In this document: one piece after another, positions 1 to 4,714 of the stretch
How the letters are laid out: each line of letters begins with the position of its first letter
How positions within the stretch are numbered: position 1 is the first letter of the stretch
Source of the DNA: a virus
Lineage: Duplodnaviria > Heunggongvirae > Uroviricota > Caudoviricetes
DNA length: 4,714 nt
Reading direction: 5' to 3' (one strand)
Virus record (IMG/VR): IMGVR_UViG_648276652_000010
Location: 1 to 4,714 of that record
The notes under the pieces: generated by a model
The model's database searches: none
Told to the model about the DNA's origin: nothing
What the model saw: the letters and a program-made list of their open reading frames with translations, nothing else
Program-made: the position numbers and the translations under genes

Positions 1-232
<232 letters not shown>

Positions 233-263
233 CTGTTATTTATGCCAAAAATAAAGGCCACTA

Positions 264-464
264 TCAGGCAGCTTTGTTGTTCTGTTTACCAAGTTCTCTG
301 GCAATCATTGCCGTCGTTCGTATTGCCCATTTATCGACATATTTCCCATCTTCCATTACAGGAAACATTTCTTCAGGCTTAACCATGCATTCCGATTGCA
401 GCTTGCATCCATTGCATCGCTTGAATTGTCCACACCATTGATTTTTATCAATAGTCGTAGTCAT
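264..464 (-). CDS. ral: Ral restriction-alleviation protein (66 aa)
   Basis: ATG at 464 (minus). Product MTTTIDKNQWCGQFKRCNGCKLQSEC... matches my recollection of lambda Ral in sequence and length. It sits in the expected place downstream of N in the PL operon. Confidence 0.75.
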   Translation of the reverse strand: MTTTIDKNQWCGQFKRCNGCKLQSECMVKPEEMFPVMEDGKYVDKWAIRTTAMIARELGKQNNKAA

Positions 465-534
465 ACGGATAGTCCTGGTATTGTTCCATCACATCCTGCG
501 GATGCTCTTCGAACTCTTCAAATTCTTCTTCCAT
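448..534 (-). CDS. orf28-like acidic 28-aa peptide (MEEEFEEFEEHPQDVMEQYQDYPYDYDY)
   Basis: Not in the ORF track (too short). ATG at 534 is preceded by GAGGTG (revcomp of 539..544) at 4-nt spacing. Its stop TGA (448..450) overlaps the ral start by 17 bp, the same arrangement I recall for lambda orf28/ral. Confidence 0.5.
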   Translation of the reverse strand: MEEEFEEFEEHPQDVMEQYQDYPYDYDY

Positions 535-542
535 ACATCACC

Positions 543-707
543 TCAAATAAGTGGTTTGCTGCGAAAATAAATACGCTCCCACCAAGTTCCGTATCTATCT
601 ATCCAGTTACACCAATCATCGACACTCCATTTTGTTGTGTCGCATTTTGGCAATTGACATGAATATCTACCTTCTTTGTAAAGTCGGCGTTTGACTTTCT
701 TGAGCAT
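543..707 (-). CDS. Hypothetical small protein (54 aa; MLKKVKRRLYKEGRYSCQLPKCDTTKWSVDDWCNWIDRYGTWWERIYFRSKPLI)
   Basis: ATG at 705..707 (minus) is preceded by GAGGT at 5-nt spacing. The longer 74-aa track ORF begins with GTG at 767 and has no RBS. The stop overlaps the orf28 RBS. Trp/Cys-rich with no recognisable family. It occupies the interval where lambda has sieB. Confidence 0.35.
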   Translation of the reverse strand: MLKKVKRRLYKEGRYSCQLPKCDTTKWSVDDWCNWIDRYGTWWERIYFRSKPLI

Positions 708-770
708 GACTACCTCAATCGTAATAAGCTGGAATTGATTTTCCGCGTTGTTTCTGGCGACCAACACAAG

Positions 771-1154
771 TCACCTTGCTGTCAGTTGTTTTGATTTCCT
801 GTAGCCTGCCGCGTAAAGAGCTACATTTGGAAGACATACACCAGTTTCTGGTTGCCTATGCCCAAACTCATTCGCGTACACAATGGCCGCTCTCTCCAGA
901 TTGCGTCTGTATTCTTTCTGTTGCCAGATCACGTCCTGTGCCATGAACTTAATTGGCTTAGCGTCTTCTATGCGCTCAGGCGTTTCGTGAGTACCTTTAG
1001 CCTGAATCTGCGCTCTGCTTAGAGTAGGGCGGTGTAATACTTCTGAACTTATTGCTTCTTCGCGGGCCAGTACGCCGTTAGCTAATGCCTTTGCCTTTAA
1101 ACGCTCACGACGACGAGAACGTGAATTGCCTTTGAACTGAGTTCTGCGTGTCAT
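771..1154 (-). CDS. N: N-type transcription antiterminator, P22 gp24-like (127 aa)
   Basis: ATG at 1154 with AGGAGG 6 nt upstream. N-terminal arginine-rich motif NSRSRRRERLKAKALANG. The C-terminus ...LPNVALYAAGYRKSKQLTAR resembles the recalled P22 N terminus (...VALYAAGHRKSKQITAR). Lies directly downstream of PL and nutL. Confidence 0.7.
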   Translation of the reverse strand: MTRRTQFKGNSRSRRRERLKAKALANGVLAREEAISSEVLHRPTLSRAQIQAKGTHETPERIEDAKPIKFMAQDVIWQQKEYRRNLERAAIVYANEFGHRQPETGVCLPNVALYAAGYRKSKQLTAR

Positions 1155-1319
1155 ATAGACCTCCTGATGAACTTTGGTGGTGTGGTAGGTGGGAGACCCA
1201 TTTCGACCTGTTTCGGCCTACTTCAATTCGGCAATAGTCCCGCAGGCCTCGCCGCTTTACGTGCGACATATTCCCGTCCATGAACCCTTCACCACACCCC
1301 AAAGTTCACTTTGGTTATT

Positions 1320-1334
1320 GCGCTTTGTCAGCGC
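1320..1334 (-). promoter_or_regulatory. nutL boxB hairpin (GCGCUGACAAAGCGC, GACAA pentaloop, P22 type)
   Basis: Minus-strand sequence GCGCTGACAAAGCGC forms a 5-bp stem with loop GACAA, in the PL leader about 165 nt upstream of the N start. No canonical boxA (CGCTCTTTA) is visible upstream. Confidence 0.5.
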
Positions 1335-1402
1335 CGTAGATTCATATTCGAATCGTTGTATATTCACCGCCCTGGTGAGTAGTGCGTCCTGCTGATGTGT
1401 TT

Positions 1403-1465
1403 AGTATCACCGCCAGTGGTATTTATGTCAACACCGCCAGAGATAATTTATCACCGCAGATGGTT
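1403..1465 (-). promoter_or_regulatory. PL promoter with operators OL1 (1405..1421), OL2 (1429..1445) and OL3 (1449..1465)
   Basis: The three 17-bp sites tatcaccgccagtggta, caacaccgccagagata and tatcaccgcagatggtt match lambda OL1/OL2/OL3 as I recall them. Minus-strand -35 TTGACA is at 1426..1431 and -10 GATACT at 1403..1408, with a 17-bp spacer. Confidence 0.85.
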
Positions 1466-1610
1466 ATCTGTATGTTTTTATATAGATTTATTTTTTGCAG
1501 GGGTGTGTGGCTTGGGAGGTGATCGAGAGATCTGAATTGCGATGTTTAGTGAGTTGTATCTATTAATTTTCAAATAAATACAATTGGTTATGTGTTTTGG
1601 GGCGAACGTG

Positions 1611-1650
1611 AGGCAAAGAAAACCCGGCGCGGTGGCCGGGTTTATTTATT
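1611..1650. terminator. Intrinsic terminator hairpin, potentially bidirectional; t_imm-like end of the cI operon
   Basis: Stem cccggc (1623..1628) pairs with gccggg (1635..1640) around a 6-nt loop. The minus strand follows it with TTTTCTTTG and the plus strand with TTTATTTATT. It sits immediately 3' of the stop of the last cassette gene and before OL. Confidence 0.5.
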
Positions 1651-2296
1651 GCTTAGGAGCTTGTTGTGATGACGATTGGTTAGTTGGAGCGCTCGTTAAT
1701 GGTTGCTGTGTCGGTACCTGTATTATAATTGGAGCCGGGCTGGTTACTGATGGTGACTTGTCATTGCCGGAGATAATCCAACTTGAGGCTAACATCACGC
1801 CAGACAGAATCACAGTAACTAAAGTCAAGCCAACGGCCATCGCCCACTGAGTCGTTGTAAGTCCCGTTTTCAAACCGCCGATTTCACCTTTAATTTCAGC
1901 AATACCTCTCTCAATAGAAGAAAATTGCTGAGTATAATAGGTTTTAAAGTCAGCTGATTCGCGACGCATTTCCGCAGCAATAGACTCTACCTCTGATTTG
2001 TTTTGTGAAAGCTTTGCGTCAAGTTCTTCTCTGGACATTCCGCTCACGCTTACCTCCAGGGTATCACTCTTCATCGCTACATCTTCCTTACTTGGGCGCA
2101 AACCCGTTTCGTCCATGGCGTATGAAACTCTATTTGATACCTTAGCATCAATACCAATACTTTGGTACTGAGATGGATCCCCATAAGGAGAAACGGTTGT
2201 CGCTGCTAGGGTTGCACTAACTATAATACTTGGAAGAACTGATGATGTTGTTCCTGAGGTAGGTTGAACTGAAGAAACTGGCTTCAGTCTTTCCAT
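1646..2296 (-). CDS. Hypothetical membrane-anchored protein (216 aa): Ser/Thr-rich N-terminal region, central predicted coiled coil, one C-terminal TM helix, Ser/Pro/Gln-rich tail
   Basis: ATG at 2296 overlaps the stop of the upstream gene (ATGGAAAGACTGA), suggesting translational coupling. An alternative internal start at 2072..2074 has a strong AAGGAAG RBS and would give 142 aa. Hydrophobic segment AMAVGLTLVTVILSGVMLASSWII. Stop TAA at 1646..1648 abuts the terminator hairpin. Confidence 0.6.
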   Translation of the reverse strand: MERLKPVSSVQPTSGTTSSVLPSIIVSATLAATTVSPYGDPSQYQSIGIDAKVSNRVSYAMDETGLRPSKEDVAMKSDTLEVSVSGMSREELDAKLSQNKSEVESIAAEMRRESADFKTYYTQQFSSIERGIAEIKGEIGGLKTGLTTTQWAMAVGLTLVTVILSGVMLASSWIISGNDKSPSVTSPAPIIIQVPTQQPLTSAPTNQSSSQQAPKQ

Positions 2297-2550
2297 AGCC
2301 CATTATCCCTGAGAGCTACCTGTAATGATTTTACTAATGCAACAGCTTGATCCGGGCTCATTGAGACTGACATGTTAGGGGTCAACTCAACTTTTACTTG
2401 GAAGCTATTCTTTCCTTGCTCATCAGACTGCATGTGATGCTCAAATTCATGGCGGTAAAAAGTAATGATTGTTTCAGCACGATCAGGCGTAATAAGAACT
2501 GATGTGGCGGTCATGTGCTGAGGTATGATTTTAATAGTGTTATCTGACAT
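2284..2550 (-). CDS. Hypothetical soluble protein (88 aa; MSDNTIKIIPQHMTATSVLITPDRAETIITFYRHEFEHHMQ...)
   Basis: ATG at 2548..2550 (minus) is preceded by AAAGGA at about 6-nt spacing. The track ORF extends to an ATG at 2691 (135 aa), but that start has no Shine-Dalgarno. No recognisable family. The 3' end overlaps the next gene. Confidence 0.5.
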   Translation of the reverse strand: MSDNTIKIIPQHMTATSVLITPDRAETIITFYRHEFEHHMQSDEQGKNSFQVKVELTPNMSVSMSPDQAVALVKSLQVALRDNGLWKD

Positions 2551-2742
2551 AAGTATCCTTTTTGTTTCCTTAGTATTTTTTTGCATTGACATCAGAAATA
2601 GCGAATCCACAAGAGTATGAGTAAAGCTAATCAGTTTAGTGATACGGTGACTATTAAAGTGGTAAACCACATCAAAGCTCGCAGAGTGCATACCAGGCTG
2701 TCACACATGACAAAGTAACGAGGATGCCTGATCTCATAGCGC

Positions 2743-2898
2743 TCAAAGAGACATGCCGATAATGGCATTAACCACGCATGACGCCATAAACACGCCGCCA
2801 ACGATGAAGCTGGCTTGGTTCTTCCTGGTAGCGCCAAGAGTCAACAGAACCACTGAAAGGGCAAAAAAAGGTATCGCGATTATGCTGAACGTGTTCAT
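2743..2898 (-). CDS. Small membrane protein (51 aa; MNTFSIIAIPFFALSVVLLTLGATRKNQASFIVGGVFMASCVVNAIIGMSL), two predicted TM helices
   Basis: Not in the ORF track. ATG at 2896..2898 (minus) with GAGG at 5-nt spacing. Two hydrophobic stretches are separated by a basic loop, RKNQ. First gene after cI on the same strand, 77 bp downstream of the cI stop. Confidence 0.45.
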   Translation of the reverse strand: MNTFSIIAIPFFALSVVLLTLGATRKNQASFIVGGVFMASCVVNAIIGMSL

Positions 2899-2975
2899 GT
2901 TGACCTCAACTTATTTCGATTCTCCATCACCCTTAATCCGCCGCCCCATGTGTTTGTTGTGATTCGTTGCTGGCC

Positions 2976-3692
<717 letters not shown>

Positions 3693-3695
3693 TTA

Positions 3696-3765
3696 AATCT
3701 ATCACCGCAAGGGATAAATATCTAACACCGTGCGTGTTGACTATTTTACCTCTAGCGGTGATAAT
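3696..3765. promoter_or_regulatory. OR3 (3700..3716), OR2 (3723..3739), OR1 (3747..3763) with divergent promoters PRM and PR
   Basis: tatcaccgcaagggata and taacaccgtgcgtgttg match lambda OR3 and OR2. OR1 reads tacctctAgcggtgata, against lambda tacctctGgcggtgata as I recall it. PR -35 ttgact is at 3737..3742 and -10 gataat at 3760..3765. PRM hexamers lie on the minus strand at 3719..3724 and 3696..3701. Confidence 0.9.
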
Positions 3766-3780
3766 GGTTGCATGTACTAA

Positions 3781-3990
<210 letters not shown>

Positions 3991-3997
3991 GTAACAC

Positions 3998-4043
3998 CGC
4001 TATTTTCACAATGGACATTCGTCCTACGTCGCTGACAAAGCGA
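3998..4043 (+). promoter_or_regulatory. nutR: boxA-like cgctattttcaca (3999..4011) and boxB hairpin ucgcuGACAAagcga (4029..4043)
   Basis: The boxB has a 5-bp stem and GACAA loop, the same loop as the nutL boxB. It lies between cro and cII on the PR transcript. The pentamer CTACG precedes both boxB copies. Confidence 0.45.
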
Positions 4044-4128
4044 GTCCCAATATATCTGACCAACTAAGGCCATATGCGTTTCCACGCATACCTTTCAACT
4101 AGCTATTCACTATTGGAAATCATAAGAA

Positions 4129-4425
4129 ATGGAACAAACAAGTTACAGCAAACTATCCCAGCGTGACGTTGATCGCGCAGAAACAGATTTACTCATCAAC
4201 CTGTCAACGCTTACCCAGCGCGGTCTGGCAAAGATGATTGGCTGTCATGAATCGAAGATAAGCAGAACGGACTGGAGATTTATTGCTTCAGTCTTGTGTG
4301 CTTTCGGAATGGCATCAGACATCAGTCCGATTAGTAGAGCTTTTAAGTATGCGCTTGATGGAATCACAAAGAAAAAATCCCCGGTGGCCGCCGGGGACTC
4401 TAAGCAAATTGATATGCAATTCTGA
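4129..4425 (+). CDS. cII: CII-like transcriptional activator (98 aa), divergent from lambda CII except at the C-terminus
   Basis: In the lambda cII position. The HTH-like segment GLAKMIGCHESKISRTDW and the C-terminal ...KKKSPVAAGDSKQIDMQF parallel lambda ...NKKRPAATERSEQIQMEF. The 32-nt spacing to the O start matches lambda. Confidence 0.7.
   Translation: MEQTSYSKLSQRDVDRAETDLLINLSTLTQRGLAKMIGCHESKISRTDWRFIASVLCAFGMASDISPISRAFKYALDGITKKKSPVAAGDSKQIDMQF
4372..4397 (-). terminator. t_oop-like intrinsic terminator embedded in the 3' end of cII
   Basis: Minus strand reads GTCCCCGGCGGCCACCGGGGATTTTTTC: a 7-bp GC stem (4378..4384 with 4391..4397), 6-nt loop and a run of six T. Same position relative to the cII stop as lambda t_oop. 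Confidence 0.6.
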
Positions 4426-4448
4426 GGGAATTACTGGATCAATCAACA
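4372..4448 (-). ncRNA. oop: oop-like antisense RNA (about 77 nt), 5' end inferred by analogy to lambda
   Basis: The 3' end is defined by the terminator above. The 5' end is placed by lambda spacing only. The expected pO -35 would fall inside the IS629-like insertion. Confidence 0.35.
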
Positions 4449-4461
4449 GGAGTCATTATGA
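4446..4461 (+). pseudogene. O: Replication initiator O: RBS and start codon only, interrupted by IS insertion
   Basis: caggagtcattATGA matches the lambda O translation start. From 4459 the sequence is the IS left end rather than O codons. Confidence 0.5.
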
Positions 4462-4714
4462 ACCGCCCCGGGAATCCTGGAGACTAAACTCCCTGAGAAA
4501 GAGGTAAACAGAATGACTAAAAATACTCGTTTTTCCCCCGAAGTCCGTCAGAGGGCGATTCGTATGGTTCTGGAAAGTCAGGGCGAATATGACTCACAGT
4601 GGGCGGCAATTTGTTCCATTGCCCCAAAGATTGGCTGTACACCGGAGACTCTGCGTGTCTGGGTACGCCAGCATGAGCGGGATACCGGAGGCGGTGATGG
4701 CGGGCTCACCACCG
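4459..4714 (+). mobile_element. IS3-family insertion sequence (IS629/IS3411-like), left inverted repeat and 5' part; continues beyond the window
   Basis: TGAACCGCCCCGGGAATCCTGGAGACTAAACT at 4459 matches the IS629 left end as I recall it, followed by orfA with an AGAGG RBS. Confidence 0.8.
4513..4714 (+). CDS. IS3-family transposase OrfA (HTH, InsE-like), 3' partial
   Basis: [67 protein letters not shown]... is the characteristic IS629-type OrfA N-terminus. The frame is open to the window end. Confidence 0.85.

Follow-up and report, generated by a model that had tools for sequence, protein, structure and literature searches.

The analysed window, a stretch of 4,714 nucleotides taken here at its full length, almost certainly represents the early control region of a lambdoid prophage resembling HK97, with IS elements cutting into it at either end; in this region, an HK97/H-19B-type N/nut module, with an N protein of the P22 family, surrounds the immunity region of lambda. 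Early regions of this HK97 type are ordinary and had been sequenced before, and phage H-19B has already served for studies of the N/nut pair.

Organization of the window

The features of the window are collected in Table 1. IS interruptions of the prophage lie at ~229/230 and ~4460, and the right-hand IS3-family element begins where HK97 has gp53 and the replication genes after cII. To the left of N (230-750), the window departs from HK97, with the ral segment and the DUF5484 ORF in place of HK97 gp45, which makes the prophage a further mosaic variant. The arrangement over 230-4461 is common to many E. coli genomes. The rex slot (1643-2979), occupied by rexA/rexB in lambda and by hicAB in HK106/mEp234, contains different genes in the window, for which no above-threshold match was obtained in Pfam or PADLOC. 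The position of these genes suggests lysogen-expressed cargo, possibly with an exclusion or defence function.

Table 1. Features of the window, with positions counted from its first nucleotide
Feature	Position	Strand	Description
IstB-like C-terminus and IS end	1 to ~229		IS21-family IstB helper, final 53 codons
ral segment, lambda-like	230-559		98.5% to lambda
DUF5484 small ORF	543-707	minus	
N	771-1154	minus	127-aa ORF; phrog_271
N leader, untranslated	1155-1319	minus	from nutL boxB to N start codon; partly unlike H-19B
nutL boxB	1320-1334	minus	DNA GCGCTGACAAAGCGC, RNA GCGCUGACAAAGCGC; 5-bp stem, GACAA loop
nutL spacer hairpin	1339-1354	minus	GAUUC-GAAUAU-GAAUC; same in H-19B and 933W; stem kept in Salmonella relatives
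Early pL-transcript hairpin	1364-1378	minus	UCACC-AGGGC-GGUGA; ~+19 to +33
Degenerate nutL putative boxA	1378-1386	minus	DNA CGCACTACT, RNA CGCACUACU; 5/9 to CGCUCUUUA
Left junction	1381-1396	minus	patch ATCAGCAGGACGC(ACT) at pL +1; lambda-like to H-19B/933W-like DNA
pL/OL region	1403-1465		
pL promoter	1403-1431	minus	TTGACA, 17 nt, GATACT; same as lambda pL
OL1	1405-1421		17/17 vs lambda
OL2	1429-1445		17/17 vs lambda
OL3	1449-1465		17/17 vs lambda
Bidirectional terminator hairpin	1620-1643		terminator scan
Two function-unassigned genes and small hydrophobic ORF	1646-2898	minus	
HK97 gp48	1646-2296	minus	216 aa; phrog_5820
HK97 gp49	2284-2550	minus	88 aa; phrog_26809
Unannotated hydrophobic ORF	2743-2898	minus	51 aa
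cI	2976-3689	minus	Pfam HTH_3 and Peptidase_S24
OR/pR	3700-3765		
OR3	3700-3716		17/17 vs lambda
OR2	3723-3739		17/17 vs lambda
pR	3737-3765		intact
OR1	3747-3763		16/17 vs lambda
cro	3790-3990	plus	Pfam Cro
Right junction	~3975-4004	plus	last cro codons to nutR boxA; lambda-like to H-19B/933W-like DNA
Intergenic region bearing nutR	between cro and cII		
nutR boxA-like	3998-4006	plus	DNA CGCTATTTT, RNA CGCUAUUUU; 7/9
nutR spacer hairpin	4013-4024	plus	GGAC-AUUC-GUCC; same in H-19B and 933W
nutR boxB	4029-4043	plus	DNA TCGCTGACAAAGCGA, RNA UCGCUGACAAAGCGA; 5-bp stem, GACAA loop; annotated in EF120461
cII	4129-4425	plus	H-19B/HK97 type, unlike lambda cII; Pfam Phage_CII
IS3-family (IS1203-like) element	~4460 to window end (4714)		

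The lambda-type immunity cassette

An earlier sequence-only reading of the window described the repressor, Cro and operators as lambda-type, and the alignments bear this out. The window cI is identical to lambda cI at 235 of 237 residues and Cro to lambda Cro at 65 of 66, and five of the six operators are identical to their lambda counterparts. The deviation of OR1 is a single G-to-A change at window position 3754. This change, together with T3A and K71N in cI and K39N in Cro, is also present in HK97 and HK106, and the window cI is the same as the cI of both phages. By the sequences of cI, Cro and the six 17-bp operators, the window belongs to the imm-lambda group, and a lysogen would be expected to be immune to lambda superinfection. 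Lambda's immunity is reported by Juhala et al. 2000 and by Degnan et al. 2007 to be common to HK97 and the HK106/mEp234 group.

N is a member of the P22 gp24 family

The N protein is 100% identical to HK97 N, and it shares 125 of 127 residues with 933W N and 124 of 127 with H-19B N, the sole differences from the latter being at positions 60, 80 and 100. It matches Pfam PF25694 (N_peptide) with 57.8 bits, above the gathering cutoff of 27.9, and the same family is matched by P22 gp24 with 152 bits and by H-19B N with 57.9 bits. Lambda N matches PF11438 (N36) only, a family for which the Pfam scan of the window proteins gave no match to the window N. The comparison of the two N proteins yielded one weak alignment (E=0.012), and significant protein similarity between them was not found. 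A sequence search of N against PDB chains returned nothing.

The sequence-only reading had assigned a P22 gp24-like C-terminus to N, and BLASTP recovered this likeness over the C-terminal 33 residues, the sole aligned part, with 22 identities and an E-value of 5e-11. The C-terminal tail of N (LPNVALYAAGYRKSKQLTAR) follows the pattern LPxVALYAAG(H/Y)RKSKQ(I/L)TAR, which is common to N and gp24 and is present in every relative examined. Moreover, the P22 resemblance, for which only the C-terminus had been cited, covers the RNA-binding head too. Local alignment paired the N-terminal segment FKGNSRSRRRERLKAKAL with FAGNAKTRRHERRRKLAI of P22, at a score equalled by one of 2000 shuffles. The arginine-rich motif of N, RSRRRER (residues 12-18), aligns to the P22 RNA-binding peptide NAKTRRHERRRKLAIERDT, the boxB-binding sequence given in PMC11480772. 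In this alignment, the P22 contact Lys (peptide position 3) corresponds to Arg12 of the window N, and the sole Ile of the P22 peptide, taken as the contact Ile, corresponds to Leu24. Between these two ends, BLASTP and local alignment found no significant alignment of the N centre with gp24.

Both nut sites carry a GACAA-loop boxB

In agreement with what had been read from the letters of the sequence, a boxB with a GACAA loop is present at both nut sites, compared to the loops GAAGA and GAAAA of lambda. The nutL boxB is identical at 15 of 15 positions to the annotated nutL boxB of P22 and is the same in H-19B and 933W; it occupies +63 to +77 on the pL transcript, with a predicted fold of -8.5 kcal/mol. 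The nutR boxB is located downstream of cro and folds as predicted.

Hairpins this small might in principle be chance hairpins or terminators instead of nut sites, and the Rfam scan of the whole window (E<=1), which gave one spurious lncRNA match, detected no boxB or nut. However, we give this explanation practically no credence. A search for GACAA hairpins with a stem of at least 4 bp, on both strands of the whole window, retrieved these two only, each on the transcribed strand 3' of pL or pR, compared to 0.039 expected per window in the shuffle test (P(>=2)=0.0005). In addition, no U-tract follows the hairpins, the terminator scan made no call on them, and they are the same as the sites of the published H-19B N assays.

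The boxA elements of these two nut sites differ from the canonical layout of lambda and P22, in which a boxA CGCUCUU(U)A lies a few nucleotides 5' of boxB. The sequence-only reading had seen no canonical boxA at nutL, and indeed, when up to two mismatches to CGCUCUU(U)A were allowed, no boxA was found 5' of the nutL boxB; the best candidate is the degenerate 5/9 element, which EF120461 annotates as the putative nutL boxA. The boxA-to-boxB spacing is 43 nt at nutL and 22 nt at nutR, with a hairpin within each spacer. Two hairpins have been described in H-19B nutR (PMC3526286). The nearest boxA-like octamer on the pL transcript, CGCACGUA with two mismatches (1258-1265, minus strand), lies ~55 nt 3' of boxB in the N leader, on the wrong side for a nut site and within a portion of the leader where H-19B has a different sequence.

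Farther upstream, the hairpin at 1364-1378 has an invariant stem and a variable loop across H-19B, 933W, SPN9CC, epsilon34 and SF6. Its lambda counterpart at the same place, CACC-AUGAA-GGUG, is weaker. It may belong to the "alternative NUT RNA structures" described for H-19B.

Comparison of the N/nut module with those of lambda and P22

In lambda, as in the window, the pL operon begins with N, and nut sites follow 3' of pL and of cro. Lambda also shares the general mechanism, in which an arginine-rich peptide binds the boxB hairpin. Nevertheless, lambda differs from the window in the family of its N (PF11438), in its boxB loops and in having a canonical boxA at both sites. The outcome that the sequence-only reading had named as evidence against itself, an alignment of N and the nut sites with lambda, did not arise: N falls into PF25694, the loops are GACAA and the DNA is H-19B/933W-like.

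Unlike lambda N, gp24 of P22 belongs with the window N to PF25694, and the two share the motif pattern FxGNxxxRRxER and the C-terminal tail. The two phages also have the nutL boxB GCGCUGACAAAGCGC in common, which is the RNA of the P22 N-peptide/boxB NMR complex (PDB 1A4T, as cited in PMC11480772), as well as the GACAA loop at both nut sites. Despite these likenesses, gp24 has 100 residues, compared to 127 for the window N. The P22 nutR boxB, CCGCCGACAACGCGG, has the loop of the window nutR boxB (UCGCUGACAAAGCGA) but not its stem (CCGCC/GCGG in P22 vs UCGCU/AGCGA in the window). Moreover, the nut sites of P22 have a canonical boxA, GCTCTTTAA at nutL and GCTCTTTAC at nutR, followed by a short unstructured spacer, whereas those of the window have a long spacer with a hairpin.

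The description of N and boxB as "P22-type" thus stands at the level of the family, with PF25694, the same nutL boxB and the retained motif and tail, and fails as a statement of derivation from P22, the DNA likeness to which does not go beyond 72% across a 68-bp stretch at the 3' end of N. The 15/15 match of the nutL boxB, the similar C-terminal tail and the arginine-rich motif could also be accounted for by a recent direct gain of N/nut from a P22-like Salmonella phage, which would make the prophage a true lambda x P22 hybrid, similar to the laboratory imm-hybrid phages. We regard such an origin as very improbable, given the short stretch of P22-like DNA, the different lengths of the two proteins, the lack of a significant gp24 alignment for the N centre, and the canonical boxA without a spacer hairpin at P22 nutL. 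In addition, relatives of N at 97.6-100% identity are found in HK97, 933W and H-19B. Direct descent from P22 was rejected on the DNA alignments. As far as these alignments go, the module is of the H-19B/933W type at the DNA level and is not P22-derived, its relation to P22 being a distant one.

Junctions between lambda-like and H-19B/933W-like DNA

Pairwise blastn showed that the lambda-like DNA comprises 1364-1642 (89.7%) and 2980-4004 (97.7%), and that the 933W-like DNA comprises 751-1395 (98.5%) and 3983-4350 (96.2%), the H-19B match running to 4461. The patch at the left junction is common to lambda, P22, H-19B, HK97 and 933W. Across lambda, P22, H-19B, 933W and the window, 12 of the first 13 bases of the pL transcript are invariant, the 933W transcript starting with G. 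On the right, the two matches overlap, as the lambda match stops at 4004 and the 933W/H-19B match begins at 3983. Module exchange had been proposed at the OL and cro-cII boundaries; the alignment check confirmed it, with breakpoints at 1381-1396 and ~3975-4004, so that the proposed boundaries were right to a few tens of bases. We propose that the mosaic would have arisen by recombination within short sequences shared among lambdoid phages, where the pL transcript begins and at the cro end/boxA, and recombination in such shared patches would be the obvious route.

The same mosaic in HK97 and other relatives

Window 751-4461 is 98.8% identical to HK97 26014-29723 (NC_002167 / AF069529), with 43 base differences, 33 of which are in cII. 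The two have N, cI, Cro and gp48 proteins of identical sequence, and the nutL/OL junction is the same. However, HK97 has gp45 to the left of N, does not have the IS ends of the window, and possesses a cII that is less like those of H-19B and 933W than the window cII is. The window cII matches H-19B cII at 94 of 98 residues and HK97 cII at 87 of 98, with 31 matches to lambda cII. The concentration of 33 of the 43 HK97 differences in cII and the nutR-distal spacer (4000-4461), where the protein is nearer to that of H-19B, points to a further small exchange within the right-hand module.

Over the stretch from the pL start to the nutL boxB inclusive, the window does not differ from H-19B and differs from 933W by a single base; at nutR, the sequence from boxA to boxB is identical to both. 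With N at 97% identity or above, near-identical nut sites and the same spacer hairpins, the window falls into the H-19B/933W/HK97 N-nut module. H-19B and 933W have the same type of N/nut, but possess their own repressors and operators, not those of lambda. The records EF120461 and EF120460 (immunity regions of HK106 and mEp234) annotate boxA and boxB of nutL and nutR, pL, pR and the operators at homologous positions, and the same nutL and nutR appear among the annotations of the 933W record. At a threshold of at least 80% coverage, the nutL/OL junction was found in 10 phage records (HK97, HK106, mEp234 and PhiR5_2), as well as in 110 out of 5426 complete E. coli genomes. Judged by these comparisons, the mosaic is already known as that of the HK97 genome itself, with its nut sites annotated in GenBank.

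Putative mechanism of antitermination

A lambda-specificity cassette (OL/pL, cI, OR/pR and cro) is flanked on both sides by the HK97/933W/H-19B N/nut module, and the transcripts from pL and pR both bear GACAA-loop boxB hairpins. In the proposed mechanism, the arginine-rich N-terminus of N would bind these hairpins, its centre would recruit NusA to the spacer, and its C-terminal tail, common with gp24, would contact RNA polymerase, which would then pass the terminators tL and tR1.

The corresponding steps have been studied in H-19B, the N protein of which antiterminates at H-19B nutR/tR1 both in vivo and in vitro, the latter in a purified system containing NusA and NusG (PMC3526286). Its activity is abolished by R3H, S11F, R15C/P and R18P, and also by Ala replacement of the arginines in 12-RSRRRER-18, and the N/NusA footprints cover boxB and the spacer, not boxA (PMC3526286). 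Residues 101-127 constitute the RNA-polymerase-binding domain (PMC3526286; PMC4499122), and L108F in the C-terminal domain is a suppressor of RNA polymerase mutants, as cited in PMC4499122. All of these residues are identical in the window N, which is 97.6% identical to H-19B N, and the nutR boxA, spacer and boxB of the window are identical in sequence to the published H-19B assay site. By analogy with this literature on H-19B, the N/nut pair of the window would antiterminate. The published picture of the H-19B system is in keeping with the hairpin-bearing spacers and the poor boxA of the window. As the nutL boxA fails the consensus, a lambda-like requirement for NusB/NusE cannot be assumed. 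Going by the title of Neely and Friedman 2000, host factors are reportedly needed to a lesser extent.

Variation of boxB and the arginine-rich motif

The Salmonella phages SPN9CC, epsilon34 and SF6 keep the nutL scaffold, with the start of the transcript, the hairpin UCACC...GGUGA and the hairpin of the spacer. At the position of boxB, however, SPN9CC has GCUC-CGUCAAC-GAGC, with a 7-nt CGUCAAC loop, and epsilon34 and SF6 have CGGCU-GAAA-AGCCG, with a GAAA tetraloop. The arginine-rich motif of N varies in parallel with boxB (GTSRARRRERLKAK and GSAAGRRRERRAAL), whereas N is otherwise similar. Such parallel changes of motif and hairpin are the pattern that would be expected of a peptide/hairpin recognition pair. 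This series agrees with a previous study, in which the N of epsilon34 was predicted to have its own boxB specificity (PMC2629481). Window 1316-1400, set beside SPN9CC, epsilon34 and SF6, presents a natural specificity-switch series with three boxB types.

Active module or remnant, and implications

With IS elements interrupting the prophage, this copy of N may never be expressed. N and nut could therefore be correctly identified and yet constitute a dead remnant with no role in the host, an explanation that we take seriously and rate at somewhat below an even chance. The IstB fragment and IS end at 1-229 fit such a remnant, as does the IS3-family element near 4460, which severs the replication genes that HK97 carries after cII. 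On the other hand, the ORFs for N, cI, cro and cII are all intact, as are the promoters pL and pR and the operators, and N, cI and Cro are 100% identical to the HK97 proteins. Moreover, the remainder of a prophage is not necessarily lost when an IS simply inserts, and the length of the window does not suffice to decide this. We infer that the N copy of this IS-flanked prophage is still expressed.

The identical nutL boxB, together with the conservative changes of contact residues (Lys to Arg12 and Ile to Leu24), raises the possibility of cross-activation at nutL. That HK97/H-19B-type N and P22 gp24 activate each other's nutL is a tentative suggestion, which we consider rather doubtful; no test of it was met in the literature accessible to this study.

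As a discovery, the region carries little weight, since it is a case of textbook lambdoid mosaicism that was sequenced with HK97 and re-annotated with its nut sites in wild imm-lambda phages. Its value lies in annotation, as a lambda cI/cro in a prophage does not imply a lambda N/nut. The exchange points are placed to within ~15-30 bp, and the combination is common, as seen from its frequency in complete E. coli genomes. If nutL cross-activation did occur, it would mean antitermination cross-talk between HK97/Stx-type prophages of E. coli and P22-like phages of Salmonella, and the window, SPN9CC and epsilon34 would make up a natural specificity-switch set, in which the arginine-rich motif is varied against boxB on one nutL scaffold.

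Follow-up and report, generated by a model that had tools for sequence, protein, structure and literature searches.

Organization of the locus between cI and Timm

The window, a stretch of 4,714 nucleotides of a tailed-phage record (IMGVR_UViG_648276652_000010), carries three open reading frames on the minus strand (2743–2898, 2284–2550, and 1646–2296), in the same orientation as the repressor gene cI and located between cI and a Timm hairpin. The cI gene (2976–3689, minus strand), annotated as a LexA-family repressor, encodes a 237-aa repressor of the lambda immunity type, is 97.7% identical to lambda at the nucleotide level, and would head the presumed PRM operon. If the HK106 annotation is transferred to the window, OL3 ends at position 1465. 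The gene coordinates and strands, the position of cI and the end of OL at 1465 all agree with the original prediction, as do the lengths of the three products (51, 88, and 216 aa) and the 13 nt (2284–2296) shared by the last two genes. Hydropathy analysis likewise returned the protein types that had been described: the 51-aa protein (p51) has two hydrophobic segments, the 88-aa protein (gp49) none, and the 216-aa protein (gp48) one, at residues 150–177. The prophage in the window is broken by IS100 on the left and by an IS3-family element just past cII.

Homology to lambda covers positions 1364–1642 and 2980–4004 and is absent only between them (junctions 1642/1643 and 2979/2980). The replaced segment (1643–2979, minus strand, 1,337 bp) lies at the position of lambda rexB-rexA (lambda 35,827–37,230) with the flanking Timm and the 3′ end of cI conserved, and the slot to which the genes had been assigned is thus occupied exactly. 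The left junction is identical in HK542, CL707, and HK106, and homology on the right-hand side picks up at 2980 in HK542, at 2967 in CL707, and at 2925 in HK106.

A moron, in the definition said to go back to Juhala and colleagues in 2000, is an added piece of DNA that deviates in GC content and brings along a promoter and a terminator of its own. In the segment analyzed here the terminator is the shared Timm, a scan found no promoter of its own, and the GC content (37–50%) is not clearly different from that of the flanks; the segment does behave as exchangeable cargo. PMC7067206 treats the region between the repressor gene and N as a common moron site and cites Degnan et al. (2007), who had already described this slot as a mosaic site for morons.

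The DNA of the window is 99.7% identical over 1,476 nt to that of phage HK97, deposited in 2000, in which the two larger genes are gp49 and gp48 (function unknown; accessions for Gp48/Gp49, NP_037733 and NP_037734). Copies of the cassette were also found in HK225, and 52 of 5,426 complete E. coli genomes carry it. The description of the cassette as uncharacterized therefore stands insofar as no characterized family matched its products, but as HK97 gp48/gp49 the DNA has been in GenBank since 2000, and both its sequence and the variability of the slot are already known. New here are the recognition of p51 as a gene, the composite nature of the cassette, the gp48 family with its partner classes and co-varying N-terminus, and the link to repressor genes. 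A literature search found no paper on the function of HK97 gp48/gp49 or of p51, and papers on the structure of RexA, on lambdoid mosaicism, and on the svsR sRNA do not mention genes 48, 49, or p51.

Gp48 is a predicted tail-anchored coiled-coil protein

The gp48 gene (1646–2296, minus strand) encodes a predicted tail-anchored coiled-coil protein of the inner membrane (216 aa), which is 100% identical to HK97 Gp48 (tblastn) and a member of PHROG 5820 (phrog_5820, E = 9.6e-69). The family comprises 203 representatives (50% clustering, E ≤ 1e-3). Residues 1–88 (2033–2296, minus strand) form a variable, low-complexity N-terminus that is predicted to be disordered (pLDDT ~40) and is not conserved across the family; we propose it as the region where gp49 may dock. 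It is followed by a long helix, presumably a coiled coil (residues 89–142; 1871–2032, minus strand; pLDDT 85–90). Conservation within the family is highest here, with the consensus SREELDAKLxxNKAEVxAxAAxMRxEM and with E91, A94, L96, and E102 near-invariant among 94 family members. AlphaFold2 predicts a single C-terminal transmembrane helix at residues 147–177 (1766–1858, minus strand); Kyte-Doolittle windows of 19 residues exceed 1.6 only at 150–159, and Q150, in front of the membrane helix, is near-invariant in the family alignment. The remaining residues, 178–216 (1649–1765, minus strand), make up a short Pro/Gln/Ser-rich tail, predicted to be disordered, with a PIIIQVP motif that is kept in the E. 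coli, Yersinia, and Kosakonia homologs. Because gp48 lacks an N-terminal signal sequence, we infer that this tail lies in the periplasm. Residues 20–37, a hydrophobic stretch, were also considered as a signal or membrane segment; they stay below the hydropathy cut-off of 1.6, are not predicted to be helical, and are missing from the other partner classes, and were rejected as the default reading only.

In Pfam, gp48 and its relatives match generic coiled-coil families only. One of these, PF07798 (CCDC90-like/DUF1640), shares the layout of gp48, with a single C-terminal membrane helix behind a coiled coil, and scores 12.6 bits against gp48 of the window (cut-off 33.5). It is reached at E ≤ 1e-3 by 21 of the 94 family members, and Baculo_PEP_C is matched more often still; the PF07798 matches behave like generic coiled-coil similarity. 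We take gp48 to resemble XhlA and the tail-anchored YqjD/ElaB proteins (DUF883), but as an architectural analogy only, as neither XhlA nor DUF883 is among the Pfam matches of gp48 or its 94 relatives.

Searches with the three proteins gave no significant match in Pfam, NCBIfam, or PADLOC. In agreement with what had been expected of them, no characterized family was recovered by profile searches, and PHROGs placed gp48 and gp49 only in families of unknown function. No homology was detected to known toxin or antitoxin families (Pfam, NCBIfam, PADLOC) or to known defense proteins (PADLOC). The AlphaFold2 models of both proteins were of low confidence, with a mean pLDDT of 51.7 for gp48 (alignment of 9 sequences), in which only the coiled coil is confident, and an unusable model with a pLDDT of 47.4 for gp49 (3 sequences). 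Fold searches with these low-confidence models gave nothing meaningful (best E-values 0.23 in a viral library and 7.9 in the PDB), and a PDB sequence search with the gp48-family profile returned generic coiled coils only. Homology to housekeeping or characterized phage proteins, which would have spoken against the original prediction, was thus found in none of Pfam, NCBIfam, PADLOC, the PDB, and the fold search.

Gp49 and gp48 form a pair with exchangeable partners

The gp49 gene (2284–2550, minus strand) encodes HK97 Gp49, a soluble protein of 88 aa (no hydrophobic segment; PHROG 26809, E = 2.7e-62), and the window DNA across it is 99.7% identical to HK97. The 88-aa start is preceded at 5 nt by an AAGGA Shine-Dalgarno sequence, the 102-aa start chosen by PGAP has none, and the Klebsiella homolog, 66% identical, is exactly 88 aa long; the start in RefSeq E. 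coli records lies 14 codons too early. The stop end of gp49 overlaps the start of gp48 by 13 nt (2284–2296).

In all 28 family loci examined (22 divergent viral loci and those of Yersinia, Kosakonia, Klebsiella, Xenorhabdus, HK542, and the window), the gp48-type gene is immediately preceded by a small gene. These partners encode 84–165 aa, in most loci overlap or abut the start of the gene they precede, and are separated from it by 39 nt at the widest. By sequence they separate into six or more unrelated classes, with HK97 in class A and HK542 in class E. Similarity between the N-termini of gp48-type proteins was found in 28 pairs within a partner class and in none between classes, a count that includes closely related loci, so that the observations are not independent. 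A relationship of gp49 and of the partners of classes C and D to DUF3467 proteins, which they resemble at first sight, was rejected, since this family came up for none of the 18 partner proteins in Pfam (E ≤ 1). The conserved unit is gp49 + gp48.

The gp48 family was seen only in prophage or viral contexts. Among the 18 distinct genes found upstream of the pair, eight encode HTH + S24 repressors, about five HTH-only repressors of the CI type, and one an Arc/Mnt protein; the pair usually lies downstream of a prophage repressor. The identical cassette was found behind four different repressors; it has been exchanged intact among four immunity types and is mobile as a unit.

This exchange bears on the possibility that the genes are no more than passengers of a defective prophage, functionless or in decay, as could be suggested by the IS100 and IS3-family insertions in the window. 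We consider that highly improbable. HK97 and HK225, both viable phages, have the same cassette in intact form; it has moved intact among four immunity types and encodes proteins that are conserved across genera, p51 moreover with a signature of purifying selection (see below). The conservation across genera largely refutes the passenger reading.

p51 is a separate module

The p51 gene (2743–2898, minus strand) encodes a predicted small membrane protein of 51 aa with two hydrophobic helices, judged by hydropathy, that a TRKN loop connects, and is preceded at 4 nt from its ATG by a GAGGT Shine-Dalgarno sequence (2903–2907, minus strand). It is annotated neither in HK97 and HK225 nor in RefSeq E. 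coli records, and had no match in PHROGs. Its homologs form 35 clusters, nearly all of 51 aa, with 67–98% identity and 11 invariant residues. A comparison with the Atlantibacter homolog shows 8, 4, and 26 differences at codon positions 1, 2, and 3 (20 of the codon changes synonymous, 9 non-synonymous), and the nucleotide homology is limited exactly by the p51 start and stop codons. Homologs occur as stand-alone genes on chromosomes, for instance beside pmrD in Atlantibacter. These data indicate that p51 is a real gene under purifying selection and independent of the gp49 + gp48 pair. All three open reading frames exceed chance, given the diverged homologs of gp48 and gp49 in other genera and the codon-position bias and homology limits of p51.

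Between p51 and gp49 lies an untranslated spacer of 192 nt (2551–2742, minus strand), the junction of the two modules; the homology to chromosomal 51-aa genes stops at 2743. A scan of the spacer found neither a consensus-like sigma-70 promoter nor a terminator-like site, and Rfam returned no RNA family across the window, spacer included. The three genes do not form an obligate unit, as p51 has stand-alone chromosomal homologs and gp49 + gp48 is found without p51 in Klebsiella and other hosts. The best explanation is that the segment is accessory cargo of a prophage immunity operon made up of two separable modules, gp49 + gp48 and p51. The latter would be an independent two-helix membrane protein, captured from or shared with enterobacterial chromosomes.

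A precedent for such a gene is gp15 of HK97, a moron that encodes a small inner-membrane superinfection exclusion protein with chromosomal YebO homologs outside prophages (PMC3594210). p51 belongs to the same phage, is likewise a small predicted inner-membrane protein, presumably produced in the lysogen, and has homologs on enterobacterial chromosomes. It differs from gp15 in lying in the immunity operon rather than the tail operon, and no YebO-type family is listed for it in a Pfam scan (E-value limit 1).

Proteins such as P22 SieA and T4 Imm block superinfection at DNA entry, and the presumably outward-facing tail of gp48, p51, or both could in a similar manner stop genomes from crossing the inner membrane. 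Both proteins are predicted to reside there and are expected in the lysogen, the PIIIQVP tail is conserved across genera, and gp15/YebO provides an example from HK97 itself (PMC3594210) of a protein with chromosomal homologs. Such a block is nonetheless quite unlikely in our view. It would be hard to reconcile with the predicted cytoplasmic location of the bulk of what is conserved about gp48, with its coiled coil, partner, and variable N-terminus; P22 SieA showed no homology to the gp48-family profile (E = 0.26), and p51 gave no YebO-type match.

Expected transcription of the cassette

Downstream of gp48, 2 nt past its stop codon, begins a Timm-type intrinsic terminator hairpin (1620–1643, bidirectional) with a GC-rich stem of 9 bp and a loop of 6 nt. 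As minus-strand RNA it has a predicted stability of −18.9 kcal/mol (z = −4.0), reached by none of 200 shuffled sequences, and it is followed by UUUUCUUUG. The hairpin is a homolog of the Timm annotated in HK542, HK106, and CL707 and of the one in lambda. The terminator described at the end of the three genes is confirmed, and the gp48 homologs of Kosakonia and Klebsiella have the same hairpin downstream.

Scans of the cassette found neither an internal consensus-like promoter nor a pLit-like one. The sole internal terminator-like site in the direction of the cassette is a weak 5-bp hairpin (2753–2768) inside the p51 open reading frame, with one further weak site on the opposite strand. Given the lack of a consensus-like internal promoter, the single weak 5-bp hairpin, the co-orientation with cI and the end at Timm, the three genes would most naturally be expressed by read-through from PRM. 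By homology to lambda, a transcript would start at PRM, and also at PRE while lysogeny is established, and run through cI, p51, gp49, and gp48 to Timm, so that all three proteins would be produced in the lysogen. Rho-dependent polarity over the untranslated 192-nt spacer could lower the expression of gp49 and gp48.

Other occupants of the slot

Between the same flanks, lambda carries RexAB, CL707 a BstA homolog (PADLOC, E = 1.3e-105), HK106 and mEp234 hicAB, and HK542 and HK244 another gp48-family pair (profile E = 1.1e-56). The survey of lambdoid phages thus recovered RexAB, BstA, HicAB, and a second gp48-type pair in this position.

RexA and RexB of lambda share with the cassette the identical slot and flanks, an arrangement in an operon from PRM and cI to Timm, and the combination of a cytoplasmic with a membrane protein. 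As had been claimed, the proteins themselves show no likeness to RexA or RexB, with PADLOC models, BLASTP, and family-profile comparison all negative. The PADLOC models detect lambda RexA (9e-110) and RexB (8.6e-61); the former finds none of the three proteins of the window (BLASTP E > 1) and the latter nothing in the window. RexA has 279 aa whereas gp49 has 88 aa. RexB has several hydrophobic segments, four according to the literature, and contrasts with the single C-terminal helix after a long coiled coil in gp48 and with the two hydrophobic segments of p51.

BstA is a single cytoplasmic protein of approximately 300 aa, and its homolog CL707c04 sits in the very slot of the cassette; the BstA profile (PADLOC) matched none of the three proteins of the window. 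In Salmonella phage BTP1, bstA is a prophage defense gene that directly follows the repressor gene and is co-transcribed with it (PMC7067206).

A parallel in organization is found in HK542 and HK244, where c104, a gp48-family member of 28% identity (tblastn), occupies the same slot and its start overlaps the upstream partner c105 by 4 nt (HK542). There, an unrelated protein of 144 aa (class E) takes the place of the partner, the N-terminus of c104 is different, and a p51 gene is absent.

The position in this slot makes a defense role of the cassette plausible. As an argument, location is weak, since the slot also holds a toxin-antitoxin pair and genes of unknown function, and Rex of lambda has roles beyond defense as well.

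The toxin-antitoxin pair in question, hicAB of HK106, draws attention to a second possible reading of the gp49 + gp48 pair, as an addiction module that would stabilize the prophage or the cassette, with gp48 as membrane toxin and gp49 as its specific antitoxin and with no dedicated anti-phage role. A small gene directly upstream that overlaps the next gene, here by 13 nt, is the typical layout of type II systems, and the co-variation of partner class with N-terminus is what cognate pairs would show. Against this, no homology of the proteins to toxin-antitoxin families was found in Pfam, NCBIfam, or PADLOC, and the pair shares its operon with the repressor rather than being autoregulated. Toxin-antitoxin function and defense can also coexist and are not considered mutually exclusive. 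We regard a purely addictive function as rather improbable.

The non-defense roles of Rex lead to a further reading, in which the genes would act in a form of lysogenic conversion with no bearing on phages (tolerance of envelope stress, colonization, or virulence), as exemplified by bor and lom, or tune the lysis-lysogeny switch of their own phage. RexA reportedly biases the lambda switch, according to a bioRxiv preprint (10.1101/2021.04.19.439022), and the genes are expected to be co-transcribed with cI. The homologs of p51 are ordinary chromosomal genes, such as the one beside pmrD, and the coiled coil and C-terminal anchor of gp48 recall tail-anchored stress proteins of the host. The hypervariable partner classes, however, look more like an arms race than like housekeeping, and no gp48-family locus was found outside prophages or viruses. 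On balance, conversion or tuning of the switch seems unlikely to us.

A possible anti-phage function

Tentatively, and with somewhat less than even confidence, we favor a lysogen-expressed anti-phage module in which a membrane effector works with a partner protein. Gp48 would be the tail-anchored effector, oligomerizing via its coiled coil, and gp49 a small cytoplasmic protein, translationally coupled to gp48, that may bind the variable gp48 N-terminus. As the exchangeable subunit, gp49 would either keep gp48 inactive or sense infection. An infecting phage could upset the contact between the two, upon which gp48 would compromise the membrane, and the outcome would be Rex-like abortive infection or exclusion by proteins unrelated to Rex. 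Formation of a pore or channel by gp48 would be pure inference, and its single membrane helix counts against it.

The anti-phage module may have a wider reach. It is possible, if doubtful, that the gp48 family as a whole (approximately 200 clusters at 50% identity, from Enterobacterales prophages) represents a widespread, previously undescribed class of two-gene anti-phage systems linked to repressors. In such a class a fixed effector with a disordered docking N-terminus would be combined with at least six exchangeable small sensors or regulators, unrelated to one another, and in HK97 p51 would add an exclusion activity of its own.

HK97 is a standard laboratory phage, in which two genes adjacent to the repressor gene are without an assigned function and a third, p51, is unannotated. 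The recognition of p51 amounts to a small annotation correction for HK97, HK225, and about 1% of the complete E. coli genomes. Should the genes turn out not to act in defense, they would be a caution against reading function from a location in a prophage cargo slot. The slot is, at the same time, a proven home of abortive-infection systems (RexAB and BstA), which makes a recurrent modular occupant a good candidate for a new mechanism of defense. The combination of a constant membrane protein, an exchangeable partner, and a co-varying N-terminus provides a concrete hypothesis on how specificity may be encoded.

Genomic context of the cassette

The window (4,714 bp) is the immunity region of a lambdoid prophage, and positions 1500–2975 are 100% identical to the chromosome of E. 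coli MS 119-7. Read from right to left, it contains cII (4129–4425), cro (3790–3990), OR with PR and PRM, cI (2976–3689, minus strand; 97.7% nucleotide identity to lambda), the three-gene cassette, a terminator hairpin, OL and PL (PL hexamers at 1431–1403), N (771–1154, minus strand) and ral (264–464). N is an intact 127-aa antiterminator ORF (PHROG 271, E = 3.8e-38) with 99% nucleotide identity to HK106, of which RefSeq marks just a 69-nt "incomplete antitermination protein" pseudogene at the 3' end. A small ORF between N and ral (543–767, minus strand) matches PHROGs 1871 and 24953, for which function is not given; the stretch 563–750 is missing from the left arm of HK106, elsewhere near-identical to the window. 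Left of ral lies the 3' end of IS100 (istB, 1–229), and directly after cII an IS3-family element with a programmed frameshift (about 4433–4714) parts cII from the replication genes. The prophage, interrupted by two IS elements, is probably defective; the immunity operon is intact despite both insertions.

The cassette has an operon-like layout, and all coordinates of the original prediction hold. Its three minus-strand ORFs lie at 2743–2898 (51 aa, here p51), 2284–2550 (88 aa, gp49) and 1646–2296 (216 aa, gp48), the latter two overlapping by the 13 nt claimed. The predicted terminator is present as a hairpin (1620–1643) with a 9-bp GC-rich stem, 2 nt past the last stop codon; its folding energy as minus-strand RNA is -18.9 kcal/mol (z = -4.0), and UUUUCUUUG comes after it. 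Hydropathy analysis also agreed with the anticipated membrane segments: the 51-aa protein has two hydrophobic helices and the 216-aa protein one (residues 150–177), and the 88-aa protein has none. A promoter scan of the cassette gave no consensus-like internal promoter, and the only terminator-like site inside it on its own strand was a weak 5-bp hairpin within p51. The 192-nt spacer between p51 and gp49 contains a perfect short palindrome, TGTCA-TGTG-TGACA (2705–2718, minus strand), about 25 nt downstream of the p51 stop codon, which scored neither as terminator nor as promoter.

Cargo of the rexB-rexA slot

Alignment to lambda placed the cassette in the slot of the Rex genes, as had been proposed. 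Homology covers 1364–1642 (OL to Timm, the terminator hairpin) and 2980–4004 (cI to cro) with none between, so that window positions 1643–2979 exactly replace lambda rexB-rexA. The left junction is common to HK542, CL707 and HK106, with right junctions at 2980, 2967 and 2925, respectively, and the hairpin is annotated as Timm in these three records, deposited by the authors of a 2007 study on wild phages with lambda immunity. A passage in a review of prophage transcriptomics, citing that study, describes the repressor-to-N region as a known mosaic site for accessory loci (PMC7067206), and the variable slot is thus established knowledge.

Between these flanks the cargo is RexA/RexB in lambda, a BstA homologue in CL707 (PADLOC, E = 1.3e-105), hicA-hicB plus one more ORF in HK106 and mEp234, one gp48-family pair in HK97, and another, common to both, in HK542 and HK244 (HK542c104 against the gp48-family profile, E = 1.1e-56). 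Abortive infection has been established experimentally for two of these five cargo types, and a third is a toxin-antitoxin pair. The CL707 protein (CL70704, 2643–3548), a clear homologue of the BstA abortive-infection protein, is not so labelled in the deposited record, where it appears as a "hypothetical protein".

The cassette DNA is 99.7% identical to phage HK97; its two larger genes are, by sequence, those of Gp48 and Gp49, which have no function given. It is also found in HK225, in Lambdavirus PDP110P1 and in 52 of 5,426 complete E. coli genomes. Gp48 and gp49 fall into PHROG families 5820 and 26809, both without assigned function; searches of Pfam, NCBIfam and PADLOC gave no significant match for the cassette proteins, and our literature search found no paper studying HK97 gp48/gp49 or the 51-aa gene. 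For gp49, HK97 uses the start at 2550 (88 aa), with AAGGA 5 nt upstream, and the Klebsiella homologue is also exactly 88 aa; RefSeq E. coli and HK225 use a start at 2592 (102 aa), which has no Shine-Dalgarno sequence.

Position and layout resemble lambda Rex, but the cassette fails the homology tests for both RexA and RexB and is therefore not a Rex system. The original prediction of an unrelated module with Rex-like placement stands in this respect, and its interpretation finds support in part; sequence and slot were already known, from HK97 and from the mosaic region, respectively. New here are that the cassette is composite, that it includes an unannotated 51-aa gene, how large the gp48 family is, that the partners of this family are obligate yet exchangeable, and that it is linked to repressors. 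Sequence searches ruled out BstA, SieA and known toxin-antitoxin families as the identity of the cassette, a DUF1640-like resemblance of gp48 was below threshold, and no YebO-type family was listed when p51 was scanned against Pfam.

The 51-aa gene

The 51-aa ORF is a real gene, independent of gp49 and gp48, that is unannotated in the GenBank/RefSeq HK97 and HK225 and RefSeq E. coli records examined; the HK225 record instead calls opposite-strand ORFs over this region. A GAGGT Shine-Dalgarno sequence lies 4 nt before its ATG. Homologues, almost all of them exactly 51 aa long, form 35 clusters (67–98% identity) from Atlantibacter, Lelliottia, Raoultella, Kosakonia, Klebsiella and Enterobacter, with 11 invariant residues. 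From its Atlantibacter counterpart the ORF differs at 8 first, 4 second and 26 third codon positions (20 synonymous and 9 non-synonymous codon changes), and nucleotide homology ends exactly at the start and stop codons.

These homologues stand alone, with ordinary chromosomal genes around them, for example beside pmrD and a LysE-family gene or beside RIO1 kinase and yceI genes; one adjoins a phage tail-tip gene. In three Atlantibacter assemblies the homologue (4001–4156) lies about 420 nt upstream of pmrD on the same strand. Klebsiella michiganensis carries a gp49+gp48 pair after its repressor, with no p51-type gene between, and the other loci with a gp49-type partner have no ORF of at least 45 aa there. 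Within E. coli, the p51 stretch and the whole cassette each occur in 52 genomes, which fits their travelling together in a single, nearly clonal block. In Yersinia intermedia (3746–4691), two proteins of about 133 aa that look paralogous, each bearing a membrane helix at the N-terminus, stand between the repressor and a gp49/gp48-type pair, further variable membrane cargo in the operon position of the 51-aa gene.

The gp48 family and its exchangeable partners

A word-indexed search returned only 11 relatives of gp48; an exhaustive profile search returned 203 cluster representatives with E ≤ 1e-3, of which 107 had E ≤ 1e-10. Members are mostly 130–270 aa long. Only three parts are conserved, namely the beginning of the coiled coil, the membrane helix, which follows a nearly invariant Gln, and a short tail rich in Pro; the N-terminal 60–100 residues are variable. 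A Pfam scan of 94 members gave generic coiled-coil families only. AlphaFold2 was confident only for a long helix of gp48 at residues 89–142 (pLDDT 85–90), and also placed a helix at 147–177.

We surveyed pairing at 22 divergent viral loci, at Yersinia, Kosakonia, Klebsiella, Xenorhabdus and HK542 loci, and in the window. Every one has an ORF of 84–165 aa directly upstream of the gp48-type gene, at most loci overlapping or abutting its start (widest gap, 39 nt). These partners form at least six classes without detectable similarity between them, including the gp49 type, one with a CxxC...CxxC zinc-ribbon pattern and one of the 144-aa HK542c105 type. The conserved unit is the gp49+gp48 pair, in which partners are obligate but exchangeable. 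That the cassette genes are functionless passengers seems barely credible. A two-gene layout of this kind could belong to a toxin-antitoxin-like addiction pair, which we consider distinctly improbable.

Similarity among gp48-type N-termini was seen in 28 pairs within partner classes and in none between, a count that includes many close-relative loci and so overstates the independent observations. Such co-variation is the pattern expected if the partner binds the N-terminus of gp48.

Linkage to repressor genes

The genes immediately preceding the pair encode 18 distinct proteins. HTH+S24 repressors account for 8 of these and HTH-only CI-type repressors for about 5, with one Arc/Mnt-type repressor and one KilA-N/Rha protein; the remainder are secreted proteins of Xenorhabdus-type phages, in which the pair adjoins an arc/antirepressor region. 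The E. coli cassette itself (98–100% nucleotide identity) is found behind four different repressors: a cI of lambda type, a hybrid cI whose DNA-binding domain differs, an HTH-only repressor of 139 aa and the 258-aa HK225 repressor, annotated in the HK225 record as similar to a CI repressor of E. coli DH10B. In HK225, whose repressor gene is unrelated, about 25 nt of a lambda-type cI 3' end (4366–4390) remain between that gene and the cassette; this looks like a scar of the cassette's origin in a lambda-immunity phage. A conversion or switch-modulating function unrelated to defence is a rival reading that we regard as unlikely.

Proposed mode of action

By homology to lambda, transcription from PRM (and PRE) would run through cI and the cassette and end at Timm. 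From its architecture, gp48 is predicted to be tail-anchored in the membrane by its C-terminal helix, so that its N-terminus and coiled coil would face the cytoplasm and its tail, about 40 residues long, the outside; the coiled coil would drive oligomerisation, and gp49 would bind the gp48 N-terminus. A membrane protein of this kind might alternatively block phage entry, as an exclusion protein, which we think quite improbable. Our preferred reading, possible but tentative, is a Rex-like logic built from unrelated parts, in which a signal from a phage would perturb the complex of gp49 with gp48 and thereby release a membrane-damaging activity of gp48.

The cassette is repressor-linked prophage cargo, probably acting in defence, and its function is readily testable in the model phage HK97.

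What the first reader, a model, noticed from the sequence alone, without database searches (positions are those of the whole stretch)
1646..2296. Last cassette gene combines low-complexity ends, a coiled coil and a single C-terminal membrane anchor
The 216-aa product has a Ser/Thr-rich N-terminal third, a charged predicted helical segment (SREELDAKLSQNKSEVESIAAEMRRESADFKTYYTQQFSSIERGIAEIKGEIGGLK), one TM helix and a Ser/Pro/Gln-rich tail. That layout loosely recalls tail-anchored coiled-coil membrane proteins such as the XhlA type, but this is not a homology claim. There are two candidate starts: 2296 (coupled to the upstream stop) and 2074 (strong AAGGAAG RBS).
Basis: inference. Interest (0 to 1): 0.6.

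Follow-up and report, generated by a model that had tools for sequence, protein, structure and literature searches.

The report
HK97 gp48: prophage membrane-anchored coiled coil
The ORF is gene 48 of phage HK97, an uncharacterised inner-membrane coiled-coil protein that sits with a small partner gene where phage lambda keeps its rexAB exclusion genes; it probably makes a full-length and a "headless" product and is a plausible but untested phage-exclusion module.

Summary
Window 1646-2296(-) is a real 216-aa gene, 99.5% identical at DNA level to phage HK97 gene 48. It has a Ser/Thr-rich N-terminal region, a long helix with 3.6-residue hydrophobic periodicity, one TM helix and a Ser/Pro/Gln tail.

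It is the last gene of a block (51-aa ORF, gp49, gp48, terminator) that replaces rexA-rexB between cI and the Timm terminator.

The family has 203 representatives at 50% identity, all seen in Enterobacterales and all unnamed. Its members share:
- a variable "head";
- a conserved neck, stalk and TM anchor, remotely like DUF1640/CCDC90-like proteins (sub-threshold);
- a periplasmic P-I-I-I-Q-V-P strand motif;
- a strikingly frequent C-terminal Lys.

A small, fast-evolving partner gene always precedes it, usually abutting or overlapping it (-47 to +39 nt).

The conserved internal start is GTG 2047 / ATG 2038, with GGAGG upstream. It is present in 90 of 98 representatives and sits exactly at the mosaic boundary. 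The upstream frame is clearly coding, so two isoforms are likely.

XhlA membership is not supported. The function is unknown. My best inference is a lysogen-expressed exclusion or defence module. I rate it a new variant of a known kind, of moderate interest.

The parts
1646..2296 (-). Full-length gene 48 (216 aa, stop included). It is HK97 gp48 and a member of PHROG 5820.
2048..2296 (-). Variable 'head' region (aa 1-83). It is Ser/Thr-rich and predicted disordered. It is alignable only to the Klebsiella orthologue, which also shares gp49.
   Evidence: Coding status: 85 stop-free codons in frame against 6 and 6 stops in the other two frames.
2036..2057 (-). Conserved internal initiation site: GGAGG at 2057-2053, a 5-nt spacer, GTG at 2047-2045 (V84) and ATG at 2038-2036 (M87).
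   Evidence: SD duplex energy is -10.7 kcal/mol. Only 1.5% of all ATG/GTG sites reach -10 or lower. 90 of 98 relatives have Met here and the other 8 have Val or Ile. DNA similarity to the Yersinia homologues begins at 2038/2033.
1859..2047 (-). Conserved neck and coiled-coil stalk (aa 84-146). The neck motif is x-[IMFV]-[ST]-[RK]-x-E-[LI]. Asn99 sits at a core position.
1769..1849 (-). The T-x-Q-W junction and the single transmembrane helix (aa 150-176).
1649..1768 (-). Ser/Pro/Gln-rich tail (aa 177-216), inferred to be periplasmic. It holds the P-I-I-I-Q-V-P motif (aa 189-195, nt 1712-1732) and a penultimate Lys.
   Evidence: The topology is an inference.
1620..1643 (.). GC-rich hairpin terminator. 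It is the counterpart of lambda Timm, starts 2 nt after the gp48 stop and is followed by a U-tract on the minus strand.
   Evidence: The homologous site is annotated Timm in the HK542 record. The flank is 91% identical to lambda.
2284..2550 (-). Partner gene 49 (88 aa). Its stop lies 13 nt inside gene 48. The predicted fold is beta-beta-beta-alpha.
2743..2898 (-). Unannotated 51-aa ORF with two hydrophobic segments and a good SD. It is part of the block that moves between phages with different repressors. Whether it belongs to the module is uncertain.
2976..3689 (-). Lambda-type cI repressor, the first gene of the presumed pRM transcript that reads into the cassette.

Best explanation
SHOWN
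- The ORF is phage HK97 gene 48.
- It is the distal gene of a block made of a 51-aa ORF, gp49, gp48 and a terminator. This block lies directly downstream of cI, where lambda has rexA-rexB.
- gp48 is built from two evolutionary modules joined at aa 84-87:
  - A fast-evolving head. It changes together with the abutting or overlapping upstream partner gene.
  - A conserved neck, coiled-coil stalk, single TM helix and short Pro/Gln tail. The tail carries a P-[IV]-[IV]-I-Q-V-P strand motif and a terminal or penultimate Lys.

INFERRED
- The cassette is transcribed from pRM in the lysogen.
- The protein sits in the inner membrane with head and stalk in the cytoplasm and the tail in the periplasm.
- The stalk oligomerises, probably as a trimer like DUF1640/CCDC90-like proteins.
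- Two products are made:
  - Full-length gp48, from ATG 2296, coupled to gp49 translation.
  - A headless product of about 130-133 aa, from the conserved internal GGAGG-GTG 2047 / ATG 2038 site.

PROPOSED MECHANISM (least certain)
- The pair is a prophage accessory exclusion or defence module, analogous in role to RexA/RexB.
- The variable head plus gp49 would provide recognition or regulation.
- The conserved stalk-anchor-tail would act on a conserved host envelope component or on membrane integrity.
- The ratio of headed to headless subunits would set activity.
For: Identity and slot:
- 99.5% identity to HK97 over 1601 nt; genes annotated 48 and 49 between cI and N.
- The flank from oL to the terminator is 91% identical to lambda at the end of rexB.
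- pL, pR and the terminator were located.
- The HK542 record annotates pRM and Timm around an equivalent gene pair.

Context in independent lineages:
- The order repressor, small ORF, gp48-like gene holds in Yersinia (three prophage lineages), Kosakonia, Buttiauxella, Sodalis, Klebsiella, one viral contig (L031), one metagenome contig (L042) and HK542.
- In Xenorhabdus and one viral contig the pair instead lies beside an arc/mnt-ant region.

Architecture:
-.

Link to DUF1640:
- PF07798 is hit by 32 of 98 relatives, best E 2e-8.
- The matches always run colinearly from the neck to the TM end, model positions 75-172 of 175.
- The beta-layer motif is described at the start of the DUF1640 stalk (PMC4786415).

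Internal start:
- Met lies 4-9 residues before the invariant Glu in 90 of 98 relatives. Background Met frequency is 1.4%.
- SD duplex energy is -5.4 to -12.2 kcal/mol in 12 of 12 loci. In 6 of them it is -10 or lower, against 1.5% of all ATG/GTG sites.
- Some relatives are encoded only as the short form and begin exactly at this Met.

Long form is real:
- 39-116 stop-free codons upstream in frame, against 2-17 stops in the other frames, in 10 loci.
- The heads of HK97 and Klebsiella align.

Modularity:
- Partner and head similarity co-occur in 4 pairs, and by eye in a fifth (HK542 with L031). Cores are similar in all 66 pairs.
- The DNA similarity breakpoint lies at 2038/2033.

Tail:
- 84 of 155 representatives end in Lys, and 116 of 157 have Lys in the last three residues. 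Lys makes up 6% of tail residues.
Against: - No experiment or publication on gp48 or gp49 was found.
- No match to any PADLOC defence model for gp48, and only noise for gp49. No NCBIfam or Pfam family is above threshold.
- The defence role rests on position and analogy only.
- The AF2 monomer is low-confidence (pLDDT 46.7). Oligomeric state and the beta-layer were not modelled.
- Co-inheritance of partner and head could simply reflect their adjacency on the DNA.
- The conserved Met could partly be a structural hydrophobic position. Acidic and Gly codons before it could reflect a linker rather than an SD.
- Local RNA structure around the internal SD is not significant (z = -1.0).
- Topology is inferred only from the lack of a signal peptide and a weak positive-inside bias (1.8 versus 1.15 K+R).
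Confidence: 0.45

Rival explanations
1. There is a single product. Only ATG 2296 is used. The conserved Met/Val at aa 84-87 is a structural residue of the neck, and the purine-rich codons before it encode an acidic/Gly linker.
For: - The upstream frame is clearly coding.
- Column 87 is a mixed hydrophobic position (I, M, F, V), and the neck motif needs a hydrophobic residue.
- The long start is coupled to gp49.
Against: - Column 84 is Met in 65 of 96 sequences, with no Leu or Phe. That is atypical for a purely structural hydrophobic position.
- SD energies are far stronger than background in every locus examined.
- Stand-alone short genes start exactly there.
Confidence: 0.3
2. Only the short protein is real. 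The gene starts at 2047/2038, or at the reader's 2074, and the 5' extension is untranslated leader.
For: - The internal site has the strongest SD.
- Some database entries are called short (P0005, P0009, P0014, P0019).
Against: - There are 85 stop-free codons in frame against 6 and 6 stops in the other two frames. The same pattern holds in 10 loci.
- The head aligns at protein level between HK97 and Klebsiella.
- ATG 2074 is not conserved.
Confidence: 0.05
3. The module is a lysogenic-conversion factor that tunes a host envelope or membrane function. For example, it could scaffold or inhibit a host inner-membrane complex, as MCUR1 does for MCU. On this reading it does not act against phages.
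For: - The most conserved parts are the stalk, the anchor and the periplasmic motif, which suggests a conserved host partner.
- It resembles the DUF1640/CCDC90 scaffold proteins.
- There is no PADLOC hit.
Against: - The slot (downstream of cI, or beside arc/ant) is classically occupied by exclusion genes such as rexAB and sieA. This rests on established knowledge and on PMC2629481, PMC12315714 and PMC10883804.
- A rapidly diversifying head and partner fits an arms race better than a housekeeping interaction.
Confidence: 0.2
4. It is a toxin-antitoxin or holin-like pair. gp48 oligomers would permeabilise the inner membrane. gp49 would be the cognate inhibitor that binds the head. The pair would stabilise the prophage or act as an abortive-infection switch.
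For: - The arrangement is a small soluble protein gene overlapping the start of a single-TM oligomerising protein gene by 13 nt.
- The TM helix has a Thr/Ser/Gly stripe (T158, S165, S172).
- An in-frame headless isoform recalls holin/antiholin and SieB/Esc. That comparison is from my own knowledge.
Against: - No similarity to known holins or toxins.
- The TM sequence is not conserved across the wider family.
- The conserved periplasmic motif is unexplained by this model.
Confidence: 0.15
5. It is an XhlA-type haemolysin or lysis accessory protein.
For: Only the superficial layout of a coiled coil followed by a C-terminal TM.
Against: - No XhlA hit for gp48, and XhlA is not among the 25 families that most of the 98 relatives match.
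- The gene lies in the immunity operon, not in a lysis cassette.
- A 40-aa conserved tail follows the TM.
Confidence: 0.02

Closest known systems
DUF1640 / CCDC90-like (Pfam PF07798; MCUR1, CCDC90B and prokaryotic homologues): membrane-anchored coiled coils with head, neck, stalk and anchor
   Same: - Both have an N-terminal head of variable type, a neck motif at the start of the stalk ([hydrophobic]-[ST]-[KR]-x-[DE]-[LI]), a long coiled-coil stalk and a single C-terminal TM.
- Sub-threshold matches are colinear from the neck to the TM end in a third of the relatives.
- The motif is described in PMC4786415.
   Different: - gp48 scores 12.6 bits against a cut-off of 33.5.
- There is no CCDC90-type head.
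- gp48 has an extra roughly 40-aa Pro/Gln tail with a strand motif and terminal Lys.
- It has an obligate upstream partner gene, a conserved internal start and a prophage immunity-operon location.
Lambda RexA/RexB
   Same: - The genomic slot is identical: between cI and the Timm terminator, on the cI strand.
- The cassette includes a soluble protein and a membrane protein.
- Transcription in the lysogen is presumed.
   Different: - There is no sequence or family match.
- RexB has four TM segments (from knowledge) against one here.
- gp49 (88 aa, beta-beta-beta-alpha) is unlike RexA.
- The function of gp48/gp49 is untested.
P22/lambda SieB-Esc and lambda S107/S105 (in-frame internal starts that give antagonistic isoforms)
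   Same: Phage membrane-associated proteins in which a second in-frame start yields an N-terminally shorter product. This precedent is from my own knowledge (Ranade and Poteete 1993; Blasi and Young).
   Different: - No homology: there is no SieB or holin match for gp48, and neither is among the 25 families most matched by its relatives.
- Use of the internal start in gp48 is inferred, not shown.
Inner-membrane superinfection-exclusion proteins (HK97 gp15, P22 SieA, T4 Imm)
   Same: Small prophage- or phage-encoded inner-membrane proteins, expressed in the lysogen, that block DNA entry (PMC3594210, PMC10883804). In Xenorhabdus the gp48-like pair lies beside arc/ant, where P22 has sieA.
   Different: There is no sequence similarity. 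SieA has three predicted TM segments. None of these proteins has a coiled-coil stalk or a partner gene.
XhlA
   Same: A short coiled coil followed by a C-terminal TM.
   Different: There is no family match for gp48, and XhlA is not among the 25 families most matched by its relatives. XhlA belongs to a lysis cassette. gp48 has a head and a periplasmic tail.

Membership tests
PHROG 5820 (unknown function) | Significant match to the family profile over most of its length. | tested here: met
   E 9.6e-69; aa 20-210 against profile positions 2-198 of 200.
HK97 gp48 orthologue group | Near-identical sequence in the same position, between cI and N/pL. | tested here: met
   99.5% DNA identity to AF069529 26662-28263, where the CDS is annotated gene 48.
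CCDC90-like / DUF1640 (PF07798) | Score at or above the Pfam gathering cut-off of 33.5 bits. | tested here: not met
   gp48 scores 12.6 bits, E 0.12. 32 of 98 relatives match at E <= 0.01, best 2e-8. The ten relatives scanned individually gave at most 23.5 bits.
CCDC90-like / DUF1640 (PF07798) | Beta-layer neck motif at the start of the stalk, then a coiled coil, then a C-terminal TM. | tested here: inconclusive
   The family motif x-[IMFV]-[ST]-[RK]-x-E-[LI] fits the published pattern. The stalk has 3.6-residue periodicity and a TM follows. This is a pattern match only; no multimer model was made.
CCDC90-like / DUF1640 (PF07798) | Trimeric assembly. | not testable with these tools
   Only monomer AF2 was available. 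A conserved Asn at a core position (82 of 98) is suggestive, from knowledge of N@d layers.
XhlA (Pfam PF10779) | Match to the XhlA profile. | tested here: not met
   No hit at E <= 1 for gp48. XhlA is not among the 25 families shown (of 46 matched) for the 98 relatives.
Lambda RexA/RexB | Sequence or family match to RexA or RexB, and a four-TM RexB-like channel. | tested here: not met
   No such Pfam, NCBIfam or PADLOC hits for gp48, gp49 or the 51-aa ORF. gp48 has one TM.
Lambda RexA/RexB | Location downstream of cI, upstream of Timm, on the same strand. | tested here: met
Known anti-phage defence systems (PADLOC-DB v2.0.0) | Significant match to a defence-protein model. | tested here: not met
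   gp48 and the 51-aa ORF give none. gp49 gives only PDC-S52 at E 0.0095, 13.7 bits.
Dual-start (isoform-producing) phage membrane genes | Conserved in-frame internal start codon with its own SD, and a translated upstream extension. | tested here: met
   Actual use of the internal start is not testable here.

The most novel reading that the evidence does not exclude
The 49-48 pair, possibly with the 51-aa ORF, is a previously unrecognised prophage defence system. Its effector would be a trimeric inner-membrane coiled coil tethered through its conserved periplasmic strand motif and C-terminal Lys to a host envelope component. The tether could even be covalent to peptidoglycan, as for Lpp's terminal Lys, or the motif could mimic a TonB-box-like strand. 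Activity would be switched by the ratio of headed to headless isoforms and by gp49 binding to the hypervariable head.
Probability: 0.1. Interest if true: 0.8.

Novelty: new variant of a known kind. Interest (0 to 1): 0.45.

Why it matters
HK97 is a model phage, and the slot downstream of cI is the textbook home of the Rex exclusion system. Even so, genes 48 and 49 have stayed "hypothetical" since 2000.

This analysis turns gp48 into a testable object:
- a defined family of about 200 clusters in Enterobacterales prophages;
- a modular head/partner unit joined to a neck-stalk-anchor-tail architecture;
- a likely two-isoform gene;
- a conserved periplasmic motif and terminal Lys that point to a specific host contact.

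If the pair proves to be an exclusion system, it would add a new effector type, a membrane-anchored coiled coil, to prophage defences. It would also give a bacterial function to the poorly understood DUF1640/CCDC90-like architecture. If it does nothing against phages, it is still a clean example of mosaic recombination at a domain boundary inside a gene.

Tried and rejected
- **Family scans.** Pfam, NCBIfam and PADLOC scans of gp48, gp49 and the 51-aa ORF gave nothing above threshold.
- **Solved structures.** A family profile searched against PDB sequences found only generic coiled coils, best E 0.0018 to a phage short tail fibre.
- **gp48 model.** The AF2 monomer was too poor (pLDDT 46.7) for a fold search.
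- **Locus search.** The search for related loci with the 98-sequence alignment failed for lack of conserved stretches. It worked with the 11-sequence alignment.
- **Partner homology.** Direct BLASTP between gp49 and the partner ORFs of other loci found nothing. phmmer gave only weak chains.
- **Literature.** Searches for HK97 gp48/gp49, accession numbers, the PHROG id and rex-slot hotspots found no functional data. Degnan et al. 2007 is not held.
- **RNA.** Rfam found no RNA family in the window. A hairpin around the internal SD is not significant (z = -1.0).
- **N-terminal patch.** I considered aa 17-37 as a second TM and rejected it (Hessa sum +4.8).
ATG 2074 was rejected as the main alternative start.
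Full report
**What the window is.**
The 4714-bp window is a lambdoid immunity region. Its features are:

| Feature | Coordinates |
|---|---|
| N-like antiterminator | 771-1154(-) |
| pL/oL | about 1403-1460 |
| GC-rich hairpin terminator | 1620-1643 |
| Finding ORF | 1646-2296(-) |
| Small gene | 2284-2550(-) |
| 51-aa ORF | 2743-2898(-) |
| Lambda-type cI | 2976-3689(-) |
| pR and cro | 3790-3990(+) |
| cII | 4129-4425(+) |

- Segment 1400-3000 is 99.5% identical to phage HK97. There the two genes are annotated 48 and 49 and lie between cI and N.
- The stretch from oL to the terminator is 91% identical to lambda at the end of rexB. Genes 49-48 therefore occupy exactly the rexA-rexB slot.
- The block from about 1612 to 2975 is also present at 99.8% identity in HK225, which has a different repressor. 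It therefore moves as a cassette.
- 51 complete E. coli genomes carry it.
- The prophage fragment in this window (230-4461) is flanked by IS remnants.

**Checking the observation.**
- The ORF, its length and its composition are as described.
- There is one convincing TM segment at aa 150-176. The Kyte-Doolittle maximum is 2.25 and the Hessa sum is -0.55. The N-terminal hydrophobic patch at aa 17-35 is not a TM (+4.8).
- The AF2 monomer gives helices 89-136 and 145-172 with the rest disordered, at low confidence.
- In an alignment of 98 family representatives, hydrophobic columns between aa 88 and 146 recur every 3.6 residues. None of 2000 permutations matched this. The pattern is a coiled coil with hendecad-like insertions that runs straight into the membrane helix.

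**The family.**
- gp48 matches PHROG 5820 (unknown function, E 9.6e-69). It matches no Pfam, NCBIfam or PADLOC family above threshold.
- A word-based search found 11 relatives. A full HMM search found 203 cluster representatives, 105 of them at E <= 1e-10.
- All named members are 'hypothetical protein', from Escherichia, Citrobacter, Klebsiella, Yersinia, Serratia, Providencia, Morganella, Xenorhabdus and Kosakonia.
- The alignments show the following:
  - an unalignable N-terminal region of 40-110 residues;
  - a strongly conserved block, M-x-x-[IMFV]-[ST]-[RK]-x-E-L-D-A-K-L-x-x-N-K-A-E-V...;
  - a near-invariant T-x-Q-W;
  - the TM helix;
  - a Pro/Gln-rich tail of median 35 residues that contains P-[IV]-[IV]-I-Q-V-P.
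- 84 of 155 representatives end in Lys, and 116 of 157 have Lys in the last three positions. Lys makes up only 6% of tail residues. HK97 gp48 ends ...APKQ.
- The tail is unalignable at DNA level between lineages, yet it keeps the motif.

**Relation to known families.**
- When 98 relatives are scanned individually, 32 hit CCDC90-like/DUF1640 (PF07798; best E 2e-8). 35 hit another coiled-coil family, Baculo_PEP_C.
- The PF07798 matches are sub-threshold (18-24 bits in the ten I examined, against a cut-off of 33.5). They are always colinear, running from the conserved Ser-Arg-x-Glu-Leu block to the end of the TM (model positions 75-172 of 175).
- Hartmann et al. [quoted passage not shown] They list coil-to-coiled-coil variants such as FVTKTEF and TVTKAEA. 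The gp48 family motif fits that pattern.
- I therefore treat gp48 as a remote relative or analogue of the head-neck-stalk-anchor class, not as a member. The defining score is not met, and the trimer and beta-layer could not be modelled.

**A partner gene.**
- In every locus I could read, a small ORF of 84-147 aa with no TM lies immediately upstream. It usually overlaps or abuts the gp48-like start. Spacing ranges from a 47-nt overlap to a 39-nt gap, and in HK97 the overlap is 13 nt.
- The pair sits directly after a cI-type repressor in Yersinia (three prophage lineages), Kosakonia, Buttiauxella, Sodalis, Klebsiella, one viral contig (L031), one metagenome contig (L042), and in HK542/HK244. The HK542 depositors annotated pRM upstream and Timm downstream.
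- In Xenorhabdus and one viral contig the pair lies next to an arc/mnt-ant region instead. That is another place where prophage-expressed genes such as P22 sieA sit (knowledge).
- The partners are extremely divergent. gp49 has only four close relatives, and phmmer links between partner types are weak.
- The gp49 model is a three-stranded sheet plus a C-terminal helix (pLDDT 72). It has no confident structural neighbour.

**Mosaic structure.**
- Head similarity appears only in the four pairs whose partner genes are clearly homologous. HK542 with L031 adds a fifth pair by eye.
- HK97 gp48 shares its partner and head with a Klebsiella prophage. The partner is 66% identical, the head alignable and the core only about 34% identical.
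- It shares its core, but not head or partner, with Yersinia prophages. At DNA level, similarity to the Yersinia genes starts at window 2038/2033 and ends near 1751-1770. Similarity to the Klebsiella locus is confined to gp49 (2517-2288).
- The recombination joint is therefore at aa 84-87.
- Adjacency on the DNA could explain head-partner co-inheritance on its own. A functional head-gp49 interaction is an inference.

**The start-codon question.**
- The joint coincides with a conserved start signal.
  - 90 of 98 representatives have Met 4-9 residues before the invariant Glu. Background Met frequency in the heads is 1.4%. The other eight have Val or Ile.
  - In 12 loci with DNA, this ATG or GTG is preceded by an SD with duplex energy -5.4 to -12.2 kcal/mol. 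Six are -10 or lower. Only 1.5% of all ATG/GTG sites in the same DNA reach -10, and 17.6% reach -5.4.
  - In the window the site is GGAGG (2057-2053), TAAGC, GTG 2047, with ATG 2038 nine bases further on. The Klebsiella orthologue keeps GGAGG-N5-GTG.
- Some relatives are encoded only as the short form and begin exactly at this Met.
- The region upstream is nevertheless coding. There are 39-116 stop-free codons in frame against 2-17 stops in the other two frames, in ten loci.
- Both a long product (ATG 2296, coupled to gp49) and a headless product are therefore likely. Actual use of the internal start is inferred.

**Mechanism.**
- Shown: the identity, slot, architecture, partner, mosaic joint and conserved internal RBS.
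- Inferred:
  - expression in the lysogen from pRM, by analogy with cI-rexA-rexB and with the HK542 annotation;
  - N-in/C-out topology, from the absence of a signal peptide and a weak positive-inside bias;
  - oligomerisation.
- My best proposal is an accessory exclusion or defence module.
  - The hypervariable head plus gp49 would act as the recognition or regulatory part.
  - The conserved stalk-anchor-tail would be the effector, or would contact a conserved host envelope component.
  - The two isoforms would tune activity.
- The functional part rests only on position, on diversification pattern and on analogy. No defence-model match and no literature support it. I put the whole statement at 0.45.
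- Alternatives are a host-physiology conversion factor, a toxin/antitoxin-like pair, and a single-product gene.

**Novelty and verdict.**
- The ORF itself has been known as HK97 gp48 since the genome was deposited. In that sense the finding is an already catalogued hypothetical gene.
- I found no earlier description of these points:
  - the family-wide architecture;
  - the remote DUF1640-type relationship;
  - the obligate partner;
  - the intragenic mosaic joint;
  - the conserved internal start;
  - the periplasmic strand motif with terminal Lys.
- I class it as a new variant of a known kind, with moderate interest (0.45).
- The most novel reading still open is a new defence system with an envelope-tethered coiled-coil effector switched by isoforms. 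I give it about 10% probability.

Noticed in passing
window 2743-2898 (-): An unannotated 51-aa ORF with two hydrophobic segments and GAGG 5 nt before its ATG lies between cI and gene 49. It is 100% conserved in HK97, HK225 and PDP110P1 but is not called in the HK97 or RefSeq records. It may be a third cassette gene.
   Followed up: partly
window 1-163 and about 4513-4714: The prophage fragment is bounded by IS remnants: the 3' end of an IS21-type istB and the start of an IS3-family (IS1203/IS629-like) orfA. Only 230-4461 matches prophages in complete E. coli genomes, so this copy looks like a cryptic, IS-truncated immunity region that still keeps the cassette intact.
   Followed up: partly
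L044 (EF120458, phage HK542) 1450-2501: HK542 and HK244 have lambda immunity. They carry a distant gp48-like gene (206 aa) and a 144-aa partner that overlaps it by 4 nt, in the same slot between cI and the annotated Timm. The gp48-like gene has an internal GTG with an SD of -9.5 kcal/mol.
   Followed up: yes
family-wide; window 1649-1654 (Lys215-Gln216): The C-terminal residue is Lys in 84 of 155 family representatives, although Lys is 6% of tail residues. I have no explanation. Possibilities include a peptidoglycan or partner attachment signal.
   Followed up: partly
L038 4934-5143, L042 3078-3287, L002 (HK225) 2303-2509: A small DUF2767-family gene lies convergent to the gp48-like gene in the two prophage loci. 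HK225 has a 68-aa convergent ORF in the same place, which I did not scan against Pfam. The gene is absent from this window and from HK97.
   Followed up: no
L004 3746-4691: In the Yersinia intermedia prophage, two extra predicted membrane proteins (132 and 135 aa) lie between the repressor and the partner/gp48-like pair. This is where HK97 has the 51-aa ORF.
   Followed up: no
window 264-464 (-): A 66-aa ORF lies downstream of N in the leftward operon. The corresponding gene in E. coli genome records is annotated as an antirestriction Ral family protein.
   Followed up: no

Follow-up and report, generated by a model that had tools for sequence, protein, structure and literature searches.

Organisation of the immunity region

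The DNA analysed here (the window; 4,714 nucleotides, positions 1 to 4,714 of IMG/VR record IMGVR_UViG_648276652_000010) comes from a lambdoid prophage of the HK97 type, interrupted by insertion sequences at both sides, and spans its immunity region; over positions 1500-3000, identity to phage HK97 is 99.7%. On the minus strand, the window carries N (771-1154) and the oL/pL region (pL at 1431-1403) of a lambda-type immunity region, followed by a terminator, a three-ORF cassette and the cI repressor gene, with cro and cII on the plus strand. A pRM-type promoter (TAGATA-17-TAGATT, 3696..3724, minus strand), which scores 10.6 bits in a weight-matrix scan and ranks sixth in the window, adjoins the ATG of cI at 3689. 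The cI gene (2976..3689, minus strand), also annotated in HK97, encodes a repressor of the lambda immunity type with 237 aa.

Downstream of cI on the same strand lies a relic of the 3' end of another repressor gene (2911..2951, encoding ...HMGRRIKGDGESK and a stop). This sequence is the true C-terminus of a 129-aa HTH_3 repressor in the related loci L054 and L060, and the similarity of the window to L054, L060, L020 and L027 begins at 2949-2951, marking the relic as a recombination scar that travels with the gene behind it. That gene, orf51 (2743..2898), is the first ORF of the cassette; it starts 77 nt after cI, is preceded by a GAGG Shine-Dalgarno sequence at 2907-2904 (anti-Shine-Dalgarno pairing of -6.8 kcal/mol) and encodes a protein of 51 aa with two hydrophobic segments. 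The middle cassette gene is HK97 gp49 (2284..2550, 88 aa), the end of which overlaps the last gene, gp48 (1646..2296, 216 aa), by 13 nt. A hydrophobic stretch is visible near the C-terminus of the gp48 translation, which matches PHROG 5820, a family of unknown function. The repressor operon is closed by an intrinsic terminator of the T_IMM type at 1620..1643, to which a terminator scan assigns a stem of 9 bp, six of which are G-C pairs. The surrounding window DNA (1525-1646) shows 92.7% identity to lambda 35708-35829, a segment that directly follows rexB.

In HK97 itself (GenBank AF069529 / NC_002167), where Gp48 and Gp49 are the products of the two large cassette genes and occupy the positions held in lambda by rexB and rexA, the DNA is 99.7% identical, the order of cI, gp49, gp48 and terminator is the same, and gp49 is annotated from the same ATG with 88 aa; gp49 and its start are thus already known from the HK97 reference. 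The reference differs in leaving the 425 nt between cI and gp49 empty, as neither orf51 nor the mini-ORF described below is listed; both are also missing from RefSeq annotation. What is new here, and modestly so, are these two unannotated small genes and their place at the head of a slot with variable, often defence-related cargo. HK225 carries the same cassette block with another repressor ahead of it, and the block also recurs in 51 of 5,426 complete E. coli genomes.

A mosaic junction between orf51 and gp49

Between orf51, which ends with a TGA at 2745-2743, and the gp49 ATG at 2550 lie 192 nt (2551..2742), the same interval that the initial annotation had delimited and had regarded as noncoding if translation starts at 2550. 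Comparison with related loci resolves this gap into the four pieces of a mosaic seam: a 5-nt spacer, a 21-codon mini-ORF (2672..2737), an 18-nt relic tail of that ORF (2654..2671) and a 103-nt leader of gp49 (2551..2653). The leader is untranslated and has a size within the range of other gp49 lineages; the first 89 nt form part of the orf51 module and hold a tiny, truncated peptide gene, so that the reading of the whole interval as one noncoding unit is not supported.

The boundaries follow from two sets of relatives. In all the divergent lineages, gp49 is found only 39-113 nt past the repressor gene with no 51-codon ORF in between, which implies that the extra DNA of the HK97-type locus has a separate origin. 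Conversely, window DNA from 2902 down to 2660 is ~92% identical to loci L057-59, in which gp49 is absent and a ParA-like ATPase follows orf51 as cargo, which assigns the opening 83 nt of the gap, with a TGA at 2703-2701 and an ATG at 2691, to the orf51 module. Similarity extends to 2660 in L057 and to about 2654 in the L083 type, and the latter position is where the ancestral mini-ORF ends; what then remains is the 103-nt leader (2653-2551), within the 39-113-nt range observed for gp49 elsewhere.

No relative of the stretch 2659-2551 was detected in anything searched, and this unique part of 109 nt, with a GC content of 0.32, does not resemble the leaders of the divergent gp49 genes beyond shuffled controls. 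Gap DNA was likewise not found in chromosomal orf51 loci, in which the similarity breaks off exactly at the ends of the ORF. Every copy of at least 99.5% identity has the same 103-nt leader without variation, and conservation of the leader is for this reason uninformative either way. Mosaic junctions like this one are familiar in lambdoid phages, and the overall finding is an ordinary one. It carries a caution, in that a long open extension of a gene together with a sizeable gap in a phage operon can be the mere scar of a module exchange.

A hydrophobic mini-ORF downstream of orf51

Five nucleotides past the orf51 stop, an ATG at 2737 opens a hydrophobic ORF of 21 codons (MRSGILVTLSCVTAWYALCEL) that ends with a TGA at 2674-2672. 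Beyond this stop, the same frame continues as C-G-L-P-L-TAA (2671-2654), and codon alignment with L083, L057 and L060 identifies these 18 nt as the relic tail of a longer ancestor. Codon 22 is TGG in L083, L132 and L133, where the ORF is intact with 28 codons (...CELWCGLPLK), TGA in the window and TAG in L057. By this comparison, the mini-ORF of the window is a copy of a 28-codon gene that a nonsense change at codon 22 (TGG to TGA) has shortened.

Several features point to a mini-gene in this frame. In pairwise comparisons between the window, L057 and L083, codon differences over the first 21 codons amount to 8 synonymous and 2 non-synonymous in the mini-ORF frame, compared to 0:10 and 1:8 in the other two frames. 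The version in L060/L061 is strongly diverged at the DNA level and has nonetheless kept the frame, the length up to the motif and the motif itself, W[YF]xLCELWC[GD]LPL, with a 1-nt deletion fusing the mini-ORF to orf51. In addition, a conserved hydrophobic ORF of 24 codons comes 4-14 nt after the chromosomal copies of orf51 in three Klebsiella species. A motif scan of IMG/VR returned no mini-ORF contigs beyond those already compared. In the locus studied here, the mini-ORF may be a pseudogene, since it is truncated, shows no Shine-Dalgarno sequence in an anti-Shine-Dalgarno pairing check, and is missing, by deletion or otherwise, from L088, L054 and L084.

Search for regulatory signals in the gap

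The gap had been suggested to be possibly regulatory and to carry an internal promoter or a processing site, by analogy with the internal promoter of lambda within rex. This proposal found no support in our scans of the interval, which contains no sigma-70 site above chance, no terminator, no Rfam match and no unusual structure.

An internal promoter in the gap, transcribing gp49-gp48 independently of pRM, would be the counterpart of lambda P_LIT, which lies inside the distal end of rexA at an equivalent place in the operon. Such a promoter would suit the AT-rich leader of gp49, and morons (laterally acquired phage cassettes) often carry a promoter of their own (PMC3594210). However, the best operon-strand site in the gap (TTGTCA-17-TGCACT, 2713-2685) scores only 7.1 bits, under the mean of 8.9-10.1 bits for shuffled gap sequence and far under pR (13.4 bits, rank 1 in the window), pL (13.1 bits, rank 3) and pRM; these values come from a weight matrix built on consensus frequencies of classical compilations, which covers sigma-70 -35/-10 elements and would let weak, activator-dependent or alternative-sigma promoters escape. 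The site moreover falls within the mini-ORF, in the part belonging to the orf51 module and 134 nt from the gp49 ATG, and thus outside the leader specific to gp49. A separate promoter scan found pR and pL and nothing in the gap, and the leaders of the five divergent gp49 lineages (39-113 nt), one of them just 39 nt long, contain no promoter-like site above chance. With no sigma-70 match above background upstream of the distal genes, as a promoter of the P_LIT type would present, we consider an internal promoter unlikely.

As another possibility, an RNA element, for instance a small RNA, an attenuator or a site processed by RNase III or RNase E, could uncouple gp49-gp48 from cI, and 192 nt of mostly untranslated RNA within an operon offer sufficient length for it. 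The predicted fold of the surrounding 210 nt (2541-2750) is, however, less stable than 192 of 200 shuffles (z = +1.59), and the single Rfam line (E = 0.48, an animal lncRNA family) lies outside the gap and is noise. No terminator-like site was detected within 2551-2742, the only one nearby being a weak stem of 5 bp within orf51 (2768-2753), so that the gap shows neither a known structured RNA nor a terminator or attenuator. Promoter-like sites on the plus strand reach 9.3 and 8.6 bits, which is within chance. A small hairpin, TGTCA-TGTG-TGACA at 2711-2698, is perfectly kept between the window and L057, but its location in the mini-ORF accounts for this conservation through coding constraint. 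An RNA element of this kind therefore appears distinctly improbable.

The same palindrome (TGTCA-N4-TGACA) was also inspected by eye as a LexA-box or CRP-like site and was rejected, because it belongs to the conserved mini-ORF and lacks an AT-rich centre.

The translation start of gp49

The minus-strand frame of gp49 is open, as first described, back to the ATG at 2691 (2284..2691, 135 codons), where the TGA at 2703-2701 bounds it upstream. Within this frame, starts are available at ATG 2691, GTG 2670, GTG 2610, ATG 2592, ATG 2586 and ATG 2550, and public databases annotate four different ones for identical DNA: 2550 is used by HK97 and most RefSeq records, 2586 by some RefSeq records and the PHROG profile, 2592 by the HK225 annotation and GTG 2670 by metagenome gene callers (P0001). 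Only ATG 2550 has a Shine-Dalgarno sequence, again in agreement with the initial annotation; AAGGA at 2560-2556, with a 5-nt spacer, pairs with the anti-Shine-Dalgarno at -5.4 kcal/mol, compared to -3.1 kcal/mol or weaker for the other in-frame starts and a background median of -2.2 kcal/mol.

Homologues provide further evidence. Five divergent lineages encode gp49 proteins at 66, 63, 45, 45 and 48% identity, the first two from Klebsiella and metagenomes and the remaining three (45-48%) from IMG/VR prophages. All five are 87-88 aa long and collinear from the first Met, and each start is preceded by AGGA, GGAG or AAGGA 6-8 nt upstream. In every lineage, an in-frame stop lies 12-42 nt upstream of the start, which makes an N-terminal extension impossible there. 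Consistently, family alignments (A3 and A4) show 21-27 invariant columns starting at M1. Together with the mosaic structure of the gap, this comparative evidence favours 2550 and opposes 2691, fixing the start amid at least four used in databases, and we conclude that gp49 is translated from ATG 2550, as the HK97 annotation has it.

By contrast, production of gp49 in an N-terminally extended form of 100-135 aa, from ATG 2691, GTG 2670, ATG 2592 or ATG 2586, is largely refuted and very improbable. The frame does stay open for 50 codons upstream, and longer forms appear in HK225, in some RefSeq records, in PHROG 26809 (which gp49 matches at E = 1e-69) and among metagenome gene predictions. Nevertheless, simulation shows that a 50-codon open extension is expected in ~4% of sequences of the same composition (P ~0.04), which is statistically unremarkable, and a search with the 135-aa form against 5.8 billion proteins yielded no homologue of the 47-residue extension except identical DNA. 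ATG 2691 itself sits in DNA that is also found ahead of unrelated cargo genes at loci lacking gp49, and in the window it is T-ATG-CA within the Tyr16-Ala17 codons of the mini-ORF, which uses another, conserved frame. The open frame up to this codon is thus best understood, from the sequence comparisons, as an accident of the recombination junction.

Run-length variation at the A7 run in the leader (2582-2576) bears on the same point. The copy in L027 has A8 instead, which breaks the extended frame by placing all upstream starts out of frame, with gp49 100% intact. A copy with A6 (L102) was discounted as evidence on the start, for the same assembly has an indel inside gp49; sequencing error is possible in such a homopolymer run, and we treat both variants as weak evidence.

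A plus-strand gene in the gap is barely credible: the 33-codon ORF at 2617-2718 exists and is annotated in HK225 as HK225_045, but its ribosome-binding site is poor according to the HK225 annotators, neither Pfam nor PHROG has a match to it, the mosaic breakpoint at ~2654-2660 cuts through it, so that L057 and L083 contain its 3' part without its start, and substitutions in the shared part follow the frame of the minus-strand mini-ORF.

A probable single transcript for the repressor operon

Since pRM and T_IMM are conserved and no internal signal was seen, a single transcript from pRM to T_IMM is the best-supported arrangement. We infer that cI, orf51, the mini-ORF, gp49 and gp48 would be carried on this message, ending at T_IMM, with pRE as an additional source of the transcript during establishment. 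As in lambda, the cI message would be leaderless. orf51 and gp49 would each be initiated independently at their own Shine-Dalgarno sequences, and the mini-ORF, if translated, might be reached through reinitiation after orf51. The 13-nt overlap of gp49 and gp48 is present in all five divergent lineages, in which the pair likewise lies just downstream of a prophage repressor gene, suggesting that translation of gp48 is coupled to that of gp49. Judged as a whole from sequence, the combination of a gp49 start at 2550, a mosaic gap and a single pRM-to-T_IMM transcript with no detectable promoter for the cassette is probably correct. A literature search returned nothing specific on HK97 gp48 or gp49, on transcription of the HK97 immunity region or on transcript maps of its lysogens.

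Comparison with known phage systems

One organisational parallel is lambda cI-rexA-rexB. In lambda, the pRM transcript of cI also covers rexA and rexB, a second promoter inside rexA, P_LIT, serves rexB as well, and T_IMM stops transcription. The cassette occupies the same place, directly after cI and before T_IMM, and expression from pRM along with the repressor would be expected here as well. The likeness is confined to genomic position, with no sequence relationship between RexA or RexB and the cassette proteins. It also does not extend to P_LIT, which lies inside a coding sequence, whereas the gap in the window is a seam between modules in which no P_LIT-like signal was found.

A second parallel is hex of phage 434, a small gene that is reported to be co-transcribed with the repressor from pRM in lysogens (PMC3564112); this would be the situation proposed here for orf51 and the mini-ORF. 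Hex differs in overlapping part of the repressor gene, while orf51 starts after cI has ended and encodes a hydrophobic, probably membrane protein.

Morons and mosaic junctions offer a third comparison. Phages with different repressors (HK97 and HK225) have likewise exchanged the cassette as a single block, and the junctions retain scars of former neighbours. In a classical moron, the gene is flanked by a promoter and a terminator of its own (PMC3594210). The cassette differs in both respects, as no promoter of its own is detectable and its only terminator is T_IMM, the terminator of the operon, which it shares with lambda-type operons.

The cassette genes gp49 and gp48

Searches with PADLOC, Pfam and NCBIfam returned nothing significant for gp49, gp48 or orf51, and hence no assignment to the RexAB type. 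An AlphaFold2 model of gp49 (pLDDT 80) shows a beta-sheet and a C-terminal helix; comparison with the PDB gave no significant match (best E = 0.18, TM <= 0.36) and no functional lead, and a scan of a genome collection with the gp49 profile gave no confirmed match. The position of gp49-gp48 suggests a possible role in exclusion expressed in the lysogen.

orf51 and the slot behind prophage repressors

A real, conserved gene is present in orf51 (2743-2898): its relatives across Enterobacteriaceae, with 67-98% identity, fall into over 30 protein clusters, each with a length of exactly 51 aa. It is common to prophages with several repressor types. In other lambdoid prophages, orf51 lies 11-15 nt past the repressor gene and is followed by differing cargo.

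A PADLOC scan covered the cargoes of L054, L057, L060/L061, L084 and L088. In L060/L061, orf51 is followed by genes of 220 and 134 aa with matches (PD-Lambda-2_B, E = 3.7e-50; PD-T4-9_C, E = 9e-11), with HigB ahead in L061. The genes of 183 and 309 aa in L088 match PDC-M63A (E = 1.1e-10), and the ParA-like ATPase of L057 has a weak match to PDC-M28B (E = 7.9e-9). No PADLOC match was obtained for the SDH-protease-like gene of L054 or for the genes of 98 and 269 aa in L084. In L083, small membrane ORFs follow orf51. Judging from these neighbourhoods, orf51 appears to head a post-repressor slot with variable, often defence-type, cargo. Going beyond the original finding, the position behind the repressor in lambdoid phages is apparently a site at which defence cargo is swapped, led by genes for tiny membrane peptides.

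A type I toxin-antitoxin system, in which a small hydrophobic toxin is paired with an antisense RNA, was considered for orf51 and the mini-ORF. Both encode hydrophobic peptides; the plus-strand promoter-like sites (9.3 and 8.6 bits) are within chance, and no Rfam antitoxin RNA was found.

A joint reading of these observations can be offered tentatively, although it is less likely than not. orf51 and the mini-ORF could be two tiny, conserved genes for membrane peptides (three genes in L083, L132 and L133) that together head the post-repressor slot in many lambdoid prophages, having a function of their own expressed in lysogens and at the same time providing shared homology for the swapping of defence cassettes, with gp49-gp48 as a two-protein exclusion system in the RexAB position. 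The cassettes that such a slot would have received are gp49-gp48, the PD-Lambda-2-like and PDC-M63-like genes, the ParA-like ATPase and the SDH-protease-like gene.

The slot after orf51

On the minus strand of the window, orf51 (2743–2898) is preceded by a good Shine-Dalgarno sequence and encodes a 51-aa product with two hydrophobic segments, a gene absent from the annotation of HK97, HK225 and RefSeq. Across Enterobacteriaceae, over 30 clusters keep a length of exactly 51 aa, and orf51 sits in chromosomes and also directly 3′ of prophage repressor genes. The cargo slot that follows it was found 3′ of at least four repressor types, and the genes filling this slot vary among prophages (comparison loci L054, L057, L060/L061, L083, L084 and L088). 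Several post-orf51 cargoes match PADLOC defence models (PD-Lambda-2_B, PD-T4-9_C, PDC-M63A and PDC-M28B), and the slot looks like a site at which defence cargo is swapped.

Traces of recombination surround orf51. Between cI and orf51 lies the 3′-end relic of a foreign HTH_3-type repressor gene (2911–2951, minus strand), ending in MGRRIKGDGESK and a stop codon; the same sequence forms the true C-terminus of the L054 repressor and recurs in L088, there downstream of orf51. Compared with window positions 2763–2941, locus L020 (IMG/VR 3300011823_000025) shows nine substitutions inside orf51, and none from the gap between orf51 and gp49 through gp48, a pattern implying that a recombination breakpoint falls where orf51 ends at its 3′ side. 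This breakpoint is consistent with orf51 acting as the shared homology for cassette exchange.

Directly after orf51, a hydrophobic mini-ORF (2654–2737, minus strand) runs for 21 codons in the window and ends in TGA. Its intact form has 28 codons (L083, L132 and L133), with codon 22 reading TGG, TGA or TAG depending on lineage, and an analogous 24-codon partner ORF accompanies chromosomal orf51 copies in Klebsiella. In L133 (metagenome PPYF01172052.1), orf51 and the 28-codon mini-ORF are followed by a third small hydrophobic ORF (beginning MREVLFFIAVTVISITAIFIW) with a T_IMM-like terminator directly 3′ of it, and this cassette thus consists of three tiny hydrophobic peptides only.

Junctions and edges of the prophage segment

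In the window, gp49 (ending in NGLWKD and a stop codon) overlaps gp48 (beginning ATGGAAAGACTGA) by 13 nt (2284–2296, minus strand). Because this overlap is kept in all divergent lineages, it suggests that translation of the two genes is obligatorily coupled. An A-run at 2576–2582 on the same strand differs in length among copies: most have A7, L027 has A8 and L102 has A6. Either true slippage or a sequencing error in the homopolymer could account for this variation.

The prophage in the window is probably defective. Insertion-sequence fragments flank the prophage segment on both sides: the left boundary (1–163, plus strand) is the part of an IstB_IS21 ATPase gene that encodes the C-terminal end, and the right boundary (4440–4714, plus strand) is a fragment whose HTH_Tnp_1 transposase OrfA begins at 4513, just 3′ of cII, where HK97 has gene 53.

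What the first reader, a model, noticed from the sequence alone, without database searches (positions are those of the whole stretch)
2743..2898. Small membrane-peptide gene missed by the ORF track, immediately downstream of cI
A 51-codon minus-strand ORF with an ATG and GAGG at 5-nt spacing encodes two hydrophobic helices separated by RKNQ. It is below the size cut-off of the supplied track. The only track ORF here (2753..2962, plus strand) has no RBS and runs antisense to the operon. Small membrane peptides co-expressed with repressors are often toxins, exclusion factors or partners of a membrane effector.
Basis: seen in the sequence. Interest (0 to 1): 0.6.

Follow-up and report, generated by a model that had tools for sequence, protein, structure and literature searches.

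The report
Unannotated small membrane gene after cI
Just downstream of the repressor gene of an HK97-type prophage lies a real, conserved but uncharacterised 51-codon gene for a tiny two-helix membrane protein; it recurs behind many unrelated prophage repressors, its function is unknown, and the best guess is that it protects the lysogen.

Summary
A 51-codon minus-strand ORF (2743-2898) has an ATG, a GAGG 5 nt upstream and two hydrophobic helices joined by TRKNQ. It starts 77 nt after the cI stop, in an HK97-type immunity region.

It is a real gene. About 70 homologues across Enterobacterales keep the 48-57 aa length, the start, the stop and a Shine-Dalgarno motif. Substitutions follow pos2 < pos1 << pos3, and dN/dS is about 0.14-0.23. 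The antisense ORF, annotated in phage HK225, loses its ATG or gains stops in diverged homologues.

The gene is missing from the HK97 reference annotation and from most RefSeq E. coli genomes. It does exist as a "hypothetical protein" (WP_001091427.1). It has no Pfam, PHROG, NCBIfam, PADLOC or PDB relative.

Phage-borne copies always lie 9-104 nt behind a prophage repressor. These repressors belong to four unrelated families, and the cargo that follows varies: gp49-gp48, HigBA and others. More distant copies stand alone in chromosomes. gp49-gp48 also occurs without the gene, so it is not an obligate cassette partner.

The most likely reading is a repressor-co-transcribed inner-membrane accessory protein acting inside the membrane. 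The function (exclusion or immunity) is inferred, not shown.

The parts
2743..2898 (-). sORF51: coding sequence for a 51-aa two-transmembrane-helix protein (stop codon at 2743-2745).
   Evidence: ORF found. Homologues of conserved length found. Codon-position pattern and dN/dS. Hairpin model. PGAP calls the same ORF WP_001091427.1 in NZ_CP148507.
2904..2907 (-). Shine-Dalgarno core GAGG, 5 nt before the ATG.
   Evidence: Read from the sequence. An SD-like core at the right spacing is present in 34 of 41 unique upstream contexts of homologues, even where the surrounding DNA is unrelated.
2911..2950 (-). Non-coding remnant in the cI-sORF spacer, identical to the 3' coding end of RacR-like 129-aa prophage repressors (...YMGRRIKGDGESK*).
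   Evidence: Alignment A4. It indicates that the sORF module came from a RacR-type immunity region.
2976..3689 (-). cI repressor (lambda/HK97 immunity), the upstream gene on the same strand.
   Evidence: 100% identical to HK97 Gp50.
3700..3763 (.). OR operators with PR and PRM, the presumed source of the cI-sORF transcript in a lysogen.
   Evidence: The HK97 record annotates OR at the corresponding place. A PR-like hexamer pair lies at 3737-3765. PRM activity is inferred from lambda.
2551..2742 (-). 192-nt spacer between sORF and gp49. No ORF, no Rfam hit and no unusual fold.
   Evidence: z-score +0.85. No promoter-like site and no terminator-like site within the spacer.
2284..2550 (-). gp49 (88 aa, PHROG 26809, unknown function). 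Downstream cargo, not an obligate partner of sORF.
1646..2296 (-). gp48 (216 aa, PHROG 5820; a hydrophobic stretch near the C-terminus, judged by reading the sequence, not computed). Overlaps gp49 by 13 nt.
1620..1643 (.). G+C-rich palindrome with T-runs directly after the gp48 stop, the likely end of the cI operon.
   Evidence: The T-run on the minus strand was read.
2753..2962 (+). Antisense ORF (annotated as HK225_046 in phage HK225). Not a gene: it is a shadow frame sharing third codon positions with sORF51.
   Evidence: Its ATG is lost in 9 of the 20 distinct homologue sequences, it has in-frame stops in L012 and L015, and its dN/dS is higher.

Best explanation
sORF51 is a genuine gene for a 51-residue inner-membrane helical hairpin. 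The basic loop (TRKNQ) is predicted to face the cytoplasm, with both very short ends in the periplasm. In HK97-type prophages it is most likely the second cistron of the repressor operon: PRM - cI - sORF51 - gp49 - gp48 - terminator. It would therefore be made in the lysogen and shut off on induction. It works on its own, not as a subunit of the gp49-gp48 cassette. Almost the whole peptide is buried in the bilayer, and the conserved residues are Pro10, Gly34/Gly35, Asn44 and Gly48. The proposed mechanism is therefore helix-helix binding to a host inner-membrane protein or complex, changing what can pass the inner membrane. The most likely benefit is protection of the lysogen, for example by blocking incoming phage DNA as HK97 gp15 does. 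Shown here: it is coding, it is under purifying selection, it has a two-helix hydrophobic architecture, it is recurrently linked to repressors, and it is independent of the cargo. Inferred: transcription from PRM, topology, the intramembrane partner and the protective function. Confidence by step: real translated gene about 0.9; co-transcribed with cI about 0.75; acts independently of gp48/gp49 about 0.8; protective or exclusion function about 0.3.
For: 1. Length. The 35 homologues at 67-98% identity are nearly all exactly 51 aa. A profile search of 1.84 billion representative proteins finds 17 clusters, nearly all 48-57 aa (one truncated 36-aa sequence). A further 38 proteins come from Erwinia, Pantoea, Mixta, Franconibacter and Leclercia.
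2. Coding signature. Mean pairwise differences per codon position are 10.2 / 5.7 / 26.0. pN/pS is 0.23 and Jukes-Cantor dN/dS is 0.135, against 0.40 and 0.28 for the antisense frame. The antisense ATG is lost in 9 homologues, and two have in-frame stops.
3. Translation signal. An SD core is present in 34 of 41 unique upstream contexts.
4. Mosaic boundaries. Breakpoints fall within a few nucleotides of the stop codon, and at the ribosome-binding site in L043 and L044.
5. Structure. The AlphaFold hairpin has pLDDT 87.5.
6. Repressor linkage. Every copy at least 80% identical lies 9-104 nt behind a prophage repressor. The repressors fall into four unrelated families: lambda cI type, HK225 CI type, an L043/L044 S24 type and a RacR-like HTH type. 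In several loci the gap is only 9-21 nt, which leaves no room for a promoter.
7. No predicted terminator or promoter lies between cI and sORF51.
8. Variable cargo follows it: gp49-gp48, HigB/HigA, DUF6932 plus a 309-aa protein, an SDH-protease-like protein, or a 64-aa membrane peptide.
9. gp49-gp48 occurs without the sORF in Klebsiella phage ST15-VIM1phi2.1.
10. Precedents. Accessory genes on PRM transcripts usually serve exclusion (PMC3564112). HK97 gp15 is a small inner-membrane exclusion protein with non-phage YebO homologues in Enterobacteriaceae (PMC3594210).
Against: There is no expression or phenotype data of any kind, and no paper mentions the ORF. The promoter and terminator scans are simple consensus scans, so a weak internal promoter or Rho-dependent termination after cI is not excluded. 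Stand-alone chromosomal homologues under purifying selection show that the protein has a role needing no phage. This fits a general physiological function at least as well as phage exclusion. In all 51 complete E. coli genomes that carry it, it sits next to gp49-gp48, so a functional link in that lineage cannot be ruled out. No sequence relation to any known exclusion protein was found.
Confidence: 0.55

Rival explanations
1. A general host-physiology small membrane protein, meaning a regulator of a transporter, sensor or envelope enzyme in the manner of MgtS, AcrZ or PmrR. On this view the phage has merely picked it up, and its benefit to the lysogen is stress or envelope fitness rather than defence.
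For: Stand-alone chromosomal copies occur in Atlantibacter, Klebsiella, Franconibacter, Erwinia and Mixta, and between dsbB and a GvpU-like gene in one unidentified (metagenomic) Enterobacterales contig. Atlantibacter copies carry a conserved promoter-like element (TTGAAT-N18-TATCCT) in different flanks. The family is under purifying selection. Neighbours are often small stress genes (csp, dinI, iraP, pmrD).
Against: No conserved operon partner or neighbour points to a target, because the contexts differ from genus to genus. This reading does not explain why the phage clade is always placed directly behind the repressor.
Confidence: 0.2
2. A subunit or membrane anchor of the gp49-gp48 cassette.
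For: All 51 complete E. coli genomes with the ORF also carry gp49-gp48 immediately downstream. The trio moves together behind four repressor types. gp48 appears, from reading its sequence, to carry a C-terminal transmembrane helix.
Against: The sORF occurs with HigBA, DUF6932, an SDH-protease-like gene or no cargo at all, and alone in chromosomes. A diverged gp49-gp48 pair follows CI directly, with only a 75-nt gap and no sORF, in Klebsiella phage ST15-VIM1phi2.1. A 192-nt spacer separates the sORF from gp49, whereas gp49 and gp48 overlap.
Confidence: 0.1
3. A membrane-depolarising toxin, either type I toxin-like or the effector of an abortive-infection switch.
For: It is small and very hydrophobic (GRAVY 1.42). 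It sits in a locus that elsewhere carries toxin-antitoxin cargo (HigBA, HicAB).
Against: It has two helices and no charged tail, unlike Hok, TisB and Ldr. No promoter-like site for an antisense RNA lies on the plus strand at 2500-3000. No structured leader was found. It is a single copy in each of the 51 complete E. coli genomes that carry it. It would be expressed constitutively with the repressor. Stand-alone chromosomal copies have no visible antidote.
Confidence: 0.08
4. An orphan immunity protein against a class II microcin or another pore-forming bacteriocin.
For: Known class II microcin immunity proteins are 51-216 aa inner-membrane proteins with predicted transmembrane helices and cannot be recognised by sequence (PMC10233263). 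The size and architecture fit.
Against: None of the roughly 20 neighbourhoods examined contains a double-glycine precursor, a C39-peptidase ABC exporter or a membrane fusion protein. There are no plasmid homologues.
Confidence: 0.07
5. Not a protein gene: the conservation reflects the antisense ORF or a DNA/RNA element.
For: The plus-strand ORF is longer (69 aa) and was annotated in HK225. It shares third codon positions with the sORF, so it also looks conserved.
Against: The antisense ATG is lost in 9 homologues, L012 and L015 have stops, its end is variable, and its dN/dS is higher. The sense start, stop, length and SD are conserved. There is no Rfam hit.
Confidence: 0.03

Closest known systems
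Accessory genes on the PRM (repressor) transcript of lambdoid prophages: lambda rexA-rexB, 434 hex, 933W stk
   Same: Same position and strand, directly after the repressor and before the operon terminator. Dispensable for the phage life cycle: absent from lambda and from HK106/mEp234. Belongs to a slot with highly variable content.
   Different: No sequence relation to any of them. Far smaller, at 51 aa against 144-279 aa. Unlike any of them, it is shared between many immunity types and has stand-alone chromosomal homologues. Transcription from PRM is not shown.
HK97 gp15 / YebO family (small inner-membrane superinfection-exclusion protein, PMC3594210)
   Same: Encoded by the same phage. A small inner-membrane protein expected to be made in the lysogen. 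Homologues are restricted to enterobacteria and many are not phage-encoded, which suggests capture of a host small-protein gene.
   Different: No YebO/Pfam match. Located in the immunity region rather than the tail operon. No own promoter or terminator in the HK97 context. No exclusion phenotype has been tested.
Sie2009-type and similar superinfection-exclusion genes in the lysogeny module next to the repressor of lactococcal and streptococcal phages (recalled from my own knowledge, not checked here)
   Same: A small membrane-associated protein encoded beside the repressor and expressed in the lysogen.
   Different: Different host phylum, no sequence relation, and function untested here.
Class II microcin immunity proteins (PMC10233263)
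   Same: Size at the lower end of the known range (51 aa), with predicted transmembrane helices and an inner-membrane location.
   Different: No microcin precursor or exporter nearby in any context, and no plasmid copies.

Membership tests
Repressor-operon (PRM) accessory genes of lambdoid prophages | Lies downstream of the prophage repressor on the same strand, before the operon terminator. | tested here: met
   The gap after cI is 77 nt. The terminator-like palindrome lies at 1620-1643, after gp48. The same arrangement follows four unrelated repressor families, with gaps of 9-104 nt.
Repressor-operon (PRM) accessory genes of lambdoid prophages | Transcribed with the repressor in the lysogen. 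| not testable with these tools
   Only indirect evidence: no promoter-like or terminator-like site between 2899 and 2975, and gaps of 9-21 nt in other prophages.
Repressor-operon (PRM) accessory genes of lambdoid prophages | Dispensable for lytic and lysogenic growth. | tested here: inconclusive
   Phages with the same cI (HK106, mEp234) lack it, which argues for dispensability. No deletion has been tested.
Moron in the sense of Juhala et al. (as summarised in PMC3594210) | Own promoter and terminator, and a G+C content differing from its neighbours. | tested here: not met
   No promoter-like site upstream was found, and the only terminator-like hit nearby is a weak 5-bp hairpin inside the ORF's own 3' end, judged to be chance, in the HK97 context. 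G+C is 0.48, against 0.455 for cI and 0.41 for gp49, a modest difference. Chromosomal Atlantibacter copies do have a conserved promoter-like element.
HK97 gp15 / YebO superinfection-exclusion family | Sequence membership (Pfam YebO-like). | tested here: not met
   No such hit at E <= 1 in Pfam, PHROGs or NCBIfam.
HK97 gp15 / YebO superinfection-exclusion family | Blocks DNA entry of superinfecting phage. | not testable with these tools
   Needs plating and injection assays.
Type I toxin-antitoxin | An overlapping or adjacent antisense RNA gene with its own promoter. | tested here: not met
   No sigma-70-like site on the plus strand at 2500-3000 and no Rfam family.
Type I toxin-antitoxin | A small, single-helix hydrophobic toxin that is toxic on expression. 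| tested here: inconclusive
   It is small and hydrophobic but has two helices. Toxicity is untested.
Known anti-phage defence systems (PADLOC-DB v2) | A match to a defence-protein model. | tested here: not met
   No hit for sORF51, gp49 or gp48.
Class II microcin immunity proteins | Encoded next to a double-glycine pre-microcin and a PCAT/MFP exporter. | tested here: not met
   None is present among the called neighbours.
gp49-gp48 cassette (PHROG 26809 + PHROG 5820) | Obligate co-occurrence with the cassette. | tested here: not met
   The sORF occurs without the cassette, and the cassette occurs without the sORF.

The most novel reading that the evidence does not exclude
sORF51 founds a new class of repressor-linked, wholly intramembrane lysogen-protection factor. 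On this reading it is a mobile 51-residue hairpin that many unrelated temperate phages place as the first gene after their repressor. It would act by plugging or re-tuning a host inner-membrane protein, blocking entry of foreign phage DNA or membrane-active toxins. Alternatively it would report envelope state to the prophage. The slot behind the repressor may be a general home for such micro-proteins, since HK106 and mEp234 carry an unrelated 32-aa hydrophobic ORF in the same place.
Probability: 0.25. Interest if true: 0.65.

Novelty: new member of a known kind. Interest (0 to 1): 0.42.

Why it matters
HK97 is a reference lambdoid phage, and its immunity region is assumed to be fully annotated. 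A conserved, selected gene between cI and gene 49 is absent from the reference record. In HK225 it is replaced by a spurious antisense ORF.

The gene is the most widely shared element of the variable slot behind the repressor. That slot elsewhere holds Rex, Hex, Stk, BstA and toxin-antitoxin systems. The sORF crosses at least four unrelated repressor families.

If it is an exclusion or immunity factor, it would be one of the smallest known, and it would be easy to test with one start-codon mutant and one plasmid. It is also a practical reminder that size cut-offs hide micro-proteins in heavily studied loci. A shadow ORF that shares wobble positions with the true gene can be mistaken for it.

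Tried and rejected
1. Family searches for sORF51 in Pfam, PHROGs, NCBIfam and PADLOC gave only sub-threshold compositional hits (PspC TM region at 16.6 bits against a cut-off of 27; SCO7613 C-terminal domain at 18.4 against 45). These were rejected.
2. A PDB profile search gave nothing.
3. Rfam on the whole window returned only a chance lncRNA hit.
4. Folding of the 192-nt spacer was no better than shuffled sequence.
5. Literature searches for HK97 gp48/gp49, for WP_001091427, and for small membrane proteins of HK97 lysogens found nothing on this ORF.
6. The small genes behind racR in K-12 Rac (ydaG, ydaF) were checked. They are soluble and unrelated.
7. A plasmid search found no homologue.
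8. LexA-box and sigma-28 motif scans upstream of chromosomal homologues gave only isolated weak hits, some of them inside the dinI-like coding sequence. They were not pursued.
9. Structure prediction of gp49 from a 4-sequence alignment gave pLDDT 42.5, too poor for a fold search.
10. A fold search with the sORF hairpin was not run, because a two-helix hairpin matches anything.
11. The cheV-like neighbours (2 of 4 distant contexts) and the GvpU-like neighbours (2 contexts) were noted but judged too few to interpret.

Full report
**What the window is**

The 4.7-kb window is an HK97-type lambdoid immunity region. Positions 1600-2980 are 99.6% identical to phage HK97 and 99.8% identical to HK225. 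The HK97 record gives the gene order, which maps onto the window as follows:
- N at 771-1154 (minus strand)
- OL/PL at about 1380-1460
- a G+C-rich terminator palindrome at 1620-1643
- gp48 at 1646-2296 (minus)
- gp49 at 2284-2550 (minus)
- cI at 2976-3689 (minus)
- OR
- cro at 3790-3990 (plus)
- cII at 4129-4425 (plus)

The ends of the window are IS sequences: the 3' end of an IS21 istB at 1-163, and an IS3-family orfA from 4513. This copy is therefore a prophage fragment.

**Observation**

- It spans 2743-2898 on the minus strand and has 51 codons.
- The ATG is at 2898-2896, GAGG at 2907-2904, and the spacer is 5 nt.
- The product is MNTFSIIAIPFFALSVVLLTLGATRKNQASFIVGGVFMASCVVNAIIGMSL.
- The only charged residues are R25 and K26. 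Two hydrophobic maxima fall at residues 4-22 and 31-49.
- AlphaFold2 on the family alignment gives a helical hairpin, H3-25 and H28-50, with mean pLDDT 87.5.
- The ORF starts 77 nt after the cI stop and ends 192 nt before gp49.

An ORF of 51 codons means nothing by itself, because the window has 55 ORFs of at least 30 aa. The case rests on comparative evidence.

**Is it a gene?**

A search of 5.8 billion proteins found 35 homologues at 67-98% identity. Nearly all are exactly 51 aa. They come from Atlantibacter, Klebsiella, Kosakonia, Lelliottia, Raoultella and Enterobacter. A profile search of 1.84 billion cluster representatives found 17 clusters, nearly all 48-57 aa; the exception is one truncated 36-aa sequence. 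A second profile search added 38 proteins from Erwinia, Pantoea, Mixta, Izhakiella, Franconibacter and Leclercia.

Conserved features across the family are the start M-N/S-T-F, Pro10, a basic loop (K26), Gly34/35, Asn44 and Gly48.

I fetched the DNA of homologues and compared 21 distinct nucleotide versions.
- Mean pairwise differences at codon positions 1, 2 and 3 are 10.2, 5.7 and 26.0.
- pN/pS is 0.23, and Jukes-Cantor dN/dS is 0.135.
- A Shine-Dalgarno core sits at the right distance in 34 of 41 unique upstream contexts, including contexts with no other similarity.
- Mosaic breakpoints between prophages fall within a few bases of the stop codon (L039, L043, L044). In L043 and L044 they also fall at the ribosome-binding site.

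**The antisense ORF**

The plus-strand ORF 2753-2962 needs care. Its codons share third positions with sORF51, so it stays open and looks conserved in tblastn. It fails on several counts.
- Its ATG is lost in 9 of the 20 distinct homologue sequences.
- It has in-frame stops in L012 and L015.
- Its end is variable.
- Its dN/dS is about twice that of the sense frame.
- Its would-be second codon position is more variable than its first (47 against 27 extra alleles, binomial p = 0.027).

HK225 annotates this shadow ORF as HK225_046. That annotation is very probably an error.

**Annotation status**

The ORF is not annotated in the HK97 records. It is also missing from most of the 51 complete E. coli genomes that carry it, out of 5,426 searched. 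PGAP does call it in a few of them, as WP_001091427.1. The exact protein is held by NCBI and UniRef as "hypothetical protein" and was seen on 772 contigs. One close relative is named "putative membrane protein". No Pfam, PHROG, NCBIfam, PADLOC or PDB relative exists. No paper that I could find mentions it.

**Context, the most informative result**

Every copy at least 80% identical to the HK97 one lies directly behind a prophage repressor on the same strand, 9-104 nt away. These repressors fall into four families with no or only marginal similarity to one another:
- lambda/HK97 cI and a 72%-identical variant
- the HK225 CI type and variants at 73-76% identity
- an S24-peptidase type (L043, L044, L075)
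- RacR-like HTH proteins of about 129 aa (L022, L038-L040, L062, L064)

What follows the ORF differs between loci:
- gp49-gp48
- HigB/HigA
- a DUF6932 protein plus a 309-aa protein
- an SDH-protease-like protein
- proteins of 98 aa and 275 aa
- a 64-aa membrane peptide

In several loci a convergent DUF2767-type gene closes the slot.

The 77-nt spacer in HK97 contains a 40-nt stretch (2911-2950) identical to the 3' coding end of the RacR-like repressors. The module was therefore probably captured from a RacR-type immunity region.

More distant family members stand alone in chromosomes:
- after a dinI-like gene in Klebsiella
- beside pmrD in Atlantibacter, with a conserved promoter-like element
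- beyond a prophage tail-tip gene in Kosakonia
- between dsbB and a GvpU-like gene in one metagenomic contig
- convergent with a cheV-like gene in Franconibacter and Erwinia tracheiphila
- near fliE in Mixta
- in yet another setting in Erwinia toletana

No neighbour is conserved across genera.

**Relation to gp49-gp48**

In E. coli the three genes always travel together. Two facts argue against an obligate partnership. First, the ORF occurs without the pair, as listed above. Second, a diverged gp49-gp48 pair follows CI directly in Klebsiella phage ST15-VIM1phi2.1, with a 75-nt gap and no sORF. gp49 and gp48 overlap by 13 nt, whereas sORF51 is separated from gp49 by 192 nt of featureless spacer. 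I conclude that sORF51 and gp49-gp48 are independent modules.

**How it probably works**

Shown:
- It is a selected protein-coding gene.
- Its product is almost entirely two hydrophobic helices with a basic connecting loop.
- In phages it is tied to the 3' end of repressor genes.

Inferred from the lambda paradigm, and from the absence of promoter-like or terminator-like sites between cI and the ORF: it is the second cistron of the PRM transcript. It would then be present in the lysogen and absent after induction. Gaps of 9-21 nt in other prophages make co-transcription there hard to avoid.

Inferred from the positive-inside rule: the loop is cytoplasmic and both termini are periplasmic.

Nothing protrudes from the membrane. 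The conserved residues are a helix-kinking Pro, small Gly/Ala/Ser residues and one Asn. Any activity must therefore be helix-helix contact with itself or with a host inner-membrane protein.

Accessory genes on repressor transcripts most commonly protect the lysogen against other phages (PMC3564112). HK97's own gp15 is a small inner-membrane protein with non-phage YebO homologues that blocks DNA entry (PMC3594210). By analogy I favour protection of the lysogen at the inner membrane, at only about 0.3 probability.

The chromosomal stand-alone homologues fit a general envelope-physiology role at least as well (about 0.2). The toxin reading, the cassette-subunit reading and the orphan bacteriocin-immunity reading are each about 0.1 or less, for the reasons listed under the rival explanations.

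**Verdict**

The "missed gene" claim holds for the phage reference records but not for all databases. The partner-of-the-cassette idea is not supported.

This is a new, uncharacterised member of a known kind: small accessory proteins encoded behind prophage repressors. Its interest is moderate. It is an overlooked gene in a model phage. It is unusually promiscuous across immunity types. It can be tested cheaply.

Noticed in passing
L053 2349-2447 (minus), phage HK106; the same sequence in mEp234 and mEp506: In phages with the same cI but HicAB cargo, the slot right after cI holds a different unannotated 32-aa hydrophobic ORF (MRIGIVFPILVFIVAMGFMAWFIIDGYATPSG) with a GGGA motif 7 nt upstream. 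A 70%-identical match lies next to the CI gene of Klebsiella phage ST974-OXA48phi18.2. Small hydrophobic peptides may be a general feature of this slot.
   Followed up: partly
window 2911-2950: The non-coding spacer between cI and sORF51 contains a 40-nt stretch identical to the 3' coding end of RacR-like repressors (...YMGRRIKGDGESK*). This is a recombination scar showing where the module came from. The same scar is present in HK225, and part of it in HK106.
   Followed up: yes
L002 3652-3852 (plus), locus tag HK225_046; window 2753-2962 (plus): HK225 annotates the antisense shadow ORF instead of sORF51. It also annotates a 33-aa plus-strand ORF (HK225_045) flagged 'poor ribosome-binding site'. 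Both are probably mis-annotations.
   Followed up: partly
L068 2217-3019 (Klebsiella phage ST15-VIM1phi2.1); also KY271400: A diverged gp49-like/gp48-like pair (gp48 32-36% identical) follows a 128-aa CI directly and shows the same 13-nt overlap. gp49-gp48 is therefore a conserved two-gene module of unknown function behind repressors. It is absent from PADLOC.
   Followed up: partly
L038 4512-4748, L039 5526-5750, L043 5582-5779, L044 5885-6097, L062 4853-5062; L004 4299-4520 and L048 5304-5501: A convergent 65-78-aa gene closes the variable cargo slot in several prophages. It matches DUF2767 in L038 and L062; the others look similar but fall below threshold. The same kind of gene directly follows the sORF homologue in Klebsiella chromosomes, which suggests those chromosomal loci are immunity-region remnants.
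   Followed up: partly
L005, L007, L010, L014 and L045, about 40-75 nt upstream of the sORF homologue: Atlantibacter copies share a conserved upstream element (CTACAAGAAAAGGGAGTTGAAT-N18-TATCCT) in different flanking contexts. It looks like a sigma-70 promoter with an upstream site, so these copies are independent transcription units.
   Followed up: no
L043 3971-4123: This prophage copy has a 1-nt deletion in the T-run of codons 11-12, so the N-terminus is out of frame. It is a probable pseudogene or a sequencing error. An intact version of the same variant exists as P0010.
   Followed up: no
window 1-163 and 4513-4714: The immunity region is bounded by the 3' end of an IS21-family istB and by an IS3-family (IS1203-like) orfA inserted just after cII. 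The replication genes O and P are missing from the window, so this copy is a defective prophage fragment.
   Followed up: partly
L054 4228-5190 and L059 4496-5455; L057 3513-3926 and L066 2908-3405: Distant chromosomal homologues are twice convergent with a cheV-like gene (CheW plus a receiver domain) and twice adjacent to a GvpU-like gene. These cases are too few to interpret.
   Followed up: no
L038 4258-4452: In one prophage the cargo after the sORF homologue is another small predicted membrane peptide of 64 aa (MREVLFFIAVTVISITAIFIWIIFFGP...), which has no Pfam family.
   Followed up: no

Follow-up and report, generated by a model that had tools for sequence, protein, structure and literature searches.

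The closest described relatives of the locus analysed here are laboratory lambda and the lambda-immunity phages HK97, mEp234 and HK106. In lambda, OR1 reads TACCTCTGGCGGTGATA and is annotated at positions 37998-38014 of NC_001416. The records of mEp234 (EF120460) and HK106 (EF120461) annotate a different 17-mer as 'operator oR1', and EF120460 describes it as bound by Cro and CI. Both belong to the series EF120455 to EF120461, which holds immunity regions from lambda-immunity phages. We take these to be the wild lambda-immunity phage records of Degnan et al. 2007.

We examined a stretch of viral DNA of 4,714 nucleotides (IMG/VR record IMGVR_UViG_648276652_000010, positions 1 to 4,714), referred to below as the window. 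Phage HK97 matches about 3.7 kb of it (751-4461) at 98.8% identity. Over positions 3600-3900, HK97, mEp234 and HK106 are each 100% identical to the window, while lambda is 98.7% identical. From left to right, the immunity module consists of ral, a DUF5484 gene, N (127 aa), nutL/PL/OL, a gp48/gp49-like gene pair, a 51-aa ORF, cI, OR, cro, and CII (98 aa). The cI gene, located on the minus strand at 2976-3689, encodes a repressor of 237 aa that matches Pfam HTH_3 and Peptidase_S24, and cro, located on the plus strand at 3790-3990, encodes a protein of 66 aa. Both are intact ORFs, as are N and cII.

The place downstream of cI that rexAB occupies in lambda is taken here by the gp49/gp48-like pair, which lies on the minus strand at 1646-2550 and comprises a 216-aa ORF (1646-2296) and an 88-aa ORF (2284-2550), neither with a Pfam match. 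The pair looks like a mobile cassette expressed during lysogeny. Just downstream of cI, also on the minus strand, is a hydrophobic ORF of 51 aa (2743-2898), whose match to a PspC-type transmembrane region is weak and below threshold. At another locus (L140, 5401-5556), where the repressor is a different one, a gene of 51 aa is called in the corresponding place. The gp48/gp49-like pair is itself found downstream of at least four repressor types, namely lambda CI, an HTH_3 protein of 129-133 aa encoded beside YdaS/YdaT genes, an S24 protein of 231 aa, and an S24 protein of 235 aa; the assembly index lists the 216-aa protein in 4277 blocks.

Insertion sequences border the module on both sides. 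On the left, positions 1 to about 229 belong to the 3' end of an istB gene of the IS21 family, and an IS3-family element, IS1203/IS629-like, starts at 4462, 36 bp after cII and before the replication genes. A copy of this right-hand element in a related E. coli genome bears the annotation IS1203 family. The left IS21-type junction of the window was absent from complete E. coli genomes, where the best match covers 230-4711 in four pieces. Because the gene content is HK97-like and IS elements lie on both sides, we regard the locus as an immunity module of HK97 type within a prophage that has been disrupted by IS elements and is probably defective.

OR1 of the window, at 3747-3763, is the 17-mer TACCTCTAGCGGTGATA, the same as in HK97, mEp234 and HK106. 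An earlier note on this DNA had reported that OR1 differs from that of lambda by one base, and alignment with NC_001416 bears this out. The window has A at 3754, and the lambda reference truly has G. This is the sole mismatch in 111 aligned bases extending from just upstream of OR3 to the start of cro. The note had further placed the change at position 8 of the weaker half-site, next to the operator centre and within the PR spacer, and this is accurate in every detail. Base 3754 is position 8 of the non-consensus OR1 half-site TACCTCTG, adjoining the central pair. It also falls inside the 17-bp PR spacer, with the -10 hexamer beginning 6 bp further downstream, and corresponds to PR position -18 if the transcription start of PR is taken from the EF120460 annotation. 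Operator sequences read directly gave, for position 8 across the twelve half-sites of lambda, nine G, one C, two T and no A.

The remainder of the operator and promoter region is that of lambda. OR2 (3723-3739), OR3 (3700-3716) and the three left operators OL1 (1405-1421), OL2 (1429-1445) and OL3 (1449-1465) are all identical to their lambda counterparts upon sequence comparison, as the earlier note had stated. PR, on the plus strand at 3737-3765, was located by a promoter scan and by the homologous site in EF120460. Its -35 hexamer TTGACT (3737-3742), its -10 hexamer GATAAT (3760-3765) and the 17-bp spacing between them are the same as in lambda, and no TG extended -10 motif is gained or lost. 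PRM, on the minus strand at 3696-3724, was positioned by transferring the mEp234 annotation (offset +230) and is likewise identical to lambda. Thus, three 17-bp operators stand at lambda spacing and overlap the divergent promoters PR and PRM, OL1-OL3 match lambda, and CI and Cro are essentially those of lambda. At the level of sequence, the OR/OL-cI-cro region qualifies on every count as a predicted imm-lambda operator region. To the right of OL3 (window position ~1475), in the stretch that separates OL3 from the cI operon's end, a T-run (GTATG-TTTTTATATAG) is one base shorter than in lambda and HK97.

A single changed base in the operators is unremarkable given the overall divergence of the region. 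Across cI-OR-cro (2976-3990), the window and lambda differ at 23 of 1015 positions (2.27%), and the 100-bp cI-cro intergenic region holds just one of the 23 differences. At this rate, ~2.3 differences would be expected in the 102 operator bases, compared to the one seen, and the chance of finding at least one difference in OR1 alone is 0.32. Since the cI-cro divergence of ~2.3% predicts as many operator changes or more, conservation is slightly higher in the operators than around them, and they are not unusually changed.

The A at 3754 is widely shared. Alignment showed it in HK97 and mEp234, and together with HK106 these phages and more than 60 independent contigs have the base in common with the window. 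When IMG/VR viral contigs were searched with a 41-mer allowing any base at the polymorphic position, 39 of the 68 contigs recovered had A and 29 had G. A 21-mer search of metagenome contigs, counting genuine OR contexts, yielded 22 with A and 11 with G, and most of these G copies had an OR region identical to laboratory lambda, including the Thr codon of cI. These counts leave out chance occurrences of the 21-mer TACCTCT[A/G]GCGGTGATAATGG (loci L080, L114 and L118; L101 and L119). Such occurrences were seen in a conserved gene of Methylococcaceae-like contigs and in a tandem repeat of two metagenome contigs. Among 5,426 complete E. coli genomes, the exact 61-mer of the window was present in 81 records and that of lambda in 114; a lambda-type OR is present in about 555 complete E. 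coli genomes.

The earlier note had allowed that the difference might be a neutral polymorphism, and this part of it gains from the distribution: A is found in HK97, mEp234 and HK106, forms the majority among both viral and metagenome contigs, and occurs in many phage backgrounds. Its framing of the base as a departure from the norm did not hold up. That framing is misleading because, in environmental sequences, the G of laboratory lambda is less common than A.

A scan of species-representative genomes gave 25 matches, 24 with G and one with A, and these numbers are uninformative on natural frequency since the G matches have the OR-region sequence of laboratory lambda and nearly all sit in unrelated species, while the single A match is an unrelated coding sequence. 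The 24 reference assemblies with the laboratory-lambda OR nearly all represent species unrelated to E. coli, including Mycobacterium parascrofulaceum, Enterococcus, Marinobacter and Helicobacter cinaedi. Several of the lambda-like contigs in unrelated species are ~48 kb long and have low coverage. The laboratory-lambda OR in these species is most likely due to contamination with lambda DNA or vector.

We extracted 114 cI-OR-cro copies, which collapsed into 63 haplotypes, and constructed a neighbour-joining tree without the column of the polymorphic base. That there are 63 distinct haplotypes argues against the matching records being copies of one sequence. The tree separated a lambda-like clade with G from an HK97-like clade with A, with intermediates present, and parsimony on it required ~5 changes between the A and G states. 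In addition, the genes that follow cI beside the A allele are of at least four different sets, among them the gp48/49-like pair, hicAB and rexAB; a rexAB-carrying prophage of E. coli strain 1190, for example, has A in OR1. This distribution is the pattern of an old polymorphism that has been reshuffled by recombination among mosaic lambdoid phages.

The OR1 A is thus an already known natural variant and not a new mutation of the lysis-lysogeny switch, because it is the ordinary allele of HK97 and of most wild lambda-immunity phages. We consider it very probable that base 3754 represents the HK97-type OR1 allele, an old and widespread polymorphism of lambda immunity that has little effect on the affinity of CI or Cro. 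According to this explanation, CI dimers would bind OR1 and OR2 cooperatively, blocking PR and activating PRM as in lambda, and Cro would bind OR1-OR3 in an order of preference opposite to that of CI. The G-to-A change, a transition from purine to purine, would fall beside the operator centre in the half-site expected to contribute less to CI binding, and would leave both PR hexamers and their spacing untouched. CI and Cro affinity would then change little, probably by well under 1 kcal/mol, and immunity specificity would be unaltered. Whereas the identity of the allele, its frequency and its spread over backgrounds were read directly from the sequences, a small or nil effect is what we infer, mainly from natural history, since A is carried by many temperate phages and prophages with lambda immunity that are intact and independent of each other. 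The high frequency of A indicates compatibility with a working switch, not neutrality.

For the size of such an effect, we performed a toy Shea-Ackers calculation with the classic energies. With a loss of 0.3-1.0 kcal/mol at OR1, PR became half free at a CI dimer level 1.3- to 2.5-fold higher, and it was still >99% occupied at 20-100 nM dimer even with +1 kcal/mol at OR1. On this scale, a modest shift in the induction set-point would be the largest plausible consequence of the A allele.

We found no measured CI or Cro binding energy for G to A at position 8 of the non-consensus half, and the Sarai-Takeda matrix is reproduced as figures only in the papers that use it. Lagator et al. 2017 (PMC5481185) mutated PR/OR1, and there the matching residue (their 32) was changed only from G to T, never from G to A. 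The values for the 32T single mutant had been considered and were set aside, as the mutant numbering in the lists disagrees with that in the data tables. In the tables of PMC5481185, the same single-mutant values recur in rows without a common mutation, and a -10 mutant lacks the low value expected of it.

The window differs from lambda in the proteins that act at OR1 as well. CI has two substitutions: Thr to Ala at residue 3 (also written Thr2Ala; codon 3681-3683, minus strand) and Lys to Asn at residue 71 (also written Lys70Asn; codon 3477-3479, minus strand). The resulting CI sequence is the commonest CI allele linked to A. Cro has one substitution in all, Lys39 to Asn (codon 3904-3906). 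Among about 110 copies, OR1 A was accompanied by cI Ala3/Asn71 in 60 and by Thr3 in 4, and OR1 G by Thr3/Lys71 in 39 and by Ala3 in 15. Cro Asn39 occurred in 32 copies with OR1 A versus one with G. Hence, OR1 A is linked strongly yet incompletely to CI Ala3/Asn71 and Cro Asn39.

This linkage speaks for a different account, in which A measurably weakens or strengthens the binding of CI or Cro and, together with CI Thr2Ala/Lys70Asn and Cro Lys39Asn, makes up a co-adapted wild haplotype whose induction threshold or lysis-lysogeny bias is unlike that of laboratory lambda. Residue 3 belongs to the DNA-contacting N-terminal arm of CI, and this arm reportedly extends to the central base pairs of the operator. 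Because of this position, co-adaptation between the CI arm and OR1 is conceivable. The absence of A at position 8 from all the half-sites of lambda and the 1.3-2.5-fold movement of the CI threshold that the toy model attaches to 0.3-1 kcal/mol point the same way. However, the linked sites all lie within ~300 bp, so shared ancestry alone predicts that they travel together. Moreover, the linkage is broken in both directions (15 copies combine G with Ala3 and 4 combine A with Thr3), only 32 of 66 A copies have Cro Asn39 and about half keep Lys39, and the allele has switched ~5 times on the haplotype tree. Given the short distance and the incomplete linkage, shared ancestry is the simpler account. 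Co-evolution of the CI arm with OR1 is inseparable from physical linkage with these data. Taken as a whole, an allele that resets the set-point seems to us an unlikely explanation. The specific claim that OR1 A, CI Thr2Ala/Lys70Asn and Cro Lys39Asn form a co-adapted haplotype with a threshold or bias of its own is, if anything, slightly more doubtful; were it true, the textbook parameters of the switch would describe a minority variant.

It is also very improbable that the base acts on the strength of PR rather than on repressor binding. It does lie in the spacer at -18, 6 bp upstream of the -10 hexamer, and spacer sequence near -18 is said to influence sigma-70 promoters. Nevertheless, effects of this kind are usually small, the change spares both hexamers and the 17-bp distance between them, and it neither makes nor destroys a TG extended -10 motif.

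The flanking insertion sequences (the IS21-family end at 1 to ~229 and the IS3-family element from 4462) might suggest that OR1 is degenerating in a disrupted prophage, or that it has become operator-constitutive as in lambda vir. We give this next to no credence. The intact temperate phages HK97, mEp234 and HK106 and the more than 60 independent contigs have the same base, and in the window itself the ORFs of cI, cro, cII and N are intact. Phages of lambda immunity that form plaques and lysogenise carry the allele, which effectively refutes this account. An error of sequencing or assembly at 3754 is hardly credible, as the identical base is present in many independent records of differing sources.

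The preferred reading, an ordinary wild allele of OR1, carries a caution, namely that a difference from a laboratory reference is not necessarily a mutation; in this case it is the G of lambda that is the rarer environmental state. What appeared as a variant in the window is the allele usual in the wild; it was deposited with HK97, and the wild-phage records of 2007 annotate it. A quantitative comparison of the two OR1 alleles, combined with the corresponding CI and Cro alleles, would bear on the extent to which the classic lambda parameters hold for wild phages of lambda immunity; the effect is expected to be small.

Compared with known systems, the window is nearest to HK97 (NC_002167 / AF069529), mEp234 and HK106, which have the same OR1 17-mer, including the A, and identical OR2, OR3, PR and PRM. 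It differs from all three in that IS elements truncate its module at either end, and from mEp234 in that the latter has hicAB where the window and HK97 have the gp49/gp48-like pair. Laboratory lambda shares 16 of the 17 bases of OR1, the position of OR1 relative to PR, OR2 and OR3, and the OL sites. It is set apart by G at half-site position 8, by Thr3/Lys71 in CI and Lys39 in Cro, and by rexAB downstream of cI.

Prophage remnants next to tRNA-Thr in E. coli O157:H7 (loci L072 and L073, ~3957-4077) have the same three-operator layout and nearly identical cI and cro genes, and copies of an IS1203-family element flank them. In contrast to the window, they have G in OR1. In OR2 their central base is C instead of T, and directly behind the -35 hexamer of PR they show a further one or two changes. 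Since these remnants vary at the centre of OR2 and after the -35 hexamer, OR is polymorphic at several sites in nature. Finally, the OR1 mutations of lambda vir and of other operator-constitutive mutants were selected for lost repressor binding and allow growth on lysogens. Mutations of this type resemble the difference in the window in being single-base changes within OR1. Unlike them, OR1 A is found in temperate phages classed as lambda-immune, and it sits beside the operator centre, away from positions 2, 4 and 6, where contacts are strong.

Follow-up and report, generated by a model that had tools for sequence, protein, structure and literature searches.

An IS629/IS1203-type insertion at the cII–O junction of a lambdoid prophage probably parts gene O from its Shine–Dalgarno sequence and leaves its coding sequence whole

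The immunity region and the elements at its borders

The 4714 bases analysed here, which we denote the window, cover the immunity region of a lambdoid prophage, lambda-like and of HK97 immunity. It carries ral (264–464), N (771–1154) and cI of the lambda/HK97 immunity type (2976–3689) on the minus strand, together with cro (3790–3990) and cII (4129–4425, plus strand), whose 98-amino-acid product matches Pfam Phage_CII (E = 2.1e-31) and in relatives carries the annotation CII family regulator. cII is the last intact phage gene ahead of an insertion at the right border. The window is 98.8% identical to phage HK97 over positions 751–4461 and 98.5–99.6% identical to many E. coli prophages over 230–4461; in an exact-protein look-up all eight of its proteins proved common, each occurring on at least 726 contigs. 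The position held by rexA and rexB in lambda is occupied by genes similar to HK97 gp48 and gp49 (216 and 88 amino acids; 1646–2296 and 2284–2550) and by an open reading frame for a hydrophobic product of 51 amino acids (2743–2898), all on the minus strand. Look-ups gave these three neither a function nor a Pfam assignment, and they are candidates for exclusion genes expressed in the lysogen.

Insertion sequences form both ends of the window, which is probably a short-read contig broken at repeats. On the left, positions 1–229 are the right end of IS100kyp (IS21 family), with the C terminus of istB extending to position 163, the IS terminus ...TTGACA at 229 and the junction at 229|230. This element sits 34 bp past the ral stop codon, within the pL operon, and both early operons of the prophage are interrupted by an IS just outside the immunity/N region.

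On the right, positions 4459–4714 (plus strand) are the left end of an element of the IS629/IS1203 group (IS3 family), which runs off the end of the window. All 256 bases match a full 1310-bp copy (L004, 1801–3110), and the same 1310-bp element is found in thousands of E. coli records, with a median of three copies per genome. Its left inverted repeat, TGAACCGCCCCGGGAATCCTGGAGA, was read directly at about 4459–4483, and the right one, ending in ...TCTCCAGGAAACCCGGGGCGGTTCA, was read in the identical full copy and in a second viral contig described below (L028). Direct comparison of the two repeats shows that their first 25 positions are complementary at 23, and the element ends in 5′-TG and CA-3′. 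orfA begins at 4513, reads in the direction of pR and O, and encodes an IS3-type OrfA (Pfam HTH_Tnp_1, E = 1.1e-07). The window stops at codon 67 of orfA, and the features of orfB were read from the full copy that it matches at 100%; there, orfAB has a programmed −1 frameshift (annotated as frameshift/pseudoknot), rve domains and a match to NF033516, transpos_IS3 (NCBIfam). The three full copies examined are all 1310 bp long, start with TGAACCG, end with CGGTTCA and are flanked without exception by 3-bp direct repeats (gga/gga, gac/gac and acg/acg). These observations agree with the preliminary description of this DNA, which had recognized an IS629-type, IS3-family left end and its orfA from 4459.

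Under the ISfinder convention, isoforms share above about 90% of their DNA sequence and above about 95% of their protein sequence. Compared with the IS1203 of O157 strain 7784, which is a copy annotated by PGAP and not an IS629 or IS1203 type sequence, the element is 95.0% identical in nucleotides, with 106 of 108 residues (98%) shared in OrfA and 275 of 288 (95.5%) in OrfB. PGAP names the present variant merely 'IS3 family transposase'. At the level of the group, the label IS629-like appears a fair one.

The two junctions and the reading frame of O

Across the left junction the window reads ...CAACAGGAGTCATTA|TGAACCGCCCCGGGAATCC..., and the site is laid out as ...CAAC AGGAG TCATT A|TG AACCGCCCCGGGAATCC.... 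Every match to HK97, to lambda-type prophages and to 20 or more E. coli prophages ends at position 4461. The intact relative TB354 (L001) is 100% identical to the window over 4100–4461 and then diverges from it, reading ...TCATTATGACAAATACAGC past the breakpoint, which is lambda-type O; its continuation, ATGACAAATACAGCAAAAATACTC, is the start of that gene. The preliminary description had located the insertion at the start of O, and the end of phage homology at 4461, where TB354 runs on into O, confirms this placement. Both the phage (ATGA...) and the IS end (TGAACC...) can account for the TGA at 4459–4461, so that homology alone leaves the breakpoint ambiguous by three bases; the canonical IS end, TGAACCG, sets it at 4458|4459.

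Stranded on the cII side of the element is the Shine–Dalgarno sequence of O, AGGAG (4448–4452, plus strand), which precedes the O ATG with the same sequence and spacing in TB354 and lambda and forms a duplex of −6.9 kcal/mol with the 3′ end of 16S rRNA. Next to the element lies TTA (4456–4458), made up of the A with which O begins and the two bases in front of it, which we assign as the left copy of a 3-bp target-site duplication. Because the IS begins with TG, an ATG is rebuilt at this junction (4458–4460) from the phage A and the TG of the element. The ATG of O, like its ribosome-binding site, had been taken to be intact; the latter has indeed been kept, but the former is a chimera. It opens a nine-codon frame behind the Shine–Dalgarno sequence of O (4458–4487, plus strand) that encodes just MNRPGNPGD* and stops 25 nt ahead of the orfA ATG.

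What follows cII varies among related prophages. An identical cII and 33-nt cII–O spacer precede at least four different replication modules (window 4426–4461; L001 and L017–L026 at about 4298–4340), namely a lambda-type O of 299 amino acids, an O of 312 amino acids, a 53-amino-acid open reading frame with an O of 273 amino acids, and DUF2740 with a 299-amino-acid protein and DnaB. All of them begin with ATGACAAA, which places a mosaic recombination boundary within the opening codons of the gene that follows. The exact look-up of cII returned only long contigs with uninterrupted replication modules. The window itself keeps the Shine–Dalgarno sequence and the A of the ATG, and it is only L028 and TB354 that point to a lambda-type O as the downstream gene.

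From the 3-bp rule, the right junction of the insertion is predicted to read ...GGTTCA|TTA|TGACAAAT, which keeps the ATG of O itself and its entire frame. We scanned public collections with one degenerate pattern that fits either junction, GTCATWAN{0,3}TGAACCGCCCCGGG. Two matches in the species-representative genome contigs (genome_contigs) and ten in the metagenome contigs (metagenome_contigs) were unrelated IS3-family ends with no phage similarity. The viral contigs of IMG/VR (viral_contigs) gave one relevant match, IMGVR_UViG_648276652_000012 (L028). This contig ends within an IS and, in the orientation of O, reads ...ACACTCTCCAGGAAACCCGGGGCGGTTCA|TTA|TGACAAATACAGCAAAAATACTCAAC..., also written ...CCCGGGGCGGTTCA|TTA|TGACAAATACAGC..., which matches the predicted right junction, with TTA directly after the IS end ...GGTTCA. 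The IS parts of the two contigs represent one variant, which shows no mismatch to the 256 bp of the window or to the 240 bp of L028, stretches over which IS1203 copies have 8–12 mismatches. The O gene of L028 is complete (299 amino acids; Phage_rep_O PF04492, E = 5.6e-36; TIGR01610, E = 5.3e-39) and is followed by P (233 amino acids) and then ren, in a replication module 98.8% identical to that of phage 21/lambda. As a check, the preliminary description had proposed a search for the IS right end, the 3-bp duplication and the rest of O; L028 has an IS right end, the TTA expected of the duplication and a complete O.

This junction bears directly on the view, put forward in the same description, that the IS breaks the O frame at codon 1–2 and leaves an O-null prophage with no replication from ori-lambda. 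The left junction, where an ATG behind the Shine–Dalgarno sequence of O runs straight into the IS and phage homology ends at 4461, lends itself to that view. However, the TG of this ATG belongs to the IS end TGAACCG, the 3-bp rule puts the true ATG at the other junction, and L028 presents that other junction with the ATG of O itself and the full 299-amino-acid O. An intact O frame downstream had been named beforehand as the observation that would speak against truncation; it is what L028 contains, so the claim of a cut O fails and the conclusion that the prophage cannot replicate is left unsupported. We consider an O-null prophage very improbable.

L028 is a separate public record from IMG/VR, and the sequence of the window stops within the IS; we infer the adjacency of the two in the genome of the window. 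Alternatively, the IS at 4459 might mark the endpoint of a rearrangement or deletion that removed or relocated O, P and later genes, with L028 coming from another strain or from a non-adjacent place. IS elements bound the window on both sides, the element is multicopy (the median of three per genome noted above), the partner side is out of view, and the second IS in the same prophage, IS100, makes an IS-mediated rearrangement conceivable. On the other hand, L028 offers a perfectly complementary junction that agrees in IS variant, orientation and TTA, just as a simple insertion without rearrangement would leave it. A search of 5426 complete E. coli genomes found no uninterrupted copy of either the left or the right junction, and two independent insertions at the same nucleotide are therefore unlikely. 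On balance, a rearrangement seems unlikely here. An assembly artefact, that is, a chimeric contig joining phage to an IS read, would suit a short contig that ends in repeats, but chimeras form without regard to IS termini, and here phage sequence gives way to the element precisely where its inverted repeat begins; the independent, matching right junction with its target duplication speaks against it as well, and we find such an artefact scarcely credible.

With high probability, a single simple insertion, in one strain or one clone, gave rise to both the junction of the window and that of L028, and with L028 as the partner junction TTA would be duplicated around the IS. If this model is true, the IS right end in the source genome adjoins TTATGACAAAT of a lambda-type O, and the contig beyond the IS starts ...GGTTCATTATGACAAAT. 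Our main reading, to which we give a probability of roughly 0.8, is that O has lost its Shine–Dalgarno sequence and its proximity to pR, now lies 1.3 kb farther away and keeps its coding sequence whole. Under this reading, which is drawn from the sequences of the two junctions, O would be intact but uncoupled from its ribosome-binding site because of the TG end of the IS and the 3-bp duplication.

The target, TCA|TTA|TGA, resembles abutted IS termini (...TTCA/TGAA...), and a 9-nt stretch (window 4453–4461; L028 13338–13346) is common to both junctions. A preference of the IS for targets like its own ends was considered and rejected, as three other copies of the IS group sit at targets with no such resemblance; the likeness may be due to chance.

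Signals of oop, pO and O around the insertion

Ahead of the insertion, an oop-like antisense RNA body (4369–4447, minus strand) overlaps cII at its 3′ end; TB354 has the same sequence there, and lambda oop is collinear with it. The body of 79 nt (4447 to 4369) forms two hairpins (−29.1 kcal/mol, z = −4.46), and a terminator scan located an intrinsic terminator, a hairpin and then a T run, at 4401 to 4374 on the minus strand. The window thus contains a short antisense body with an intrinsic terminator at the cII 3′ end, the 5′ end of which we place at about 4447 by inference from lambda. An Rfam search of the whole window at E ≤ 1 returned a spurious lncRNA match only, Rfam being without an oop family.

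The promoter of this RNA, pO, has a −10 hexamer that adjoins the O start codon, and it modulates pR-driven replication (PMC3985674). In the intact relative TB354, pO is TTGAGT-17-CATAAT with a TG motif (minus strand, L001 3384 to 3356), a sequence equal to the pO of lambda, and the oop terminator is also found. In the window, alignment shows a rebuilt −10, CATAAT (4455–4460, minus strand), composed of TAAT from the phage and CA from the IS end. The native TG extension is gone (−15/−14 are GT), the IS occupies the place of the −35, and candidate −35 elements at a spacing of 16–18 nt match TTGACA at three of six positions at most. A promoter scan of window 3900–4714 found no promoter-like site, and the combination of a −35, a 17-nt spacer and a TG-extended −10 is absent directly upstream of the oop body of the window. 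L028, in turn, carries a complete pO at 13317–13345, facing the IS right end and antisense to orfB. The earlier suggestion that the likely oop promoter is displaced therefore stands for the cII side, where the −35 has been replaced by the IS; pO itself, however, has been relocated intact and is whole on the O side of the IS. With TG...CA termini on the element and with TCA and TGA on either side of the target, each junction regains an ATG (top strand) and a CATAAT (bottom strand).

The right inverted repeat of the IS contains, on its inward-reading strand, a weak terminator-like hairpin of five pairs, CCGGGTTTCCTGG and then AGAGTGTTTT (L028 13354–13366, corresponding to the IS at about 1289–1301, minus strand; L004 3101 to 3089). 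The relocated pO lies directly upstream of it, and antisense transcripts that enter the IS could end there.

We propose that a single simple transposition brought a 1310-bp IS629/IS1203-type element into the compact cII–O junction of a prophage with HK97 immunity and lambda replication, duplicating TTA. The left side would keep pR, cro, cII, the oop body with its terminator, the Shine–Dalgarno sequence of O and a dummy ATG with a nine-codon frame leading into the transposase gene. The right side, represented by L028, would hold a complete pO firing antisense into the IS, the ATG of O itself and an intact O–P–ren operon. Transcription of O and P would now come solely from pR read-through over 1.3 kb of sense-oriented IS. 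Scans of the IS found no sense-strand site resembling an intrinsic terminator, and no promoter-like site either in its interior or directed outward at its right end; we rejected on this ground both an outward promoter in the IS right end that drives O and a sense-strand terminator in the IS that blocks read-through from pR. N-antiterminated transcription could plausibly cross the IS, with N and the cro–cII interval intact.

At the right junction, GGGGCGGU takes the place of the native AGGAG and keeps its spacing of 5 nt. Paired with the anti-Shine–Dalgarno of 16S rRNA, this sequence leaves one internal mismatch and has a calculated energy of −7.2 kcal/mol (−6.9 kcal/mol for native AGGAG); opening the O initiation region costs 8.1 kcal/mol at the right junction compared with 5.4 kcal/mol in the native context. 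Mismatched Shine–Dalgarno pairings are often weaker in practice than their computed energy. The orfB stop lies 44 nt upstream of the O ATG. On these grounds, sequence rules and simple energy calculations, O synthesis is expected to be lowered, not necessarily abolished, and replication after induction to be attenuated. The normal 77-nt oop RNA is likely to be largely lost, and the antisense, RNase III-dependent damping of cII would therefore be weakened (PMC3985674, PMC5869508), OOP being an antagonist of CII (PMC5869508). In addition, the convergent arrangement of pR and pO, which modulates replication (PMC3985674), would be stretched by 1.3 kb. One insertion in the overlapping cII/oop/pO/O node of lambda would thus redistribute four signals, and both the replication of the prophage and the killing of its host on induction would hinge on read-through and on a makeshift initiation site. 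The succession of Shine–Dalgarno sequence, ATG and IS is one that a reader or a pipeline would call a disruption of O; a sequence-only reading of this kind overcalls.

Damping of O and P may plausibly be of selective advantage where IS100 has already interrupted the pL operon of the prophage. A further possibility is that the IS has been placed under phage control, and possibly selected, as a step of prophage domestication. After induction, pR would then transcribe the transposase, the strong Shine–Dalgarno sequence of O would translate a nine-codon leader 25 nt before orfA, and the relocated pO would make an antisense transcript over the IS; damped O and P would shield the host from replicative killing or from P toxicity, and immunity, N, ral and the HK97 gp48/49-like genes would be retained. 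We regard domestication of this kind as rather doubtful.

Relation to known elements and insertions

The element shares with IS629/IS1203 of E. coli O157:H7 and Shigella its length of 1310 bp, its TG...CA ends, imperfect inverted repeats of ~25 bp, an orfA (HTH_Tnp_1) and orfB (rve) joined by a programmed −1 frameshift, and a 3-bp duplication; unlike the PGAP-annotated IS1203 of O157 strain 7784, the present copy is a variant, at 95.0% nucleotide identity. Those elements, too, often reside in lambdoid prophages, and IS629 is a main driver of E. coli prophage diversity (PMC4587872). With the oop/pO arrangement of lambda the window shares an antisense oop body, with its terminator, at the 3′ end of cII, and TB354 has the same promoter hexamers, but in the window the body is detached from the −35 and the TG motif of pO.

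IS3-family elements of the IS629/IS1203 type also occur elsewhere in cII–O, in 13 complete genomes found by the left-junction search and in 32 found by the right-junction search (hits H1–H13 and H103–H114; for example L002 3422–4731 and L003 3830–5139). Their hosts include O157:H7, O103:H2 and avian and bovine strains. In O157:H7 strain 7784 and its relatives, an element of the same group lies in the same orientation in the same operon, at a site 62 bp further on and inside the 53-amino-acid open reading frame of another replication module; in O103:H2 FWSEC0007, group, orientation and operon are again the same and the site is about 470 bp inside O. Unlike the insertion in the window, neither of these splits the node of Shine–Dalgarno sequence, ATG and pO. 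Their occurrence suggests that IS elements repeatedly strike the early-right operon, or that insertions there are retained.

The event is an ordinary one, known in kind as IS damage to a prophage; the precise site alone is unrecorded, and the locus is no new system, adding a further example to the well-documented IS629-type erosion of E. coli prophages. The classical precedents in the cII–O region of lambda are the polar IS insertions r14 and r32. In trapped, derepressed lambda prophages, moreover, laboratory selection for survival yields spontaneous P::IS2 'replicative-killing-resistant' mutants (PMC4926192). Like both of these, the insertion described here would place a host IS in the pR–cII–O–P operon of a lambdoid prophage and lower its replication functions. 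In contrast to both, the IS appears to lie between the Shine–Dalgarno sequence and the ATG of O, where it would break no coding sequence and part pO from oop.
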